Positions 1 through 64,000 of a stretch of 64,000 bases of DNA are shown here, piece after piece. A program made the position numbers and the translations under genes. The notes under the pieces are model-generated. The model saw nothing but the letters and a program-made list of their open reading frames with translations. It searched no databases and had not been told where the DNA came from. The stretch spans positions 416,001 to 480,000 of the forward strand of contig BK006943.2 of the NCBI GenBank assembly GCA_000146045.2, written 5' to 3'. How positions within the stretch are numbered: the first letter of the stretch is position 1; each line of letters begins with the position of its first letter. The stretch comes from TPA_inf: Saccharomyces. Lineage: Eukaryota.

Positions 1-36
1 TTGGAGTCGAAAGCTCTACCATTGAGCCACCGCTTC
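1..36 (-). tRNA. tW(CCA): tRNA-Trp(CCA), 5' exon only. The window starts at the exon/intron boundary, so the rest of the gene lies left of the window.
   Basis: Reverse complement of 1-36 is GAAGCGGTGGCTCAATGGTAGAGCTTTCGACTCCAA. This matches the yeast tRNA-Trp 5' exon, with an A-box and anticodon CCA. Confidence 0.8.
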
Positions 37-504
37 AACTTTTGTTGAAAATTTAGGCTAACATTTTCTAATAGGTGACATTACAAAATCCAGTCTTACA
101 GTTATGCTTAATATTGACCAGTAGTCATATTACTGGCATATTATCTGTTAGAATAGTGACATACTATTCTTTATTACTGATGAATTTGTAATTGTGAAGC
201 AATTAGACGCAAACGTCATTGATGTGTCAGGATGGAGAACGATATAGACTATGTGATAATGTAAAGTTAAATATCTGTTACTTGAACAATTAACTTGACG
301 TTTGTATATGTAAGGATATGGGTCATTACATAGAAACTATAGTAAATAGTCTCAGTATTGTTATATTTGTCATGTTTGATATGACTAATCGGCGCATGTT
401 TTACACCTCTTTTGTATAGTATAAGAAGATCTGCTTTTATTCTTGAACCCTACCACTATCTCGCCAAGTTTTTAAAAGATCCACTGCGATCATTGAAGAT
501 TCTA

Positions 505-1050
505 TTTCAAATAAAAATCAACTATTACCTATCATCTAGCATTCATATTACTTGTATATTATCATATCTGTAAGAAGATGACATGAATGATGAGAAATAG
601 TCATCAGACTTAATAAAAGCCGAAATTCAAGGTCGATAATGTAATAGGATAGGGTGTTGAATGACAATGTATAAAAGGAACGAAGACAGAGTAATACTAT
701 TATGTAAGAAATACCGATTCCCTTGTGAGTATATAAACATAACCATTTCATTAAAATAATTTATTCAATGGTATGTATGATATTATAATAACATACTTAT
801 ACTTGTCTCACTCTGTTCATAAACGCAACAATACAATTACTTTTGAATATTATCTTTAATAAATACACTTAGTAGTTACCAATAAATAATAAAATCCTTT
901 ACTAATACTAATATAAGGATTTCTATGTTCTCGAGGAGAACTCGTAGTATGTTCTGTATCCCTAATATTGTAGCCCTTAACAACAATGGAATACGAACAA
1001 TTTTCTTAATATTCGGCTATTTCTGAAATATACATATTCACGGGATACTA
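505..1050 (+). mobile_element. Degenerate Ty1/Ty2-type delta LTR remnant(s). The ends are delta-like; the middle is diverged or carries an insertion.
   Basis: 505-770 aligns with the 5' third of the intact delta at 62051 (..atcaactat..attatcatat..gatgagaaatagtcatc..ggattgataatgtaatagga..). 915-1045 aligns with the delta 3' end (..gaggagaactcgtagtat..ctaatattgtagcc..aacaatggaat..). The total span exceeds the 334-bp delta length. Confidence 0.6.
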
Positions 1051-1561
1051 GGAGGTCAGCATGTTACAAATTTCATGATAGTGCATCAAGAGACCCTAAA
1101 ATTAATATCCTTTATGTGCGTATTGCTTTCATGGTAGTAAATTATCACTGTTTTCATCTAGACGTGGGACGGTAACATTTTCGATAAATATCAAAAGATG
1201 GCAGTCATTGTATAGAATACCACAATTTGTGAGCATCTCTGAGGTTTTTTACAAGCTTCCGTAACTCATACAGACTTCTATCGTCCTACTCTAGTATTAT
1301 TTACCTATTCATAACCACTTTTTTATCCTTCTATTTAAATTTATAGATGCAAAGGGCGGAAAGAATTGACTGGAAAGTAAACTAAATATAAAAAATATCG
1401 CCAACTTATTCATACAATATCGTAGCAACTGACAACTTTTAAAAATCTGCAAAATTCTTTGTAGTGTTCCTTAATAATGTTTAAGCTAAGGTTTTTTATT
1501 AAGAGGAAAATATTGCATAATTCTATAATTTACATCAGTACAGTAGTAACATATTATCCAA

Positions 1562-3562
1562 TTATCTATAGTGCTTTTGCTTTTTGAAGGCGCTTCCTTC
1601 CTTCGAATTATTTCTTTCTCTTGAGTGCTTTTCTGGCTTTGGCTGTAGCGGTTTAGAATTTGGAAATATTTCAAATTCTTGCTCCTTAATTAGTTTTTTC
1701 CAATCCCACATTTTTCTAACATATAATTCCAGTTTCCAATTCTTCCACACTTGCCTGCCATAAATACTATTCTTCACCTTCTCAGTTTCTAAAACTAATG
1801 CTCTAGCAATACGCTCCTTATATAATGTTAATTTTGCCGTAAATTCCCACAATTTGTCCATTATATGAGAGCCATATACATTGCATGCCAAATTTACAGA
1901 CTCTTTAGACAGTATGTTCAATAGCATTTTTCTCTTAATTATGTCCACCCTAGTAGTTTGTAGTACGTGCTCAACAACATGCGAAAATACTCCATGGTAA
2001 CACATTTGTATCAACCTTTCCTCAGGCAGAGCCAACATGCTGTCAATGGTAATATTCAAAAACTTGTCGTCGTAGTCAATTAATTGTTCCAAGAAAACTG
2101 ATCGTCTTCTTTCTTCTGCTGTTGGCCAGTCATCTCTGGTATTGCCCAAAGTCGATGCACTCAACAACAGGCAACTTTCCAAAATATTCTTTGCATCAGA
2201 CTTTTCTGGATAATATTTTTGTATTAATTGAGCAATGACATCATCCCTTAAGTAACCACCTTGTTTATTGCTTGCGTTGATAATAGCAGTACCAAAATCC
2301 ATATTTGAGTTTAAAAGCATGCTTAATTCAGGAACTACTGCATCCAATATCTGTTTTACGTCCTTCTCCTTCAAATGTTCCAGCAATGCACGCACTACAA
2401 AGGCACCTGTAGTATCCCTTTTTGCTAGTTTCACAATACGGTCTTTCATATATAAACGATAAAGTCTTTCAACATATTTTAGCCTGGCAGAGCCAATCAC
2501 ATTTTCTAAGAAATGAGAACCGACAGGATCTGACAGTAAATATTCCAGGAATGATTCCTCCTTAGGATCCTTCTCATCTGCTGTATTGAAGACCAATCTC
2601 CAAAATGAACGGTCCCTGTCAAAAATACCTTCGACTTGAATAATGAGCTGAATTACAGGGGAAGCCACTTTATCCACACTGTACTCTCTAAATTTGGTGA
2701 TAGTAGATTGCGAAATATCAGAACGCGACTCGGCACCATTAGTAAATCCTTTGTATAAAGTAGTTATTATGTCACGAAGTTCAGATTTGAAAGATTCCGG
2801 TGTTTGGTAAACTTTATTGAAATCGTCATTATCTTTAATGTCAATCATTTTTCTTGCAATTTTTGACTTTTTGGAACGTAAAGTAGAGTTCGCTTTAGTT
2901 GAATTAGGCAATGTCTTGGAAGACAAAATTAATATTAGCAATCTCAAAACATGTGATGCATACTGATGGTTCATCATAGTTTTCAAGTGCGGTTTCAGTT
3001 CATTCAACATAAAGAGAAACATATTTTCCATAGTCACATAAGGCCCTTCTTTTTCATTGTTATCAAAACTTGGTGTTAAAAGTTCTCTTTCTACCAAGGC
3101 GGCACTTCTAACAAATAAAGTCTCTAAAACATGGGAAGCATATTTATGACATGACAACCCGAAGAAAACGCCATTGAAAGATTGGAAAATGTCTTTTAAC
3201 TGAGTCTCATCACATTCAAGAATAACTCGTTCCATCAATTTCGAAGTTATTTGGGAAGTAACCAATTTCAGTTCTTTACCTTTTGCTTCCTCAATAATGC
3301 TCGTGACGAATTGAAACTTTTCCTCAGGTGCTTCGAAGGCGTCTAATTGCAAAGTCGATTCGGCTTGCTTGAAATACTCCAGTTCTTCTCTATCTAGCAC
3401 ACCAAAAAACATTTGTGGCTGAGTCTCTTTAATTTCGGCTTCGTCATTGTAAGTAGACTCTTCTTGCTGGATGTGCTCCTTCGCAGAATTTGAACTGGGT
3501 TCAAATTCGTCCTTTCTCTGTTTGTCTTGGTGTCTTCTGCCTCTTGTTTTAGTCTTTCCCAT
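1562..3562 (-). CDS. NOP9: Nop9, a pumilio-repeat pre-18S rRNA binding protein, 666 aa
   Basis: 666-aa ORF starting at an ATG. Its position next to CCT8 matches YJL010C. Basic N-terminus and repeat architecture. Confidence 0.85.
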
Positions 3563-3956
3563 AATAACAATAATGTGGTTTTTCCGTGAAGGTTTCAGCG
3601 TCGTTCACAGTATACTAGTTGTAACAGATCGCAGCTCATCTAATATAATTTTCTTCATTATATTGTAGATGAGCATGAAAATTCTCGCTAACCGAAAAAA
3701 AATTGAAAAAAAAAAAAGTATTACAATCATCGAACAAATATACAGGCCAAGAGTTCGTCGGTTTTGCAGGTTGCTTCTTGGTTAATGTATACAGTACATC
3801 TGCATTATCAAAAATTCAAACATTATATATATCTTTACTACTATACAGGTACACATGATACAGCCTAGCAAGTTTGAAAACTTGATTGCAATTTATGACA
3901 TTATATTCTGCTGTTTGCAGGTATATCTACTTTGTAAGTATAAAGATGCAAACAAA

Positions 3957-5663
3957 TCAGTCTTCTTGGTCCCAGTTACCTGGCCTTGGGCCTTGAGGTG
4001 CTCTTGGACCACCCGCCTTCTTTGCCATGATAATTTGGTCAATGGAAAGCACAGTAGTTGCAGCTTCTGTAGCGACGTTAATAGCAAACTTTTTCGTTGC
4101 AAGCATGTCATAAATATTTTCCTCTCTGATGTCCTTTACACCTTCATCAGATTCGCCATCAATATCCACACCTTTATATAAATGATCTGTCTTAACTGCA
4201 CCAGGTTCAGTTACGTTATGTGCAGCGTATAAGTTTGGTAGTACCTCATTAACATCAAGACCAGCGGTCTCCGCTAGGGTACGAGGAACCACTTCAAAAG
4301 CCACGGCAAACTGTTTTATAGCTAACTGTAGCAATCCAGGTGTTCGTTCACCATACTTAGTTATCCTAGAAATCAATTCAATTTCGGTAGCACCAGCACC
4401 AGGCAACAACTTACCGCCTGATGGCTTCATTAGTCCCTTGACGGCTGCAACACCATCATCAATGGCTCTTTCAATATCATCCAAATTATTCTGTGTGGCA
4501 CCTCTTAAAATGATAGTAGATGTTCTTGAAATTTCACCTTGCTCTTGTTTGAACACAGTTACTCTATCACCACCTATCTCCATTGTCTTAACAGTTTCCA
4601 CTAAACCTAATTCTTCTGGAGTTGGCGCACCTAATCTAGGCAATGGAGTGGCCCCACAAACGCGACATAATCTTCTTAATTCGAATTTGCTTGGTACCTT
4701 CAAGACTAGTATACCGTATCTATTCAAATAATGTAACGCCAATTCACCAACACCAGCACCTGCAACAATGCATTCTACGCCCATGTCGGCAATCTCTTTC
4801 ATCATGGCATCTATTTGCTTTTCCTCGCCCTTAGAAAAATCGAGCATTTCTTGTGCATTATGTAATAAAACAGTGCCTTTCGTTTCAGTATTGGCTATGT
4901 CAAGCGGACAAGTGAAAACTGCAACTTTATGCTTTTTATCTTCGGATAATGATTTTACATGGCCTTCAGGCTCACGATTGAAAACCATACCTTTGATGAC
5001 GGTAGAATTGGAAAGCGATCCACCCATAATCTTTACTACTCTGATAGAATCAACATTAAAATAAGGAATTTCTCCAGCTTGCTGAGCAACTGGTAAAACG
5101 TGAGATACAGCTTCAGAAACAAGTTCACTCAATATGTCTTCAGATCCGTACTTTTTGGAGGAGATGACTGGTTTAATCATTTTCAAAAGTTCGTTTTTAT
5201 CATTCTTGTCAGTAATTTCACCAACAACCATTTCGTCTAGTTCTTTCAAAGTAAACTTCCTTGCCATATTATAACCTTGAATAATCTCAACGGCAGACAA
5301 GCCCATTGAAATCAGTTTTTCGGACACATTTAATAGTTCGCCAGCCAAAATCATGACTAAATTTGTACCGTCTCCCATGTCGATCTTCTGTTGTTCAGTC
5401 GCCATTACGAGGACTTTCACTGCAGGATGGACAATATCTAGTTCTCTTAGCATGGTGGCCGCGTCGTTGGTAATAATGATTTTACCGAGATGGTTAACAA
5501 TGATCTTGTTTCTACCACAGGGTCCCATAGAAGTCAAACACATTTGATGTAATTCGCGAATGGCCGCAATTGATTTAATAATTTGGCCATCGGCGTTAGA
5601 GTAACTATTGTAGCCTTGTTTAAACAATCCCGCGTTGGGATTTTGTGGCAATCTAAGTGACAT
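3957..5663 (-). CDS. CCT8: Chaperonin CCT/TRiC theta subunit, 568 aa
   Basis: 568-aa ORF with chaperonin motifs (..GDGTN.., ..VAGAGVGELALHYL..). Position matches YJL008C. Confidence 0.9.
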   Translation of the reverse strand: MSLRLPQNPNAGLFKQGYNSYSNADGQIIKSIAAIRELHQMCLTSMGPCGRNKIIVNHLGKIIITNDAATMLRELDIVHPAVKVLVMATEQQKIDMGDGTNLVMILAGELLNVSEKLISMGLSAVEIIQGYNMARKFTLKELDEMVVGEITDKNDKNELLKMIKPVISSKKYGSEDILSELVSEAVSHVLPVAQQAGEIPYFNVDSIRVVKIMGGSLSNSTVIKGMVFNREPEGHVKSLSEDKKHKVAVFTCPLDIANTETKGTVLLHNAQEMLDFSKGEEKQIDAMMKEIADMGVECIVAGAGVGELALHYLNRYGILVLKVPSKFELRRLCRVCGATPLPRLGAPTPEELGLVETVKTMEIGGDRVTVFKQEQGEISRTSTIILRGATQNNLDDIERAIDDGVAAVKGLMKPSGGKLLPGAGATEIELISRITKYGERTPGLLQLAIKQFAVAFEVVPRTLAETAGLDVNEVLPNLYAAHNVTEPGAVKTDHLYKGVDIDGESDEGVKDIREENIYDMLATKKFAINVATEAATTVLSIDQIIMAKKAGGPRAPQGPRPGNWDQED

Positions 5664-6587
5664 GGTTAATTGATGATTTTATTGCCCTTGAGGTTCAAGT
5701 TGTCTTGTCGGTATCTGTAAAGTGAGAACATCATCATGCTATACTATTTTCTTCACTTTTTTTTGCCACTAGCGGAGGTGATGAACATTTTCGAATACCG
5801 TTAATAATGACAAAAACACCATTAACTTGGCTTATATAAAATAAGCTATTGAAATAGTAAATGTGCTCGCAACTCTTTAATTATCTAAATCCGGCAGCTT
5901 CTTTATTGATTAATAATACAAAATGTTCGGACAAGTGATCATTAGATATCAACATGAATTCAATTGGTAACAATTTCGATGCTTACATTTTATGCTAGTA
6001 TACACCACGCATATGTCTGTCAATGTACCTATTACAGAAGGAAATGTTCAAGAAGCAGTTCAGACAGTACCGAAGCAGAATTAAAAATCCATTATTTGAA
6101 TATGATCTGATAGTCATATATATGAGCAATACAGGTCTTCACATTAAATGTATGAGAACTGCCGGAACCACTATTACATTGGTCACAATTAGGAATGAAC
6201 CAATCGGCGTGTGTTTTATATCCCCCTTATATAAGTCTAAGAAGATCGATATTCAATCTTCATTAATAAAGCTTTTTGACCTCTACCTATGAGCAATAAA
6301 CCATATCCATCAATAGTGGTCAAGCCGTAAGAATGTTTTTACCGAGAATAGAAGTAAACTTTTCTTATTGTATATAAGAAAAGCATATAAACACGCGCCC
6401 AGAGAACATATTCAGTATGCCCTAGCTTGGAAACACATCAGTAAAATACTACGCGCCTAGTATAATGACTTCTATATCCAAAATTTTTAAGTTAACCTTT
6501 CAAGTAAAAGATCTTTGCCTTATACTACTGTCTGAACAACTCGTATAAATTAATGTATGATATGAACATTCCCATTGTTACGATAGA

Positions 6588-6905
6588 TGTCCTAATGAGG
6601 ATCAACTATAATCTATCGAATAGTATTCATATTACTAATATATTATCATGTACGATGTACCAAGATGGCATGAAGATTGAGAAAACAGTCATCAGATTTA
6701 ATAGATGCTGAAATGCCAGGACTGATAGTGTAACAGAATAATGAATGATATCATATAAATTGGGGAAACAATAATGACAATATTATGTGAAAATATCAAT
6801 TCTCTTTTGTGGATTACAAGATCCCCTGGAGAACTTCTAGTATGTCCTGTATACCCGGTGCTATATCCTTTAATAACCATGGAATCCGCAAATATTTGAT
6901 GTAAA
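6588..6905 (+). mobile_element. Solo delta (Ty1 LTR), diverged, about 30 bp upstream of tRNA-Met
   Basis: Alignable along its length to the delta at 62051-62384 (atcaactat..attatcatgtacg..gatgagaaaacagtcatcagatttaatag..ctgaaa..gataatg.., ..ggagaacttctagtatgtcctgtatacc..). No Ty internal sequence is present. Confidence 0.7.
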
Positions 6906-6936
6906 GTTTGTTTTTCTTCCCCAACATCCTTTGTAT

Positions 6937-7009
6937 GCTTCAGTAGCTCAGTAGGAAGAGCGTCAGTCTCATAATCTGAAGGTCGAGAGTTCGAACCTCC
7001 CCTGGAGCA
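6937..7009 (+). tRNA. tM(CAU): Elongator tRNA-Met (anticodon CAU), 73 nt, followed by an oligo-T Pol III terminator
   Basis: GCTTCAGTAGCTCAGTAGGAAGAGCGTCAGTCTCATAATCTGAAGGTCGAGAGTTCGAACCTCCCCTGGAGCA. The anticodon loop CTCATAA and GTTCGAA T-loop are present. A T-run follows at 7012-7026. Confidence 0.9.
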
Positions 7010-7137
7010 CATTTTCTTTTTTTGTGAATTAAACCTCGAAGCTCAACATTCATGTTTTGAGATAAAAAAAGGTACTTATTACTTGTGTAAAAGAAAGTTT
7101 ATAATGATGATCTTATTTAAGTTTATAGTAGGACTTT

Positions 7138-8109
7138 CTATGCATGTCTTGTAGAACTATTTATGCTGGACTCGCCATTAATTAGCTCCAGTGAAAGTAC
7201 ATATCTTCTTTCTTGGACATTATTATCTCTAGTAATAGTGATATAAGGATCGGCATTCAACAGGTGATCTGGTATTTGCGGCAATCCAGATTCTGGTCCT
7301 GCGTTTTTTTTCAGTTCCATAAACCTTTCAACGCCAATCGGCAGCAAATCAGCCGGTAAATGACGTTGTAGATCGCACATATCGAATGAATTGATGTAAA
7401 AATTGACTATATCAAAATAAGCTTCATTTACGGATTTCTCGTCTGTTTCAAATAAAGAATACCTTTTACTTGACCAATTCTTATTATCTAGTAATTCATA
7501 TGCTATTTTCAAAATGGCCAATGCAATGGAATGTTGGGGTATGACTAAAATAGTTTCTAGCTTCAAAGCATCATAAGCAATTACCCAAGCCAGATTGCAC
7601 AACTTATAATCAAAGGATAGCTCCCTACCAATTTTTATAACATATTCATCAATATGAACGTAATTGTTGACTCTATAATCGAATGAGCATGACTCTAATA
7701 TCCGAAGTTCTATTTGAAATACCCTTTTTTTAAAATTTTCCAAAATGTCCGTATTGATTTTAACCACATTCCTCAATCGTAATGACAAAGTACATATATC
7801 ATTTGTTTTTTTAATTGTCTCAACTTCTTTACAGCCCAAAGTCAGGCAGCTTGTCGCTACAGTGTAGCAAACCTCGGTCTCGAAGCGATTAAAGAGGTGG
7901 TATCTTTGGTAAAAGTATACTGCTGTTTCTAAAGTCTTCCGTGGAAATTTCAGCTGAACACACAAGTCACTTAGAAATTTGAACACGGCAAGTTTTTTCT
8001 GGTTGTAATTTCGATAGTCCGATATTGTATTCTTTTGGGCTCTTTGAATTTGCCTTTTAGACAGAAACGGTCTCGAAAAAAAAAGCTGGGATTCAAACGT
8101 GCTAGGCAT
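7138..8109 (-). CDS. CTK2: CTD kinase I cyclin (beta) subunit, 323 aa
   Basis: 323-aa ORF with an ATG start. Position matches YJL006C between CCT8 and CYR1. Confidence 0.85.
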   Translation of the reverse strand: MPSTFESQLFFSRPFLSKRQIQRAQKNTISDYRNYNQKKLAVFKFLSDLCVQLKFPRKTLETAVYFYQRYHLFNRFETEVCYTVATSCLTLGCKEVETIKKTNDICTLSLRLRNVVKINTDILENFKKRVFQIELRILESCSFDYRVNNYVHIDEYVIKIGRELSFDYKLCNLAWVIAYDALKLETILVIPQHSIALAILKIAYELLDNKNWSSKRYSLFETDEKSVNEAYFDIVNFYINSFDMCDLQRHLPADLLPIGVERFMELKKNAGPESGLPQIPDHLLNADPYITITRDNNVQERRYVLSLELINGESSINSSTRHA

Positions 8110-8431
8110 ATCAAAGTACGTAATTTTCTTAGTTTTGCTGGCTCTATATCTCCTCTCGCTCTATAGATACAGATATATATATATATATATATATATCTAT
8201 GTGTATAAAGACGGCTTTCAGGACAGTACTTGTTTGGATTTTTGATCATCGCGGATTTTCGCAATGCAAGTATAAAGAGAGCATTACCCGCCACACAGTG
8301 ATTCTTCAGCAAGTTGTACCGAAAAGGACCATTTAGGTACGTGGGATCGCAAAGGTTCCCAAACGGTGTGCATCAAGCCGTAGACTTCATGAGTGCTTTC
8401 GGTGCAGCAAAAAGATAAGGACAAAAAATAC

Positions 8432-8515
8432 TGAAGGATGCGAGGTTCGAACTCGCGCGGACAACCGTCCAACAGATCTTAAGTCTGCCGCCTTAGACCA
8501 CTCGGCCAACCCTCC
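8432..8515 (-). tRNA. tL(UAA): tRNA-Leu (anticodon UAA), 84 nt, no intron; the terminator T-run lies downstream on the minus strand
   Basis: Reverse complement is GGAGGGTTGGCCGAGTGGTCTAAGGCGGCAGACTTAAGATCTGTTGGACGGTTGTCCGCGCGAGTTCGAACCTCGCATCCTTCA. Long variable arm, anticodon TAA. A T7 tract (8423-8429 on the minus strand) follows. Confidence 0.9.
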
Positions 8516-9156
8516 ATCTTATTTAAAAATCCTAGGAAATAGATGTTATATAAGTCATACATCATTGAAAACATCAAATACCGTTCCCTGCGTTGTTCTA
8601 CAGAAAAGCGCATTAGAGTAGGTCATACCCTTTAAAAAATGATTTTGTAAATGCCAGAAAGTAAACAAATATGCATTTCGCCTAGCTCCCAATGTAAATA
8701 GCCATAAAAAAGGATAAAATGCCAGATTTAGAGTCAGTTCTCGTTCTTCTTCTTCTCTGTGTTCAATTGTTCAATTGCATTGTTAATCACTGAAATTCTA
8801 TGTTTCAAATTGGAATGGCAGACTGAACTGAGACCTTCCTTACTTTCTCCTCTATCAAACCTAAATATTCAATCATAACCTTATTTTTTCACTTCCTTTT
8901 TCTTACTTTTTTTTTTTTTTTTTTTTTGTATTTTGGAAGGAAAGCAGGGGGGACTTACCATAAGAAAAGCGACTCTAAAAAAGTGTATTTTCTTCCAAAG
9001 TTCAGTAAAGACAGCTGGGAAGTATAGTAACAGAGGAGAGAAAGCATAAGGAGACCTCTTGCTGCAGTTCACAACCAAAAATAGCATATCTTTACTATTG
9101 TCGCTAACCATTGCGAAACGAGCTAAAGCAACAGCAAACGAAATCCCTAGGTCGAA

Positions 9157-12100
9157 ATGTCATCAAAACCTGATACTGGTTCGGAAATTTCTGGCCCTCA
9201 GCGACAGGAAGAACAAGAACAACAGATAGAGCAGAGCTCACCTACGGAAGCAAACGATAGAAGCATTCATGATGAGGTACCAAAAGTCAAGAAGCGTCAC
9301 GAACAAAATAGTGGTCACAAATCAAGAAGGAATAGCGCATATAGTTATTACAGCCCACGGTCGCTTTCTATGACCAAAAGCAGGGAGAGTATCACTCCAA
9401 ATGGTATGGATGATGTAAGTATTTCGAACGTGGAACATCCAAGGCCGACAGAACCGAAAATCAAAAGGGGTCCATATTTACTGAAGAAAACATTGAGCAG
9501 TCTTTCAATGACGAGCGCGAATAGTACTCATGATGATAATAAAGACCACGGTTACGCTTTGAATTCATCCAAGACGCACAACTACACATCTACTCATAAC
9601 CATCATGACGGTCATCATGATCATCATCATGTTCAGTTTTTTCCCAATAGGAAGCCATCATTAGCGGAAACCCTATTCAAAAGGTTTTCAGGGTCAAACA
9701 GTCACGATGGCAATAAGTCAGGAAAGGAAAGTAAAGTTGCTAACCTTTCCCTTTCAACGGTAAATCCTGCACCTGCTAATAGGAAACCTTCTAAAGACTC
9801 CACTTTATCTAATCACTTGGCTGATAACGTGCCAAGCACTTTACGAAGGAAAGTGTCCTCATTGGTACGTGGTTCTTCCGTCCATGATATAAATAATGGT
9901 ATTGCAGATAAACAGATTAGACCAAAGGCTGTTGCGCAATCAGAAAATACATTACATTCATCCGATGTTCCCAATAGCAAACGCTCGCACAGAAAAAGCT
10001 TTCTGCTAGGCTCCACATCTTCTTCAAGCAGTAGAAGAGGTTCAAATGTCAGTTCAATGACTAACAGTGACAGTGCAAGTATGGCGACGTCGGGTAGTCA
10101 TGTTCTCCAACATAACGTATCTAATGTTTCTCCAACTACTAAAAGTAAGGACAGCGTTAACAGCGAATCCGCCGATCACACTAATAATAAATCCGAGAAA
10201 GTGACTCCAGAATATAATGAGAACATTCCGGAAAATTCTAACTCTGACAACAAACGCGAAGCCACAACGCCTACTATAGAAACACCCATTTCATGTAAAC
10301 CATCCCTTTTCAGGCTAGATACAAACCTTGAGGATGTTACTGATATTACAAAGACGGTGCCACCCACCGCTGTCAATTCTACACTAAATTCTACACACGG
10401 GACTGAGACTGCCTCACCCAAAACGGTGATCATGCCTGAAGGTCCTAGGAAGTCGGTGTCAATGGCTGATCTCTCCGTCGCTGCCGCAGCACCTAATGGT
10501 GAATTCACATCAACTTCCAATGATAGATCACAATGGGTAGCACCTCAAAGCTGGGATGTGGAAACCAAAAGGAAAAAAACAAAACCTAAAGGGAGATCGA
10601 AATCAAGAAGGTCAAGTATAGATGCTGATGAACTTGATCCCATGTCACCGGGGCCACCTTCAAAAAAAGACTCTCGTCATCATCACGATCGAAAGGATAA
10701 CGAATCAATGGTCACTGCGGGTGACAGTAACTCAAGTTTTGTTGATATATGTAAAGAAAACGTTCCGAATGATAGCAAGACCGCACTCGATACTAAATCT
10801 GTGAACCGCTTAAAAAGTAATTTGGCTATGAGTCCCCCAAGTATACGATATGCTCCATCAAATTTAGATGGGGACTACGACACGTCTTCCACTTCCTCAT
10901 CTTTACCGTCCTCATCTATTAGTTCAGAAGATACATCTTCCTGCAGCGATTCCTCTTCGTACACTAACGCGTATATGGAGGCCAACCGAGAGCAGGATAA
11001 TAAAACACCGATCCTGAATAAAACGAAATCGTATACCAAGAAATTTACATCCTCTTCGGTAAATATGAATTCACCAGATGGTGCCCAGAGTTCTGGATTA
11101 TTACTACAAGATGAGAAGGACGATGAGGTCGAGTGCCAACTGGAACATTACTATAAAGATTTCAGTGATTTAGATCCAAAGAGGCACTATGCTATTCGTA
11201 TATTCAATACTGATGACACTTTTACGACTCTCTCATGTACTCCAGCGACTACCGTCGAAGAGATAATACCTGCACTTAAAAGAAAATTTAACATTACAGC
11301 GCAAGGGAATTTTCAAATTTCCCTGAAGGTGGGAAAGTTGTCAAAAATTTTGAGACCAACTTCGAAACCTATTTTAATTGAAAGAAAACTTTTACTTTTG
11401 AATGGTTATCGAAAGTCAGACCCACTTCATATTATGGGTATAGAGGATTTAAGTTTTGTTTTTAAGTTTCTTTTCCATCCTGTCACACCTTCTCACTTTA
11501 CTCCTGAACAAGAACAAAGAATAATGAGAAGCGAATTTGTTCACGTAGATTTAAGGAATATGGATCTGACTACACCTCCCATCATTTTTTACCAGCATAC
11601 GTCAGAAATAGAAAGTTTAGACGTTTCTAATAACGCAAATATATTCCTACCTCTGGAGTTCATTGAAAGCTCGATTAAATTATTAAGTTTGAGAATGGTT
11701 AATATTAGAGCATCTAAATTTCCTTCCAATATCACTAAGGCGTATAAACTAGTATCTTTGGAATTACAGAGAAACTTCATAAGAAAAGTACCGAACTCAA
11801 TCATGAAACTGAGTAATTTAACGATATTAAACCTTCAATGTAATGAGCTTGAAAGCCTACCGGCTGGATTTGTTGAACTGAAAAATCTGCAATTGCTAGA
11901 CTTGTCTTCAAACAAGTTCATGCACTACCCAGAAGTTATTAACTACTGCACCAATCTTTTACAAATAGACCTATCATATAATAAAATCCAAAGCTTACCA
12001 CAGTCCACTAAGTACCTAGTAAAGCTTGCGAAGATGAACCTTTCTCATAACAAACTAAATTTTATAGGCGACTTATCGGAAATGACAGATTTGAGGACGC

Positions 12101-15100
12101 TGAACCTAAGATATAACAGAATATCATCAATTAAGACAAATGCGTCTAACTTGCAGAACCTTTTTTTAACAGATAATAGAATTTCGAACTTTGAAGACAC
12201 TTTGCCGAAACTAAGAGCCCTTGAAATTCAAGAGAATCCAATCACTTCTATATCCTTCAAAGATTTTTATCCAAAAAACATGACAAGTTTGACGTTGAAC
12301 AAGGCACAGTTATCGAGTATTCCTGGAGAATTACTCACCAAACTATCTTTCCTCGAGAAACTTGAACTTAATCAGAATAATTTGACTAGACTGCCACAGG
12401 AGATATCCAAGTTGACTAAATTAGTTTTCCTTTCAGTGGCGAGAAACAAACTAGAGTATATTCCACCCGAGCTATCTCAACTGAAAAGTTTGAGGACATT
12501 AGATCTACATTCTAACAACATAAGGGACTTTGTTGACGGTATGGAAAACCTTGAACTAACATCGCTAAATATTTCATCGAATGCATTCGGTAACTCTAGC
12601 TTAGAAAATTCTTTTTACCATAACATGTCATATGGGTCAAAGTTATCTAAAAGCCTGATGTTTTTTATTGCTGCAGACAATCAATTTGATGATGCTATGT
12701 GGCCTCTTTTCAATTGCTTTGTCAATCTGAAAGTGCTAAATCTTTCTTACAACAATTTTTCAGATGTATCGCACATGAAACTTGAGAGCATTACCGAATT
12801 GTACCTCTCCGGTAATAAGCTCACGACATTGTCGGGTGATACAGTTTTGAAATGGAGCTCTTTAAAGACTTTAATGTTGAATAGTAACCAAATGTTATCT
12901 CTGCCTGCAGAATTATCAAATCTCTCACAGCTAAGTGTATTTGATGTTGGAGCAAATCAATTAAAGTATAATATATCAAACTATCATTACGATTGGAACT
13001 GGAGGAATAATAAAGAACTAAAATATTTGAATTTTTCAGGAAATCGAAGGTTTGAAATAAAGTCATTTATAAGTCACGATATTGATGCTGATTTGTCAGA
13101 TCTGACAGTATTACCTCAGTTAAAGGTACTAGGTTTAATGGACGTAACTTTAAATACTACCAAAGTACCGGATGAAAATGTCAATTTCCGTTTAAGGACA
13201 ACTGCATCAATAATAAATGGGATGCGCTACGGTGTTGCTGATACATTAGGTCAAAGAGACTATGTGTCATCTCGTGATGTTACCTTTGAAAGATTCCGCG
13301 GAAATGACGACGAATGCTTACTATGTCTTCATGATAGTAAAAACCAAAATGCAGATTATGGCCACAATATATCAAGAATTGTTAGAGATATTTACGATAA
13401 AATACTGATCAGACAACTGGAAAGGTATGGAGACGAAACAGATGATAATATAAAAACTGCACTTCGTTTCAGTTTTTTGCAACTGAATAAGGAGATTAAC
13501 GGAATGCTAAATTCTGTTGATAATGGTGCCGATGTTGCCAATCTTTCATATGCAGACTTGCTAAGTGGCGCTTGCTCTACTGTGATATATATCAGAGGGA
13601 AGAAACTCTTCGCTGCAAATTTAGGTGACTGTATGGCTATTTTATCCAAAAACAATGGTGACTACCAAACGCTAACCAAACAACATCTCCCAACAAAGCG
13701 GGAAGAATACGAGAGGATCAGAATATCTGGCGGGTATGTCAACAATGGAAAATTAGATGGTGTTGTAGATGTGTCTAGAGCAGTGGGTTTTTTTGATTTG
13801 CTTCCCCACATTCATGCTTCTCCCGACATATCTGTCGTGACATTAACAAAAGCAGACGAGATGCTTATTGTAGCAACGCATAAGTTATGGGAATACATGG
13901 ACGTGGATACAGTTTGTGATATCGCGCGTGAGAATAGTACTGATCCACTCCGTGCCGCAGCTGAGTTGAAGGATCATGCCATGGCTTACGGCTGTACAGA
14001 GAATATTACAATTTTGTGCCTTGCTCTTTACGAGAACATTCAGCAACAAAATCGGTTCACTTTAAATAAAAACTCTTTAATGACTAGAAGAAGTACTTTC
14101 GAGGATACTACATTAAGAAGACTTCAACCTGAGATTTCTCCGCCAACAGGTAACCTAGCAATGGTCTTCACTGATATCAAAAGCTCAACCTTCTTATGGG
14201 AGCTATTCCCTAACGCAATGAGGACCGCAATAAAAACTCACAATGACATTATGCGTCGTCAACTACGAATTTACGGTGGTTACGAAGTAAAGACAGAAGG
14301 AGACGCCTTTATGGTGGCATTTCCTACGCCAACTAGTGGTCTGACATGGTGCTTAAGTGTTCAATTAAAACTCTTGGATGCACAATGGCCGGAGGAAATT
14401 ACCTCAGTTCAAGACGGCTGCCAAGTTACGGATAGAAATGGTAACATTATCTATCAAGGCCTATCAGTTAGAATGGGTATTCATTGGGGCTGCCCAGTTC
14501 CAGAGCTTGATTTAGTGACTCAAAGAATGGACTATTTGGGGCCGATGGTCAATAAGGCAGCAAGGGTCCAGGGCGTCGCTGACGGTGGTCAGATTGCAAT
14601 GAGTAGTGATTTTTACTCTGAATTCAACAAGATAATGAAGTATCATGAGCGAGTAGTGAAGGGCAAGGAATCTCTCAAGGAAGTTTATGGTGAAGAAATT
14701 ATCGGAGAGGTTCTTGAAAGAGAAATTGCCATGCTGGAAAGTATTGGTTGGGCATTTTTTGACTTTGGCGAGCATAAGCTAAAGGGACTCGAAACCAAAG
14801 AACTCGTTACTATTGCGTATCCTAAGATTCTTGCTTCCAGACACGAATTTGCATCTGAAGATGAGCAGTCAAAATTAATCAATGAAACGATGTTGTTTCG
14901 TTTAAGAGTCATTTCAAACAGACTGGAATCTATAATGTCAGCTTTAAGCGGCGGATTTATTGAACTAGACTCTCGGACGGAGGGAAGTTATATTAAATTT
15001 AACCCTAAAGTTGAAAATGGTATTATGCAATCGATTTCTGAGAAGGATGCGTTGTTATTTTTTGATCATGTAATTACTAGAATCGAATCCAGTGTGGCAT

Positions 15101-15237
15101 TATTACATTTACGACAACAGAGGTGTTCAGGACTGGAAATTTGCAGAAACGATAAAACATCTGCTCGAAGCAATATTTTCAATGTTGTTGACGAACTTTT
15201 ACAAATGGTTAAGAACGCAAAGGATTTATCAACTTGA
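9157..15237 (+). CDS. CYR1: Adenylate cyclase, 2026 aa. It has a Ser/Asn-rich N-terminus, a leucine-rich-repeat region, a PP2C-like domain and a C-terminal cyclase catalytic domain.
   Basis: Single 6081-nt ORF. The LRR consensus LxxLxLxxN recurs across ~aa 800-1300. The class III cyclase region is at the C-terminus (..[21 protein letters not shown]..). Length and position match YJL005W. Confidence 0.95.
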
Positions 15238-15588
15238 GTTCTGTTCGTAAATTATGTACCACCCTGTTACTCGTTTCATATTCACGCTAGAGAAGTACCT
15301 CAGCTTACTAGATCCATTCACACATTGCAAGTATACTAAAACTATATAAAATTTAAGTACGTAAACTCTTTACTTATTATTATCTTCAATGTCATCACGT
15401 ACTTAATTATGTTAAATATAGATTGTGTATAAATAAGAAATAGGATCTGTTTTGAAAAATTGGCCAAAAAGGCAGATTTATTAAGCCTATAGAGATAAGG
15501 TTCTTGCCATTTTTCATACATTTACTGTTTTCTCTTGAATGACTATAATATTGCCAAAATTGCCTCGAATATGTTGTTTCATCTCCTC

Positions 15589-16200
15589 TCATATTTGGCT
15601 TTCTAAGTCTTTTAGTTGTATTGGTGATTGCTCCAATTCTGAATGATTACTATGCTGCTGACTAGGCGTAACCAATCCAACTTCTCCTTCATTAGGATCA
15701 ACCAAGCCCTCAAAAAAGGTGTCTCTAAGCTCTCTCCATCTTGTTGTCCATGTCCCCAAAAATATTAGTATTAAAGATGATAAAATTTGAAGAAAAAACC
15801 AAGAAAAAGAAGGAAATTTCCGAGTATAGAGGAACACCACAATAAAATTGATGGCATGTATAGTGATAGCAAAATCCCATGCGAGTTTACTCCGTCCAAC
15901 GATAACAGTTAAGAAAAAAACACATATTAATGAATCCAGAAGCCATAACAGTGAGATTGATAAACCGTATGCGTTCGTAAAGTCGATATTCTCCCAAGAA
16001 AACAGCCATTCCTTGATATTGAGATCATATCCCGCTAGCTTCGCCCAACAATAAAAAAGAACGATCGCTGTGGTGTAATAAAAAATCTGTAAAAGAACAA
16101 TTTGAAGTCCAATCTTACTTGGAGAGAGAGAATCTTGTTTGAAGATCTGGGAAGGTTTCAACTCATTCGGCACTCGCAAATACCTTCTTATCGAAACCAT
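15589..16200 (-). CDS. SYS1: Sys1, a Golgi membrane protein, 203 aa
   Basis: The track ORF begins at a TTG (16215). The first ATG (16200) gives the 203-aa protein MVSIRRYLRVPNELKP... with multiple transmembrane segments. Confidence 0.8.
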   Translation of the reverse strand: MVSIRRYLRVPNELKPSQIFKQDSLSPSKIGLQIVLLQIFYYTTAIVLFYCWAKLAGYDLNIKEWLFSWENIDFTNAYGLSISLLWLLDSLICVFFLTVIVGRSKLAWDFAITIHAINFIVVFLYTRKFPSFSWFFLQILSSLILIFLGTWTTRWRELRDTFFEGLVDPNEGEVGLVTPSQQHSNHSELEQSPIQLKDLESQI

Positions 16201-16643
16201 GTTACAGTAATTCAAATGCCTATTTTTTATCTCACTTCTATGTGTACCCTTCCTTAGCCTTCCTAAAGATCATCTCTTAACATGAAGTTACAGAATATTA
16301 CCGTGAATATCGCGAGCTACGAATATTTTGGGTGGGGAGATATTTATTCATGATTAGCCTTGTCCTATAGTGTTACAATGGAGCAAATTGTTCACCGTTA
16401 GTATTTTGAATACGACAATATTAAATGAATAATAGCGCCTATCTCTTGTTACGTTTGGCGATTTGTATACCTTGTTAAATAAACTGATTAAAAGCCGGGT
16501 TATGGCCGTACACAAGTTATTAGAAAGCAAATACACTTCCTTATATCTGGTCACCTAGTTAATAAAAGGAAGTCTTTAATTTTGGCAAAAACCACTATAT
16601 ATATTAGTCAACAACTGAAATATTACCAGAATTTGTCTCCTAA

Positions 16644-17000
16644 ATGTCGTTCAGCGGAAAAAAATTTAGGTCTAGAAGACAGCAGCTAGTATATGAAGCA
16701 TCTTTAGCGGGGCGATACAAAAAAGCATTGAGTAAGCACCCCTTTCTTTTTTTTGGTTTACCATTTTGTGCAACAATAGTATTGGGTTCGTTTTGGTTGT
16801 CAAGCTTTACAGCGATCAAGTACGAGCAAGGCGATCGTAAAGTTCAGGAAATTAATGAAGAGGATATCTTGAAAATAAGGAAGAATCAAAGGGAATTTGA
16901 TATTAAAGAAGAATATTATCGTTTACAAGGTCTTTCTGAAGAGGATTGGGAGCCTGTGCGCGTCGCTAGGTTAAAGGATGAATCTGAGAATGTCTGGTAA
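16644..17000 (+). CDS. COX16: Cytochrome c oxidase assembly protein, 118 aa
   Basis: 118-aa ORF with an ATG start and a single transmembrane segment. Position matches YJL003W. Confidence 0.8.
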   Translation: MSFSGKKFRSRRQQLVYEASLAGRYKKALSKHPFLFFGLPFCATIVLGSFWLSSFTAIKYEQGDRKVQEINEEDILKIRKNQREFDIKEEYYRLQGLSEEDWEPVRVARLKDESENVW

Positions 17001-17220
17001 CATTCAAAACGTGAACATCTTTGTTATTCTTCTGTCCTTAAACTACTAAACAAAAAAAACTATGACCATTGATTGTGCAAAGAAAAGACCACGAGAATGT
17101 CTAGGAAATGATTGTAAATACCTTTATTCATTGGAAAATTCTTATCTATAAAACTTATAAAAAATTAAATACTGAATTTATTGCTCTGCATCATAAGGTA
17201 TATATCATTCAAACGTGAAC

Positions 17221-18651
17221 TCAGTTAGTTACGTTCATGTTCAAAGTTTTTAAGACAAAAACTCCCATTAGTGCGGTGAAAATATAGCAAGCAATAGACA
17301 GAGGCTTCTTGAAAAAAGAGCTTTTCGGGTAGTCGTACTTTATCAAGACTTGGCCATTGGCAACTTGACTAATCAAATTTCTGTAACTGAAAGTTAATTT
17401 AACGTGACCTTTATTTAGGTCAAAGTATGATTTCTGGGTTTCTATAGAAACATTTGTAAAAGGGACTGGAGAATCAATATCGAATATTTCGGCCCCTTCC
17501 GGAAGAAATACCGATAATTCAACATTATCATATACAGTGTCCGGTGGGCCGTTTAGAATTGGGATAGAAGCAACGAATTTCTCGTCTGAGCCAGAGGATA
17601 CATGCAAGAAATCGGACAATTTATTAGTCCAACCGACAGTAAAATTGTAGTTCCAACCTCCAAAGATTGGGAATCTTGGTCTTATAAAGAAATGGTCACG
17701 TTCTGCATGCGACGTGGAAACAAGGCCAACCAAATCAGTGAAATAATGATCAGTAGCTCCCTCAGGCAGGAGCATGTCTAAGACAGTAACAAAGTGAGTT
17801 TGTCTCATATTCTGAGTTTGAATCTGTTTCATTAATTCTAATCTTGAAAATCCTTTAGACAGTTTTGCGGCTTTGTTTGTTAATTCATAATATTCCTCAA
17901 ATTGTATTGTGGAAGCCCAATGAGAAAGCCAAATATCTCTTCTCAAATTCACTACCTGATTCAATGGGGCATTGTGGGAATAAACAATTGCTAAGGTTTC
18001 GTTTGAAGAAAATCTCGGAATATCTTCCCAAGGCCCAAACTCAAAAGAGTTTCCATTAGCTTTTCCCAGTAAACTCTCGTCATTTGGGGGGTGGTACTCC
18101 TCAAATGATGAGCTACCAATCAGCGTAAAAGAGGCCTTCTTGGTATCGTAAGCAGAAAGCGGCAATCTGTTCGTTTCCCACAATAGGTGTTGTTCTTCTG
18201 ACATTCCAACGTGCTCAGGATAAGGAATACCTACGGTATTATAGAAGCTCTTAATCACTAAAGAAACTTCTTCCTGAGGGGAAATTGCATTTGGAAATTG
18301 AATGATCCCGTATCTAATTTCACTTTCACCATCGTCACCAGGTGCTGTAGTCGAATTGGCAAGTAATTGGCTATTTAAAAAAGTTGCCTCGTTGGTAAAA
18401 TAGGCTGAAAAAAAGGAAACTTTACTGAAGATGCCACTCTCAAAGGCTGTGAAGTATTCAGTCGCAGGTTCGCTTGCTATGTTTTTGATAGTTATTTCGA
18501 TTGTTTCTGAAATATAAGCGTTTGACACGTCTATTGTCCTCTTATAATCAACATTCTCCCAAGTCGCAGGTGGCTCGTATTGGGCAGCAGAAGACACGTT
18601 GAAAAAACATAGGAACAATCCCACAATCCAAGAGAACCAAACCTGCCTCAT
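17221..18651 (-). CDS. OST1: Oligosaccharyltransferase alpha subunit (ribophorin I homolog), 476 aa
   Basis: 476-aa ORF with a signal peptide and a C-terminal transmembrane segment. Position matches YJL002C. Confidence 0.85.
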
Positions 18652-19044
18652 TTTTTCAGCACCAATATTTTGTAGTTTGCGTCTTGTTCCGAGCTAAAGA
18701 AGCAATCGGGTACTTGTCAAAGAAGTAGCTTGCTTAATAAAAAGCAAACATTAATTTGTTCTGCATACTTTGAACCTTTCAGAAAATAAAAAACATTACG
18801 CGCATACTTACCCTGCTCGCGAAGAAGAGTAACACTAACGCATTCTATGGGCAATTGAAGACAGTATTCAGTACAAGACATAGTCCGTTTCCTTGAGTCA
18901 ATTCCTATAGCATTATGAACTAGCCGCCTTTAAGAGTGCCAAGCTCTTCAACACCGATCATTTTTGATGATTTGGCGTTTTTGTTATATTGATAGATTTC
19001 TTTTGAATTTTGTCATTTTCACTTTTCCACTCGCAACGGAATCC

Positions 19045-19053
19045 GGTGGCAAA
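19045..19053 (+). promoter_or_regulatory. PACE (Rpn4-binding proteasome-associated control element) GGTGGCAAA, about 110 bp upstream of PRE3
   Basis: Exact 9-mer GGTGGCAAA read at 19045-19053, upstream of a proteasome subunit gene. Confidence 0.65.
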
Positions 19054-19162
19054 AAAGGGAAAAGCATTGAAATGCAATCTTTAACAGTATTTTAAACAAG
19101 TTGCGAGACGGTGTACAATTACGATAAGAATTGCTACTTCAAAGTACACACAGAAAGTTAAC

Positions 19163-19926
19163 ATGAATGGAATTCAAGTGGACATCAATCGTTTGAAAAA
19201 GGGCGAAGTCAGTTTAGGTACCTCAATGTATGTATATAAGAATTTTTCCTCCCACTTTATTGTTTCTAAAAGTTCAATGAAGTAAAGTCTCAATTGGCCT
19301 TATTACTAACTAATAGGTATCTTATAATCACCTAATAAAATAGTATGGCCGTGACATTTAAGGATGGTGTGATACTAGGTGCTGATTCACGTACCACCAC
19401 TGGTGCGTACATAGCTAACCGTGTGACAGATAAATTAACGAGAGTACATGACAAAATTTGGTGTTGTAGGTCCGGTTCTGCAGCAGACACGCAGGCGATT
19501 GCCGACATTGTTCAGTACCATTTGGAATTATATACTTCTCAATATGGTACCCCCTCCACAGAGACTGCTGCCTCGGTGTTCAAAGAATTATGTTACGAAA
19601 ATAAAGATAACCTTACTGCTGGTATAATTGTGGCTGGTTATGATGACAAAAACAAAGGGGAAGTATATACTATTCCATTGGGTGGCTCCGTCCATAAGCT
19701 GCCTTATGCGATAGCAGGATCTGGCTCTACTTTCATATATGGGTATTGTGATAAAAACTTTAGAGAAAATATGTCAAAGGAAGAAACCGTAGATTTCATA
19801 AAGCATTCGCTATCGCAAGCCATTAAATGGGACGGATCTTCCGGTGGTGTTATAAGAATGGTTGTTTTGACAGCTGCTGGTGTGGAACGTTTGATATTCT
19901 ACCCTGATGAATATGAACAACTATAA
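19163..19926 (+). CDS. PRE3: 20S proteasome beta1 subunit, 215 aa. It is spliced: exon 1 is 19163-19227, the intron is 19228-19343 and exon 2 is 19344-19926.
   Basis: Exon 1 reads ATGAATGGAATTCAAGTG...ACCTCAAT, followed by the donor GTATGT. The branchpoint TACTAAC is at 19302-19308 and the acceptor is ..AAAATAG|T. The exons join in frame to give MNGIQVDINRLKKGEVSLGTSIMAVTFKDG... (65+583 nt = 216 codons). Confidence 0.9.
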
Positions 19927-20304
19927 TAGACCCCAAAAGAACAAATTCTGAGTGATTACTTCTCTTTATATTTGTTAACAAATGCCTCTGGATCTACACT
20001 GATATAACATATAATAGTCTATAACCTCTTTCTCTTTTTCTCTTCGCTTTACGCTTTTTTCTCTAACTGTTAGAACGACAAAGTATCTCAGAAGGGAATT
20101 TCGTAAGCAAGATATTTTACGACTAATCATTTTTTTGTTGTATAAAAACGTATGTGAGATTGATTCACTAATTCTTCGGAGTCCTGGAAGGCTTACCTTA
20201 TCTATGCATTCGTACAGTTGTGTGCAATGTTAAAAATGGTGACTGTATCTACGTATCTATAAAAAAAGGTTAACTACCGGAAAATCATTTCTTCTCGTAA
20301 AGTG

Positions 20305-20425
20305 TATATTTAGGTTCGGAAATCATAAACATTGTTTTTTTGTGTTTTTTATTTTTAAATAAAAAGAATAAATATTTTATATTAAAAAATAAATTTTAAA
20401 GTAAATTAATTATTTAACACGTGAT
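20305..20425 (-). other. CEN10: Point centromere (CEN10), read on the minus strand: CDEI ATCACGTG at 20418-20425, a CDEII ~83 bp and >90% AT at 20335-20417, and CDEIII TGTTTATGATTTCCGAACCTAAA at 20309-20331.
   Basis: CDEI matches RTCACRTG. The adjacent 83-bp element has almost no G/C. CDEIII matches TGTTTWTGnTTTCCGAAA apart from the last A. The spacing is canonical and the location is the YJL/YJR boundary between PRE3 and AVT1. Confidence 0.85.
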
Positions 20426-20801
20426 TAAGTTACTCTAATATAATCCTATTTAATAATTAGTAGAGTTGTTGAGAACGAGTATAATATTATTTTTTTTTTA
20501 TTTTTTTGTAGGTTCTTTGGCCATCCTAAATAGAATAAGCATCCACAACAACTAAACTGGTATTTTGTTATACACAACGCGTCTTGGTTAGGCATCTGTT
20601 TTGTTTTAGCTATTGTTCATCGCGTTTTTTTTTTTCTTATCTCTTTTACCGAGGGGCGAAAATAGCGATAGATCGAGAATATAAATAAATAAAATATTGT
20701 TGTGTTGTGTAGTTCTAAAGAAAAATTTTACAGTGAAAAGGTAACACCGGGGAGTCATTACGTAGACTTACGTATTCTGTATAACTGATTCCGAGACGCA
20801 A

Positions 20802-22610
20802 ATGCCTGAGCAAGAACCATTGAGTCCCAATGGCCGTAAGCGCTCTGAGGTTCACTATATCTCAATCCCATTGAACAGAGGTTCCGCATTCTCACCAGAT
20901 GATTCTGTATCACAGTTTCAGTCTGACGGGTTCATGACACGTAGGCAATCCATATTGGACCATCCTGTGGGCTCATTTAAGGGAGTTAATTCTTTAAGTC
21001 GATTTGCGACTTCGTTGAGGAGAGCCAATTCGTTTCGTAATATCGAGCTAAATGCGGATAATGAAAGATCCTTTTTCAAAGAGAGTAACGATGAAACCTA
21101 CGATCCGGATACTTTAGCACCAGCTTTGGACGGTAGAAGATTATCAGTAACTTTAAATAATGCTGGTCGCCCGCGCATTACTAATTTGGCTAACAACGAT
21201 AGAGTTAGTACAGCCAGCATGGCTATTCACGATGATGATTATGGGTCCATCCAAAATTCAACAATTGGGGATTCTGGGTCAATATTACGCCCTACTGCCT
21301 CCTTAACAGAAATGATGAGTGGTGGAGCGGGGAGAAGGTTTACAAATAATGACATGGATTCAATTGTAGTGAAGAGAGTGGAGGGTGTAGATGGTAAGGT
21401 AGTAACTCTTCTTGCTGGTCAGTCGACCGCTCCACAGACCATATTCAACTCAATCAATGTACTGATTGGTATTGGGCTCCTGGCGTTACCTCTTGGTTTG
21501 AAATACGCCGGCTGGGTTATAGGACTTACTATGCTTGCAATCTTCGCCTTAGCGACATTTTGTACTGCTGAACTTTTGTCTAGGTGCCTAGATACAGATC
21601 CAACTTTGATATCTTACGCGGACTTGGGATATGCAGCATTTGGTACAAAAGGGCGCGCACTAATTTCTGCTCTTTTCACACTTGACCTACTGGGTAGTGG
21701 GGTGTCCTTGGTGATTCTCTTCGGAGATTCTTTAAATGCTCTATTTCCTCAATACTCCACCACTTTTTTCAAAATAGTTTCATTTTTTATCGTTACACCC
21801 CCGGTTTTTATACCATTGAGTGTTCTATCTAATATCTCGCTTCTGGGAATCCTTTCAACAACCGGAACTGTGCTAGTCATTTGCTGCTGCGGACTATACA
21901 AGTCGTCTTCTCCAGGTTCATTAGTTAATCCGATGGAAACGAGCATGTGGCCGATAGATCTAAAGCATCTCTGTTTATCTATAGGTTTATTGAGTGCCTG
22001 CTGGGGAGGACATGCGGTTTTTCCCAACTTAAAGACAGATATGAGGCATCCAGATAAATTTAAAGACTGTTTGAAAACTACCTATAAGATAACATCGGTT
22101 ACGGACATAGGTACTGCAGTTATTGGCTTTTTGATGTTTGGAAATCTTGTTAAAGATGAAATTACTAAGAACGTTTTGCTGACGGAGGGATATCCAAAAT
22201 TCGTTTATGGTCTGATTTCAGCGCTTATGACTATCATTCCTATCGCAAAGACCCCATTGAACGCAAGACCTATCGTTTCTGTATTGGACGTTCTGATGAA
22301 TGTGCAACACATAGATGAAGCGGCCAGCGCCATAAAAAGAAGAGCTGCGAAAGGCCTTCAAGTATTCAATAGGATCTTTATTAATGTTGTCTTCGTTTTG
22401 ATAGCTATTAATTTCCCTGAATTTGATAAGATTATCGCATTTCTGGGGGCCGGTTTGTGTTTTACAATTTGCCTAATTTTGCCGTGTTGGTTCTATTTAA
22501 GATTGTGCAAGACAACAATCAAACCATGGGAGAGAGTGGCTTGTCACGTAACCATATGTATTAGTGTCGTGTTGTCCACATTAGGTGTTGGTGCTGCAAT
22601 TATTTCATAA
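20802..22610 (+). CDS. AVT1: Vacuolar neutral amino-acid transporter, 602 aa
   Basis: 602-aa ORF with a hydrophilic N-terminal domain followed by ~11 transmembrane helices. Position matches YJR001W. Confidence 0.85.
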
Positions 22611-22771
22611 TCGACGAGGGGCATACTTACTCTACTTAAAATTCATTTACATTAGCTCTGTACTTCTGATAATGAAAAACCATTGCGTAATATACATATT
22701 TTCGTGTAGAATTATTTCCATAAAATATTCACCGCCTTTTCTGTACTGGCCGCCGGCATGCGAGGGAAGCA

Positions 22772-22797
22772 GAAAATTTTCAATTTTGCGATGAGCT
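22772..22797 (+). promoter_or_regulatory. RRPE (GAAAATTTTC, 22772-22781) and PAC (GCGATGAGCT, 22788-22797), the ribosome-biogenesis promoter motif pair, 70-90 bp upstream of MPP10
   Basis: Both motifs are exact matches, in the usual RRPE-then-PAC order, and lie 5' of a U3 snoRNP gene. Confidence 0.65.
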
Positions 22798-22864
22798 CTT
22801 GAAGAAACAGTGTTTTGTTATGAATAAATGATGTGTGCACGAAAGACCCAAGGAAAGTCGTATA

Positions 22865-24646
22865 ATGTCAGAACTCTTTGGAGTATTGAAATCTAATGCT
22901 GGCAGAATTATTTTGAAGGACCCCTCCGCCACTTCTAAAGATGTTAAAGCATATATAGATTCAGTTATCAATACCTGTAAGAATGGGAGTATTACAAAGA
23001 AAGCAGAACTGGACGAAATCACTGTTGATGGTTTAGACGCCAATCAAGTTTGGTGGCAGGTCAAACTAGTTCTTGATAGTATTGATGGTGATCTAATTCA
23101 AGGAATTCAAGAACTCAAAGATGTTGTCACGCCTTCTCACAATCTCTCTGATGGTAGCACCCTGAACTCATCATCCGGGGAAGAAAGTGAACTAGAGGAG
23201 GCAGAAAGTGTTTTTAAAGAAAAGCAGATGCTCTCTGCTGATGTTTCTGAGATTGAGGAGCAGAGTAATGATAGTCTTTCCGAGAACGATGAAGAACCTA
23301 GTATGGATGACGAAAAAACCAGTGCAGAGGCAGCTAGAGAAGAATTTGCGGAGGAAAAAAGAATTTCTTCTGGGCAAGATGAAAGGCATTCTTCACCCGA
23401 TCCTTATGGTATCAATGATAAGTTTTTCGATCTCGAAAAGTTCAATAGGGATACTTTAGCTGCAGAAGATTCTAACGAAGCTTCTGAGGGGAGTGAGGAT
23501 GAAGATATAGATTATTTTCAAGATATGCCTTCAGATGACGAGGAGGAGGAGGCTATTTATTATGAAGACTTTTTTGACAAACCCACAAAAGAACCTGTGA
23601 AGAAGCACTCTGACGTAAAAGATCCAAAAGAAGATGAAGAATTGGATGAAGAAGAGCATGATTCTGCCATGGATAAAGTGAAATTAGACTTATTTGCGGA
23701 TGAGGAAGATGAACCGAATGCTGAGGGAGTGGGAGAAGCCAGTGACAAGAACTTATCTAGTTTCGAAAAGCAACAAATAGAGATTAGAAAACAGATAGAA
23801 CAATTGGAAAACGAAGCGGTTGCCGAGAAGAAATGGTCTTTGAAGGGTGAAGTAAAGGCAAAGGATCGTCCCGAAGATGCATTGCTCACTGAGGAACTTG
23901 AATTCGACAGAACTGCAAAGCCTGTTCCTGTTATAACAAGTGAGGTCACAGAATCATTAGAAGATATGATTAGACGAAGGATACAGGACAGTAACTTTGA
24001 CGACCTTCAAAGAAGAACCCTGTTAGACATCACACGTAAGTCTCAACGGCCTCAATTTGAATTGAGTGATGTTAAATCCTCGAAGTCGTTAGCAGAAATA
24101 TATGAGGATGACTACACACGCGCTGAAGATGAATCTGCATTAAGTGAAGAGCTTCAAAAGGCACATTCCGAAATATCAGAACTTTATGCTAACTTGGTAT
24201 ATAAATTGGATGTGCTTTCATCAGTGCACTTCGTTCCTAAGCCAGCAAGTACTTCTTTGGAAATTAGAGTTGAAACACCCACTATATCGATGGAGGATGC
24301 TCAACCTCTCTATATGTCGAATGCCTCTTCTTTGGCTCCTCAAGAGATATACAATGTCGGTAAAGCAGAAAAGGACGGAGAAATTCGCTTGAAGAATGGT
24401 GTTGCAATGTCTAAGGAAGAATTAACCAGAGAAGATAAAAACAGATTGCGCAGGGCTTTGAAAAGAAAAAGATCGAAAGCTAATTTGCCAAATGTAAACA
24501 AAAGATCTAAAAGGAATGATGTTGTTGACACTTTGTCAAAAGCCAAGAATATTACTGTTATCAATCAAAAGGGTGAAAAGAAAGATGTTTCCGGTAAAAC
24601 GAAGAAGAGCAGATCAGGGCCAGATAGCACAAATATAAAACTTTGA
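22865..24646 (+). CDS. MPP10: U3 snoRNP / SSU processome protein Mpp10, 593 aa
   Basis: The track ORF starts at a GTG (22835). The first ATG (22865) gives MSELFGVLKSNAG..., 593 aa, with extended acidic Glu/Asp/Ser tracts. Confidence 0.85.
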   Translation: MSELFGVLKSNAGRIILKDPSATSKDVKAYIDSVINTCKNGSITKKAELDEITVDGLDANQVWWQVKLVLDSIDGDLIQGIQELKDVVTPSHNLSDGSTLNSSSGEESELEEAESVFKEKQMLSADVSEIEEQSNDSLSENDEEPSMDDEKTSAEAAREEFAEEKRISSGQDERHSSPDPYGINDKFFDLEKFNRDTLAAEDSNEASEGSEDEDIDYFQDMPSDDEEEEAIYYEDFFDKPTKEPVKKHSDVKDPKEDEELDEEEHDSAMDKVKLDLFADEEDEPNAEGVGEASDKNLSSFEKQQIEIRKQIEQLENEAVAEKKWSLKGEVKAKDRPEDALLTEELEFDRTAKPVPVITSEVTESLEDMIRRRIQDSNFDDLQRRTLLDITRKSQRPQFELSDVKSSKSLAEIYEDDYTRAEDESALSEELQKAHSEISELYANLVYKLDVLSSVHFVPKPASTSLEIRVETPTISMEDAQPLYMSNASSLAPQEIYNVGKAEKDGEIRLKNGVAMSKEELTREDKNRLRRALKRKRSKANLPNVNKRSKRNDVVDTLSKAKNITVINQKGEKKDVSGKTKKSRSGPDSTNIKL

Positions 24647-24993
24647 ACACGCCGAAGAAGACTTAGTTTGTATTTAGGTAAAAAATTATTTCTTCATAAC
24701 TCTGTTCACCCAGCATTTTTTATGGAATATCGACCTTGTAATGTCATTAACCCCTTAAAGGACCACTTAAAGAAAATGAAGTGCATCATGAAATATTCAT
24801 GACGAGATGCGGAACATATACACTCATAAATACCAGAAGAATGTGCTGAATAATTTTTTGTTGGTAATTGGCTGTCATTTAAAGTATCGTTGAAACAAGA
24901 GGTATTGGAAGATAGCTAATTTTAGTATTATTTATGACGTTCTTTCCTGGATAAATGTAGATGTATATACGTAATAAAATGTTAATTAGTAAG

Positions 24994-26553
24994 TTATATG
25001 CTTTCCATATAATGTTCTATCTTAGTCTGCATAACTTGTTTGCTTGTTTTTGTTTCTAACGCTTCTCCATACTGGGCTAAGAGATTTTTTATTTTTTTTG
25101 CAGCAGTCGGCCCTGATATCAGCTTTTCTCCTAGTGCGCCATCAAAGATGACCCTGGCAAAATCAGCATCATCTCTGGATAAGAATGCTAAAATGAGCGA
25201 TTCAGTTAATACGTCACTTTCAGCAAGATCTGTGTACTTATCTTTCTCTCGTTTAGCAGTAGATATATTAGAATTGTAAATTTTGAGAGATAGATCAATA
25301 TTTGCTTTCGCGTTAGCAACAATTAACACACTTTGAATTTTACTCTCTAGTTTGGAATCAAAGTCTTCTTTAATAAAAGCTTCAGCGTATTGTAGCATTT
25401 TTTCATTACTGCTTTTATAACCCTGGCAGCAGAGCGTTAAAAACGCTTCAAACATTAAGTCGTCCTCATTATTTTTGAATTTTAAGAGATATTCGTCGTA
25501 TAATTTAAAAAATAGAGAAACTTTACCTTTGAAAGCGCCAATTAATCTTAACAGCTTGTGAGCTAATTCGAAATCCTTCTTGTCTATGTTTCTTTTTTGG
25601 ATCTCTAAAAATAATTCTTCGAATGAAGTTGCAGTTTTGCGTACACTCCAATTCGGAAATTCGAGGCTCCAATTATCATGACATTGTGATTTAACAATAT
25701 CTATTTCTTCCTCCAACTTGCTAATAATTTCTTTTTCTTCTTCAGTTTGCTGAATTTTCTCGTTTTCGCCCAGAACAGTTAGACACTTGTGTAGTACTAA
25801 TGGATCAGCTACTATATTATCAAGCGAATAAAAATCATAAAGTTCACAAATTTGGTATTGTGTCATTTCACTGACATACTTATCAAAAAAGCTCAGCGGT
25901 ATTTTATATTTGAGTACAGAACCTAAAACATTGGGAATTCCGTTGTCCACTATGTAAATAAGGATAGGTTCCACGAGCTCTGAAGGCAAATTATAATTTG
26001 AAGAAAAATGGTTGATTAAATAAAGACATCTAACGAGGTCTTGATAAGTCAGACTCTTTTTTCCATCAACCTTTTCTGCCTTGTCAAACTTGATAATTTT
26101 TTCTAAGACCACTTCCATCAGTTCATCAGGAACATTTTCCATTGAGGCCTTGTATTGTGTAAAAAGTTCCCAAGAGCTTTGTACTCTTCCTGGATTATTC
26201 CTAATAATTTGTTTGATGGCGGGAAGTGAAGGTTTTAAATCAAGATCACGCAAATTATTTGAGTGAATTGTTGCAACGCCGTAGTCAAGATCACTTAAGT
26301 TTTCTATCATCATATTGTGTACCATGGCCGCATCCTTTTTAGGAACCTCTAATTTGTTTAAACTTTCGATAACATTCTGCGATAGAGAGTATGGGTCAAT
26401 GGTGGTTATATCTTCAGGCAAATGATGACGAATTGGATCGAAAGAAGGGTGACGTAGAAGCTTTTTGATTATGTTCTTTCTATTTGAATGAGATATGAGA
26501 GAGTAAAACCTCTTGTTAGATAACGTAGCCGCAGAATGAAGAGAGCGTAACAT
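24994..26553 (-). CDS. MRX12: Mitochondrial protein YJR003C (MRX12), 519 aa from the second in-frame ATG. An in-frame ATG 60 nt upstream (26613) would give 539 aa.
   Basis: The long ORF is 24994-26613. The second Met begins MLRSLHSAATLSNKRFYSL, a typical mitochondrial presequence. Confidence 0.7.
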   Translation of the reverse strand: MLRSLHSAATLSNKRFYSLISHSNRKNIIKKLLRHPSFDPIRHHLPEDITTIDPYSLSQNVIESLNKLEVPKKDAAMVHNMMIENLSDLDYGVATIHSNNLRDLDLKPSLPAIKQIIRNNPGRVQSSWELFTQYKASMENVPDELMEVVLEKIIKFDKAEKVDGKKSLTYQDLVRCLYLINHFSSNYNLPSELVEPILIYIVDNGIPNVLGSVLKYKIPLSFFDKYVSEMTQYQICELYDFYSLDNIVADPLVLHKCLTVLGENEKIQQTEEEKEIISKLEEEIDIVKSQCHDNWSLEFPNWSVRKTATSFEELFLEIQKRNIDKKDFELAHKLLRLIGAFKGKVSLFFKLYDEYLLKFKNNEDDLMFEAFLTLCCQGYKSSNEKMLQYAEAFIKEDFDSKLESKIQSVLIVANAKANIDLSLKIYNSNISTAKREKDKYTDLAESDVLTESLILAFLSRDDADFARVIFDGALGEKLISGPTAAKKIKNLLAQYGEALETKTSKQVMQTKIEHYMESI

Positions 26554-26908
26554 TATTGAATGGCGGTTAGCTGTTAAGCATTTGAAAAAGTAGCTCTCAT
26601 CGAACTCTTTCATGGTGATGAAATTTTTTCATCTACTTACTTAATCAGTGGTCTACTGAAACAGCCTTCGGGTAATGAAACGAGCGGTAACGCTCACAAA
26701 TTTTTCTTTTTACGAACAAAATATAAATTTAATACTATGATAAAATCTGCGGTGAGACGGAAAAGGATAAGAACTAGAAAAGTATTATTAGAGTTAAGAT
26801 ATGAACTGTCCATTTAACTATGGTTGAAGAAAAAAAGAGCCAGGATGAAAATTATGAACAATAATTTCGTATATTTCGACTCAATGTACTAACTGTACAG
26901 TACCCGTT

Positions 26909-28861
26909 TTAGAATAGCAGGTACGACAAAAGCAGAAAAATGATCGAACCGAGCTCAGCTGAGAAAAATATAGACGCTTTACCTTCATAGGTTGAAATCA
27001 TGAGAGAAGTTGATGTGAAATTCTGTTGGATACCGGACAATTGGCTTCCTGATGCAGAAGAAGGATATGCGATCAAGGATGACACTAAAAAGGTGTCAAT
27101 TTTCGTTCCCTGAGATGAGACTGCTGTTTCACTAAAAGAATTAAGGCCAACTGAAGATGTTGTCAAAGCCGTGTGCTCAAAGTAACCCGTATTTTTCGTT
27201 TTGATATATGTATTAGATGTTGGCACAGAAGGCGTAAAACTGGTGCTTAGTAATGTTTTGCTTACGGAGAGGGACGATACGAGTGGGGAAGACGTATAAG
27301 ATGAGGGACTGGATGGCTGTTTGCTGCTGCAGAAGGAATTTAAGGAGTTTCTCGTGGCATTTACAAAAGTGGGCTCTTCAGATGGAACAGCAGCAGTATT
27401 CGTGATATTTTCAGTGTGCACATTGACAATTGAAGCATCTGAGGTTTCAAATACTGCTGATGAAGAGATTATTGGTGTGCTGTTGATTGTTGCGAAAGAA
27501 GAGGATGTAAATTGCGAGATGTAAGTATTCATAGCGCCTGTCCATCCAGTTGTTGAGGTTGGAGCGGCTACAACGGTCGAAGCTGTTTCTCTGCTAATGG
27601 TTTCCACATCACTAATCACTTCTGATGTGGTGTGAATATCTGTTCCTACTGTGATATTTGAGTCAGTAGAATAGATACTGGTTTGTGCAATTGTCAGGCT
27701 GGTAGTAGCAGTTGGAGACAGTTTTGTGCTGGTAGTCACCACATGGCTGATCACTTCTGATGTAGTTCGATTGCCTGTTTCTACTGTGGAAATGGATCCA
27801 GTGGAATACGCACTAGTGTTTATACTTGTTAAATCAGTAGTAGTGGTTGAGATAAAAGAGCTTTTGGCGCTAGCTGTACCGAGGTTCCGACCCTGATAAA
27901 CAATAAATTCCCTAGTAGTCGAGAATTGCGTAGCGTACGTAGTATTTGCTATGGTATCAAGGCATGTGTATTGAAATTCTAACGCATGATCTATTGTGTT
28001 TACATTAGCGGGTAGAGATTGTAATGCATTAACCCATAACATTTCCCCATCATATAGTTTTTCGTCAAGTGTAATCCACAGATTACTACCAAAACAAGTG
28101 ACGTCAGCATTGGTATCATTGTAACTTTGCGGGAACCACCAATCATTAAAATCATTGGATGAATAAACCTGAACTGAAGAACAATCCAAATCGACATTGT
28201 TATTGGAACTGTCGTAATCAATCTTCTCAGTACCACCCAGGAAATATCCGTTTGGACAATACATACCCAAATGATAACTTTCAAAAGAACCGTAACCAGT
28301 TGAACGCCCAGAGTGAAAAACATTCTCTGTAAAAGCAGCAGGATCGAAATTCACCACATCTGACATTTGATTACCAAGTTTAACAAGCATTGGCCCAGAT
28401 TTGAAAAACTTAGCGTTTTCTAACTCATATTCATAGCTGGAACCACCATCACTAAAATTTAGCGAAAATGTTATGGATCCATCAATCGTATTATAGGAGG
28501 ACAGGTCATTTTGAGCAGTACATGTGAAAGTAGTATTTTCATACAAGTATGCAGCCTGTTGCGAAACATAGCATTTGAAAGCCTCAGTACCATCCGCTAA
28601 GGAAATAGTAGCTGTTTGCGATGAGTTTAATAGCTTAATCCTATAAACATGTGGCATTGATAATGTGAATTCATCGCCCTCCCTAATGGAAGACGCATCT
28701 GCAATACTAAAATCAAAAGTGGCAGTCCAACCTTGATCAGGTTGTTTATTTGCAGTCAGTGGAGTAATTTCTAAATTGGAAAATGTGATATCGTTGATAT
28801 TTATAGCAGAGGCCAATGCCAAGGAAAAAAGCCACAGAATAATTTTGAGAAAAGTGAACAT
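26909..28861 (-). CDS. SAG1: Alpha-agglutinin, a GPI-anchored cell-wall adhesin, 650 aa
   Basis: 650 aa with an N-terminal signal peptide, a Ser/Thr-rich repetitive stalk and a hydrophobic C-terminal GPI signal. Position matches YJR004C. An alpha-specific P'Q box lies upstream (next feature). Confidence 0.9.
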   Translation of the reverse strand: MFTFLKIILWLFSLALASAININDITFSNLEITPLTANKQPDQGWTATFDFSIADASSIREGDEFTLSMPHVYRIKLLNSSQTATISLADGTEAFKCYVSQQAAYLYENTTFTCTAQNDLSSYNTIDGSITFSLNFSDGGSSYEYELENAKFFKSGPMLVKLGNQMSDVVNFDPAAFTENVFHSGRSTGYGSFESYHLGMYCPNGYFLGGTEKIDYDSSNNNVDLDCSSVQVYSSNDFNDWWFPQSYNDTNADVTCFGSNLWITLDEKLYDGEMLWVNALQSLPANVNTIDHALEFQYTCLDTIANTTYATQFSTTREFIVYQGRNLGTASAKSSFISTTTTDLTSINTSAYSTGSISTVETGNRTTSEVISHVVTTSTKLSPTATTSLTIAQTSIYSTDSNITVGTDIHTTSEVISDVETISRETASTVVAAPTSTTGWTGAMNTYISQFTSSSFATINSTPIISSSAVFETSDASIVNVHTENITNTAAVPSEEPTFVNATRNSLNSFCSSKQPSSPSSYTSSPLVSSLSVSKTLLSTSFTPSVPTSNTYIKTKNTGYFEHTALTTSSVGLNSFSETAVSSQGTKIDTFLVSSLIAYPSSASGSQLSGIQQNFTSTSLMISTYEGKASIFFSAELGSIIFLLLSYLLF

Positions 28862-29195
28862 TTTGAAAACTGGCGAATTGTTGTTCCTTTTGTGCTGACT
28901 ATATTAAGCGAGGCGACTGATATAAGGAAGATATGAGAATGGACGATTACTAGAATAAATAGAGGGCATTTCGCATATTTATAGTATGCTAAAAGGAATC
29001 TTTTTTTGATTCACATGGCTTTTTTTTTAGAAGATTGCATTTCGTTACATGATCAAACAATTCCATTGTAACGTTTTTGGGAATATTTAAGCGCCGTTAC
29101 TGAAGAATGAAGTGACATAAAGCTGCCATTGTATGGTAAAACACCAAAGGCGAGTACCCTTAGCATTTCCTTATCGAGCTGGAGCGGCTTCTACC

Positions 29196-29221
29196 TTCCT
29201 AATTAGGTCATCAATGACCTG
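29196..29221 (+). promoter_or_regulatory. Alpha-specific-gene P'Q element (Mcm1 P-box CCTAATTAGG plus alpha1 Q site TCAATGAC), about 340 bp upstream of the SAG1 ATG
   Basis: TTCCTAATTAGGTCATCAATGACCTG was read directly. The palindromic CC(A/T)6GG is at 29198-29207 and the TCAATG motif lies 4 bp away. Confidence 0.7.
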
Positions 29222-29922
29222 CAAAACAAAGCGAAATGGACAAAGGACCTACACTTGCCTCGTGGCGGGAAACTGCATGTAGTTGTTCAATGTTTCACCA
29301 CTCAGTGTTGAAACTGTTTACTCCATTGAATTGAGGTGACGATGGATAAACTTTCTTTATTTTTTATATTTTTTTATAATTTAATTAACCTAAATTGAGC
29401 CTAACAGAGGAATTTGAAACAACACAATAGAAAACATGAGTTTCAAAAGCTAAATATGGTATTACTATTCATAGTGGTCTTGGTAATGAATAATGCATAT
29501 GTATACTCTTCTTAACGCCTTATCTTATGTAACCATACACTTTTTTAGTAAGGTTTCAATTAAGCTACTATTCTCAATTAAATACTGCTCTGAGCTAGAT
29601 AAGGCCTATTGAAGTTGGAGGATTAGATGGATAGAAATAAGGAACTAAATCGTCAAGTTCGAAAGCCTATTCCCATTCATGCATATCACTTACCTTTCCT
29701 TAATCATGATCTCTTTAGTGCCATCAGAACTATTTTCTTAACATCGCGATTCTGTCTTCCGGGTATCGCTCCAAAAATGTGCGAGGAAATAGGAGATCGT
29801 TCAAATCATCAACTTTTAGTATTGGGTATCAAAGTATCGCAGCCTGGAAACAGAATTAATCTACTGCACAAGAAGGGAATACAGCAAGAACATTCACTTC
29901 ATTAATAGGACGTATTTCGCTT

Positions 29923-32025
29923 ATGTCCGATCAAAAAGTTTTTGCCAGATATAAAGCAAATGAAATCGTCACAGATCTGCAACATTTTGGAGTAAAAAAG
30001 TTTAAATCGAATATAACAAGAAGGAAAAATGCTCTGAGAAAAATTATCGCCAATTTGGTTCTAGGAAACTATGGCGAAATGTCCGTTCTGTTTTCTGAGC
30101 TCTTGAAATTTTGGCAAATTGAAGATGATCTAGAAGTGAAAAGAATTTGCCATGAGTATATTAGGGTGATCGGCGCATTAAAACCTCAGCAGGCCAGAGA
30201 GGCTTTGCCATTTATAATGGACGATTTCAAAAGCAGAGATGAAAAGTTACAAATAATGGCACTAAGAACTCTGGTATTAGTCCCGGTGAAAGAGCTATCT
30301 GATCAGGCCTTCGACTGTATCATTTCATTGGTAAATCACAAGTCTCCACCTGAACAAGTGACGAGGACAGCAATTTACGCACTGTTGGATTTAGATGAAA
30401 TTGATCATGAAAGGGTATTGGGGTTATCAAGCATTCTACATGACATTGTAAAAGCACAGTCGAGCTCTCCAGAAGTCATTGTAGCTGCATTACATACTTT
30501 ATATTCCATTCACGAAAAAAACGCTAACATGGAACCCTTCAGGATTCCCTTGGAACTCGCTTTTGACATGCTAGAGCTTTTACCCGAATTAAATGAGTGG
30601 AATAAGGCTACTGTTTTGGAAGTTTTGACGACTTCGGTTGTGCCGCAGCATTATTTGGATACCCATGAAATGATCGAACTAGCTTTACCGTACCTGCAAC
30701 AAGTAAACACATACGTAGTGTTGAACTCTTTAAAATTCATCATGTACTTGTTGAATTATGTTGACGTCATCAAAGAAACTCTAGCCGAAAAGCTATCTAA
30801 CTCTGTAATAGCTTTGTTAGATAAGCCGCCTGAATTACAATTTTTAGTATTAAGAAACGTTATTCTTCTTTTATTGAGTAGGGAGTCATCTCTACTCAGG
30901 CTAGACATTTCGTATTTTTTCATCGAGTACAATGACCCCATATACATCAAAGACACGAAATTAGAGTGTTTATATCTTTTAGCTAACAAGGAAACATTAC
31001 CAAGAATTCTAGAAGAGTTGGAACAATATGCTACAGATATTGATATTCAAATGTCAAGGAAATCAGTCAGAGCCATTGGTAATCTGGCTGTTAAGCTAGA
31101 TGAAGACTCTGTACACGATTGTGTCGCTGTTCTACTAGATTTGTTAGAATTCGGTGTTGATTATGTCGTCCAGGAGATTATTTCGGTTTTCAGAAATATT
31201 TTGAGGAAATATCCCAATAATTTTAAAGCAAACGTAACAGAACTAGTCAAACACACTGAAGTTGTACAGGAACCTGAATCAAAAAACGCTATGATCTGGA
31301 TAATAACGCAATATTCGGATGTAATTCCAAACTACCTGGAGTTATTTAGAGTTTTTTCCTCAAACATGTTTAGTGAGACGCTAGAAGTGCAATTTTCCAT
31401 TCTGAACTCAGCAATAAAATTCTTCATCAGAAGTCCTACAAAGGAAACTGAAGAACTTTGTATGGATTTATTAAAAGGATGCATCGATCACGAAAATAAT
31501 CCTGACTTAAGAGATAAAACACTGATGTATTGGAGATTGCTGTCATTAACGAAAACGTCTCGTATATCAAACGCGATAACTTTTGAATCTTTAAAATCAG
31601 TACTGGACGGAGAGTTGCCACTAATAGAAATGAACACGAAATTAGATCCCACCGTTTTGGAGGAATTGGAGCTAAACATTGGTACAATAGTATCGATTTA
31701 CTTAAAACCTGTTTCTCATATCTTTAGATTGAATAAAACCAAACTGCTACCACAAAGTCCTATTTTGAATCCAAACAAAGACCTCTTGCCAGTTGTAGGT
31801 AACTCATTTCCTCCAACTGGAGCTAATAGGGACCGTCAAAATTCAGAAAGCCAGTCCTCGACGAAGTCCAGAAAGACTGCTATGATGGATGATTATGATA
31901 AGCCCGCTGAAAAAATTAATCAGTTGAAAGGTAAGCGTAAATCTAGTTCAAACAACCCCTCAAAACTATCACGGAAACCCTCAACTTTATTAAGAAAACT
32001 CTCTATGAAACGGCCCTTTTCGTGA
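29923..32025 (+). CDS. APL1: AP-2 complex beta-adaptin large subunit, 700 aa
   Basis: 700-aa ORF with an HEAT/ARM-like helical repeat composition. Position matches YJR005W. Confidence 0.85.
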   Translation: MSDQKVFARYKANEIVTDLQHFGVKKFKSNITRRKNALRKIIANLVLGNYGEMSVLFSELLKFWQIEDDLEVKRICHEYIRVIGALKPQQAREALPFIMDDFKSRDEKLQIMALRTLVLVPVKELSDQAFDCIISLVNHKSPPEQVTRTAIYALLDLDEIDHERVLGLSSILHDIVKAQSSSPEVIVAALHTLYSIHEKNANMEPFRIPLELAFDMLELLPELNEWNKATVLEVLTTSVVPQHYLDTHEMIELALPYLQQVNTYVVLNSLKFIMYLLNYVDVIKETLAEKLSNSVIALLDKPPELQFLVLRNVILLLLSRESSLLRLDISYFFIEYNDPIYIKDTKLECLYLLANKETLPRILEELEQYATDIDIQMSRKSVRAIGNLAVKLDEDSVHDCVAVLLDLLEFGVDYVVQEIISVFRNILRKYPNNFKANVTELVKHTEVVQEPESKNAMIWIITQYSDVIPNYLELFRVFSSNMFSETLEVQFSILNSAIKFFIRSPTKETEELCMDLLKGCIDHENNPDLRDKTLMYWRLLSLTKTSRISNAITFESLKSVLDGELPLIEMNTKLDPTVLEELELNIGTIVSIYLKPVSHIFRLNKTKLLPQSPILNPNKDLLPVVGNSFPPTGANRDRQNSESQSSTKSRKTAMMDDYDKPAEKINQLKGKRKSSSNNPSKLSRKPSTLLRKLSMKRPFS

Positions 32026-32476
32026 CTGCAAATGATACTAATTCCTGTATTTAAATATACTCATATTTAACGAACAATTATGATGAATGAAAAAACCTGA
32101 TATAATAGACTTAACTAAGCGATCATAAAAAAATTCAAAAAGTTATTTTATAAAACAATTCAGATGTTAAACTAAAGAGTTAATGTAATATATATACAAT
32201 GAACTGCGTCATAAATTCCCATAGTTCAGCTCATGGGACATTATCTACTTATAAAGACGTGGCTTGGCAGCATTTCATATATAAGGCTACTGAATGTAAA
32301 TTTTTCTTCCATTGTCTTTCCCGTGTCCCGAGAACTCAATTCAAGCACTGTTCTTGGGCGTAATAAACCTTCCGGTACTACTAAAATCAGACAAAGGCAG
32401 GAAGCCTCGATTTGACCTTTTAACGGGTAAAGCTCTAAAAGTTGCTCTCTGCTCCATATTCTCGTTTTCCGTCATT

Positions 32477-32758
32477 TCAGTATCTTTTTCCCCTGCCTCC
32501 CTTACCTAAAGCTTCCTCTTCGGCGGCTAGTAATTGGTCTCTTTCCTTTTTGGCTCTTAGCTTCTCTGTCTTTTTTTGTTCCATAATCAGCTTCTTCTGG
32601 TTAGGGGTTCTCGCACCTTCTTCCCACCTCTGAGCTTCTTGAGCTTCTAGTTGTTGTTTCTCTAGTTGGTCCTTTTCGTAAGCTTGCCTACGTTTTCTTG
32701 CTCTTCCTGCTGCCACTTTTTTGGCAGTTTCTGAGTATCTCTTGCCAGTATTATGCAT
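32477..32758 (-). CDS. LSO1: Small basic/coiled-coil protein of 93 aa (YJR005C-A, LSO1)
   Basis: The track ORF starts at a TTG. The first ATG (32758) gives MHNTGKRYSETAKKVAAGRARKRRQ..., 93 aa, highly charged. Confidence 0.55.
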   Translation of the reverse strand: MHNTGKRYSETAKKVAAGRARKRRQAYEKDQLEKQQLEAQEAQRWEEGARTPNQKKLIMEQKKTEKLRAKKERDQLLAAEEEALGKGGRGKRY

Positions 32759-33082
32759 GTTCGCTTCTTCACTATGTTTGGTGGTTTCTAATGACAACTA
32801 TGCGGTTAGCAAACTTCCAAAAGGCGGTTAATAATACGACTACACATTATCCTATATATATATATATATGTACGCAAGTGCTTAGATTGGAAAAAAGGGT
32901 GCAACATTCTCGATTGTTCTATTTCAGCCTGTTGATATCAATCTGTCGTTCAATGCTTTGTGGGTGTGCTTTACCCACTCTTATACAGTAGTTAAGTGGC
33001 AAAAAGGGTGTCAAAGGGAAAGGAAAACCAGAGGAAAAGCAAAATAGCCGCCAATACTAACTCTAGATTTATATCATGTTAT

Positions 33083-33100
33083 ACGATTAATCAGACGCGT
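33083..33100 (+). promoter_or_regulatory. MCB (MluI cell-cycle box) ACGCGT (33095-33100), centred in a perfect 18-bp palindrome AATCAGACGCGTCTGATT, about 100 bp upstream of POL31
   Basis: The palindrome was read directly. MCB elements are typical of G1/S-regulated DNA synthesis genes. Confidence 0.6.
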
Positions 33101-33201
33101 CTGATTAATTTCAAAAGTTAAAATATAAACTATTTTTGAAATCCCATTGCAATAAGCGAACTATAGCTGAATCTTTCCTGCAAAAATGGAAGTGAAGGGC
33201 A

Positions 33202-34665
33202 ATGGACGCATTGTTAACAAAGTTCAACGAGGATAGAAGTCTCCAAGATGAAAACTTGTCCCAACCACGAACGAGAGTAAGAATTGTTGACGACAATCTT
33301 TACAACAAATCGAATCCATTCCAACTATGCTATAAAAAACGTGACTACGGTTCTCAGTACTACCACATTTATCAATACCGTCTAAAGACTTTCAGAGAAC
33401 GCGTCTTAAAAGAATGTGACAAGAGATGGGATGCGGGCTTTACCTTGAATGGCCAATTAGTTCTAAAAAAGGACAAAGTGTTAGATATTCAGGGAAACCA
33501 ACCATGTTGGTGCGTAGGATCCATATATTGCGAGATGAAATATAAACCAAACGTACTGGACGAAGTGATCAATGATACATATGGTGCACCAGATTTAACT
33601 AAAAGTTATACTGATAAAGAGGGTGGTTCTGATGAAATTATGCTCGAAGATGAAAGTGGGAGAGTGCTTCTAGTGGGAGATTTTATTCGGTCTACACCCT
33701 TCATCACGGGTGTTGTTGTAGGTATACTGGGTATGGAAGCTGAAGCCGGGACATTTCAAGTTTTAGACATATGCTACCCCACTCCTTTACCACAAAATCC
33801 TTTCCCTGCACCAATTGCTACCTGCCCCACCAGGGGAAAAATTGCTCTTGTTTCTGGGTTAAACCTCAATAATACATCACCTGATAGGCTATTGAGATTG
33901 GAGATTTTGAGAGAATTTTTGATGGGGAGAATCAATAACAAAATTGACGACATTTCTCTAATTGGTAGATTACTGATATGCGGCAACTCTGTTGACTTCG
34001 ACATTAAAAGCGTGAACAAAGACGAATTGATGATTTCTCTAACTGAGTTCAGTAAATTTCTACACAACATTTTGCCATCTATATCTGTTGATATTATGCC
34101 CGGAACCAATGATCCAAGTGACAAATCTCTACCGCAACAGCCTTTCCACAAATCATTGTTTGATAAGTCCCTAGAATCATACTTCAACGGTTCTAACAAA
34201 GAAATTTTGAATTTAGTGACCAACCCATATGAGTTTAGCTATAATGGCGTAGACGTTCTAGCCGTTTCAGGCAAAAATATCAATGATATTTGTAAATACG
34301 TAATACCATCAAATGATAACGGAGAAAGTGAAAACAAGGTCGAGGAGGGCGAGAGTAATGATTTCAAAGACGATATAGAGCATCGCCTGGACCTTATGGA
34401 ATGTACAATGAAATGGCAAAACATCGCGCCCACCGCACCTGATACCTTATGGTGTTATCCGTACACTGATAAGGATCCATTTGTATTGGATAAGTGGCCC
34501 CACGTTTACATTGTGGCAAACCAGCCATATTTTGGAACAAGAGTAGTGGAAATAGGTGGTAAGAACATAAAGATAATATCTGTCCCTGAATTCAGTTCTA
34601 CTGGGATGATAATATTACTGGATTTGGAAACGTTAGAAGCAGAGACGGTCAAGATTGACATTTAA
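33202..34665 (+). CDS. POL31: DNA polymerase delta B-subunit, 487 aa
   Basis: 487-aa ORF. Position matches YJR006W. Confidence 0.85.
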   Translation: MDALLTKFNEDRSLQDENLSQPRTRVRIVDDNLYNKSNPFQLCYKKRDYGSQYYHIYQYRLKTFRERVLKECDKRWDAGFTLNGQLVLKKDKVLDIQGNQPCWCVGSIYCEMKYKPNVLDEVINDTYGAPDLTKSYTDKEGGSDEIMLEDESGRVLLVGDFIRSTPFITGVVVGILGMEAEAGTFQVLDICYPTPLPQNPFPAPIATCPTRGKIALVSGLNLNNTSPDRLLRLEILREFLMGRINNKIDDISLIGRLLICGNSVDFDIKSVNKDELMISLTEFSKFLHNILPSISVDIMPGTNDPSDKSLPQQPFHKSLFDKSLESYFNGSNKEILNLVTNPYEFSYNGVDVLAVSGKNINDICKYVIPSNDNGESENKVEEGESNDFKDDIEHRLDLMECTMKWQNIAPTAPDTLWCYPYTDKDPFVLDKWPHVYIVANQPYFGTRVVEIGGKNIKIISVPEFSSTGMIILLDLETLEAETVKIDI

Positions 34666-35019
34666 ATAAAACAAGGAATAATTTCCACATAGATATGCAA
34701 TTAAGTTTTATATGTAAAAGTGAGCATTCATCGTTCAGCTCAAAATACGTTTCTTGTCACAGCTGGTAGAAAAACTATGAGCGTTTTTTCTTACCCGCAG
34801 TCGGAGAAAAATTTTTTCTTCGAAGAGGCGAAAAAGAGAAGAAGAGAAAGCACAAATCTGATGAAATAGTAGTATAAAATCGCATTTACAAATTTTCAAC
34901 CATTGTTTATTTCCTAGGTCATTAAAGAGTAAAGTGCAATCTGTTTACTAATCAGTTTTTGTCTTCATATTTTTGTGTCTTTTCTGCTGCCTCACGCACC
35001 TTCTATAATACACCAAATA

Positions 35020-35934
35020 ATGTCCACTTCTCATTGCAGATTTTATGAAAACAAATACCCAGAAATTGACGATATCGTCATGGTTAACGTCCAGCAGATT
35101 GCTGAAATGGGTGCTTATGTTAAATTGTTAGAATATGACAACATTGAAGGTATGATTCTACTAAGTGAATTGTCCCGTAGACGTATTAGGTCAATCCAAA
35201 AATTAATTCGTGTTGGTAAAAATGATGTCGCCGTTGTTCTTCGTGTCGACAAAGAAAAAGGTTATATTGATTTGTCCAAACGTCGTGTTTCTTCTGAAGA
35301 TATCATTAAATGTGAAGAAAAATACCAAAAATCTAAGACTGTTCATTCCATTTTAAGATACTGTGCCGAAAAATTCCAAATCCCTTTGGAAGAACTATAT
35401 AAGACCATTGCTTGGCCATTAAGTCGAAAATTTGGTCACGCTTACGAAGCTTTCAAACTATCCATCATTGACGAAACTGTTTGGGAAGGTATTGAACCGC
35501 CATCAAAAGATGTTTTAGATGAATTAAAGAACTATATCTCCAAGAGATTAACACCACAAGCTGTAAAGATTAGAGCCGATGTTGAAGTGTCTTGTTTTAG
35601 TTACGAAGGTATCGATGCCATTAAAGACGCATTAAAATCAGCTGAAGACATGTCCACAGAACAAATGCAAGTTAAAGTTAAATTAGTCGCCGCCCCATTA
35701 TATGTTTTGACCACCCAAGCCTTGGATAAGCAAAAAGGTATTGAACAACTGGAAAGCGCTATTGAAAAAATTACAGAGGTTATTACAAAATACGGCGGTG
35801 TTTGCAACATTACCATGCCACCAAAGGCTGTCACTGCTACTGAAGACGCTGAGTTACAAGCTCTATTAGAAAGCAAAGAATTAGATAATAGATCTGACTC
35901 TGAAGACGATGAGGATGAGTCAGACGACGAGTAA
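35020..35934 (+). CDS. SUI2: Translation initiation factor eIF2 alpha, 304 aa
   Basis: The track ORF starts at a GTG (34975). The first ATG (35020) gives MSTSHCRFYENKYPEIDDIVMVNV...LLSELSRRRIRSI... (the Ser51 phosphorylation loop), with an acidic tail DSEDDEDESDDE. Confidence 0.9.
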   Translation: MSTSHCRFYENKYPEIDDIVMVNVQQIAEMGAYVKLLEYDNIEGMILLSELSRRRIRSIQKLIRVGKNDVAVVLRVDKEKGYIDLSKRRVSSEDIIKCEEKYQKSKTVHSILRYCAEKFQIPLEELYKTIAWPLSRKFGHAYEAFKLSIIDETVWEGIEPPSKDVLDELKNYISKRLTPQAVKIRADVEVSCFSYEGIDAIKDALKSAEDMSTEQMQVKVKLVAAPLYVLTTQALDKQKGIEQLESAIEKITEVITKYGGVCNITMPPKAVTATEDAELQALLESKELDNRSDSEDDEDESDDE

Positions 35935-36429
35935 TCATTGCCGCGCCTAATTTTTCTAGGTGTTTTCAAGTGTCATACTGTTTTAGAAAATTTTGTATAG
36001 AACAAATACGTATATCCTGCCATATCATATTCTTTGCAATATACACCTTGTACATTTGGCTATTATAAATATTACAATCCATTTAATCATAATCAAAATT
36101 TAATTTCTGTTACCACGGGGTTGTCAGTGGAGCATGCCCTGCCGGTTCTCTATAATTTATCTTTTTCACATGAGATATTTTTACCTCAAAAGGTAGTGAT
36201 GCTGTAATAATATGAGGCTCCCCCCTTTCCTTCGGAATTGCATTTAAATCATTGGGGAACACTAAGACAAGACAAAGGGGCCGTCCACTCATGTGATTTT
36301 CAACAAAACAGATAACATGCGGATACACACTGATATATTTTCAAAGGAAAGTCTGACTGATACTTAAGTGAAGTGGTCCTAGTCGGTGGCTTAGGTGGAC
36401 TACAGTGCAAAGAATAGAATTTTTCAAAC

Positions 36430-37446
36430 ATGTCAATACGTCCAGCAACACATGCAGGCTCATGGTATTCCAATAGAGCCCAAGAATTATCTCAACAACT
36501 GCATACATACTTGATCAAAAGTACCCTTAAAGGCCCAATTCACAACGCCAGAATTATCATATGTCCTCATGCCGGTTACAGGTATTGTGGACCCACTATG
36601 GCCTACTCGTACGCATCGTTGGATTTGAACCGTAATGTTAAGAGAATATTTATCTTGGGGCCGTCGCATCACATCTATTTCAAAAACCAAATATTAGTTA
36701 GTGCATTCAGTGAGCTAGAGACGCCCTTGGGTAATCTGAAAGTGGATACAGACTTGTGTAAAACATTAATACAGAAGGAGTATCCTGAGAACGGAAAGAA
36801 GCTGTTTAAGCCAATGGATCATGACACTGATATGGCTGAACATTCCTTAGAGATGCAGCTCCCCATGTTGGTGGAAACTTTGAAATGGAGAGAAATTTCT
36901 TTAGATACGGTGAAGGTATTTCCTATGATGGTTTCTCATAACAGCGTTGATGTTGATCGTTGCATTGGTAATATCTTGTCGGAGTACATTAAGGATCCGA
37001 ACAATTTATTCATTGTAAGCAGTGATTTCTGTCATTGGGGCCGCAGATTCCAATATACTGGGTACGTCGGAAGCAAGGAAGAGTTGAATGATGCCATTCA
37101 AGAGGAAACAGAAGTGGAAATGTTAACTGCTAGGAGTAAACTTTCACATCATCAAGTTCCCATTTGGCAATCCATTGAAATAATGGACAGATATGCGATG
37201 AAAACGCTAAGTGATACTCCAAATGGTGAAAGGTACGATGCTTGGAAACAATACTTGGAAATCACCGGAAACACCATATGCGGCGAAAAGCCAATTAGTG
37301 TGATACTAAGTGCTTTATCGAAAATCCGTGATGCCGGTCCTTCAGGCATCAAATTTCAGTGGCCTAATTATTCACAGAGTTCTCATGTGACAAGTATTGA
37401 TGATAGTAGTGTCAGTTATGCTTCAGGTTATGTTACTATAGGATAA
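36430..37446 (+). CDS. MHO1: Memo1-family protein, 338 aa
   Basis: 338-aa ORF. Position matches YJR008W. Confidence 0.75.
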   Translation: MSIRPATHAGSWYSNRAQELSQQLHTYLIKSTLKGPIHNARIIICPHAGYRYCGPTMAYSYASLDLNRNVKRIFILGPSHHIYFKNQILVSAFSELETPLGNLKVDTDLCKTLIQKEYPENGKKLFKPMDHDTDMAEHSLEMQLPMLVETLKWREISLDTVKVFPMMVSHNSVDVDRCIGNILSEYIKDPNNLFIVSSDFCHWGRRFQYTGYVGSKEELNDAIQEETEVEMLTARSKLSHHQVPIWQSIEIMDRYAMKTLSDTPNGERYDAWKQYLEITGNTICGEKPISVILSALSKIRDAGPSGIKFQWPNYSQSSHVTSIDDSSVSYASGYVTIG

Positions 37447-37682
37447 TGATCACGGCTAAAACGGTCGAATGTAAGCATATATCTTTCGATTGTATAATTG
37501 TTCCCAAATACTACAGCATCTCAAGGAAAAAAAAACAAAAACTTCCAAAAAAATCGAATCCCTGAGGAATCTTTAATACATTTTCAATCTATTTAAGTTT
37601 TATAAACGTGTATATGAGATGTCATGAGCATGAATTATTAATAATAAAAACTAAATCATTAAAGTAACTTAAGGAGTTAAAT

Positions 37683-38708
<1,026 letters not shown>

Positions 38709-39861
38709 TTAATTTGAAACTAAGTTCTTGGTTTTTTTAACATTTAAACAAACAATAATAAAATGAATAGACACACAAGAAAAAAACTATCTTGAATGAG
38801 TGCAACCTTTATATATTCTTCCAAACCTACAAAAAAATTGCAGGTCTGCGATCACTGGGTACTATCAAAACACATATTAGCATACGTATGTGTTCGTACG
38901 TGCGGTCCGCAAGGTCTTTGTGACAGCCATGACATGATTGGATTGAATAGTTCACTTCAGCTGTCACCACCAGTTTTAGGCCCTAACACATCAGTCGAGT
39001 TCCACTAGGCTTTGTTAGCCGTAGCTGCGTTGCAACAACTGCGCAAAACGCGCGACTTCCTGTAAATGCCGCAGATCACGTGGTAAAGAAAAGAAACAAC
39101 AGGCCGACCCAGTTTCGTTGTTTCTTTTCATTATTTCTGGATGCTCTTCACAACGTATTTCATGACATACTTATTGAATTAGTGGAAGCCCAAAACATCA
39201 TTACCCTGGAAAACTTAATTGACGTAAATTAACTTCAGTTGTCTTATGTTTTTTGCATCCTTAACTTTAGCCGCGCAGGGATAATCATATATGTCGAAAG
39301 AGCAACTAAACAATACTTAAAAACGTGTTTGAACTTTTACGAAAGGGTAACGACAAATAATCATTCACTGGAAAAACCAATAAACCATAAGTAAATGAAA
39401 AACTGTTTCAACCGATGTTGGTACTTTCCATGTCTTAAAAGAGTACAATTTATAAATTAATGAAAACACAGAAGTATTTAGATCGGCTCAAATGTTTTTG
39501 GACATTAAAAGATCTTGAAACTGAGTAAGATGCTCAGAATACCCGTCAAGATAAGAGTATAATGTAGAGTAATATACCAAGTATTCAGCATATTCTCCTC
39601 TTCTTTTGTATAAATCACGGAAGGGATGATTTATAAGAAAAATGAATACTATTACACTTCATTTACCACCCTCTGATCTAGATTTTCCAACGATATGTAC
39701 GTAGTGGTATAAGGTGAGGGGGTCCACAGATATAACATCGTTTAATTTAGTACTAACAGAGACTTTTGTCACAACTACATATAAGTGTACAAATATAGTA
39801 CAGATATGACACACTTGTAGCGCCAACGCGCATCCTACGGATTGCTGACAGAAAAAAAGGT

Positions 39862-39884
39862 CACGTGACCAGAAAAGTCACGTG
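39862..39884 (+). promoter_or_regulatory. Two Cbf1/Met4-Met28 sites, TCACGTGA at 39861-39868 and CACGTG at 39879-39884, about 360-380 bp upstream of MET3
   Basis: GGTCACGTGACCAGAAAAGTCACGTGTAATT was read directly. CACGTG E-boxes are the hallmark of MET regulon promoters. Confidence 0.7.
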
Positions 39885-39985
39885 TAATTTTGTAACTCAC
39901 CGCATTCTAGCGGTCCCTGTCGTGCACACTGCACTCAACACCATAAACCTTAGCAACCTCCAAAGGAAATCACCGTATAACAAAG

Positions 39986-39994
39986 CCACAGTTT
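39986..39994 (-). promoter_or_regulatory. Met31/Met32 site AAACTGTGG (reverse complement of CCACAGTTT) in the MET3 promoter
   Basis: Exact 9-mer on the minus strand, about 245 bp upstream of the MET3 ATG and close to the Cbf1 sites. Confidence 0.55.
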
Positions 39995-40064
39995 TACAAC
40001 TTAGTCTCTTATGAAGTTACTTACCAATGAGAAATAGAGGCTCTTTCTCGAGAAATATGAATAT

Positions 40065-40110
<46 letters not shown>

Positions 40111-40226
40111 TTGGTTCTTTTTTAGCTTGTGATCTCTAGCTTGGGTCTCTCTCTGTCGTAACAGTTGTGATATCGTTTCTTAACAATTGAAAAGGAACTA
40201 AGAAAGTATAATAATAACAAGAATAA

Positions 40227-41774
<1,548 letters not shown>

Positions 41775-42076
41775 TCGTCATAAAATGCTCCCATCTCAAA
41801 AGTAGGGCAAAATTCATGATCGACCGCGCAAAATAAATAGATTTGCAAATAAGTTTTGTATGTACATTTATTAATATATATAATATATCAAAAGAAAAAA
41901 ATCAAAAAAAAAAAAAAAAAAAAATTGCACTCTTATTCAGTCATCAATTACAAAACCTAGAGATAGCGATGGTGCATATTCAATAAAAAACTCCTTATAC
42001 TGTCGAGAAAGCTTATTATTGGTACTTCTCGAAGATACTAAAAAAGGTTAATTTTTGGAGACGGAGGCAATAGCGA

Positions 42077-42361
42077 CTAGTCATACTGGTCGACATTAAT
42101 TTCAATTTTTGGCTGTGCCCACCTCAATTTTTGTTTATTATACCATGGGTAAGCTGGCAAAACACATATTAAAGTAATCACACAACTAATGCCATACGCA
42201 GTCAGTAAAACTTTCAGGGACTGTTGTGCAAATCCCAATATACACGCTACCAAAGCTCCGATCATGAGCGATAGCTGTTGAAATTTTTCTGTTTTCCGTT
42301 GGCTGGGAAAATCTATTGGAAAAACCAGTTTCCTTTGTACATCTTGTAATATCTCAGACAT
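42077..42361 (-). CDS. SPC1: Signal peptidase complex 12-kDa subunit, 94 aa
   Basis: 94 aa with two transmembrane segments. Position matches YJR010C-A. Confidence 0.75.
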   Translation of the reverse strand: MSEILQDVQRKLVFPIDFPSQRKTEKFQQLSLMIGALVACILGFAQQSLKVLLTAYGISCVITLICVLPAYPWYNKQKLRWAQPKIEINVDQYD

Positions 42362-42640
42362 TGAAGTTGACTATGACGTGACGTTGATCTTGTTTGAGTA
42401 TTGCTTGACCAATCCTGGAGTAACTTCGTTTAATCTGCCTCGTTTTTTTCTCTAAATAGTTTCTATTATCCCTCCTCCACGCGAGATGTATTTAAAATGT
42501 GAAAAGTGTACACATGGCGTTCATCTTACGTAGATGAGAGAAACGCTAAGAAGCCAACCAAACTAGTATAATCTATACATTTATAGATGTTTGTGTAGAA
42601 CCTTATTTTTATACTCTTGTATTATATTACATTACTTGCA

Positions 42641-43426
42641 TTAAACCGTCATTTCACCAATAATTTGGTCCTTTAGCCAATTAACATATCTGATGAATGG
42701 TTCACCCTTGCTAACATCAATAACACTATCGTTCGTAGCTTTTCTATATATATTAATCAGGCCCTTATCCTTAGAGAGCTCGTTAAATAGTTTACAATTC
42801 AAAAGATCTAACTGAAACTTCCAAATGGGTAACAATTCATTCTGTAACACATTAACTAAGATCTTCATCTGTAAATCGTTCATCTGTGACTGTTGTTTAC
42901 TCATAGGGATCTTGTTCAAAAATTTGTAGAGATTAACGAATCCTGATAAACAATTTTGCATTTGTAATATAAATTCATCTTTAAAATCGACATTTAATCT
43001 GTTTAATTCCTGGAAAATATACCTGTTCACTCCATAAATGGAGGTGACTAGAACCTTCTCGATCAAATGCCGGCATTTTCCAGGAGTTTCAAAGTGATCT
43101 AACTCACAACTATCCAATAATAAGCGGAATCCTGTCCTTAAATCGTAAATTAGTTCACAAATATCACTCTTTAGTGCAAGGAGTTCTTTTTTGTGTGAAA
43201 TAAATGTGCCAGAATGGTTTAATACTTCGTCTTCCTGCTTTTGAGCCAGATAATACAAGACATACATTAGATCCGTCATATAATGTGAAGTATTCAGAAT
43301 AAACGGCACTATTTGATTCAGCAGTATAACATTTTTCTTGTTGTTTTCGGATATTCCGTCATTGAGCAAAAGTTTGGTTTGTAAAGACGAAACTGTACTT
43401 TCATTAGATTCTCGTGTTTCACTCAT
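42641..43426 (-). CDS. Protein of unknown function (YJR011C), 261 aa
   Basis: 261-aa ORF with an ATG start and ordinary codon usage. Position matches YJR011C. Confidence 0.65.
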   Translation of the reverse strand: MSETRESNESTVSSLQTKLLLNDGISENNKKNVILLNQIVPFILNTSHYMTDLMYVLYYLAQKQEDEVLNHSGTFISHKKELLALKSDICELIYDLRTGFRLLLDSCELDHFETPGKCRHLIEKVLVTSIYGVNRYIFQELNRLNVDFKDEFILQMQNCLSGFVNLYKFLNKIPMSKQQSQMNDLQMKILVNVLQNELLPIWKFQLDLLNCKLFNELSKDKGLINIYRKATNDSVIDVSKGEPFIRYVNWLKDQIIGEMTV

Positions 43427-43794
43427 ACGCCTTTATATGCTATCACAGTTACCTTATTTGTCCTTTTTCTTGTAGAGCTATTCTCTATTCTGCTTTGACT
43501 TAACTAGCGTGAAATTAAAACCAACGCCGCTTATCTAATCACAATAAAAGATCAGACTGTGAAATTAATAAAAAGGAAAGGATAAAACGACAGATATCGC
43601 ACTAACTTTGTTAGAAACATTATGCAGACAAAAGAAGGAGATGCATGTGCCTTTGTATTCTTTTAAACGCAAAAAGGGCAGGTCTATGATTAAGTATGAA
43701 TGAGCGATATAAAATTTAAGTAGAAAAGGGAAGATAATAGTACTATATATAAATATATAAATGCATTTTTTTACATACCTGTTGGGTGAATAAT

Positions 43795-44418
43795 TTACCT
43801 AGCTGTTGGATTTGCTGTTACTGTATTATTGTCGTCATCATTGCCATCGCCTTTATTGTTATCATTGTTATTGTCATCATTATCGTTGTCACTGTCATTA
43901 ATCTGTAACTTAGACTGTATATCGTAACATTCAGACAGCCTTGTTAATGAGGTCATGCCTTCTAGGCTTTCTTGATCAATGTCCAGAGATATATTGGGTT
44001 TGTCTAATGATCCTTGATGAGATTGATGCTGCAGCTGACCTTCCCAAGGCCTAGGTCTTGGCCTCAATGAAGGAGTACTAGCTAAACCCTCATCCAGCGT
44101 AACATTGGGCACCTCCACAATATTAGGTATAGGCTTGTTATTCAGAATGTGATCCAGCAACTCTTCATAACTAAGTTCACCACCTGCTGCCATGCTTGAC
44201 TCGTTATGTTCGCAATCAATTTTCAAGAGGTAAACCGAAACATGTGGAGCTCTTTTACAGGCTCCGATAATAATAAAAGAAACTTTAATAGTTGGTAAGA
44301 ACTTGACAAAAAAAAACACAATATATATACATAAAAAAGTCAACAACTGACAAGCAAGGTAAAAGGTGATAAAGTTGAAAGATGACTGGCGAAGAATGGG
44401 GCTTGACTGTACTGTCAT
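43795..44418 (-). CDS. Protein of unknown function (YJR012C), 207 aa. Its 5' end overlaps the divergent GPI14 start by 37 nt.
   Basis: ATG at 44418. An N-terminal transmembrane segment is followed by an Asp/Asn-rich acidic tail. Confidence 0.6.
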
Positions 44419-45593
44419 TCTTGGTAAGAGTCGGATTTTTTCTTTTTGGCATTTACCAGGACGCTAATTTCAAAGTGAGGTACACTGATATCGACTATTT
44501 TGTGTTTCATGATGCTGCTAAATATGTATACGAAGGCAAATCACCTTATGCAAGGGATACATATCGTTACACACCGCTACTAAGTTGGCTGCTAGTGCCT
44601 AATCATTATTTTGGATGGTTTCATTTGGGGAAGGTCATATTTGTTATTTTCGATTTGGTTACTGGGCTCATTATAATGAAGCTTTTGAACCAGGCCATCT
44701 CCAGAAAAAGAGCTTTAATATTGGAAAGCATTTGGCTATTGAATCCGATGGTTATCACCATCAGTACAAGGGGAAACGCTGAAAGCGTGCTTTGCTGTTT
44801 GATCATGTTCACGCTTTTTTTTCTACAAAAGAGTAGATACACCCTAGCTGGAATCTTATATGGTCTTTCTATCCATTTCAAAATATATCCAATCATATAT
44901 TGTATCCCAATAGCAATTTTTATATACTACAATAAAAGAAACCAGGGTCCACGAACACAACTTACATCGCTACTCAATATCGGTTTGAGTACTCTAACAA
45001 CTTTGCTTGGATGTGGTTGGGCAATGTACAAGATATACGGATACGAGTTTCTGGATCAGGCATACTTGTACCACTTATACAGAACGGATCACAGACACAA
45101 TTTTTCAGTGTGGAACATGCTATTGTATTTAGATTCTGCAAATAAGGAAAATGGTGAGTCCAATCTCTCAAGGTACGCATTTGTGCCTCAATTGCTGCTT
45201 GTTTTAGTAACTGGATGTCTTGAATGGTGGAATCCCACATTCGATAACCTATTGAGGGTTTTATTTGTGCAGACGTTCGCATTTGTGACATATAATAAAG
45301 TGTGCACATCGCAATATTTTGTTTGGTACCTGATCTTTCTACCATTTTACCTCTCAAGAACGCACATTGGTTGGAAGAAGGGGCTTTTAATGGCCACGCT
45401 TTGGGTAGGAACGCAGGGAATTTGGTTAAGCCAAGGTTACTATTTGGAATTCGAAGGCAAGAATGTATTCTATCCTGGACTATTTATTGCAAGCGTGTTA
45501 TTTTTCGTCACCAATGTGTGGCTACTGGGTCAATTTATTACTGATATTAAGATACCGACGCAACCCACAGTTTCCAACAAAAAGAACAACTGA
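44382..45593 (+). CDS. GPI14: GPI mannosyltransferase I (PIG-M homolog), 403 aa
   Basis: 403-aa multi-pass membrane protein. Position matches YJR013W. Confidence 0.85.
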
Positions 45594-45828
45594 CTGACGT
45601 GAACTTGCACCATGTACATCAATTCTATAAATCTACTCATATAATGAATGTGTAAATATGAAAAAAAAAATGCAAAAGCGCACCACCAAAAGAGAAAAAA
45701 GCTGAAAAAAAAAAGGAAAAAGATACTTGATGTGATGTGTGAGTGAAAAAATTATTAATTCCTACTGGATAAAATCACCCCAAGGAAACAGTTCAAGAGC
45801 TAAACTAAAGAAAAGCATATTGCATAAA

Positions 45829-46425
45829 ATGTTAAGAGAAGTCATCTATTGTGGAATTTGCTCCTACCCACCAGAGTACTGCGAGTTTTCAGGAAAATTA
45901 AAGCGTTGTAAAGTTTGGTTATCTGAAAACCACGCAGACCTTTATGCAAAGCTATACGGTACTGACGATAATACGCAAGAGGTGGAAGCCGTGACCAACA
46001 AACTGGCTGAATCCAGTATTGGCGAAGCTAGAGAGGAAAAGTTGGAAAAGGACTTGCTGAAAATTCAAAAAAAACAGGAAAACAGGGAACAAAGAGAATT
46101 AGCTAAGAAGCTGTCATCGAAAGTGATCATTAAAAGAGAAGCTAGGACCAAGAGAAAGTTTATCGTCGCTATCTCTGGGCTGGAAGTTTTCGACATCGAC
46201 ATGAAAAAGCTAGCCAAGACATTTGCGTCTAGGTTCGCCACAGGGTGCTCAGTCTCGAAAAATGCAGAGAAAAAAGAAGAAGTTGTCATTCAAGGTGACG
46301 TGATGGATGAAGTGGAAACTTACATACATTCCTTGCTGGAAGAAAAAGGCCTAAAGGACGTCAAAGTGGAAACCATCGATGCTAAGAAGAAGAAAAAGCC
46401 TGCTGCAGAAGGAGCTGCCAAGTAA
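45829..46425 (+). CDS. TMA22: Translation machinery-associated protein (SUI1-domain, DENR-like), 198 aa
   Basis: The track ORF starts at a GTG (45739). The first ATG (45829) gives MLREVIYCGICSYPPEYCEF..., 198 aa, with a Lys-rich C-terminal tail. Confidence 0.8.
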   Translation: MLREVIYCGICSYPPEYCEFSGKLKRCKVWLSENHADLYAKLYGTDDNTQEVEAVTNKLAESSIGEAREEKLEKDLLKIQKKQENREQRELAKKLSSKVIIKREARTKRKFIVAISGLEVFDIDMKKLAKTFASRFATGCSVSKNAEKKEEVVIQGDVMDEVETYIHSLLEEKGLKDVKVETIDAKKKKKPAAEGAAK

Positions 46426-46720
46426 GCAATCCATAAATATGTAATAGCACCGTTCTGGGAGAAAAGGACTTTTTACTTGGTAACCAGGCGTGTAGGTTAG
46501 ATAGTCAAACCCTATATCGTTCTTGAGATCGTCGCTCATATATACTGTGCAGCCGGCCCTCGTGCGCCTGCGCCGTTCCTTCTCTGAAACCTTCGTAGTA
46601 GGACAATAAATATAGTCCCCATTGCCTATTCAAATTATTTGCAACCGAAAAACTGCAAAATTTGTTGTTGACCATAGGCGTACAAAACACAACTCAATCC
46701 AGCCGTAAGTAAGTATAGTT

Positions 46721-48253
46721 ATGACTTCATCTCTAGATGATATAGAACCAACAGCATATAATAATATGGAAGCGGACGAGGAATATTGCAGACGCAACGA
46801 TATACATGACCTTTCCAGCGTGGTCGGTGATGCTGTCTCACAAGGTGTGCCAGACATGGATGGTCAAACAACGGATTCTTCGAAGGACCCTGAGCCAAAT
46901 TCCGAGGATAAGAAAGCGTTTCCTCCTTCGAGTGGCTCATTTTTTTCTCCTAATCTACAGGGTCAAAGGAAGAAAGTTCTTTTAAAGTTTGTTTTCACAA
47001 ATTGCTTACTGGCCATAATTTGCTTTACAATGTTTGTGTTGTTCTGGGGGGCTCTTTACGACACCAGCAAGTATCTACACAAAGTTAAGCTTCTGGTTGT
47101 TATCCAGGAACCCCCTGTGGTAATTTTGGATAATAACAGTTCCATGGTAGTGCCCTCCATATCGTATGCTTTGCCTACTTTTATCAATAAAATACCATGT
47201 GATTGGGATATTTATAACAGTCCTACCTTCCAGGCCAAGTTCGACGTAAATACGCCACAGCAAGTCAATGACAAGGTTGTCGATTTGGTTTACGACGAAA
47301 AATACTGGTTTGCCATTAATATCAAGCCAAACGCCACGGAGACTCTATTTGAATCACTAATCAACGATACCGCACCACTATTCAATTCTACGCTGTTTAA
47401 TCAGGTGGTATATGAAACTGGTAGAGACCCGACAAACCTAAAATCAACGATTTTACCGGTTGCTCAGACCATTGAAGAGTACTACCATACATTCTACACA
47501 CTAAATTATCTGCCGCCGTTATTGACAAACATAACCCAGGTATATCGTTATGCACTAACTAACAATGCAAGGTATATCGCTGCAGCAGGTAAATATAACT
47601 ACGAATACTATGACCACAGACCATTCACAGACCGTATTCTACTGGCACCCACACAAATCGGTGTTGTTTACTGTTTACTGCTAACTTTTTTCCAATTTCT
47701 ATTGTACGGCCCATTACACGTAGAAATGGCAAAAGTGCTAAGACCAGCCAACGGTTTAATTTACCGTATCGCTATGTCATGGTTCACCTTTTTCTTTGCG
47801 TCTTTGTTCTTCTGCACAACAACCGCCATCTTTCAAGTCGATTTTACCAAGTCCTTTGGTAGAGGTGGCTTCGTCGTATATTGGATGTCTACGTGGCTCT
47901 TCATGCTTGCTGCGGGAGGAGCTAACGAAAATGCGGTTATGCTTGTTATTACGTTAGGACCCCAGTATCTCGGGTTCTGGATCCTATCATTTGTCATTCT
48001 CAATATTGCACCTTCTTTCTTCCCATTAGCGCTAAACAATAATGTTTATAGATATGGGTACATGATGCCCGTTCACAACGTCATCGATATCTACAGGGTT
48101 ATTTTTTTTGACGTGACAAGACGCAAGATGGGTCGGAATTATGGTATTTTAGTCGCACTCATTGCCTTGAATACGGCACTGTTACCATTTGTTGGCAAGT
48201 ATGCTAGTAGAAAACTAAAACAGAAGGCTTTAGTGGCAGCAAAGCAGAGTTAA
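46721..48253 (+). CDS. Membrane protein of unknown function (YJR015W, SNG1-like), 510 aa
   Basis: 510 aa with multiple transmembrane helices. Confidence 0.75.
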   Translation: MTSSLDDIEPTAYNNMEADEEYCRRNDIHDLSSVVGDAVSQGVPDMDGQTTDSSKDPEPNSEDKKAFPPSSGSFFSPNLQGQRKKVLLKFVFTNCLLAIICFTMFVLFWGALYDTSKYLHKVKLLVVIQEPPVVILDNNSSMVVPSISYALPTFINKIPCDWDIYNSPTFQAKFDVNTPQQVNDKVVDLVYDEKYWFAINIKPNATETLFESLINDTAPLFNSTLFNQVVYETGRDPTNLKSTILPVAQTIEEYYHTFYTLNYLPPLLTNITQVYRYALTNNARYIAAAGKYNYEYYDHRPFTDRILLAPTQIGVVYCLLLTFFQFLLYGPLHVEMAKVLRPANGLIYRIAMSWFTFFFASLFFCTTTAIFQVDFTKSFGRGGFVVYWMSTWLFMLAAGGANENAVMLVITLGPQYLGFWILSFVILNIAPSFFPLALNNNVYRYGYMMPVHNVIDIYRVIFFDVTRRKMGRNYGILVALIALNTALLPFVGKYASRKLKQKALVAAKQS

Positions 48254-48450
48254 TTTCGTAGATTATAATTAAGGCGACTTTTCAAATAAAAAAATACTGA
48301 TCGTTGTTTTTTTTTAAATAAATGTTTATCCATTCAATGGACTATAATAAATATTTATATATATATATATATGAAAAGATTGCGAACAAAAAAGATGATG
48401 GAAAAGGAGAATCTCTATATATATATTCATCGATTGGGGCCTATAATGCA

Positions 48451-50208
48451 TCAAGCATCTAAAACACAACCGTTGGAAGCGTTGGAAACCAACTTAGCAT
48501 ACTTGGATAGAGTACCTCTTGTGTAACGAGGTGGAGGTGCAACCCAACTTTGTTTACGTTGAGCCATTTCCTTATCAGAGACTAATAGGTCAATCTTGTT
48601 ATTATCAGCATCAATGATAATCTCATCGCCGTCTCTGACCAACCCGATAGGACCACCTTCAGCGGCTTCGGGAACAATGTGGCCGATTAAGAACCCGTGA
48701 GAACCACCAGAGAATCTACCATCAGTCAACAATGCAACATCTTTACCCAAACCGTAACCCATCAGAGCAGAGGAAGGCTTTAGCATTTCAGGCATACCTG
48801 GTGCACCTCTTGGACCTTCATATCTGATAACAACAACGGTTTTTTCACCCTTCTTGATTTCACCTCTTTCCAAGGCTTCAATAAAGGCACCTTCCTCTTC
48901 GAACACACGTGCTCTACCCTTGAAGTAAGTACCTTCCTTACCGGTAATTTTACCCACAGCTCCACCTGGTGCCAATGAACCGTACAGAATTTGCAAGTGA
49001 CCGTTGGCCTTGATTGGGTGGGAGAGTGGCTTAATAATCTCTTGTCCTTCAGGTAGGCTTGGTGCTTTCTTTGCACGTTCTGCCAAAGTGTCACCGGTAA
49101 CAGTCATTGTGTTACCGTGCAACATGTTGTTTTCATATAGATACTTAATCACAGATTGGGTACCACCAACGTTAATCAAATCGGCCATGACGTATTTACC
49201 AGAAGGTTTGAAGTCACCGATCAATGGTGTAGTATCACTGATTCTTTGGAAATCATCTGGTGACAACTTGACACCCGCAGAGTGAGCAACAGCCACCAAA
49301 TGCAAAACAGCATTAGTGGACCCACCGGTTGCAACGACATAAGTAATGGCGTTTTCAAAAGCCTCTTTTGTGAGGATATCACGAGGTAAAATACCCAATT
49401 CCATTGTCTTCTTGATGTATTCACCAATGTTGTCACACTCAGCTAACTTCTCCTTGGAAACGGCTGGGAAGGAAGAGGAGTTTGGAATGGTCAAACCTAG
49501 CACTTCAGCGGCAGAAGCCATTGTGTTGGCAGTATACATACCACCACAAGAACCAGGACCTGGGCATGCATGTTCCACAACATCTTCTCTTTCTTCTTCA
49601 GTGAATTGCTTGGAAATATATTCACCGTAGGATTGGAACGCAGAGACGATATCGATGTTTTTAGAGATCTTCGAAGAACCACATGTTGGATGACCGGGCA
49701 AGATAGTACCACCATATACCATGATGGAAGGTCTGTTATGTCTACCCATGGCCATCATGACACCGGGCATGTTTTTGTCACATGATGGGATGGCGATGTT
49801 AGCATCGTAGTGTTGTGCCATCATGATGGTTTCAAAGGAGTCTGCAATGATTTCTCTACTTTGTAACGAGTATCTCATACCTTTAGTACCCATAGAGATA
49901 CCGTCTGAAACACCGATGGTGTTGAACTGCATAGCTTTCAAACCCGCTTTTTCAATGGATTGAGAACATCTGTTATTCAAGTCCAATAGATGCATGTTAC
50001 ATGGGTTACCGGACCACCAACAGGAACCAACCCCGACTTGAGGCTTCTTGAAATCTTCCTTCTTGAAACCGGTGGCATAAAGCATGGCCTGGGACGCACC
50101 TTGGCCCTTAGGTTCAGTGATGATATACGAGTACTTGTTGAGCTTCTTTGCAACGCATCTCGTTGTAGAGAATTGTCTAGATGTAGCAACTTTCGTTAAC
50201 AAGCCCAT
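48451..50208 (-). CDS. ILV3: Dihydroxy-acid dehydratase (branched-chain amino acid biosynthesis), 585 aa
   Basis: 585 aa with an IlvD/EDD family signature (..CDKNMPG.., ..SGGSHG..) and an N-terminal mitochondrial presequence. Confidence 0.9.
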
Positions 50209-50336
50209 CTCTACTTTTTTCTTGGCTGTTTACAAAAAAATACAAGAATCCGTTACTAAAGATTACAGGCGCTACAATGCATAATAAAACTTCAGTCTCT
50301 TCTTTTGTTACATTATATAATATACTACTATATTAC

Positions 50337-50343
50337 TGAGTCA
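50337..50343 (+). promoter_or_regulatory. Gcn4 response element TGAGTCA, about 130 bp upstream of ILV3
   Basis: The palindromic heptamer TGA(C/G)TCA was read directly, 5' of an amino-acid biosynthetic gene. Confidence 0.5.
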
Positions 50344-50520
50344 TCTGGAGAGGAAAAGAGAAAATTTTTTTTCAGGCCCGGTTCCGCTCGCAGCGAAGAA
50401 CAGCGCCATTTAACTATGTGACTAGTTAATTTTTTTTCTTTTCATGGGTTCAGCGAGGACGGAATGGATACAAGAGGGAATAAGAACATAAAAAGGTGAG
50501 GTGGAGAAGCAAATGCCAAC

Positions 50521-51033
50521 CTAACCTACCCGCTTGATCACATGAACACCGCTTCCTGATTCAACGATATCGCTTACCTCGCCGACCTTGAGCTGGAAGG
50601 CAGCGTCTTCAAAGCTAGGCTGCATCTCGCCTCTCCCGAACCAGCCGAGGTCGCCGCCTCGCTTGTATGAAGAGCAATCTGATCTCTCTTTAGCCAGGGC
50701 CTCGAAGGAGTTCGTCTTAGAGTCGTCATCCAACCTCGTGATTAAGGTTTTCAGTTCGTCCGTAGCGTCTTGCTTGGATATCGTAATGTTCTCGGATCTA
50801 TGCGATGCGGGTCTTCTTGAATCCTTGTGCTTGATGAGAATGTGCAGGCATCTTACACGCACTGGATGGTCTCTTAAGTGCTTGTGTAGCTGGTCCTTGT
50901 TGGTGCCCTCAGGCTCCTCCCATTGCGAGTGCTTCGTCTCTGGATTGAAAAAATACTCTCTTTTCTTGGACTTACTATACCTGACGGTCCACGGGGTTGG
51001 CAGCCCGGTCCTCGATGCTACGTCAGATGGCAT
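50521..51033 (-). CDS. ESS1: Parvulin-type peptidyl-prolyl cis/trans isomerase (Pin1 homolog) with an N-terminal WW domain, 170 aa
   Basis: Taking the first ATG in the ORF (51033) gives MPSDVASRTGLPTPWTVRYSKSKKREYFFNPETKHSQWEEP (WW domain) followed by a rotamase domain, 170 aa in total. Confidence 0.85.
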   Translation of the reverse strand: MPSDVASRTGLPTPWTVRYSKSKKREYFFNPETKHSQWEEPEGTNKDQLHKHLRDHPVRVRCLHILIKHKDSRRPASHRSENITISKQDATDELKTLITRLDDDSKTNSFEALAKERSDCSSYKRGGDLGWFGRGEMQPSFEDAAFQLKVGEVSDIVESGSGVHVIKRVG

Positions 51034-51231
51034 TGGTGCGTCGTTGTGGTGCCGTAGTCGGTTATGCGTGGGAATAAGTACCACAATGATCATTCAGGTC
51101 CTTTTTCTACTTAGATCGAAGGGAAAAAGGTATGATACCCGCTCGTGAAAGGTGATGTAATAATAAATAGGATATTATTATATAATATAAGAATATATAT
51201 GTATGTGTTTATACGTGGGAGGGAATTGTCC

Positions 51232-52281
51232 TCAGAACTTGGCTCGAATGTCTCGTTCTGACCCGTAGACAACGTAGCCCTCCTGAGAGACGCTTGCCAT
51301 GATGCGTCCCGACTGTGTGTCGAAATACTTGCCCTGTACGAGGTGCTTGTCCCAGTGGGACCTGGGATTCGAAATCTTAAGATAGATCCAATTGTTCACA
51401 TGAGGCAACTGGTGAAAGTAAATCGTGTGGTCGAGCGAGACACTGAAACTGTGGCAGTACAAAGGCAGGTTGTGGAAGTACGGGATCGTGAGTAGGAGGT
51501 AGGAATCGGACAGATACGCAAAGGCCACGTAGTTGTAGCGAGCGTCGTTCTCAGGAGTAATGCTCTTCGGGATCCTGTACGGATGATGCTTGTGTAAAGA
51601 AGACTCGTCGCCCGCGTGCTCCACGGTAGTGATGGGAGGTCTCACTTTGACGAAATAATCCAGCTCGTCGGTGTGTCTTGCCGAGTAGAACATGTCCTTG
51701 GGGAATTGGTACTCCATGACTCCGTATTGAAACGCATCCACATACTTGCTCATCGAGGTTGCGTCTTGGAACCTGTCGGACAATGAGGCATACCTGCTCA
51801 ATTTCTGTGGGTCCAGAACTTCTTTCTGGAAAAGCGAAGTGGCCTCTTCATAACGATGAGGGTCTGGCTGCTTACCTTGCAGGCCTGGAATCGTCTCCCA
51901 GTGCTGCAAGGAGTCGTGCTCCTTGGACCGTTGCACGGCAAATAAGATCATCGACGTAAATATCAACTTGTCGTGCTGATAAGCACTAACCTGCTTATGG
52001 ATGAAATTTCTACCGTTTCTCAGATTCTGCACATGGTACGTGATCTTGGTCCGCGGATCACCACCCTTGATGAAATACGAATGTAGCGATGTGGGGAAGA
52101 AGTTCAATGGCACAGTATGCAATGACGCCAGCAGCGATTGTGATACCAGCGTTCCACCAAAAGTGCCCTTAGACCCTACGGGCGCGGCAGGCAGATACTT
52201 TGTGACAAAACTGGTAGGCGAAAGAGGAACCAGTTCCAATATTTTCTCTAGGTTGGACATGGCCATTTTGGAAGCACTCAT
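51232..52281 (-). CDS. TES1: Peroxisomal acyl-CoA thioesterase, 349 aa, with a C-terminal AKF (PTS1)
   Basis: 349 aa, ending ...RDIRAKF. Position matches YJR019C. Confidence 0.85.
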   Translation of the reverse strand: MSASKMAMSNLEKILELVPLSPTSFVTKYLPAAPVGSKGTFGGTLVSQSLLASLHTVPLNFFPTSLHSYFIKGGDPRTKITYHVQNLRNGRNFIHKQVSAYQHDKLIFTSMILFAVQRSKEHDSLQHWETIPGLQGKQPDPHRYEEATSLFQKEVLDPQKLSRYASLSDRFQDATSMSKYVDAFQYGVMEYQFPKDMFYSARHTDELDYFVKVRPPITTVEHAGDESSLHKHHPYRIPKSITPENDARYNYVAFAYLSDSYLLLTIPYFHNLPLYCHSFSVSLDHTIYFHQLPHVNNWIYLKISNPRSHWDKHLVQGKYFDTQSGRIMASVSQEGYVVYGSERDIRAKF

Positions 52282-52388
52282 TTTTATGCAATCTTGTCTT
52301 ATCTTGTCTTGCTCATGGTGGATACTGAATTGAAACCCTTTTCTGGTTTATATCCAACTGGCGTGGTTTTTCATTGTAGGATGAGGCT

Positions 52389-52411
52389 CGGTGTTTATGC
52401 CGTCTCTTCCG
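52389..52411 (+). promoter_or_regulatory. Candidate oleate response element (Pip2-Oaf1 site) CGGtgtTtAtgccgtctcttCCG, about 110-130 bp upstream of TES1
   Basis: It fits CGGN3TNAN9-12CCG exactly, with an 11-nt spacer. TES1 is a peroxisomal beta-oxidation-associated gene. Confidence 0.5.
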
Positions 52412-52554
52412 AGGATGCAATCAAAGGCTCTCTCCTTTGTTGGGGTAGTAGCAAGTCCAATAAGCAACGCTTGTTTGTTGATTGGGCCGATTTACATAGC
52501 CTATACACTGCTGTTACATATGCCTGTGTAGAATGAAAAAGCAGGACGCCCGTT

Positions 52555-53579
52555 TCACAGCTCAGATTCCAGAGTGTCGGGTCTTAGTTCCTCCCAGGGA
52601 ATAATGGTCCTGGCCGCACGCTTCAGCCGATGGCTAGCGTCATCATTGTCTTCGCTATTGTGGTTTTGGCTGGTGGATAGGGTTGGGGAGCTGGATCTTC
52701 TGCGTTTCATGGACCTTGTGACCATCATTCTTGGTGGCGGCACGGACTTCTTACGCTGCTTATCGTGGGCTTCGTCCATATCGTGCAGGAGTGTGGTGCC
52801 ATTCAGAGACACATCCGGGCGATCGTAGGCGTGATCTGCCTTTTCTCGAAACGCCATCTCTAGAGCAGTCTGGCGGGTTTGTAGACTGTGCATGTCTTTG
52901 GATAGAGACAGGAGCACTTTATGCACGTCCTCCAGTTGGCTGCCGACGTTGAAGAGCATCTCCTGGGTGCACCTCATCGACTTTTCCGTCTCATGCTGCT
53001 TGTTAGTTACGTGTCGCGTTATCTTGGAATTATACCTGCTTATTTCTTCGACTAATACCTGCCTGTAGCTGGAATCCGACTTTGTCTTCTTCTCGTCGCC
53101 TTTCGATAACATTGCTGTTGACACTTTGTCCAGTTGGTTTTCAATCTGGGAAGCCAAATCCTTTATTAAGGTTTTCACGTTTCCTATACTACAGTTGTTA
53201 GTAAATGTGTTTTGGAAGAAAATGAATAAAAAACTTGAGGGTATGCACTGTGTTGGTACGAACCGTTCGTAGCAGCATCTTGTTCCAGTAGCTGGTTAAA
53301 CTTGTTTAGCGATTTACATAATGTCTTAGAATTTTCATTTAAAACTTTAATTAGCTTGTCAGAGTTTTCCCTCAGCTCCATACTCTCCAATTCCAGTTTA
53401 CCTGCCCATTCCAGTATCTGCTTGTCCGATTCCTCTAAAGCGCCTGCATTCGCTACTTTCCCACTGTGGGAGAATATAGATCTGAACGGTGATGATGTTT
53501 CTGTAATCATCAACGAGTGTTCAGAATTAGCCTCTGAAACATCTGTAGATATCTCGTCTGTTCTACCTCTAGCGACCAT
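52555..53579 (-). CDS. REC107: Meiotic recombination protein Rec107/Mer2, 314 aa. It is spliced: exon 1 is 53264-53579, the 80-nt intron is 53184-53263 and exon 2 is 52555-53183.
   Basis: Exon 1 ends ...GCTACGAACG, followed by the non-canonical donor GTTCGT. The branchpoint TACTAAC and acceptor TATAG are present. The exons join in frame (...[14 protein letters not shown]...). 105 codons plus a split Gly codon plus 208 codons gives 314 aa. Confidence 0.8.
53237..53244 (-). promoter_or_regulatory. Mer1 intronic splicing enhancer ATACCCTC (AYACCCUY) inside the REC107 intron, 13 nt downstream of the 5' splice site
   Basis: Minus strand reads GTTCGTACCAACACAGTGCATACCCTCAAG. The enhancer consensus AYACCCUY is exact. 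Confidence 0.7.
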
Positions 53580-53783
53580 TTTACTAAATGTTTCTACACG
53601 TCTGCAGTATCCTTGTTTTGCTTGTTTTCCTTCTTTCTGTTCTTGTTGATTTTCCCTTTAAGTCCTGAAAATACTATCATGGCGTAAAGGGAAAAAAAAA
53701 AACTAATCTTACGTGGTTCTTATAAGATGGACCAGCAAGCTGCATACAGTACACCATACAAGAAGAACACACTATCGTGCACC

Positions 53784-54113
53784 ATGTCAGCCACCTTGAA
53801 AGACTACTTAAATAAAAGAGTTGTTATAATCAAAGTTGACGGCGAATGCCTCATAGCAAGCCTAAACGGCTTCGACAAAAATACTAATCTATTCATAACC
53901 AATGTTTTCAACCGCATAAGCAAGGAATTCATCTGCAAGGCACAGTTACTTCGAGGCAGCGAGATTGCTCTTGTTGGCCTCATAGATGCAGAAAATGATG
54001 ACAGTCTAGCTCCTATAGACGAAAAGAAGGTCCCAATGCTAAAGGACACCAAGAATAAAATCGAAAATGAGCATGTAATATGGGAAAAAGTGTACGAATC
54101 AAAGACAAAATAA
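53784..54113 (+). CDS. LSM8: U6 snRNP Sm-like protein Lsm8, 109 aa
   Basis: The second ATG of the track ORF gives MSATLKDYLNKRVVIIKVDGECLIASLNGFDKNTNLFITN (Sm fold), 109 aa. Confidence 0.8.
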   Translation: MSATLKDYLNKRVVIIKVDGECLIASLNGFDKNTNLFITNVFNRISKEFICKAQLLRGSEIALVGLIDAENDDSLAPIDEKKVPMLKDTKNKIENEHVIWEKVYESKTK

Positions 54114-54126
54114 TATAGTTGCAATA

Positions 54127-54127
<1 letters not shown>

Positions 54128-54180
<53 letters not shown>
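54128..54180. repeat. (AAT)n trinucleotide microsatellite, about 17 units, between the convergent LSM8 and MDE1 3' ends
   Basis: An uninterrupted aataataat... run was read directly. It creates the poly-Leu stretch in the antisense ORF 53804-54205. Confidence 0.95.
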
Positions 54181-54181
<1 letters not shown>

Positions 54182-54229
54182 CATGTATAGAAGTATATAA
54201 ATCATACAATAAATTTAAGCATTAACCCG

Positions 54230-54964
54230 TCACGGACTGGCCATCTTCAGATGCTTCTTCTCTTCGCCAATGCCACAGTCGGGAGGAATCCCCATTTGGT
54301 ACATCTTTATGGCCAGCTCCATCAAATAATCGATGGCTTCGTTGAAAATTTTGGCCTTATCGATTGTCGGACCCCAAACAAAAATGCCATGTCTCCTCAC
54401 AATTACGGCGCATGTGTCTGGATAATCTTTAAAAGTCTTGTGCAAGTCATCGATCAACTCGTCCTCATGCGCCATGTTTTCAATGATGGGAATCTTCAGC
54501 GTATCAAAAAACGATAGCGCCATGGGTTTCTTGGTCACAGGGTCCACCTTTCCGCTTGGAATTGCTTTGATTTGTTCGATGTTAGCAATCCTGAACTCAT
54601 CGCCAAATAGCAAGGAGCATATCACAGCATTTTGGGAGTGTGTATGTATTATAGCACCTGCATTTTTCTTTTGGTAGCACGCTAAGAACAATGGAGTACA
54701 TGCGCTTGGCTTGTAAAGCTTGGGAGAGCGCAAATACTCTAATGTCTGAGCGTCCATGACAAACAAATCCTCAGGTATCATCTTCTCCTTCTGCACCCCA
54801 GATGGGGCGAGATAATAATAATTCGTGTTAGGATCTTTTATTGAAATCCCACCTCCAGTTCCGGTGCACCAATTATTATGAAAAAACTGCTTGCATAGCG
54901 TGCAAATGAGATTTGCTGGATGGCACGGATCATCTGAATGTATCAGAACATCTTGTGAAGACAT
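54230..54964 (-). CDS. MDE1: Methylthioribulose-1-phosphate dehydratase (methionine salvage), 244 aa
   Basis: 244 aa from the class II aldolase/adducin family. Position matches YJR024C. Confidence 0.85.
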
Positions 54965-55137
54965 AGTCGTTCACTGGCTCCCCTTGTTAGTTCAGTGCTT
55001 AAAAACGTTACATATCTTGATGAACAGCTAGCTGCTTTGATCAAGAGAAAAAAAAAAAAAATTGGCACCGCATCTTAGTGCCGCAATCTTACGTAACAAG
55101 AGAGCTATAAAAGTACAACTAACAACTCTTCTAATAC

Positions 55138-55671
55138 TTAATTAGATTGAGGGCGTGCGTAGTTTAACGTCTTGCAATGGAAACATGTCCTCTTTTCGAC
55201 ATCATTTTCAAAATCTAAAATGGCTTCTTTCACTTGGGTACCTAAGTCTAACATTTGCAGTTCACTCTCGTGGACCACTTGGCGACAATGAGAACAGTAC
55301 CACCTTATCTTATCGTTTTCTCCCCCAGGCCTATCTTGTTCCACAACAATACCCACAGTATCAGCAAACCGAACAGGACTGTGAGGAACATTTCCTGGCA
55401 ATAAATATGAATCGCCTTCATTGATGATGATATCAATGAACTTTGGTTCAGCGTCTGTCTCATCCACAACCTTTAAAAGCATAGATCCTTTTTTTTGATA
55501 GAACCATTCGGGAGTTGGATTGATGTGATAACCGGTTCTTTCATTAGGCCCACCGACAATCATCACAGTGAATCCCCCTTTATGTAAGCAATAATTATTC
55601 ACCGGTGGTTTCAAAAGGCCTTCGTTCTCCTTCAACCATTTGTCGATATTAATTGGTGTAGTATTAAACAT
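55138..55671 (-). CDS. BNA1: 3-hydroxyanthranilate 3,4-dioxygenase (NAD biosynthesis), 177 aa
   Basis: 177 aa with a cupin fold and a C-terminal CxxC...CxxC pair. Position matches YJR025C. Confidence 0.85.
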
Positions 55672-56759
55672 TTTTTTCGATTTTTTTGGTAAATGTATGC
55701 TATTTCAGTTACTTGTAGACTGTCGTGAAAAGAATAAAGAAAGAATCTTTTACGTCCGTTTTTTTACTTTGCCGAATATGTTTCAGTGACTCACAATTTA
55801 TCCTGACGCCGTCACAAAGGCAGCCATTCCATTGCAATAACGACACTCTGAATATTCACGAACGTTCACCAGACATTTGGAGGCAGCGTTCTAAATGCCG
55901 ATACCCGTTCAGGAGTACAGGTGTCAGTGACAGAAAAATAATGGCACCGTTGACGTCGAAAATACATCCGCGCAAATTTTGACAGGCTATTTTGGCAGCG
56001 CAATCAAAGAATAAACTTGGTATAGTAAGGAAGCCAGTTACTGTACGCATGAATTACGGTAGCTTTTTTTATTTTATTTATTTTTTTTTTTTTTGGACAA
56101 ATAGAAAAATTTTTATTATTATGTAAGATTATTGAAGTAAAAATACAATTGGACGAATCTAGTTAGATTGCCAAGATGTGTTAAAAGGCAAGATTAACTT
56201 ATGAACATGATCTACAACGTCCTGGTTTTTAAATTCGAGTAAATACGCCTCCTTTTTATCTGTGAATGACAGTCCTGTTCTCCCAAGTCTTTTTACATCA
56301 TGGAGACGGGAGTTATACTCTCTCGGGTACAAGGTTCCTTCAGCATCAGAACAGATCACAAACTTTATCGCAACAACAATTCCTTTATATTCCTGGGAAA
56401 ATATGTCGGTATAGCCTACTCGAGACGGCTTCCAAACATCAGCTTTCGTTTTAACATGTTGCTGTTGGAATAAAAATCCACTATCGTCTATCAACTAATA
56501 GTTATATTATCAATATATTATCATATACGGTGTTAAGATGATGACATAAGTTATGAGAAGCTGTCATCGAAGTTAGAGGAAGCTGAAACGCAAGGATTGA
56601 TAATGTAATAGGATCAATGAATATAAACATATAAAACGGAATGAGGAATAATCGTAATATTAGTATGTAGAAATATAGATTCCATTTTGAGGATTCCTAT
56701 ATCCTCGAGGAGAACTTCTAGTATATTCTGTATACCTAATATTATAGCCTTTATCAACA

Positions 56760-58082
56760 ATGGAATCCCAACAATTATCTCAACATTCACATATTTCTCA
56801 TGGTAGCGCCTGTGCTTCGGTTACTTCTAAGGAAGTCCACACAAATCAAGATCCGTTAGACGTTTCAGCTTCCAAAACAGAAGAATGTGAGAAGGCTTCC
56901 ACTAAGGCTAACTCTCAACAGACAACAACACCTGCTTCATCAGCTGTTCCAGAGAACCCCCATCATGCCTCTCCTCAACCTGCTTCAGTACCACCTCCAC
57001 AGAATGGGCCGTACCCACAGCAGTGCATGATGACCCAAAACCAAGCCAATCCATCTGGTTGGTCATTTTACGGACACCCATCTATGATTCCGTATACACC
57101 TTATCAAATGTCGCCTATGTACTTTCCACCTGGGCCACAATCACAGTTTCCGCAGTATCCATCATCAGTTGGAACGCCTCTGAGCACTCCATCACCTGAG
57201 TCAGGTAATACATTTACTGATTCATCCTCAGCGGACTCTGATATGACATCCACTAAAAAATATGTCAGACCACCACCAATGTTAACCTCACCTAATGACT
57301 TTCCAAATTGGGTTAAAACATACATCAAATTTTTACAAAACTCGAATCTCGGTGGTATTATTCCGACAGTAAACGGAAAACCCGTACGTCAGATCACTGA
57401 TGATGAACTCACCTTCTTGTATAACACTTTTCAAATATTTGCTCCCTCTCAATTCCTACCTACCTGGGTCAAAGACATCCTATCCGTTGATTATACGGAT
57501 ATCATGAAAATTCTTTCCAAAAGTATTGAAAAAATGCAATCTGATACCCAAGAGGCAAACGACATTGTGACCCTGGCAAATTTGCAATATAATGGCAGTA
57601 CACCTGCAGATGCATTTGAAACAAAAGTCACAAACATTATCGACAGACTGAACAATAATGGCATTCATATCAATAACAAGGTCGCATGCCAATTAATTAT
57701 GAGAGGTCTATCTGGCGAATATAAATTTTTACGCTACACACGTCATCGACATCTAAATATGACAGTCGCTGAACTGTTCTTAGATATCCATGCTATTTAT
57801 GAAGAACAACAGGGATCGAGAAACAGCAAACCTAATTACAGGAGAAATCTGAGTGATGAGAAGAATGATTCTCGCAGCTATACGAATACAACCAAACCCA
57901 AAGTTATAGCTCGGAATCCTCAAAAAACAAATAATTCGAAATCGAAAACAGCCAGGGCTCACAATGTATCCACATCTAATAACTCTCCCAGCACGGACAA
58001 CGATTCCATCAGTAAATCAACTACTGAACCGATTCAATTGAACAATAAGCACGACCTTCACCTTAGGCCAGGAACTTACTGA
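56760..58082 (+). CDS. TYA: Ty1 Gag (TYA), 440 aa; the ATG lies inside the 5' LTR
   Basis: [32 protein letters not shown]... is the canonical Ty1 Gag. Confidence 0.95.
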
Positions 58083-61000
58083 ATCTACGGTAAATCACAC
58101 TAATCATTCTGATGATGAACTCCCTGGACACCTCCTTCTCGATTCAGGAGCATCACGAACCCTTATAAGATCTGCTCATCACATACACTCAGCATCATCT
58201 AATCCTGACATAAACGTAGTTGATGCTCAAAAAAGAAATATACCAATTAACGCTATTGGTGACCTACAATTTCACTTCCAGGACAACACCAAAACATCAA
58301 TAAAGGTATTGCACACTCCTAACATAGCCTATGACTTACTCAGTTTGAATGAATTGGCTGCAGTAGATATCACAGCATGCTTTACCAAAAACGTCTTAGA
58401 ACGATCTGACGGCACTGTACTTGCACCTATCGTACAATATGGAGACTTTTACTGGGTATCTAAAAGGTACTTGCTTCCATCAAATATCTCCGTACCCACC
58501 ATCAATAATGTCCATACAAGTGAAAGTACACGCAAATATCCTTATCCTTTCATTCATCGAATGCTTGCGCATGCCAATGCACAGACAATTCGATACTCAC
58601 TTAAAAATAACACCATCACGTATTTTAACGAATCAGATGTCGACTGGTCTAGTGCTATTGACTATCAATGTCCTGATTGTTTAATCGGCAAAAGCACCAA
58701 ACACAGACATATCAAAGGTTCACGACTAAAATACCAAAATTCATACGAACCCTTTCAATACCTACATACTGACATATTTGGTCCAGTTCACAACCTACCA
58801 AAAAGTGCACCATCCTATTTCATCTCATTTACTGATGAGACAACAAAATTCCGTTGGGTTTATCCATTACACGACCGTCGCGAGGACTCTATCCTCGATG
58901 TTTTTACTACGATACTAGCTTTTATTAAGAACCAGTTTCAGGCCAGTGTCTTGGTTATACAAATGGACCGTGGTTCTGAGTATACTAACAGAACTCTCCA
59001 TAAATTCCTTGAAAAAAATGGTATAACTCCATGCTATACAACCACAGCGGATTCCCGAGCACATGGAGTCGCTGAACGGCTCAACCGTACCTTATTAGAT
59101 GACTGCCGTACTCAACTGCAATGTAGTGGTTTACCGAACCATTTATGGTTCTCTGCAATCGAATTTTCTACTATTGTGAGAAATTCACTAGCTTCACCTA
59201 AAAGCAAAAAATCTGCAAGACAACATGCTGGCTTGGCAGGACTTGATATCAGTACTTTGTTACCTTTCGGTCAACCTGTTATCGTCAATGATCACAACCC
59301 TAACTCCAAAATACATCCTCGTGGCATCCCAGGTTACGCTCTACATCCGTCTCGAAACTCTTATGGATATATCATCTATCTTCCATCCTTAAAGAAGACA
59401 GTAGATACAACTAACTATGTTATTCTTCAGGGCAAGGAATCCAGATTAGATCAATTCAATTACGACGCACTCACTTTCGATGAAGACTTAAACCGTTTAA
59501 CTGCTTCATATCAATCGTTCATTGCGTCAAATGAGATCCAAGAATCCAATGATCTTAACATAGAATCTGACCATGACTTCCAATCTGACATTGAACTACA
59601 TCCTGAGCAACCGAGAAATGTCCTTTCAAAAGCTGTGAGTCCAACCGATTCCACACCTCCGTCAACTCATACTGAAGATTCGAAACGTGTTTCTAAAACC
59701 AATATTCGCGCACCCAGAGAAGTTGACCCCAACATATCTGAATCTAATATTCTTCCATCAAAGAAGAGATCTAGCACCCCCCAAATTTCCAATATCGAGA
59801 GTACCGGTTCGGGTGGTATGCATAAATTAAATGTTCCTTTACTTGCTCCCATGTCCCAATCTAACACACATGAGTCGTCGCACGCCAGTAAATCTAAAGA
59901 TTTCAGACACTCAGACTCGTACAGTGAAAATGAGACTAATCATACAAACGTACCAATATCCAGTACGGGTGGTACCAACAACAAAACTGTTCCGCAGATA
60001 AGTGACCAAGAGACTGAGAAAAGGATTATACACCGTTCACCTTCAATCGATGCTTCTCCACCGGAAAATAATTCATCGCACAATATTGTTCCTATCAAAA
60101 CGCCAACTACTGTTTCTGAACAGAATACCGAGGAATCTATCATCGCTGATCTCCCACTCCCTGATCTACCTCCAGAATCTCCTACCGAATTCCCTGACCC
60201 ATTTAAAGAACTCCCACCGATAAATTCTCATCAAACTAATTCCAGTTTGGGTGGTATTGGTGACTCTAATGCCTATACTACTATCAACAGTAAGAAAAGA
60301 TCATTAGAAGATAATGAAACTGAAATTAAGGTATCACGAGACACATGGAATACTAAGAATATGCGTAGTTTAGAACCTCCGAGATCGAAGAAACGAATTC
60401 ACCTGATTGCAGCTGTAAAAGCAGTAAAATCAATCAAACCAATACGGACAACCTTACGATACGATGAGGCAATCACCTATAATAAAGATATTAAAGAAAA
60501 AGAAAAATATATCGAGGCATACCACAAAGAAGTCAATCAACTGTTGAAGATGAAAACTTGGGACACTGACGAATATTATGACAGAAAAGAAATAGACCCT
60601 AAAAGAGTAATAAACTCAATGTTTATCTTCAACAAGAAACGTGACGGTACTCATAAAGCTAGATTTGTTGCAAGAGGTGACATTCAGCATCCTGATACGT
60701 ACGATACAGGTATGCAATCCAACACTGTACATCATTATGCGTTGATGACATCCCTGTCACTTGCATTAGACAATAACTACTATATTACACAATTAGACAT
60801 ATCTTCGGCATATTTGTATGCAGACATCAAAGAAGAATTATACATAAGACCTCCACCACATTTAGGAATGAATGATAAGTTGATACGTTTGAAGAAATCA
60901 CATTATGGATTGAAACAAAGTGGAGCGAACTGGTACGAAACTATCAAATCATACCTGATAAAACAGTGTGGTATGGAAGAAGTTCGTGGATGGTCATGCG

Positions 61001-62028
61001 TATTTAAGAATAGTCAAGTAACAATTTGCTTATTCGTTGATGATATGATATTGTTCAGCAAAGACTTAAATGCAAATAAGAAAATCATAACAACACTCAA
61101 GAAACAATACGATACAAAGATAATAAATCTGGGTGAAAGTGATAACGAAATTCAGTACGACATACTTGGCTTAGAAATCAAATATCAAAGAGGTAAATAC
61201 ATGAAATTAGGTATGGAAAACTCATTAACTGAGAAAATACCCAAATTAAACGTACCTTTGAATCCAAAAGGAAGAAAACTTAGCGCTCCAGGTCAACCAG
61301 GTCTTTATATAGACCAGGATGAACTAGAAATAGATGAAGATGAATACAAAGAGAAGGTACATGAAATGCAAAAGTTGATTGGTCTAGCTTCATATGTTGG
61401 ATATAAATTTAGATTTGACTTACTATACTACATCAACACACTTGCTCAACATATACTATTCCCCTCTAGGCAAGTTTTAGACATGACATATGAGTTAATA
61501 CAATTCATGTGGGACACTAGAGATAAACAACTGATATGGCACAAAAACAAACCTACCGAGCCAGATAATAAACTAGTCGCAATAAGCGATGCTTCATATG
61601 GTAACCAACCATATTACAAGTCACAAATTGGTAACATTTTCCTACTCAACGGAAAAGTGATTGGAGGAAAGTCGACAAAGGCTTCATTAACATGTACTTC
61701 AACTACGGAAGCAGAAATACACGCGATAAGTGAATCTGTCCCATTATTAAATAATCTAAGTTACCTGATACAAGAACTTAACAAGAAACCAATTATTAAA
61801 GGCTTACTTACTGATAGTAGATCAACGATCAGTATAATTAAGTCTACAAATGAAGAGAAATTTAGAAACAGATTTTTTGGCACAAAGGCAATGAGACTTA
61901 GAGATGAAGTATCAGGTAATAATTTATACGTATACTACATCGAGACCAAGAAGAACATTGCTGATGTGATGACAAAACCTCTTCCGATAAAAACATTTAA
62001 ACTATTAACTAACAAATGGATTCATTAG
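58066..62028 (+). CDS. TYB: Ty1 Pol (TYB: protease, integrase, reverse transcriptase, RNase H). It is expressed as a Gag-Pol fusion by +1 ribosomal frameshifting at CTTAGGC (58062-58068).
   Basis: The +1 frame is open from the frameshift heptamer to 62028. It contains the protease DSGAS, the integrase HHCC/DDE region, and RT YVDDM-like FVDDMIL. Confidence 0.9.
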
Positions 62029-62343
62029 ATCTATTACATTATGGGTGGTATGTTGGAATAGAAATCAACTATCATCTACTAACTAGTATTTACATTACTA
62101 GTATATTATCATATACGGTGTTAGAAGATGACGCAAATGATGAGAAATAGTCATCTAAATTAGTGGAAGCTGAAACGCAAGGATTGATAATGTAATAGGA
62201 TCAATGAATATAAACATATAAAATGATGATAATAATATTTATAGAATTGTGTAGAATTGCAGATTCCCTTTTATGGATTCCTAAATCCTTGAGGAGAACT
62301 TCTAGTATATTCTGTATACCTAATATTATAGCCTTTATCAACA

Positions 62344-63666
62344 ATGGAATCCCAACAATTATCTCAACATTCACATATTTCTCATGGTAGCGCCTGTGCT
62401 TCGGTTACTTCTAAGGAAGTCCACACAAATCAAGATCCGTTAGACGTTTCAGCTTCCAAAACAGAAGAATGTGAGAAGGCTTCCACTAAGGCTAACTCTC
62501 AACAGACAACAACACCTGCTTCATCAGCTGTTCCAGAGAACCCCCATCATGCCTCTCCTCAAACTGCTCAGTCACATTCACCACAGAATGGGCCGTACCC
62601 ACAGCAGTGCATGATGACCCAAAACCAAGCCAATCCATCTGGTTGGTCATTTTACGGACACCCATCTATGATTCCGTATACACCTTATCAAATGTCGCCT
62701 ATGTACTTTCCACCTGGGCCACAATCACAGTTTCCGCAGTATCCATCATCAGTTGGAACGCCTCTGAGCACTCCATCACCTGAGTCAGGTAATACATTTA
62801 CTGATTCATCCTCAGCGGACTCTGATATGACATCCACTAAAAAATATGTCAGACCACCACCAATGTTAACCTCACCTAATGACTTTCCAAATTGGGTTAA
62901 AACATACATCAAATTTTTACAAAACTCGAATCTCGGTGGTATTATTCCGACAGTAAACGGAAAACCCGTACGTCAGATCACTGATGATGAACTCACCTTC
63001 TTGTATAACACTTTTCAAATATTTGCTCCCTCTCAATTCCTACCTACCTGGGTCAAAGACATCCTATCCGTTGATTATACGGATATCATGAAAATTCTTT
63101 CCAAAAGTATTGAAAAAATGCAATCTGATACCCAAGAGGCAAACGACATTGTGACCCTGGCAAATTTGCAATATAATGGCAGTACACCTGCAGATGCATT
63201 TGAAACAAAAGTCACAAACATTATCGACAGACTGAACAATAATGGCATTCATATCAATAACAAGGTCGCATGCCAATTAATTATGAGAGGTCTATCTGGC
63301 GAATATAAATTTTTACGCTACACACGTCATCGACATCTAAATATGACAGTCGCTGAACTGTTCTTAGATATCCATGCTATTTATGAAGAACAACAGGGAT
63401 CGAGAAACAGTAAACCTAATTACAGGAGAAATCCGAGTGATGAGAAGAATGATTCTCGCAGCTATACGAATACAACCAAACCCAAAGTTATAGCTCGGAA
63501 TCCTCAAAAAACAAATAATTCGAAATCGAAAACAGCCAGGGCTCACAATGTATCCACATCTAATAACTCTCCCAGCACGGACAACGATTCCATCAGTAAA
63601 TCAACTACTGAACCGATTCAATTGAACAATAAGCACGACCTTCATCTTAGGCCAGAAACTTACTGA
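62344..63666 (+). CDS. TYA: Ty1 Gag (TYA) of copy 2, 440 aa
   Basis: Nearly identical to the copy 1 Gag, except for a short variant patch ([10 protein letters not shown] instead of [10 protein letters not shown]) and two point substitutions. Confidence 0.95.
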
Positions 63667-64000
63667 ATCTACAGTAAATCATACTAATCATTCTGATGAT
63701 GAACTCCCTGGACACCTCCTTCTCGATTCAGGAGCATCACGAACCCTTATAAGATCTGCTCATCACATACACTCAGCATCATCTAATCCTGACATAAACG
63801 TAGTTGATGCTCAAAAAAGAAATATACCAATTAACGCTATTGGTGACCTACAATTTCACTTCCAGGACAACACCAAAACATCAATAAAGGTATTGCACAC
63901 TCCTAACATAGCCTATGACTTACTCAGTTTGAATGAATTGGCTGCAGTAGATATCACAGCATGCTTTACCAAAAACGTCTTAGAACGGTCTGACGGCACT
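63650..64000 (+). CDS. TYB: Ty1 Pol (TYB) of copy 2, N-terminal part only; the frameshift site CTTAGGC is at 63646-63652
   Basis: The same heptamer is present and the +1 frame stays open to the window end (..[14 protein letters not shown]..). Confidence 0.85.

Follow-up and report, generated by a model that had tools for sequence, protein, structure and literature searches.

The element at positions 20306-20425 of the 64-kb stretch of DNA analysed here (hereafter, the window) is, judged by its sequence, almost certainly CEN10, which is the centromere of chromosome X in Saccharomyces cerevisiae and belongs to the genetically defined point centromeres. A single copy of the published Scer_CEN10 sequence (Table S2 of Gordon et al. 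2011) is present in the window, on the minus strand at 20306-20425, and is identical at 120 of 120 positions, so that the window element carries no sequence difference from S. cerevisiae CEN10; the flanking genes, PRE3 and AVT1, are also the same. This alignment had been proposed in the initial annotation as a check on its claim of a complete CDEI-CDEII-CDEIII point centromere on the minus strand between PRE3 and AVT1, and the claim is borne out, with all elements present in the predicted order and both flanking genes matched. The table entry for Scer_CEN10 is Chr10 complement(436299..436418), 120 nt (Gordon, Byrne and Wolfe 2011, PMC3141009 Table S2). These published coordinates stem from an older release. 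In the current reference, CEN10 presumably corresponds to chrX:436307-436425, equivalent to 20307-20425 of the window, and the window itself would then span chrX:416001-480000. Centromere function is assigned to the window element because its sequence is that of a locus which others have characterised, every S. cerevisiae centromere having been functionally characterised according to Gordon et al. (PMC3141009); the sequence, position, evolutionary history and binding proteins of CEN10 are all published, and nothing in them is new. As the element that lets chromosome X segregate, CEN10 anchors the window, and its value to a genome scan is that of a positive control, wherein a reading of the letters alone correctly found a functional element of 120 bp.

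The genomic setting agrees with this assignment. The ORF to the left (19345-19926, plus strand) represents exon 2 of a gene for a proteasome beta subunit, matching the yeast PRE3 chains in the PDB over all 193 residues (433 bits), and the ORF to the right (20802-22610, plus strand) encodes a 602-aa amino-acid transporter that is ~100% identical to S. cerevisiae Avt1p, which other sources label YJR001W. By yeast naming convention, the first ORF on the right arm of chromosome X, counted from the centromere, is called YJR001W, and the element is located between YJL001W (PRE3) and YJR001W (AVT1), precisely where CEN10 is expected by position. Farther out lie a ribophorin I gene on the left, which we take to be OST1, and an Mpp10-family gene on the right. 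The gap between PRE3 and AVT1 measures 875 bp, and the element occupies its centre almost exactly, about 380 bp from each gene. No ORF of at least 20 aa overlaps the element, and Rfam returned no match to it at either gathering or permissive thresholds.

Three elements make up the locus: CDEI, an E-box-type palindromic octamer that serves as the binding site of a Cbf1 dimer; CDEII, the DNA that is wrapped by a single Cse4 (CENP-A) nucleosome and touched by Mif2; and CDEIII, the binding site of the CBF3 complex. Their coordinates in the window, together with those of the principal contact sites, are as follows.

20418..20425, minus strand: CDEI, ATCACGTG, from direct reading of the sequence.
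20332..20417, minus strand: CDEII, 86 bp, 94.2% A+T (81/86), lying between CDEI and CDEIII.
20307..20331, minus strand: CDEIII, TGTTTATGATTTCCGAACCTAAATA, conventional 25 bp, the single match of the consensus scan.
20329..20331, minus strand: TGT half-site of the CDEIII pseudo-palindrome, CDEIII positions 1-3, spaced as in CEN3.
20324, minus strand: central invariant G, CDEIII position 8, from the comparison of 16 centromeres.
20317..20319, minus strand: CCG half-site, CDEIII positions 13-15, with its role taken from PMC6077249 and PMC13538507.
20277..20435, no strand: approximate, inferred footprint of the whole kinetochore, transferred from the ~160-bp Fiber-seq protection in PMC13538507.

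The three elements are contiguous and share one orientation, running from 20425 to 20307 of the window for a total of 119-120 bp; under the 26-bp definition, CDEIII ends at 20306 and reads TGTTTATGATTTCCGAACCTAAATAT. The 23-nt CDEIII string given in the initial annotation is indeed present at 20331..20309, and its estimate of ~94% A+T for CDEII agrees with the measured value. Its length of 83 bp for CDEII is in error, since the boundaries that it had itself drawn (20417..20332) enclose 86 bp, and of the span that it had set for the locus, 20305-20425, the end is correct and the start falls 1-2 bp outside the element. [quoted passage not shown] The footprint listed above comprises the centromere, ~30 bp past CDEIII (Ndc10 and a second CBF3) and ~10 bp past CDEI, and takes its size from the roughly 160 bp that Fiber-seq found protected in vivo at all 16 centromeres (PMC13538507).

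When set beside the 16 S. cerevisiae centromere sequences of Gordon et al. 2011 Table S2 (PMC3141009), CEN10 is an ordinary member of the set by each measure, and its CDEI, CDEII and CDEIII each conform to what defines a point centromere in the Saccharomycetaceae. [quoted passage not shown] The CDEI of S. cerevisiae is RTCACRTG, around an invariant family core of CA..TG (PMC3141009), and ATCACGTG is its commonest variant, found in 6 of the 16. In CDEIII, G2, G8 and CCGAA at positions 13-17 are invariant in all 16, and CEN10 has every one of them; across more than 100 point centromeres, CCGAA alone is invariant (PMC3141009). The C that follows CCGAA had been flagged as a departure from the consensus, a reading that does not hold: position 18 is variable (A in 9, C in 5 and G in 2 of the 16 centromeres), and CEN10 shares its C with CEN8, 11, 12 and 13.

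Closer comparisons can be drawn with individual centromeres. CEN10 and CEN12 are WGD sister centromeres, both derived from ancestral centromere 5 (Gordon et al. 2011, PMC3141009), and have in common the CDEI ATCACGTG and the C after CCGAA. Their CDEII elements are near-equal in length and composition (87 bp and 94.3% A+T in CEN12 vs 86 bp and 94.2% in CEN10), although the sequences are unrelated, and their CDEIII elements differ outside the invariant positions (e.g., TATCCGAA against TTTCCGAA). CEN3, which serves as the model centromere for structural and biochemical work, is identical to CEN10 in architecture and in the CDEIII spacing TGT-4 nt-G-4 nt-CCG (PMC6077249) but differs in its CDEI (GTCACATG), in its 84-bp CDEII and in having A after CCGAA. 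The non-WGD centromeres of Zygosaccharomyces, Kluyveromyces and Eremothecium are built from the same three elements with the invariant CCGAA, whereas their CDEII measures ~134-165 bp vs ~85 bp. Mif2 also leaves its footprint on different sides: in CEN3 it is found on that side of the dyad where CDEIII lies, and in CEN10 it is found toward CDEI (PMC5710141). It might be proposed that the C at position 18 and the layout of T- and A-runs make CEN10 a functionally distinct subclass of centromere, which, if true, could explain the two orientations of the Mif2 footprint. This proposal is quite unlikely to be correct and finds little support, given that the C at position 18 is both common (5/16) and scattered over all ancestral centromere groups rather than specific to the lineage of CEN10 and CEN12.

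The conservation of the locus was followed in the AVT1 loci of S. arboricola, S. uvarum (two lineages) and S. eubayanus, as well as in those of more distant yeasts. In the PRE3-AVT1 spacer of all three Saccharomyces relatives, CDEI, CDEII and CDEIII are found at the same position and in the same orientation. Scattered single A/T columns aside, the only blocks that are invariant across the four Saccharomyces species are TCACGTG and TG..T.TG...TCCGAA, and the rest of the spacer aligns poorly. Across S. cerevisiae, S. arboricola, S. uvarum and S. eubayanus, CDEII holds to a length of 83-86 bp and an A+T content of 85-94%, with no conservation of its sequence. The conservation of CEN10 thus matches the constraints on such an element: the CDEI and the CDEIII core are fixed, and CDEII is held only in length and composition. 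Bensasson and colleagues have reportedly described just such rapid evolution of CDEII, with constraint on length and composition only.

The same pattern is repeated within species. In six other S. cerevisiae strains, all with an identical Avt1p, the CDEI and the CDEIII core are unchanged, and CDEII is 84-85 bp long with several substitutions and small indels relative to the window; no polymorphism was found in the CDEI or the CDEIII core among the strains compared. Given these differences in CDEII, the window most likely derives from the reference strain or one nearly identical to it. Over the seven S. cerevisiae sequences together, the mean pairwise difference amounts to 0% in CDEI, 0.1-0.5% in coding sequence, 0.7-1.7% in flanking intergenic DNA and 6.3% in CDEII, the most polymorphic part of the locus. 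The two S. uvarum lineages (L008 and L014, both from assemblies that bear this species label) are a striking within-species case of fast centromere turnover, as their CDEII differs by 31%, compared with 17-20% for flanking intergenic DNA and 4-5% for coding sequence, and their CDEI is identical. One of the S. uvarum copies (L014:2501-2619) is identical at 119 of 119 positions to a published S. bayanus centromere. Although this copy is the positional orthologue of CEN10, the sequence that it matches is labelled 'Sbay_CEN12', not 'Sbay_CEN10' (Gordon Tables S2, S5); the labels CEN10 and CEN12 that Gordon et al. give to the two S. bayanus descendants of ancestral centromere 5 appear either to have been interchanged with respect to their S. 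cerevisiae orthologues or to obey a different numbering.

The events that the element would support can be outlined by applying the S. cerevisiae point-centromere literature to the window sequence. CDEIII would be recognised by CBF3 (a Cep3 dimer, Ctf13-Skp1 and Ndc10), with one Cep3 zinc cluster expected to read the CCG at 20319-20317, the TGT at 20331-20329 serving as the other half-site, and Ctf13 expected to contact the central conserved G at 20324; Ndc10 would clamp CDEIII and the DNA beyond it. The chaperone Scm3, recruited by Ndc10 as Scm3-Cse4-H4, would then deposit one Cse4 (CENP-A) nucleosome on the stiff, AT-rich 86-bp CDEII. On the other side, a Cbf1 dimer would bind the CDEI palindrome ATCACGTG and provide a link to CCAN, and Mif2/CENP-C and CCAN would bind both the Cse4 nucleosome and AT-rich DNA. 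From general knowledge, the kinetochore assembled on CEN10 would capture a single microtubule and thereby segregate chromosome X. Published experiments bear on several of these steps. The DNA contacts of CBF3, Cbf1 and Ndc10 have been described (PMC6077249; PMC13538507), and the essentiality of the CCG has been summarised (PMC6077249). By ChIP-seq, signal for Cse4, Mif2, Ndc10 and Ndc80 was obtained at centromeres, CEN10 among them (PMC3547844), and CEN10 DNA itself has been used to reconstitute Cse4 nucleosomes in vitro, on which a Mif2 dimer leaves a footprint in the AT-rich CDEII toward CDEI (PMC5710141).

Among the readings that would deny the element a centromeric role, a Cbf1-dependent promoter element of AVT1 fares best, and even so it is extremely improbable. 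On this reading, the CACGTG, which precedes the start codon of AVT1 by 376 bp, would adjoin a nucleosome-depleted, AT-rich region; Cbf1 does act as a transcription factor too, and GTCACGTG boxes precede an ATP-sulfurylase gene in the same window. A promoter element nevertheless leaves unexplained the full CDEIII 86 bp away, with G2, G8 and CCGAA in register, the conservation of CDEII in length without conservation in sequence, and the identity with CEN10. The two roles are compatible, in that Cbf1 bound at CDEI might also influence neighbouring transcription. At the ATP-sulfurylase gene, GTCACGTG, a CDEI-type Cbf1 box, is found at 39860-39869 (a palindromic overlap, on both strands) and at 39877-39884, ~360 bp upstream of the ORF at 40239-41774 (Pfam PF01747, PUA_2), which is presumably MET3. 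These boxes illustrate that CDEI by itself is a mark not only of centromeres but also of promoter sites for Cbf1.

Another reading holds that the element is ordinary AT-rich intergenic DNA in which a CACGTG box and a TTCCGAA happen to stand ~100 bp apart. Taken one at a time, the parts offer this reading some comfort, as CDEI-like octamers alone occur at chance frequency (11 in the window vs 7.5 expected, which is not significant) and CCGAA is present 66 times in the window. In combination, they do not. A scan with the 26-nt consensus of CDEIII that tolerated as many as 3 mismatches gave 1 match vs 0.00 expected (100 shuffles), and TCACGTG followed after 84-104 bp by TTCCGAA has 1 match vs 0.02 expected. 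With the family-wide tripartite definition (a CDEI core, 76-90 bp at no less than 76% A+T, and CCGAA in register), CEN10 is the sole match in the 64 kb when both strands are scanned, and with the published CDEI core no match arose in 300 simulated 64-kb sequences. The loosest core, CANNTG, gave matches in 5 of 500 simulated sequences, and this 1% may be counted in favour of chance. The rescan with CANNTG was made because the CDEI consensus printed in the main text of PMC3141009, NNCAVBTG, excludes that paper's own CACATG and CATGTG centromeres; the printed form is probably a typographical inversion, and NNCABVTG fits all of the sequences listed. Further against chance, CDEII is the most AT-rich 86-mer of the whole 64 kb (the window having an overall G+C content of 38%), and three further Saccharomyces species keep the tripartite element in this location, amid intergenic DNA that is otherwise unalignable. 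Chance juxtaposition is refuted by the exact match to the published CEN10 and by synteny, and its probability is next to nil.

It is likewise scarcely conceivable that the element is a former centromere now decayed, or a centromere-like region, and that the active centromere lies at another site. Regions with AT-rich stretches of 90 bp do exist in this genome, and these centromere-like regions (CLRs; ~90 bp, AT-rich) are bound by kinetochore proteins only on overproduction of Cse4 (PMC3547844); ancestral centromere positions can also fall empty, as in the PRE3-AVT1 spacer of Nakaseomyces bracarensis. However, CLRs have no CDEI or CDEIII consensus (PMC3547844), and both are intact here at every invariant position, the CDEI and the CDEIII core do not vary among the strains compared, and wild-type ChIP-seq puts kinetochore proteins at CEN10 (PMC3547844). 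The remaining suggestion, namely that the AT-rich DNA is an origin of replication (ARS) or some other structural element, has an equally negligible probability, for although the region has only 11-13% G+C in 100-bp windows, as is typical of ARS elements too, the perfect 11-bp consensus WTTTAYRTTTW occurs only at 1383, 26718 and 29362, none of them within 6 kb of the element and with no excess over chance, and the CDEI, the CDEIII and their conservation would be left unaccounted for.

The identification as CEN10 can also be set within the history of its ancestral locus. The non-WGD yeast Zygotorulaspora mrakii has a candidate for a point centromere at L012:601-768 (Logan assembly SRR31967946), with a CDEI TGCATGTG, a 135-bp CDEII at 86% A+T and a CDEIII ending in ...GTTCCGAAC; the length of its CDEII matches the 168-bp (total) class of Z. 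rouxii. The candidate is flanked by a dynamin-family gene and a fasciclin-domain gene and lies one gene away from homologues of AVT1, MPP10 and the NOC3 family. We take the dynamin and fasciclin genes to be homologues of those that flank CEN12 in S. cerevisiae, and this single candidate fits a single ancestral locus for CEN10 and CEN12.

The ancestral PRE3-AVT1 centromere position is not universally occupied. Centromeres were searched for and found to be absent at the AVT1 loci of N. bracarensis, Kazachstania africana and Eremothecium gossypii, and these loci contribute nothing to the comparative case for CEN10. Of the descendants of ancestral centromere 5, one is present in C. glabrata and none in A. 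gossypii (Gordon et al. 2011, PMC3141009), and the absences at the AVT1 loci of the C. glabrata clade and A. gossypii are accounted for by this published loss. In N. bracarensis (L011:3563-4000), PRE3 and AVT1 have remained neighbours, with a spacer of 438 bp that contains no CDEI-CDEII-CDEIII, and the centromere looks to have been lost in place, with no rearrangement of the flanking genes. Such a loss is consistent with the single descendant of ancestral centromere 5 in C. glabrata. The N. bracarensis spacer does contain a TTTCCGAT motif, which might be either a remnant or a chance occurrence.

Lastly, the suggestion in the initial annotation that the centromere explains a local density of tRNA genes and LTRs is not supported by the content of the window, in which the relevant features are the following.

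510-1024: delta fragments.
6601-6887: solo delta LTR that has diverged from the Ty1 LTR (73% identity) and lies 50 bp upstream of tRNA-Met.
6937-7010: tRNA-Met, found by ARAGORN and Rfam, 13.3 kb from the centromere.
8431-8516: tRNA-Leu(UAA), found by ARAGORN and Rfam, 11.8 kb from the centromere.
56463 and 62051 (LTR starts): full-length Ty1, with a TYA ORF at 56760-58082 and a pol ORF at 58309-62028.
62344-63666: second TYA ORF, directly after the full-length Ty1.

The count of tRNA genes in the 64 kb is two by ARAGORN and by Rfam alike, and none was added when positions 10000-32000 were scanned with Rfam at a permissive threshold. With ~275 nuclear tRNA genes in a genome of ~12 Mb, roughly 1.5 would be expected per 64 kb, and the window is therefore not enriched for tRNA genes. 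Distances from the centromere are 13.4 kb for the nearest LTR and 36 kb for the Ty1 pair. The placement of Ty1 LTRs follows RNA polymerase III genes, not centromeres, and the solo delta and the delta fragments are typical scars of Ty1 insertion at RNA polymerase III genes, unrelated to the centromere. No tRNA gene was detected next to the Ty1 pair inside the window. The stretch at 56463-64000 looks like a tandem pair of Ty1 elements that share their middle LTR and run past the end of the window.

Follow-up and report, generated by a model that had tools for sequence, protein, structure and literature searches.

The region at 52555–53579 of the window (the whole 64,000-nucleotide stretch of DNA that was analysed) raises the question of whether two open reading frames (ORFs) on one strand form a single meiotic gene, and whether the intron whose removal would join them is one that Mer1 activates. 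Both strands of 52300–53900 were inspected and their features were computed. The gene lay on the minus strand and had the following parts:

52555..53579, minus strand: REC107/MER2 gene from ATG to stop, intron included; the spliced product is 314 aa
53579–53577, minus strand: start ATG
53264..53579, minus strand: exon 1, 316 nt (105 codons + 1 nt), long for a yeast 5' exon
53184..53263, minus strand: intron, 80 nt
53258..53263, minus strand: donor (5' splice site) GTTCGT, non-consensus, with U at +3 and C at +4
53237..53244, minus strand: Mer1 intronic splicing enhancer ATACCCTC (AYACCCUY), intron nt 20–27
53197..53203, minus strand: branchpoint TACTAAC, consensus, with the branch A at 53198
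53184..53188, minus strand: acceptor (3' splice site) TATAG, the final TAG being the stop of the unspliced frame
52555..53183, minus strand: exon 2, 629 nt, TGA stop included
52557–52555, minus strand: stop TGA

The preliminary description had placed an 80-nt REC107/MER2 intron at 53184–53263, and these coordinates proved exact on the minus strand. The signals that it had listed were likewise located: a donor GTTCGT instead of GTATGT (53263–53258), an AYACCCUY enhancer (53244–53237) separated from the donor hexamer by 13 bases, a TACTAAC branchpoint (53203–53197) and a TATAG acceptor (53188–53184). The branch A lies 14 nt from the 3' end of the intron, which reads GTTCGTACCAACACAGTGCATACCCTCAAGTTTTTTATTCATTTTCTTCCAAAACACATTTACTAACAACTGTAGTATAG on the minus strand. 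The element thus has the GU donor, the UACUAAC and the YAG by which spliceosomal introns of budding yeast are recognized, and its removal restores the frame, turning two ORFs into one 945-nt ORF of 314 aa.

The spliced 314-aa protein was identical to Rec107p of S. cerevisiae S288C (NP_012555.1 / RE107_YEAST; exact-sequence match) and 99% identical to many S. cerevisiae proteins named Rec107p. The Pfam Mer2 family (PF09074) matched residues 26–214 with E=6.4e-72, unbroken across the splice junction at codon 106. The score was 241.9 bits vs a gathering threshold of 27.7, and profile positions 2–193 of 193 were covered. The identity with NP_012555.1 and the Pfam match establish the locus as REC107/MER2, the name that it had been given from the letters, and they identify the host gene as meiotic, as expected for a member of the Mer1 regulon. 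We take its systematic name to be YJR021C. The Mer2 protein has a role in meiotic recombination and double-strand breaks (PMC6380292; PMC5570110).

A reading without any intron would make the 131-aa ORF (53579–53184) and the 207-aa ORF (53178–52555) two separate genes. The ORF listing does show two ORFs, and the ENA and Logan calls divide the orthologs in the same way. However, a single Pfam Mer2 match crosses the junction, the spliced product is exactly the curated Rec107p, and the second ORF starts only with GTG. In addition, the donor, branch and acceptor signals are canonical and conserved, and the spliced cDNA has been published many times, for example in RT-PCR assays (PMC3082912). We regard the probability of two genes as practically nil. 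As a separate observation, the prokaryote-style gene callers (ENA, Logan; loci L003–L007) cut the MER2 orthologs into two ORFs, both of them Pfam Mer2-positive, because the intron is not modelled. This split-gene artefact appears as 206–238-aa "proteins" in a large protein collection.

The neighbouring genes were as follows:

51232–52281, minus strand: acyl-CoA thioesterase gene
53784–54113, plus strand: LSM protein gene
54230–54964, minus strand: class II aldolase gene
55138–55671, minus strand: 3-hydroxyanthranilate dioxygenase (3-HAO) gene

The families are those expected here, and the genes correspond to TES1, LSM8, MDE1 and BNA1 of chromosome X. S. kudriavzevii, S. uvarum, Kazachstania africana and Maudiozyma exigua share this gene order at their orthologous loci. 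Several other features were observed around them. The LSM-domain ORF (53727–54113, plus strand) contains a further ATG upstream in the same frame: translation from 53727 yields 128 aa and translation from 53784 yields 109 aa, and either length is annotated in public assemblies. The gap from the LSM gene to the aldolase-II gene contains a long (ATA)n trinucleotide microsatellite (~54127–54180), which gives rise to a spurious poly-leucine ORF of 133 aa (53804–54205, minus strand). Two pairs of long ORFs overlap on opposite strands (37683–38681, minus, with 37698–38420, plus; 50521–51093, minus, with 50588–51148, plus), and one ORF of each pair is presumably spurious. The end of the window (56536–64000, plus strand) holds two tandem Ty-type retrotransposons, with 440-aa TYA capsid ORFs at 56760–58082 and 62344–63666 (plus strand), a reverse-transcriptase/integrase ORF at 58309–62028 (plus strand), and direct repeats at 56536–56946 and 62123–62530, spaced by ~5585 nt.

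We then considered the strength of the donor. When compared with the yeast consensus GUAYGU (PMC7969001), GTTCGT deviates only at +3 (U for A), the C at +4 being a permitted variant; the 5' splice site is therefore non-consensus, as in the Mer1 regulon. The MER2 donor has been published as GUUCGU, and Npl3 becomes largely dispensable once this donor is mutated to GUACGU (PMC7969001), indicating that the operative weakness of the donor is the U at +3. The ACUUAC motif of U1 snRNA anneals to the 5' splice site (PMC3753624). By standard base-pairing, GUUCGU would pair with U1 snRNA at positions 1, 2, 5 and 6 only.

[quoted passage not shown] In the present intron, ATACCCTC at nt 20–27 falls at this distance from the donor. 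Mer1 is made in meiosis only, and it acts with U1 and U2 snRNP components (PMC3082912; PMC11585973). MER2 is transcribed in vegetative cells, where about 20% of it is spliced; this proportion reached 87% with forced expression of Mer1 and was 5% in nam8-delta cells expressing Mer1 (PMC3082912). In meiosis, splicing was 76% in the wild type vs 6% in nam8-delta (PMC3082912). The KH-domain residues Arg214 and Gln243 of Mer1 are required for MER2 splicing, and the CCC-to-GGG test of the enhancer was carried out on MER3 and SPO22 (PMC3082912). A second data set, that of Scherrer and Spingola, gives 13–14% without and 53–59% with Mer1, as quoted in PMC3226532. Snu17, Bud13 and Snu114 are further inputs to MER2 splicing (PMC6380292).

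These data bear on two claims that the preliminary description had made, namely that the intron is a meiosis-specific switch and that productive splicing needs Mer1. The switch is upheld by the published rise from 20% to 87% with Mer1, but it is not all-or-none, since a basal 13–20% is spliced. The need for Mer1 is also supported, but Mer1 does not act alone: Nam8, Snu17/Bud13 (the RES complex), Npl3 and spliceosome availability contribute as well. Efficient vegetative splicing without Mer1 is excluded by published RT-PCR, in which the basal level was ~20% (PMC3082912).

The frequency of the motif was also considered. AYACCCTY by itself was not enriched, with 9 matches in the 64-kb window vs 6.3 ± 2.8 expected from dinucleotide shuffles, so that the octamer derives its meaning only from its context. 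A composite pattern was defined as GTNNGT, 8–25 nt, AYACCCTY, TACTAAC and YAG, in that order. It had one instance in the window, whereas 0.0067 would be expected per 64 kb on both strands (300 Markov-1 simulations), and this sole instance sits exactly where excision restores the 314-aa Mer2 frame. Two of the nine octamer matches (7719–7726 and 8625–8632) were near tRNA genes, which are tRNA-Met (CAT) at 6937–7010 (plus strand) and tRNA-Leu (TAA) at 8431–8516 (minus strand).

With a relaxed pattern, a second candidate for a Mer1-type intron was found at 21439–21190 on the minus strand (GTCTGT ... ACACCCTC ... TACTAAC ... TAG). It was rejected as a chance match that lies antisense within a 602-aa ORF (20802–22610, plus strand); its distance of 46 nt from GTCTGT to the octamer is beyond the published range.

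The octamer frequency and this fortuitous relaxed match are what would be expected if the MER2 intron were an ordinary constitutive intron and its octamer a chance match with no regulatory role. The rarity of the strict composite in simulation speaks against this explanation, and we examined conservation as further evidence. Ten orthologous loci were retrieved, and the comparison covered seven Saccharomyces lineages as well as V. polyspora, M. exigua and K. africana. In the seven Saccharomyces lineages, the intron was in the same codon phase, after an exon 1 of 316 nt where this was measurable. The parts of the intron were conserved in these seven lineages as follows:

Donor, intron nt 1–7: 6/7 columns invariant; mean pairwise identity 0.92
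Enhancer block TGCAYACCYTYA: 9/12 columns invariant; mean pairwise identity 0.87
Branch block TACTAACAAC: 9/10 columns invariant; mean pairwise identity 0.97
Remaining intron, 48 columns: 9/48 invariant; mean pairwise identity 0.60

In the seven Saccharomyces lineages, the donor and the enhancer and branch blocks thus stand out as conserved islands while the intron around them diverges. The identity of 0.87 in the enhancer block vs the intron background of 0.60 argues against a chance octamer, and a constitutive intron is refuted by the published response to Mer1 (PMC3082912). Taken together, the chance explanation is extremely improbable, and the reading of a Mer1-activated intron is retained.

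At the branchpoint, TACTAACAA was invariant in 7/7 Saccharomyces lineages, the following base being C here and T in L003. The donor was GTTYGT in all seven, always with U at +3, and the +3 base was never A in any of the 10 orthologous loci, including those of the three distant genera. GTTCGT was found in S. cerevisiae and its two closest lineages; GTTTGT in the S. kudriavzevii and S. uvarum lineages, two related lineages, Vanderwaltozyma polyspora and M. exigua; and GTGTGT in K. africana. The enhancer was ATACCCTC or ATACCCTT in three Saccharomyces lineages. Outside Saccharomyces, exact AYACCCTY matches were present in V. polyspora (ATACCCTT) and M. exigua (ACACCCTT), and K. africana had ATACCTCT at the enhancer position. 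In the remaining 4/7 Saccharomyces lineages (S. kudriavzevii, S. uvarum and two related ones), the enhancer was ACACCTTT, the CCU form, which departs from the CCC described as "invariant", at these positions of the orthologous MER2 introns:

L001 1839–1846, L002 1839–1846, L006 328–335 and L007 271–278: CCU-form enhancers, reading ACACCUUU in S. kudriavzevii and S. uvarum

All four CCU-form lineages carried the donor GTTTGT. The first C is the most sensitive position of the enhancer, and Qiu, Schwer and Shuman reported that a CCU variant of the SPO22 enhancer was as active as the wild type, with 89% splicing (PMC3082912). The CCU form is therefore compatible with conserved regulation. In eight other S. 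cerevisiae assemblies, which all represented one allele, the intron was identical and 8 exon differences were found; as only ~0.7 intron differences would be expected, this identity is uninformative. What the comparison adds is modest: the deviant +3 and the enhancer block are kept across Saccharomyces and into Vanderwaltozyma and Maudiozyma.

The fate of the unspliced transcript was also considered. The ORF at 53579–53184 (minus strand) encodes 131 aa, and its stop TAG is formed by the terminal 3 bases of the intron, in agreement with the 131-aa product ending in the intron frame that the preliminary description had proposed. The retained intron had an in-frame stop in every ortholog, after 1 to 26 intron-encoded codons depending on the species, and the intron-encoded tails showed no conservation among the orthologs. 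The presence of the 131-aa ORF and the transcription of MER2 in vegetative cells (PMC3082912) would fit a productive intron-retained transcript, that is, a functional truncated 131-aa protein in vegetative cells. However, the tails differ by species in sequence as well as in length, which argues against a functional truncated isoform, and no such product is reported in the MER2 splicing literature surveyed. We therefore consider a functional truncated protein very doubtful.

The weakness of the donor also admits an explanation in which spliceosome competition, and not Mer1 binding, mainly sets meiosis-specific splicing. On this account, the weak donor would lose to ribosomal-protein pre-mRNAs in vegetative cells and win after their down-regulation, and Nam8 and Npl3 would assist weak sites in general. 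Competition from ribosomal-protein pre-mRNAs is indeed relieved as Snf2 falls, and deletion of SNF2 in vegetative ume6-delta cells raises MER2 splicing by 118% while the MER1 and NAM8 RNAs are unchanged (PMC5570110). The loss of the Npl3 requirement with a GUACGU donor points in the same direction (PMC7969001). However, in vegetative cells, in which competition stays the same, forced Mer1 alone brings the spliced fraction from 20% to 87% (PMC3082912), and the enhancer is conserved. Moreover, the published Mer1-regulon data imply that meiotic MER2 splicing stays impaired in mer1-delta, which speaks against competition as the primary mechanism. Competition as the main determinant is thus unlikely; it looks like an additional layer and not a replacement for Mer1.

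Two details of the intron could lower vegetative splicing independently of the U1 mismatch. The first is a second AG close to the acceptor:

53189..53190, minus strand: proximal AG (CUGUAG), with the branch A 9 nt before it and the used acceptor 5 nt after it

Use of this AG would read G|TA TAG, giving a frame shift and an immediate stop. It was present in 5/7 Saccharomyces lineages and absent in L004 and L001/L005. The second is at the end of exon 1, where ACGAAC (53270–53265) is the perfect reverse complement of the donor GUUCGU with one G between them (53258–53270, minus strand). For S. cerevisiae, the predicted energy of the resulting mini-hairpin was -3.7 kcal/mol; the values ranged from -1.1 to -2.4 for other Saccharomyces lineages and from 0 to -0.9 for the three distant genera. 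The S. paradoxus-like and S. mikatae-like loci have lost the hairpin, as have the distant genera. A fold of 140 nt around the intron gave -22.5 kcal/mol, no better than shuffled sequences (z=-0.30), and an Rfam scan of the whole window returned the two tRNAs only, with no RNA family at the MER2 locus. RNA structure was therefore rejected as a supported cause of weak splicing, given this z value and a hairpin that is weak and is absent or weaker in orthologs. The proximal AG, as a decoy, or the ACGAAC hairpin, by occluding the donor, might still lower vegetative splicing, but judged from the sequence such an effect is improbable. If true, either would form an extra layer on the MER2 splicing switch. 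Both are intron details that appear to be unreported.

The intron described here is the MER2/REC107 intron of S. cerevisiae itself and shows no difference from it: the protein is the S288C reference, the donor is GUUCGU as published, and the enhancer is an AYACCCUY motif that lies as far from the 5' splice site as published. This intron was reportedly first described by Engebrecht, Voelkel-Meiman and Roeder (1991, Cell 66:1257) and by Nandabalan, Price and Roeder (1993, Cell 73:407). Spingola and Ares (2000, Mol Cell 6:329) are also said to belong to the original descriptions, with RT-PCR across the intron in vegetative, meiotic and Mer1-expressing cells that supports Mer1 dependence. Compared with the other Mer1-regulon introns (MER3/HFM1, AMA1/SPO70 and SPO22/ZIP4), MER2 differs in its consensus branchpoint and its vegetative transcription. 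MER2 ranks between AMA1 and MER3 both in splice-site scores and in basal splicing (PMC3226532), and Bud13 is needed by MER2 and AMA1 but not by MER3 (PMC6380292). The PCH2 intron resembles that of MER2 in belonging to a meiotic gene, in its Nam8-dependent splicing and in its long 5' exon (PMC3082912). However, PCH2 splicing is independent of Mer1 (PMC3082912); the 5' splice site of PCH2 follows the consensus, its branchpoint does not, and it lacks a Mer1 enhancer, so that MER2 is the reverse on all three.

As described above, the region is almost certainly S. cerevisiae REC107/MER2 with its classic Mer1-activated intron. The computation presented here supplies the anatomy, the identity of the gene and the evidence that its signals are conserved; the dependence on Mer1 and Nam8 and the role of the donor are established by the experiments of others. 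Nothing was found in the analysis that contradicts this reading, with the chance-level octamer, the CCU forms and the leaky basal splicing as its qualifications. In the mechanism that these data support, the donor GUUCGU engages U1 snRNP poorly because it mismatches U1 snRNA at +3 and +4, and vegetative cells keep the intron in most transcripts. A retained intron yields no full-length Mer2, since codon 131 is followed by an in-frame stop. The KH-domain protein Mer1 is expressed in meiosis and binds AUACCCUC, 13 nt past the donor hexamer. There it acts with Nam8 of the U1 snRNP, and with Snu17/Bud13 and Npl3, to stabilise early spliceosome assembly; the manner in which Mer1 contacts U1 and U2 is still inferred in the field. 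Efficient splicing then yields the 314-aa Mer2, a protein of DNA-break initiation.

The regulation of the MER2 intron is already known, and the present analysis adds no new biology; the recognition of the intron from raw sequence was a correct reading of a true regulatory anatomy. Among cases of regulated, cell-type-specific splicing in budding yeast, the MER2 intron is the founding one, and MER2 is one of only four known Mer1 targets. The intron gates the production of Mer2, which is needed to start meiotic DNA double-strand breaks.

Follow-up and report, generated by a model that had tools for sequence, protein, structure and literature searches.

A head-to-tail Ty1 pair on Saccharomyces cerevisiae chromosome X with a hybrid middle LTR, probably formed by recombinational addition of a Ty1/Ty2-hybrid unit

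Hybrids between Ty1 and Ty2 were reportedly described as a subfamily of Ty1 by Jordan and McDonald in 1998/1999, and the same subfamily is said to be named with the studies of Carr et al. (2012) and Bleykasten-Grosshans et al. (2013). Tandem-forming recombination of cDNA is likewise said to have been observed by Ke and Voytas (1997) for Ty5 and by Sharon et al. (1994) for Ty1. In published Ty1/2 hybrids, a segment of TYB and the 240-bp U3 are derived from Ty2 (PMC4022208, PMC3511429). Ty1 cDNA can enter the genome through homologous recombination with resident elements (PMC5911963), and in the Tf1/Tf2 system, integrase-independent recombination of cDNA produces chimeric tandems in which the two elements are separated by one LTR (PMC11042837). 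Tandem formation by Ty1 and Ty5 is Rad52-dependent, and mutations in Ty1 integrase increase recombination-mediated insertion (PMC11042837). Tandem Ty1 elements have also been followed among laboratory yeasts: the YMLWTy1-1A/B tandem is present in some S288C-derived strains, and PCR and SNP data handle the chromosome X locus considered here as "two tandem Ty1s" (PMC3102749).

The window that we analyzed, a stretch of 64,000 nucleotides, covers a region of S. cerevisiae chromosome X beside BNA1 and carries the annotated head-to-tail Ty1 pair YJRWTy1-1/YJRWTy1-2. The genes around the array (TES1, MER2, MDE1, and BNA1) are the neighbors of that pair, and both the array length of 11,510-11,511 bp and the 5,588-bp offset of the second element agree with the S288C elements, for which the annotation gives a matching 11.5-kb tandem span at chrX 472456-483965. 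The tandem and its mechanism class are already described, and the locus is a clear example of known biology. Within the window the direct repeat amounts to 5.6 kb, which puts a chance origin far out of range. The same structure recurs in the long-read assembly of CEN.PK113-7D (GCA_002571405.2) and, independently, in GCA_010356925.1, and the CEN.PK113-7D tandem shows 0 mismatches to the window across 9 kb. The array ends approximately 3,973 bp past the window (window-equivalent 67973). Its third LTR and the final 2.3 kb of copy 2 were taken from CEN.PK113-7D, the assembly of which has indel errors, and from a strain with a single element at this site (GCA_947370305.1, hereafter L003). In a limited search of the literature on YJRWTy1-1/YJRWTy1-2, we did not find the LTR pattern, the decomposition into a permuted hybrid, or the allelic series presented below spelled out.

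All parts of the array lie on the forward strand. Copy 1 (YJRWTy1-1) begins with LTR A at 56463-56800, a canonical Ty1 LTR of 338 bp with U3 at approximately 56463-56702 and R-U5 at approximately 56703-56800. It continues with a PBS, TGGTAGCGCC, at 56801-56810, an intact TYA (Gag) frame of 440 aa at 56760-58082 (Pfam TYA, E=1e-233), the +1 frameshift heptamer CTTAGGC at 58062-58068, and an intact TYB (Pol) frame of 1,328 codons at 58042-62028 (Pfam rve, SH3_retrovirus, and RVT_2). The PPT of copy 1, GGGTGGTA, at 62043-62050, abuts the 334-bp LTR B at 62051-62384, in which a Ty2-type U3 (approximately 62051-62286) is joined to a Ty1-type R-U5 (approximately 62287-62384). Directly after LTR B come the PBS of copy 2, again TGGTAGCGCC, at 62385-62394, the intact 440-aa TYA frame of copy 2 (YJRWTy1-2) at 62344-63666, and the start of its TYB at 63626-64000 (frameshift heptamer at 63646-63652), which leaves the window; in an identical assembly (L002) this frame is open to at least window-equivalent 65671. 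With a PPT before it and a PBS after it, LTR B is common to both copies, as the initial annotation had proposed.

Both copies belong to Ty1. LTRs A and B alike start with TGTTGG and end with TTCTCA, and a PBS right after the 5′ LTR and a PPT right before the 3′ LTR give the Ty1 order; the Ty1 PBS is complementary to initiator tRNA-Met. The domain order in copy 1 (TYA, rve, RVT_2) places integrase ahead of reverse transcriptase, with TYB reached by the +1 frameshift. Their gag is of Ty1 type: the two Gag proteins are 98% identical to a cluster named "Transposon Ty1-OR Gag," which is itself approximately 50% identical to the Ty2 Gag query introduced below, and the internal DNA at element positions 339-4448 is only approximately 70% identical to Ty2. 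Over the first 1,616 bp of their internal regions the copies differ at approximately 14 positions, and the differences between their Gag proteins fall in a cluster corresponding to 56979-56996; an exact-protein look-up with the Gag of copy 2 returned no record. Ty1 usually inserts within approximately 1 kb upstream of a gene transcribed by RNA polymerase III, a preference that is not obligatory. Unlike that usual target, the present site lies inside a protein-coding ORF, and ARAGORN and Rfam detected no tRNA or other RNA gene within approximately 8.5 kb to its right or 12 kb to its left.

Global alignment of LTR A with LTR B gave 295 matches, 39 mismatches, and 4 gap columns, an identity of 87.3%, which bears out the earlier observation that the outer 5′ LTR and the shared LTR are not identical. 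Every difference is confined to LTR-A positions 11-244, and the final 94 bp are the same in both. The third LTR, beyond the window (L011:20869-21206), is 100% identical to LTR A, and thus the middle LTR is the deviant one; the two LTRs of the L003 element are likewise 100% identical to LTR A. The initial annotation had cast the outer 5′ LTR as the unusual member, an assignment that must be reversed, since the outer LTRs are identical canonical Ty1 sequences and the hybrid is in the middle. Over U3, the middle LTR shares 98.7% identity with Ty2 and 81.4% with LTR A, 47 of the 48 discriminating sites being Ty2-type; over R-U5 it shares 99% identity with LTR A and 84.4% with Ty2, from which it differs at 15 or more sites; for comparison, the U3 regions of LTR A and Ty2 are just 80.9% identical. 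Judged from these alignments, the shared LTR is a Ty1/2-hybrid LTR composed of a Ty2 U3 and a Ty1 R-U5. Copy 1 is accordingly bounded by A and B and copy 2 by B and A, so that neither annotated copy is a simple hybrid element, a hybrid LTR being found at both ends in neither.

The Ty2 contribution extends upstream of LTR B. We reached a Ty2 reference with a Gag query taken to be that of Ty2; it matched a real cluster at 98%, the members of which bear names such as YLR410W-A-like and YOR192C-A-like, after S288C Ty2 ORFs. No protein named Ty2 came up in homolog searches with Gag or with the Pol C-terminus of copy 1. Another candidate reference, the P0029 match, was discarded, its contigs being from a distant Ty1-like element of another yeast at 70-80% identity. 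Identity to Ty2 over element positions 4546-5588 reaches 96.2% in copy 1, as opposed to 84.3% in copy 2 and in the L003 element. The last 1.1 kb or so of copy 1 is thus Ty2-like; this part, comprising the 3′ TYB and PPT region, lies at 60911-62050, with its start somewhere in 60911-61008. The foreign tract is contiguous over the center of the array, running from the 3′ TYB of copy 1 through the U3 of LTR B and its Ty1-type R-U5 into the 5′ part of copy 2. Such a combination of Ty2 3′ TYB, Ty2 U3, and Ty1 R-U5 fits the published Ty1/2 hybrids.

A three-way alignment with the L003 element shows that the two copies are reciprocally chimeric. Copy 1 agrees with that element at 72 of 72 informative sites in positions 1-3133, and in positions 3763-5840 it is copy 2 that agrees, at 204 of 205 sites. 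The pattern switches just once, with 0 substitutions between the L003 element and whichever copy matches it, and the switch falls in a 630-bp stretch that is identical between the copies (element positions 3133-3763, or 59595-60225 in copy 1). To the left of this interval copy 1 is of the single-element allele type, and to its right it is of the foreign type. The foreign parts, when re-joined in the order LTR B, copy 2 positions 335-3400, copy 1 positions 3405-5588, and LTR B, make an element of 5,918 bp with identical LTRs, an intact TYA of 440 aa, and a complete TYB, and these properties make the reconstructed hybrid a plausible active donor as far as its sequence can tell. No independent genomic copy identical to this reconstruction was found.

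The target site gives a complementary view of the array. GTTGC is read at 56458-56462, immediately left of copy 1, where it had been noted before, and it is present again past the final LTR in the L011 allele; it also flanks the lone L003 element on both sides. Empty alleles, with the sequence AACATGTTGC|CTTAC, contain GTTGC once. At the center of the array, PPT, LTR B, and PBS are contiguous, without additional bases or a duplication between the copies, so the units are separated by exactly one LTR and the sole target duplication is the one around the array. The comparison across strains that the initial annotation had suggested revealed empty, single-element, and tandem alleles. Empty sites are seen in eight of 10 MDE1-anchored assemblies and in two Logan contigs. 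L003 has one Ty1 at the exact site, with the same GTTGC duplication and two A-type LTRs, its element being equivalent, with 0 substitutions, to the 5′ part of copy 1 joined to the 3′ part of copy 2.

A single GTTGC duplication around the array, none inside it, identical outer LTRs, and reciprocal chimerism together argue for a recombinational origin, and we consider it probable that homologous recombination added one unit of a Ty1/2-hybrid element, in circularly permuted form, to a resident canonical Ty1. The order of the two steps that follow would be a matter of inference. First, integrase would have placed a canonical Ty1 with identical 338-bp LTRs, "R," in the 3′ portion of YJR030C, generating the GTTGC duplication. 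A second element, "I," a Ty1/Ty2 hybrid with Ty2-derived 3′ TYB and U3, would later have contributed one unit by homologous recombination within the internal domain of R, presumably independently of integrase. The incoming DNA was most likely extrachromosomal and reverse-transcribed rather than a chromosomal copy: a one-LTR circle might have integrated by a single crossover, or a break in R might have been repaired on a linear cDNA template, with the two extended ends annealing in the LTR. Either route would lead to the identical product, LTR A – R 5′ part – I 3′ part – LTR B – I 5′ part – R 3′ part – LTR A, that is, two complete Ty1 units with a common hybrid LTR and without a new target duplication. 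Directly visible in the array are the A-B-A order of its LTRs, the one target duplication around it, a foreign tract derived from Ty2, and the reciprocal chimerism. The single-element allele of L003 may instead have come from the tandem by pop-out, rather than being its ancestor. In that case, the interval at element positions 3133-3763 would mark the pop-out crossover and not the original exchange, and the order of single and then tandem is accordingly tentative.

Of the other histories we weighed, an unlikely one is that unequal exchange between sister chromatids or between LTRs first made an A-A-A tandem, the central part of which, from the 3′ end of copy 1 across the middle LTR into the 5′ part of copy 2, was then converted by a Ty1/2 hybrid. 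An element can form a tandem through unequal exchange between its LTRs, recombination among genomic Ty1 elements is documented (at least 41 events in 32 elements; PMC3511429), and the final sequence would be indistinguishable from the one we observe. However, conversion in one tract requires a donor that carries 3′ TYB, LTR, and 5′ gag in one unbroken stretch, an arrangement found only in circles, concatemers, and other tandems; a linear donor would call for two tracts with their outer ends coinciding in one 630-bp interval, and no A-A-A allele occurred among the assemblies examined. We regard as slightly less likely still a one-step integration of a preformed dimeric or concatemeric cDNA into the empty site, followed by a pop-out that left the single allele. 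Multimeric cDNA arrays arise in rrm3 mutants (PMC7073672), multimeric Ty arrays are reportedly the subject of Weinstock 1990 (cited in PMC5911963), and L003 is compatible with such a pop-out. Concatemers of two cDNAs joined at an LTR, however, predict either differing outer LTRs (A and B) or homogeneity, in conflict with the identical outer A LTRs, the hybrid middle LTR, and the reciprocally chimeric internal domains.

The initial annotation had offered recombination or gene conversion between Ty1 elements of different subfamilies and integration into a preexisting LTR as alternatives. Recombination between subfamilies is upheld by the reciprocally chimeric internal regions and the identical outer LTRs, and the latter alternative, a second integrase-mediated insertion in or at the edge of an existing LTR, is very improbable. 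It would explain the presence of two element units and nothing further, but there are just three LTRs, no 5-bp duplication accompanies LTR B, PPT and PBS meet LTR B as in a normal element, and the sequence type switches approximately 2 kb from the LTR, within the internal domain. We rejected it as refuted by the junction sequences. The earlier statement that the pair does not look like two fresh insertions stands as well, and two independent insertions were set aside on the strength of the single GTTGC pair around the array, the lack of an internal duplication, the identical outer LTRs, and the chimeric internal regions. Least credible of all is an artificial joining of repeats; although misassembly of Ty elements is common, we dismissed it here because the structure recurs in the two independent assemblies and agrees with both the S288C annotation and the PCR and SNP data (PMC3102749).

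The site of insertion has a consequence for the host gene. The array shortens the 840-aa ORF of YJR030C/RBH2 to 745 aa; the intact and shortened proteins are collinear up to residue 741. The orphaned 3′ end of the ORF, some 99-100 codons and a stop, lies on the reverse strand at 56159-56462, and the ORF translation ends ...HDVKRLGRTGL...KLILPFNTSWQSN. YJR030C/RBH2 is intact in the empty-site alleles. From the sequence, the laboratory reference allele is predicted to encode a Ty-truncated protein without its last 99 residues. Pfam recognized no domain in the 840-aa protein or in the orphaned tail, and a limited look at publications on the gene did not find the truncation of the reference allele stated. 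Growth of wine and sake strains is strongly impaired when YJR030C/RBH2 is deleted (PMC3504119). The gene is conserved, and its truncation in the laboratory reference could matter to functional work that uses S288C-derived strains.

The main value of the locus is as a clean worked example, and it leaves the current understanding of Ty biology unchanged. LTR identity is in wide use for dating insertions of LTR retrotransposons; applied here to the two LTRs of copy 1 or of copy 2 (87% identity), such dating would be far off the mark, the true outer pair being 100% identical. The locus also illustrates that Ty2-derived regulatory sequence, in the form of U3, spreads via recombination as well as transposition. 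The existence of empty, single, and tandem alleles at one site is an observation; that the empty site, the single canonical Ty1, and the A-B-A array are preserved steps of one history is a tentative reading, toward which we lean somewhat less than away. If true, this would be the cleanest natural and polarizable case in S. cerevisiae of a Ty unit being added by recombination without integrase.

In comparison with described systems, the array has no structural difference from YJRWTy1-1/YJRWTy1-2 of S288C (chrX ~472,456-483,965), which is the same locus. The polymorphic head-to-tail Ty1 pair YMLWTy1-1A/B lies on another chromosome, and there the reference is the single form (PMC3102749). With the Ty1/2-hybrid subfamily the inserted unit shares its mosaic of Ty1 gag, 5′ pol, and R-U5 with Ty2 3′ TYB and a U3 of approximately 240 bp. 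Whereas a normal Ty1/2 hybrid has a hybrid LTR at both ends, neither annotated copy does so here; the hybrid unit is circularly permuted in the center of the array, and hybrid LTRs at both ends are regained just in the reconstructed, re-permuted donor. The insertion of Tf1 into Tf2 in Schizosaccharomyces pombe (Li et al. 2022, PMC11042837) likewise leaves two elements with one LTR between them and no new duplication, and in both cases the upstream element changes from resident to incoming sequence inside pol. The Tf1/Tf2 clones return to resident sequence within the central LTR, whereas here the incoming sequence runs approximately 2.8 kb or more into copy 2, which argues that a full unit was added via an exchange in the internal domain.

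In the window, a 5.6-kb unit occurs as a direct repeat of two copies, YJRWTy1-1 (copy 1) and YJRWTy1-2 (copy 2), with a start-to-start spacing of 5,584-5,588 bp. The outer 5' LTR (LTR A, 56463-56800, 338 bp) and the shared LTR (LTR B, 62051-62384, 334 bp) both start with TGTTGG and end with TTCTCA. In a global alignment they are 87.3% identical (295 matches, 39 mismatches, and 4 gap columns), with all differences confined to LTR-A positions 11-244 and the final 94 bp identical. The polypurine tract GGGTGGTA (62043-62050) abuts LTR B on the left and the primer-binding site TGGTAGCGCC (62385-62394) abuts it on the right, and the copies are joined without any duplication. Copy 1 encodes an intact 440-aa TYA (56760-58082) and carries the +1 frameshift heptamer CTTAGGC at 58062; its TYB frame stays open to 62028 (1,328 codons), integrase coming ahead of reverse transcriptase. 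In copy 2, TYA is likewise intact (62344-63666) and the heptamer lies at 63646, after which the element continues past the window end. Across the first 1,616 bp of their internal regions about 14 differences separate the copies, and half of these cluster at 56979-56996. The initial annotation, which described two Ty1 units sharing one LTR with a non-identical outer 5' LTR, is borne out in every detail.

By the yeast gene map, the neighboring ORFs are TES1 (acyl-CoA thioesterase, 349 aa), REC107/MER2 (Mer2), MDE1 (class II aldolase, 244 aa), and BNA1 (3-hydroxyanthranilate dioxygenase, 177 aa), all on S. cerevisiae chromosome X. Exact-protein look-ups retrieved chromosome X assemblies of S. cerevisiae, among them GCA_010356925.1. 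This is the annotated tandem YJRWTy1-1/YJRWTy1-2, for which Carr et al. 2012 give the coordinates chrX 472456-483965 and a second-element start of 478044; the 5,588-bp offset and 11.5-kb span found here are those of the published coordinates. Chan & Kolodner 2011 named this locus 'two tandem Ty1s' (PMC3102749).

The third LTR and the last 2.3 kb of the array were read from other strains: CEN.PK113-7D and GCA_947370305.1, the latter carrying a single Ty1 (L003). Chromosome X of CEN.PK113-7D (GCA_002571405.2), found by a look-up with the copy 1 Gag, holds the full array, with 0 mismatches and 7 gap openings relative to the window over 9 kb. Of its three LTRs, the first and third match LTR A at 100% identity and the central one matches LTR B at 100%; the array is bordered by GTTGC|TGTTGG to its left and by TTCTCA|GTTGC to its right, so that the flank beyond the final LTR matches the one to the left of copy 1. 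Thus, a single target-site duplication encloses the entire array. The mismatch initially annotated between the outer 5' LTR and the shared LTR is real, but the deviant is the shared LTR, the outer pair being identical.

Comparison across strains revealed three allelic states. The tandem is carried by the window, CEN.PK, and GCA_010356925.1, which is 100% identical to window 55000-64000. A single Ty1 with two A-type LTRs and GTTGC on both sides occupies exactly the same position in one assembly (GCA_947370305.1), and the empty site, reading AACATGTTGC-CTTACTTT, is present in two Logan contigs and in 8 of 10 MDE1-anchored assemblies. Relative to the window, the flanks show 7 differences in 11,263 bases in the single-element strain and 1 in 2,311 in one empty-site contig; the empty, single, and tandem states therefore all lie on very similar haplotypes. 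A short-read contig of a somewhat more diverged strain (GCA_026954535.1, WOFK01000310.1; 22 of 11,263 flanking bases differ) ends exactly at the Ty junction, window 56462, which suggests a Ty at this site there also.

A three-way alignment of copy 1, copy 2, and the L003 element resolves the array into two components. At element positions 1-3133, copy 1 agrees with the L003 element at 72 of 72 informative sites and copy 2 is the odd one out; at 3763-5840, copy 2 agrees with it at 204 of 205 and copy 1 is odd. There is a single switch, within a 630-bp stretch identical between the copies (window 59595-60225 in copy 1). If substitutions alone are considered, the L003 element differs from copy 1 at 0 of 2,795 positions (339-3133) and from copy 2 at 0 of 1,826 (3763-5588); its few residual differences are single-base gaps typical of long-read assemblies. 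This pattern divides the array into a resident element, R, which comprises the 5' part of copy 1 and the 3' part of copy 2 with A-type LTRs, and a contiguous foreign unit, I, consisting of the 3' part of copy 1, LTR B, and the 5' part of copy 2.

The foreign unit passes the sequence tests of the Ty1/2 hybrid subfamily. As Ty2 reference we used an element on CEN.PK chromosome III (L020:7710-13666; 332-bp LTRs, AAATC duplication), reached through a Gag cluster that matches a Ty2 Gag sequence at 98% and has members bearing the names YLR410W-A-like and YOR192C-A-like, which in SGD nomenclature refer to Ty2 ORFs. The U3 of LTR B is 98.7% identical to Ty2 versus 81.4% to LTR A, and its R-U5 is 99% identical to LTR A versus 84.4% to Ty2. 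From position 17 to 238 of LTR B, 47 of the 48 sites that discriminate the two types are Ty2-type, and from position 264 on LTR B is Ty1-like. Reverse transcription, by taking U3 from the 3' terminus of the RNA and R-U5 from the 5' terminus, accounts for a breakpoint at the U3/R boundary. Positions 4546-5588 are 96.2% identical to Ty2 in copy 1 versus 84.3% in copy 2 and the L003 element, and upstream of about 4450 both copies are about 70% identical to it. Put back into unpermuted order, the foreign parts form an element of 5,918 bp whose LTRs are identical and which carries a 440-aa TYA and a complete TYB, a credible active donor. Since the two LTRs of each annotated copy differ, neither copy is a simple transposition product. 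Published Ty1/2 hybrids likewise draw a TYB segment and a 240-bp U3 from Ty2 (PMC4022208, PMC3511429), and such hybrids make up 18 of the 32 full-length S288C Ty1 elements (PMC4022208; see also PMC3511429, PMC7055915). Another hybrid Ty1 (L020:17-5935) lies near the reference Ty2 beside LEU2, with extra delta fragments between them; it shares 97.6% identity with copy 1 over the 3' TYB, and its LTRs, only 92-93% identical to LTR A and LTR B alike, represent a second hybrid LTR type.

The most economical history passes through three states. Integrase-mediated insertion of canonical R into the empty site would have generated the GTTGC duplication and identical A LTRs; one unit of hybrid I would then have been added to R by homologous recombination in the internal domain, giving LTR_A-R5'-I3'-LTR_B-I5'-R3'-LTR_A. 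A one-LTR circle of I could integrate through a single crossover, or a break in R could be repaired from linear I cDNA, each end copying out to the LTR, where the ends anneal; both routes yield exactly the observed product. We infer that the single element preceded the tandem, that the donor was probably cDNA, and that the event was probably independent of integrase. L003 could instead be a pop-out of the tandem, the 630-bp interval then marking the pop-out crossover. However L003 arose, the A-B-A order of LTRs, the one duplication around the array, and the unbroken hybrid tract all require that a resident canonical element recombined with a hybrid. The main proposal of the initial annotation, recombination between Ty1 subfamilies as opposed to two fresh insertions, is right.

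Other explanations fare less well. Unequal exchange might have produced an A-A-A tandem whose center was later gene-converted; we consider this unlikely, as it needs either a donor with contiguous 3'-LTR-5' order or two tracts with coincident ends, and no A-A-A allele was seen among the assemblies examined. One-step integration of a concatemer seems even less probable, since it does not predict identical outer LTRs flanking a different middle one. The junction sequences exclude integration into a pre-existing LTR, an alternative entertained earlier, and an assembly artefact is excluded by the agreement of two independent assemblies with the reference annotation and with PCR data from the literature.

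The array splits the conserved 840-aa YJR030C/RBH2 ORF after residue 741. Empty-site strains encode the 840-aa protein and Ty-bearing (S288C-type) alleles a 745-aa protein whose last 4 codons and stop lie within the U5 end of the LTR; the orphaned 99-codon tail remains at window 56159-56462 on the minus strand (see also L006:211-2733 and L003:1054-3291). This interruption is not mentioned in PMC3504119 or PMC5091641. Lying within a polymerase II ORF, the insertion site is atypical for Ty1: both units pass all Ty1 structural tests, but the usual preference for the vicinity of polymerase III genes is absent. A scan around 56462/56463 that took in the L021, L003, and CEN.PK (L011) flanks found no tRNA genes (ARAGORN) or Rfam families over ~8.5 kb on the right side and ~12 kb on the left; within the window, the closest tRNAs are at 6937-7010 and 8431-8516. 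Diverged remnants of old deltas (Ty1/Ty2 LTRs), with 71-83% identity to LTR A or B, lie at 510-1024 and 6601-6887, the latter just upstream of tRNA-Met (6937-7010), a classical Ty1 target position. On chromosome X of GCA_033956085.1, evidently synthetic (Sc2.0-type), ATAACTTCGTATAATGTACATTATACGAAGTTAT, which we take to be a loxPsym site, replaces the array between two GTTGC copies (L001:about 9170-9215; L024); this design removed the Ty elements and kept the target-site duplication, leaving YJR030C interrupted.

Two points are worth keeping: the splitting of YJR030C/RBH2, and the pitfall that dating either copy from its own LTR pair would be badly misleading. A metagenome contig from another yeast (ENA ERZ1760321 NODE_531, L014:1-10416) carries a distant Ty1-like element, 70-80% identical, arranged TYA-TYB-TYA-TYB with a period of exactly 5,624 bp; this layout could reflect a further tandem built around one shared LTR, or else a loop that the assembler made at the LTR. 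Earlier work has already described this tandem, the hybrid type of LTR, and the formation of tandems by recombination, and our finding is real but known biology. The literature supports this class of event: in Tf1/Tf2, integrase-independent recombination of cDNA produces chimeric tandems with a single LTR between the units, and an important role for Rad52 in forming Ty1 and Ty5 tandems is reported, along with more recombination-mediated insertion when Ty1 integrase is mutated (PMC11042837).
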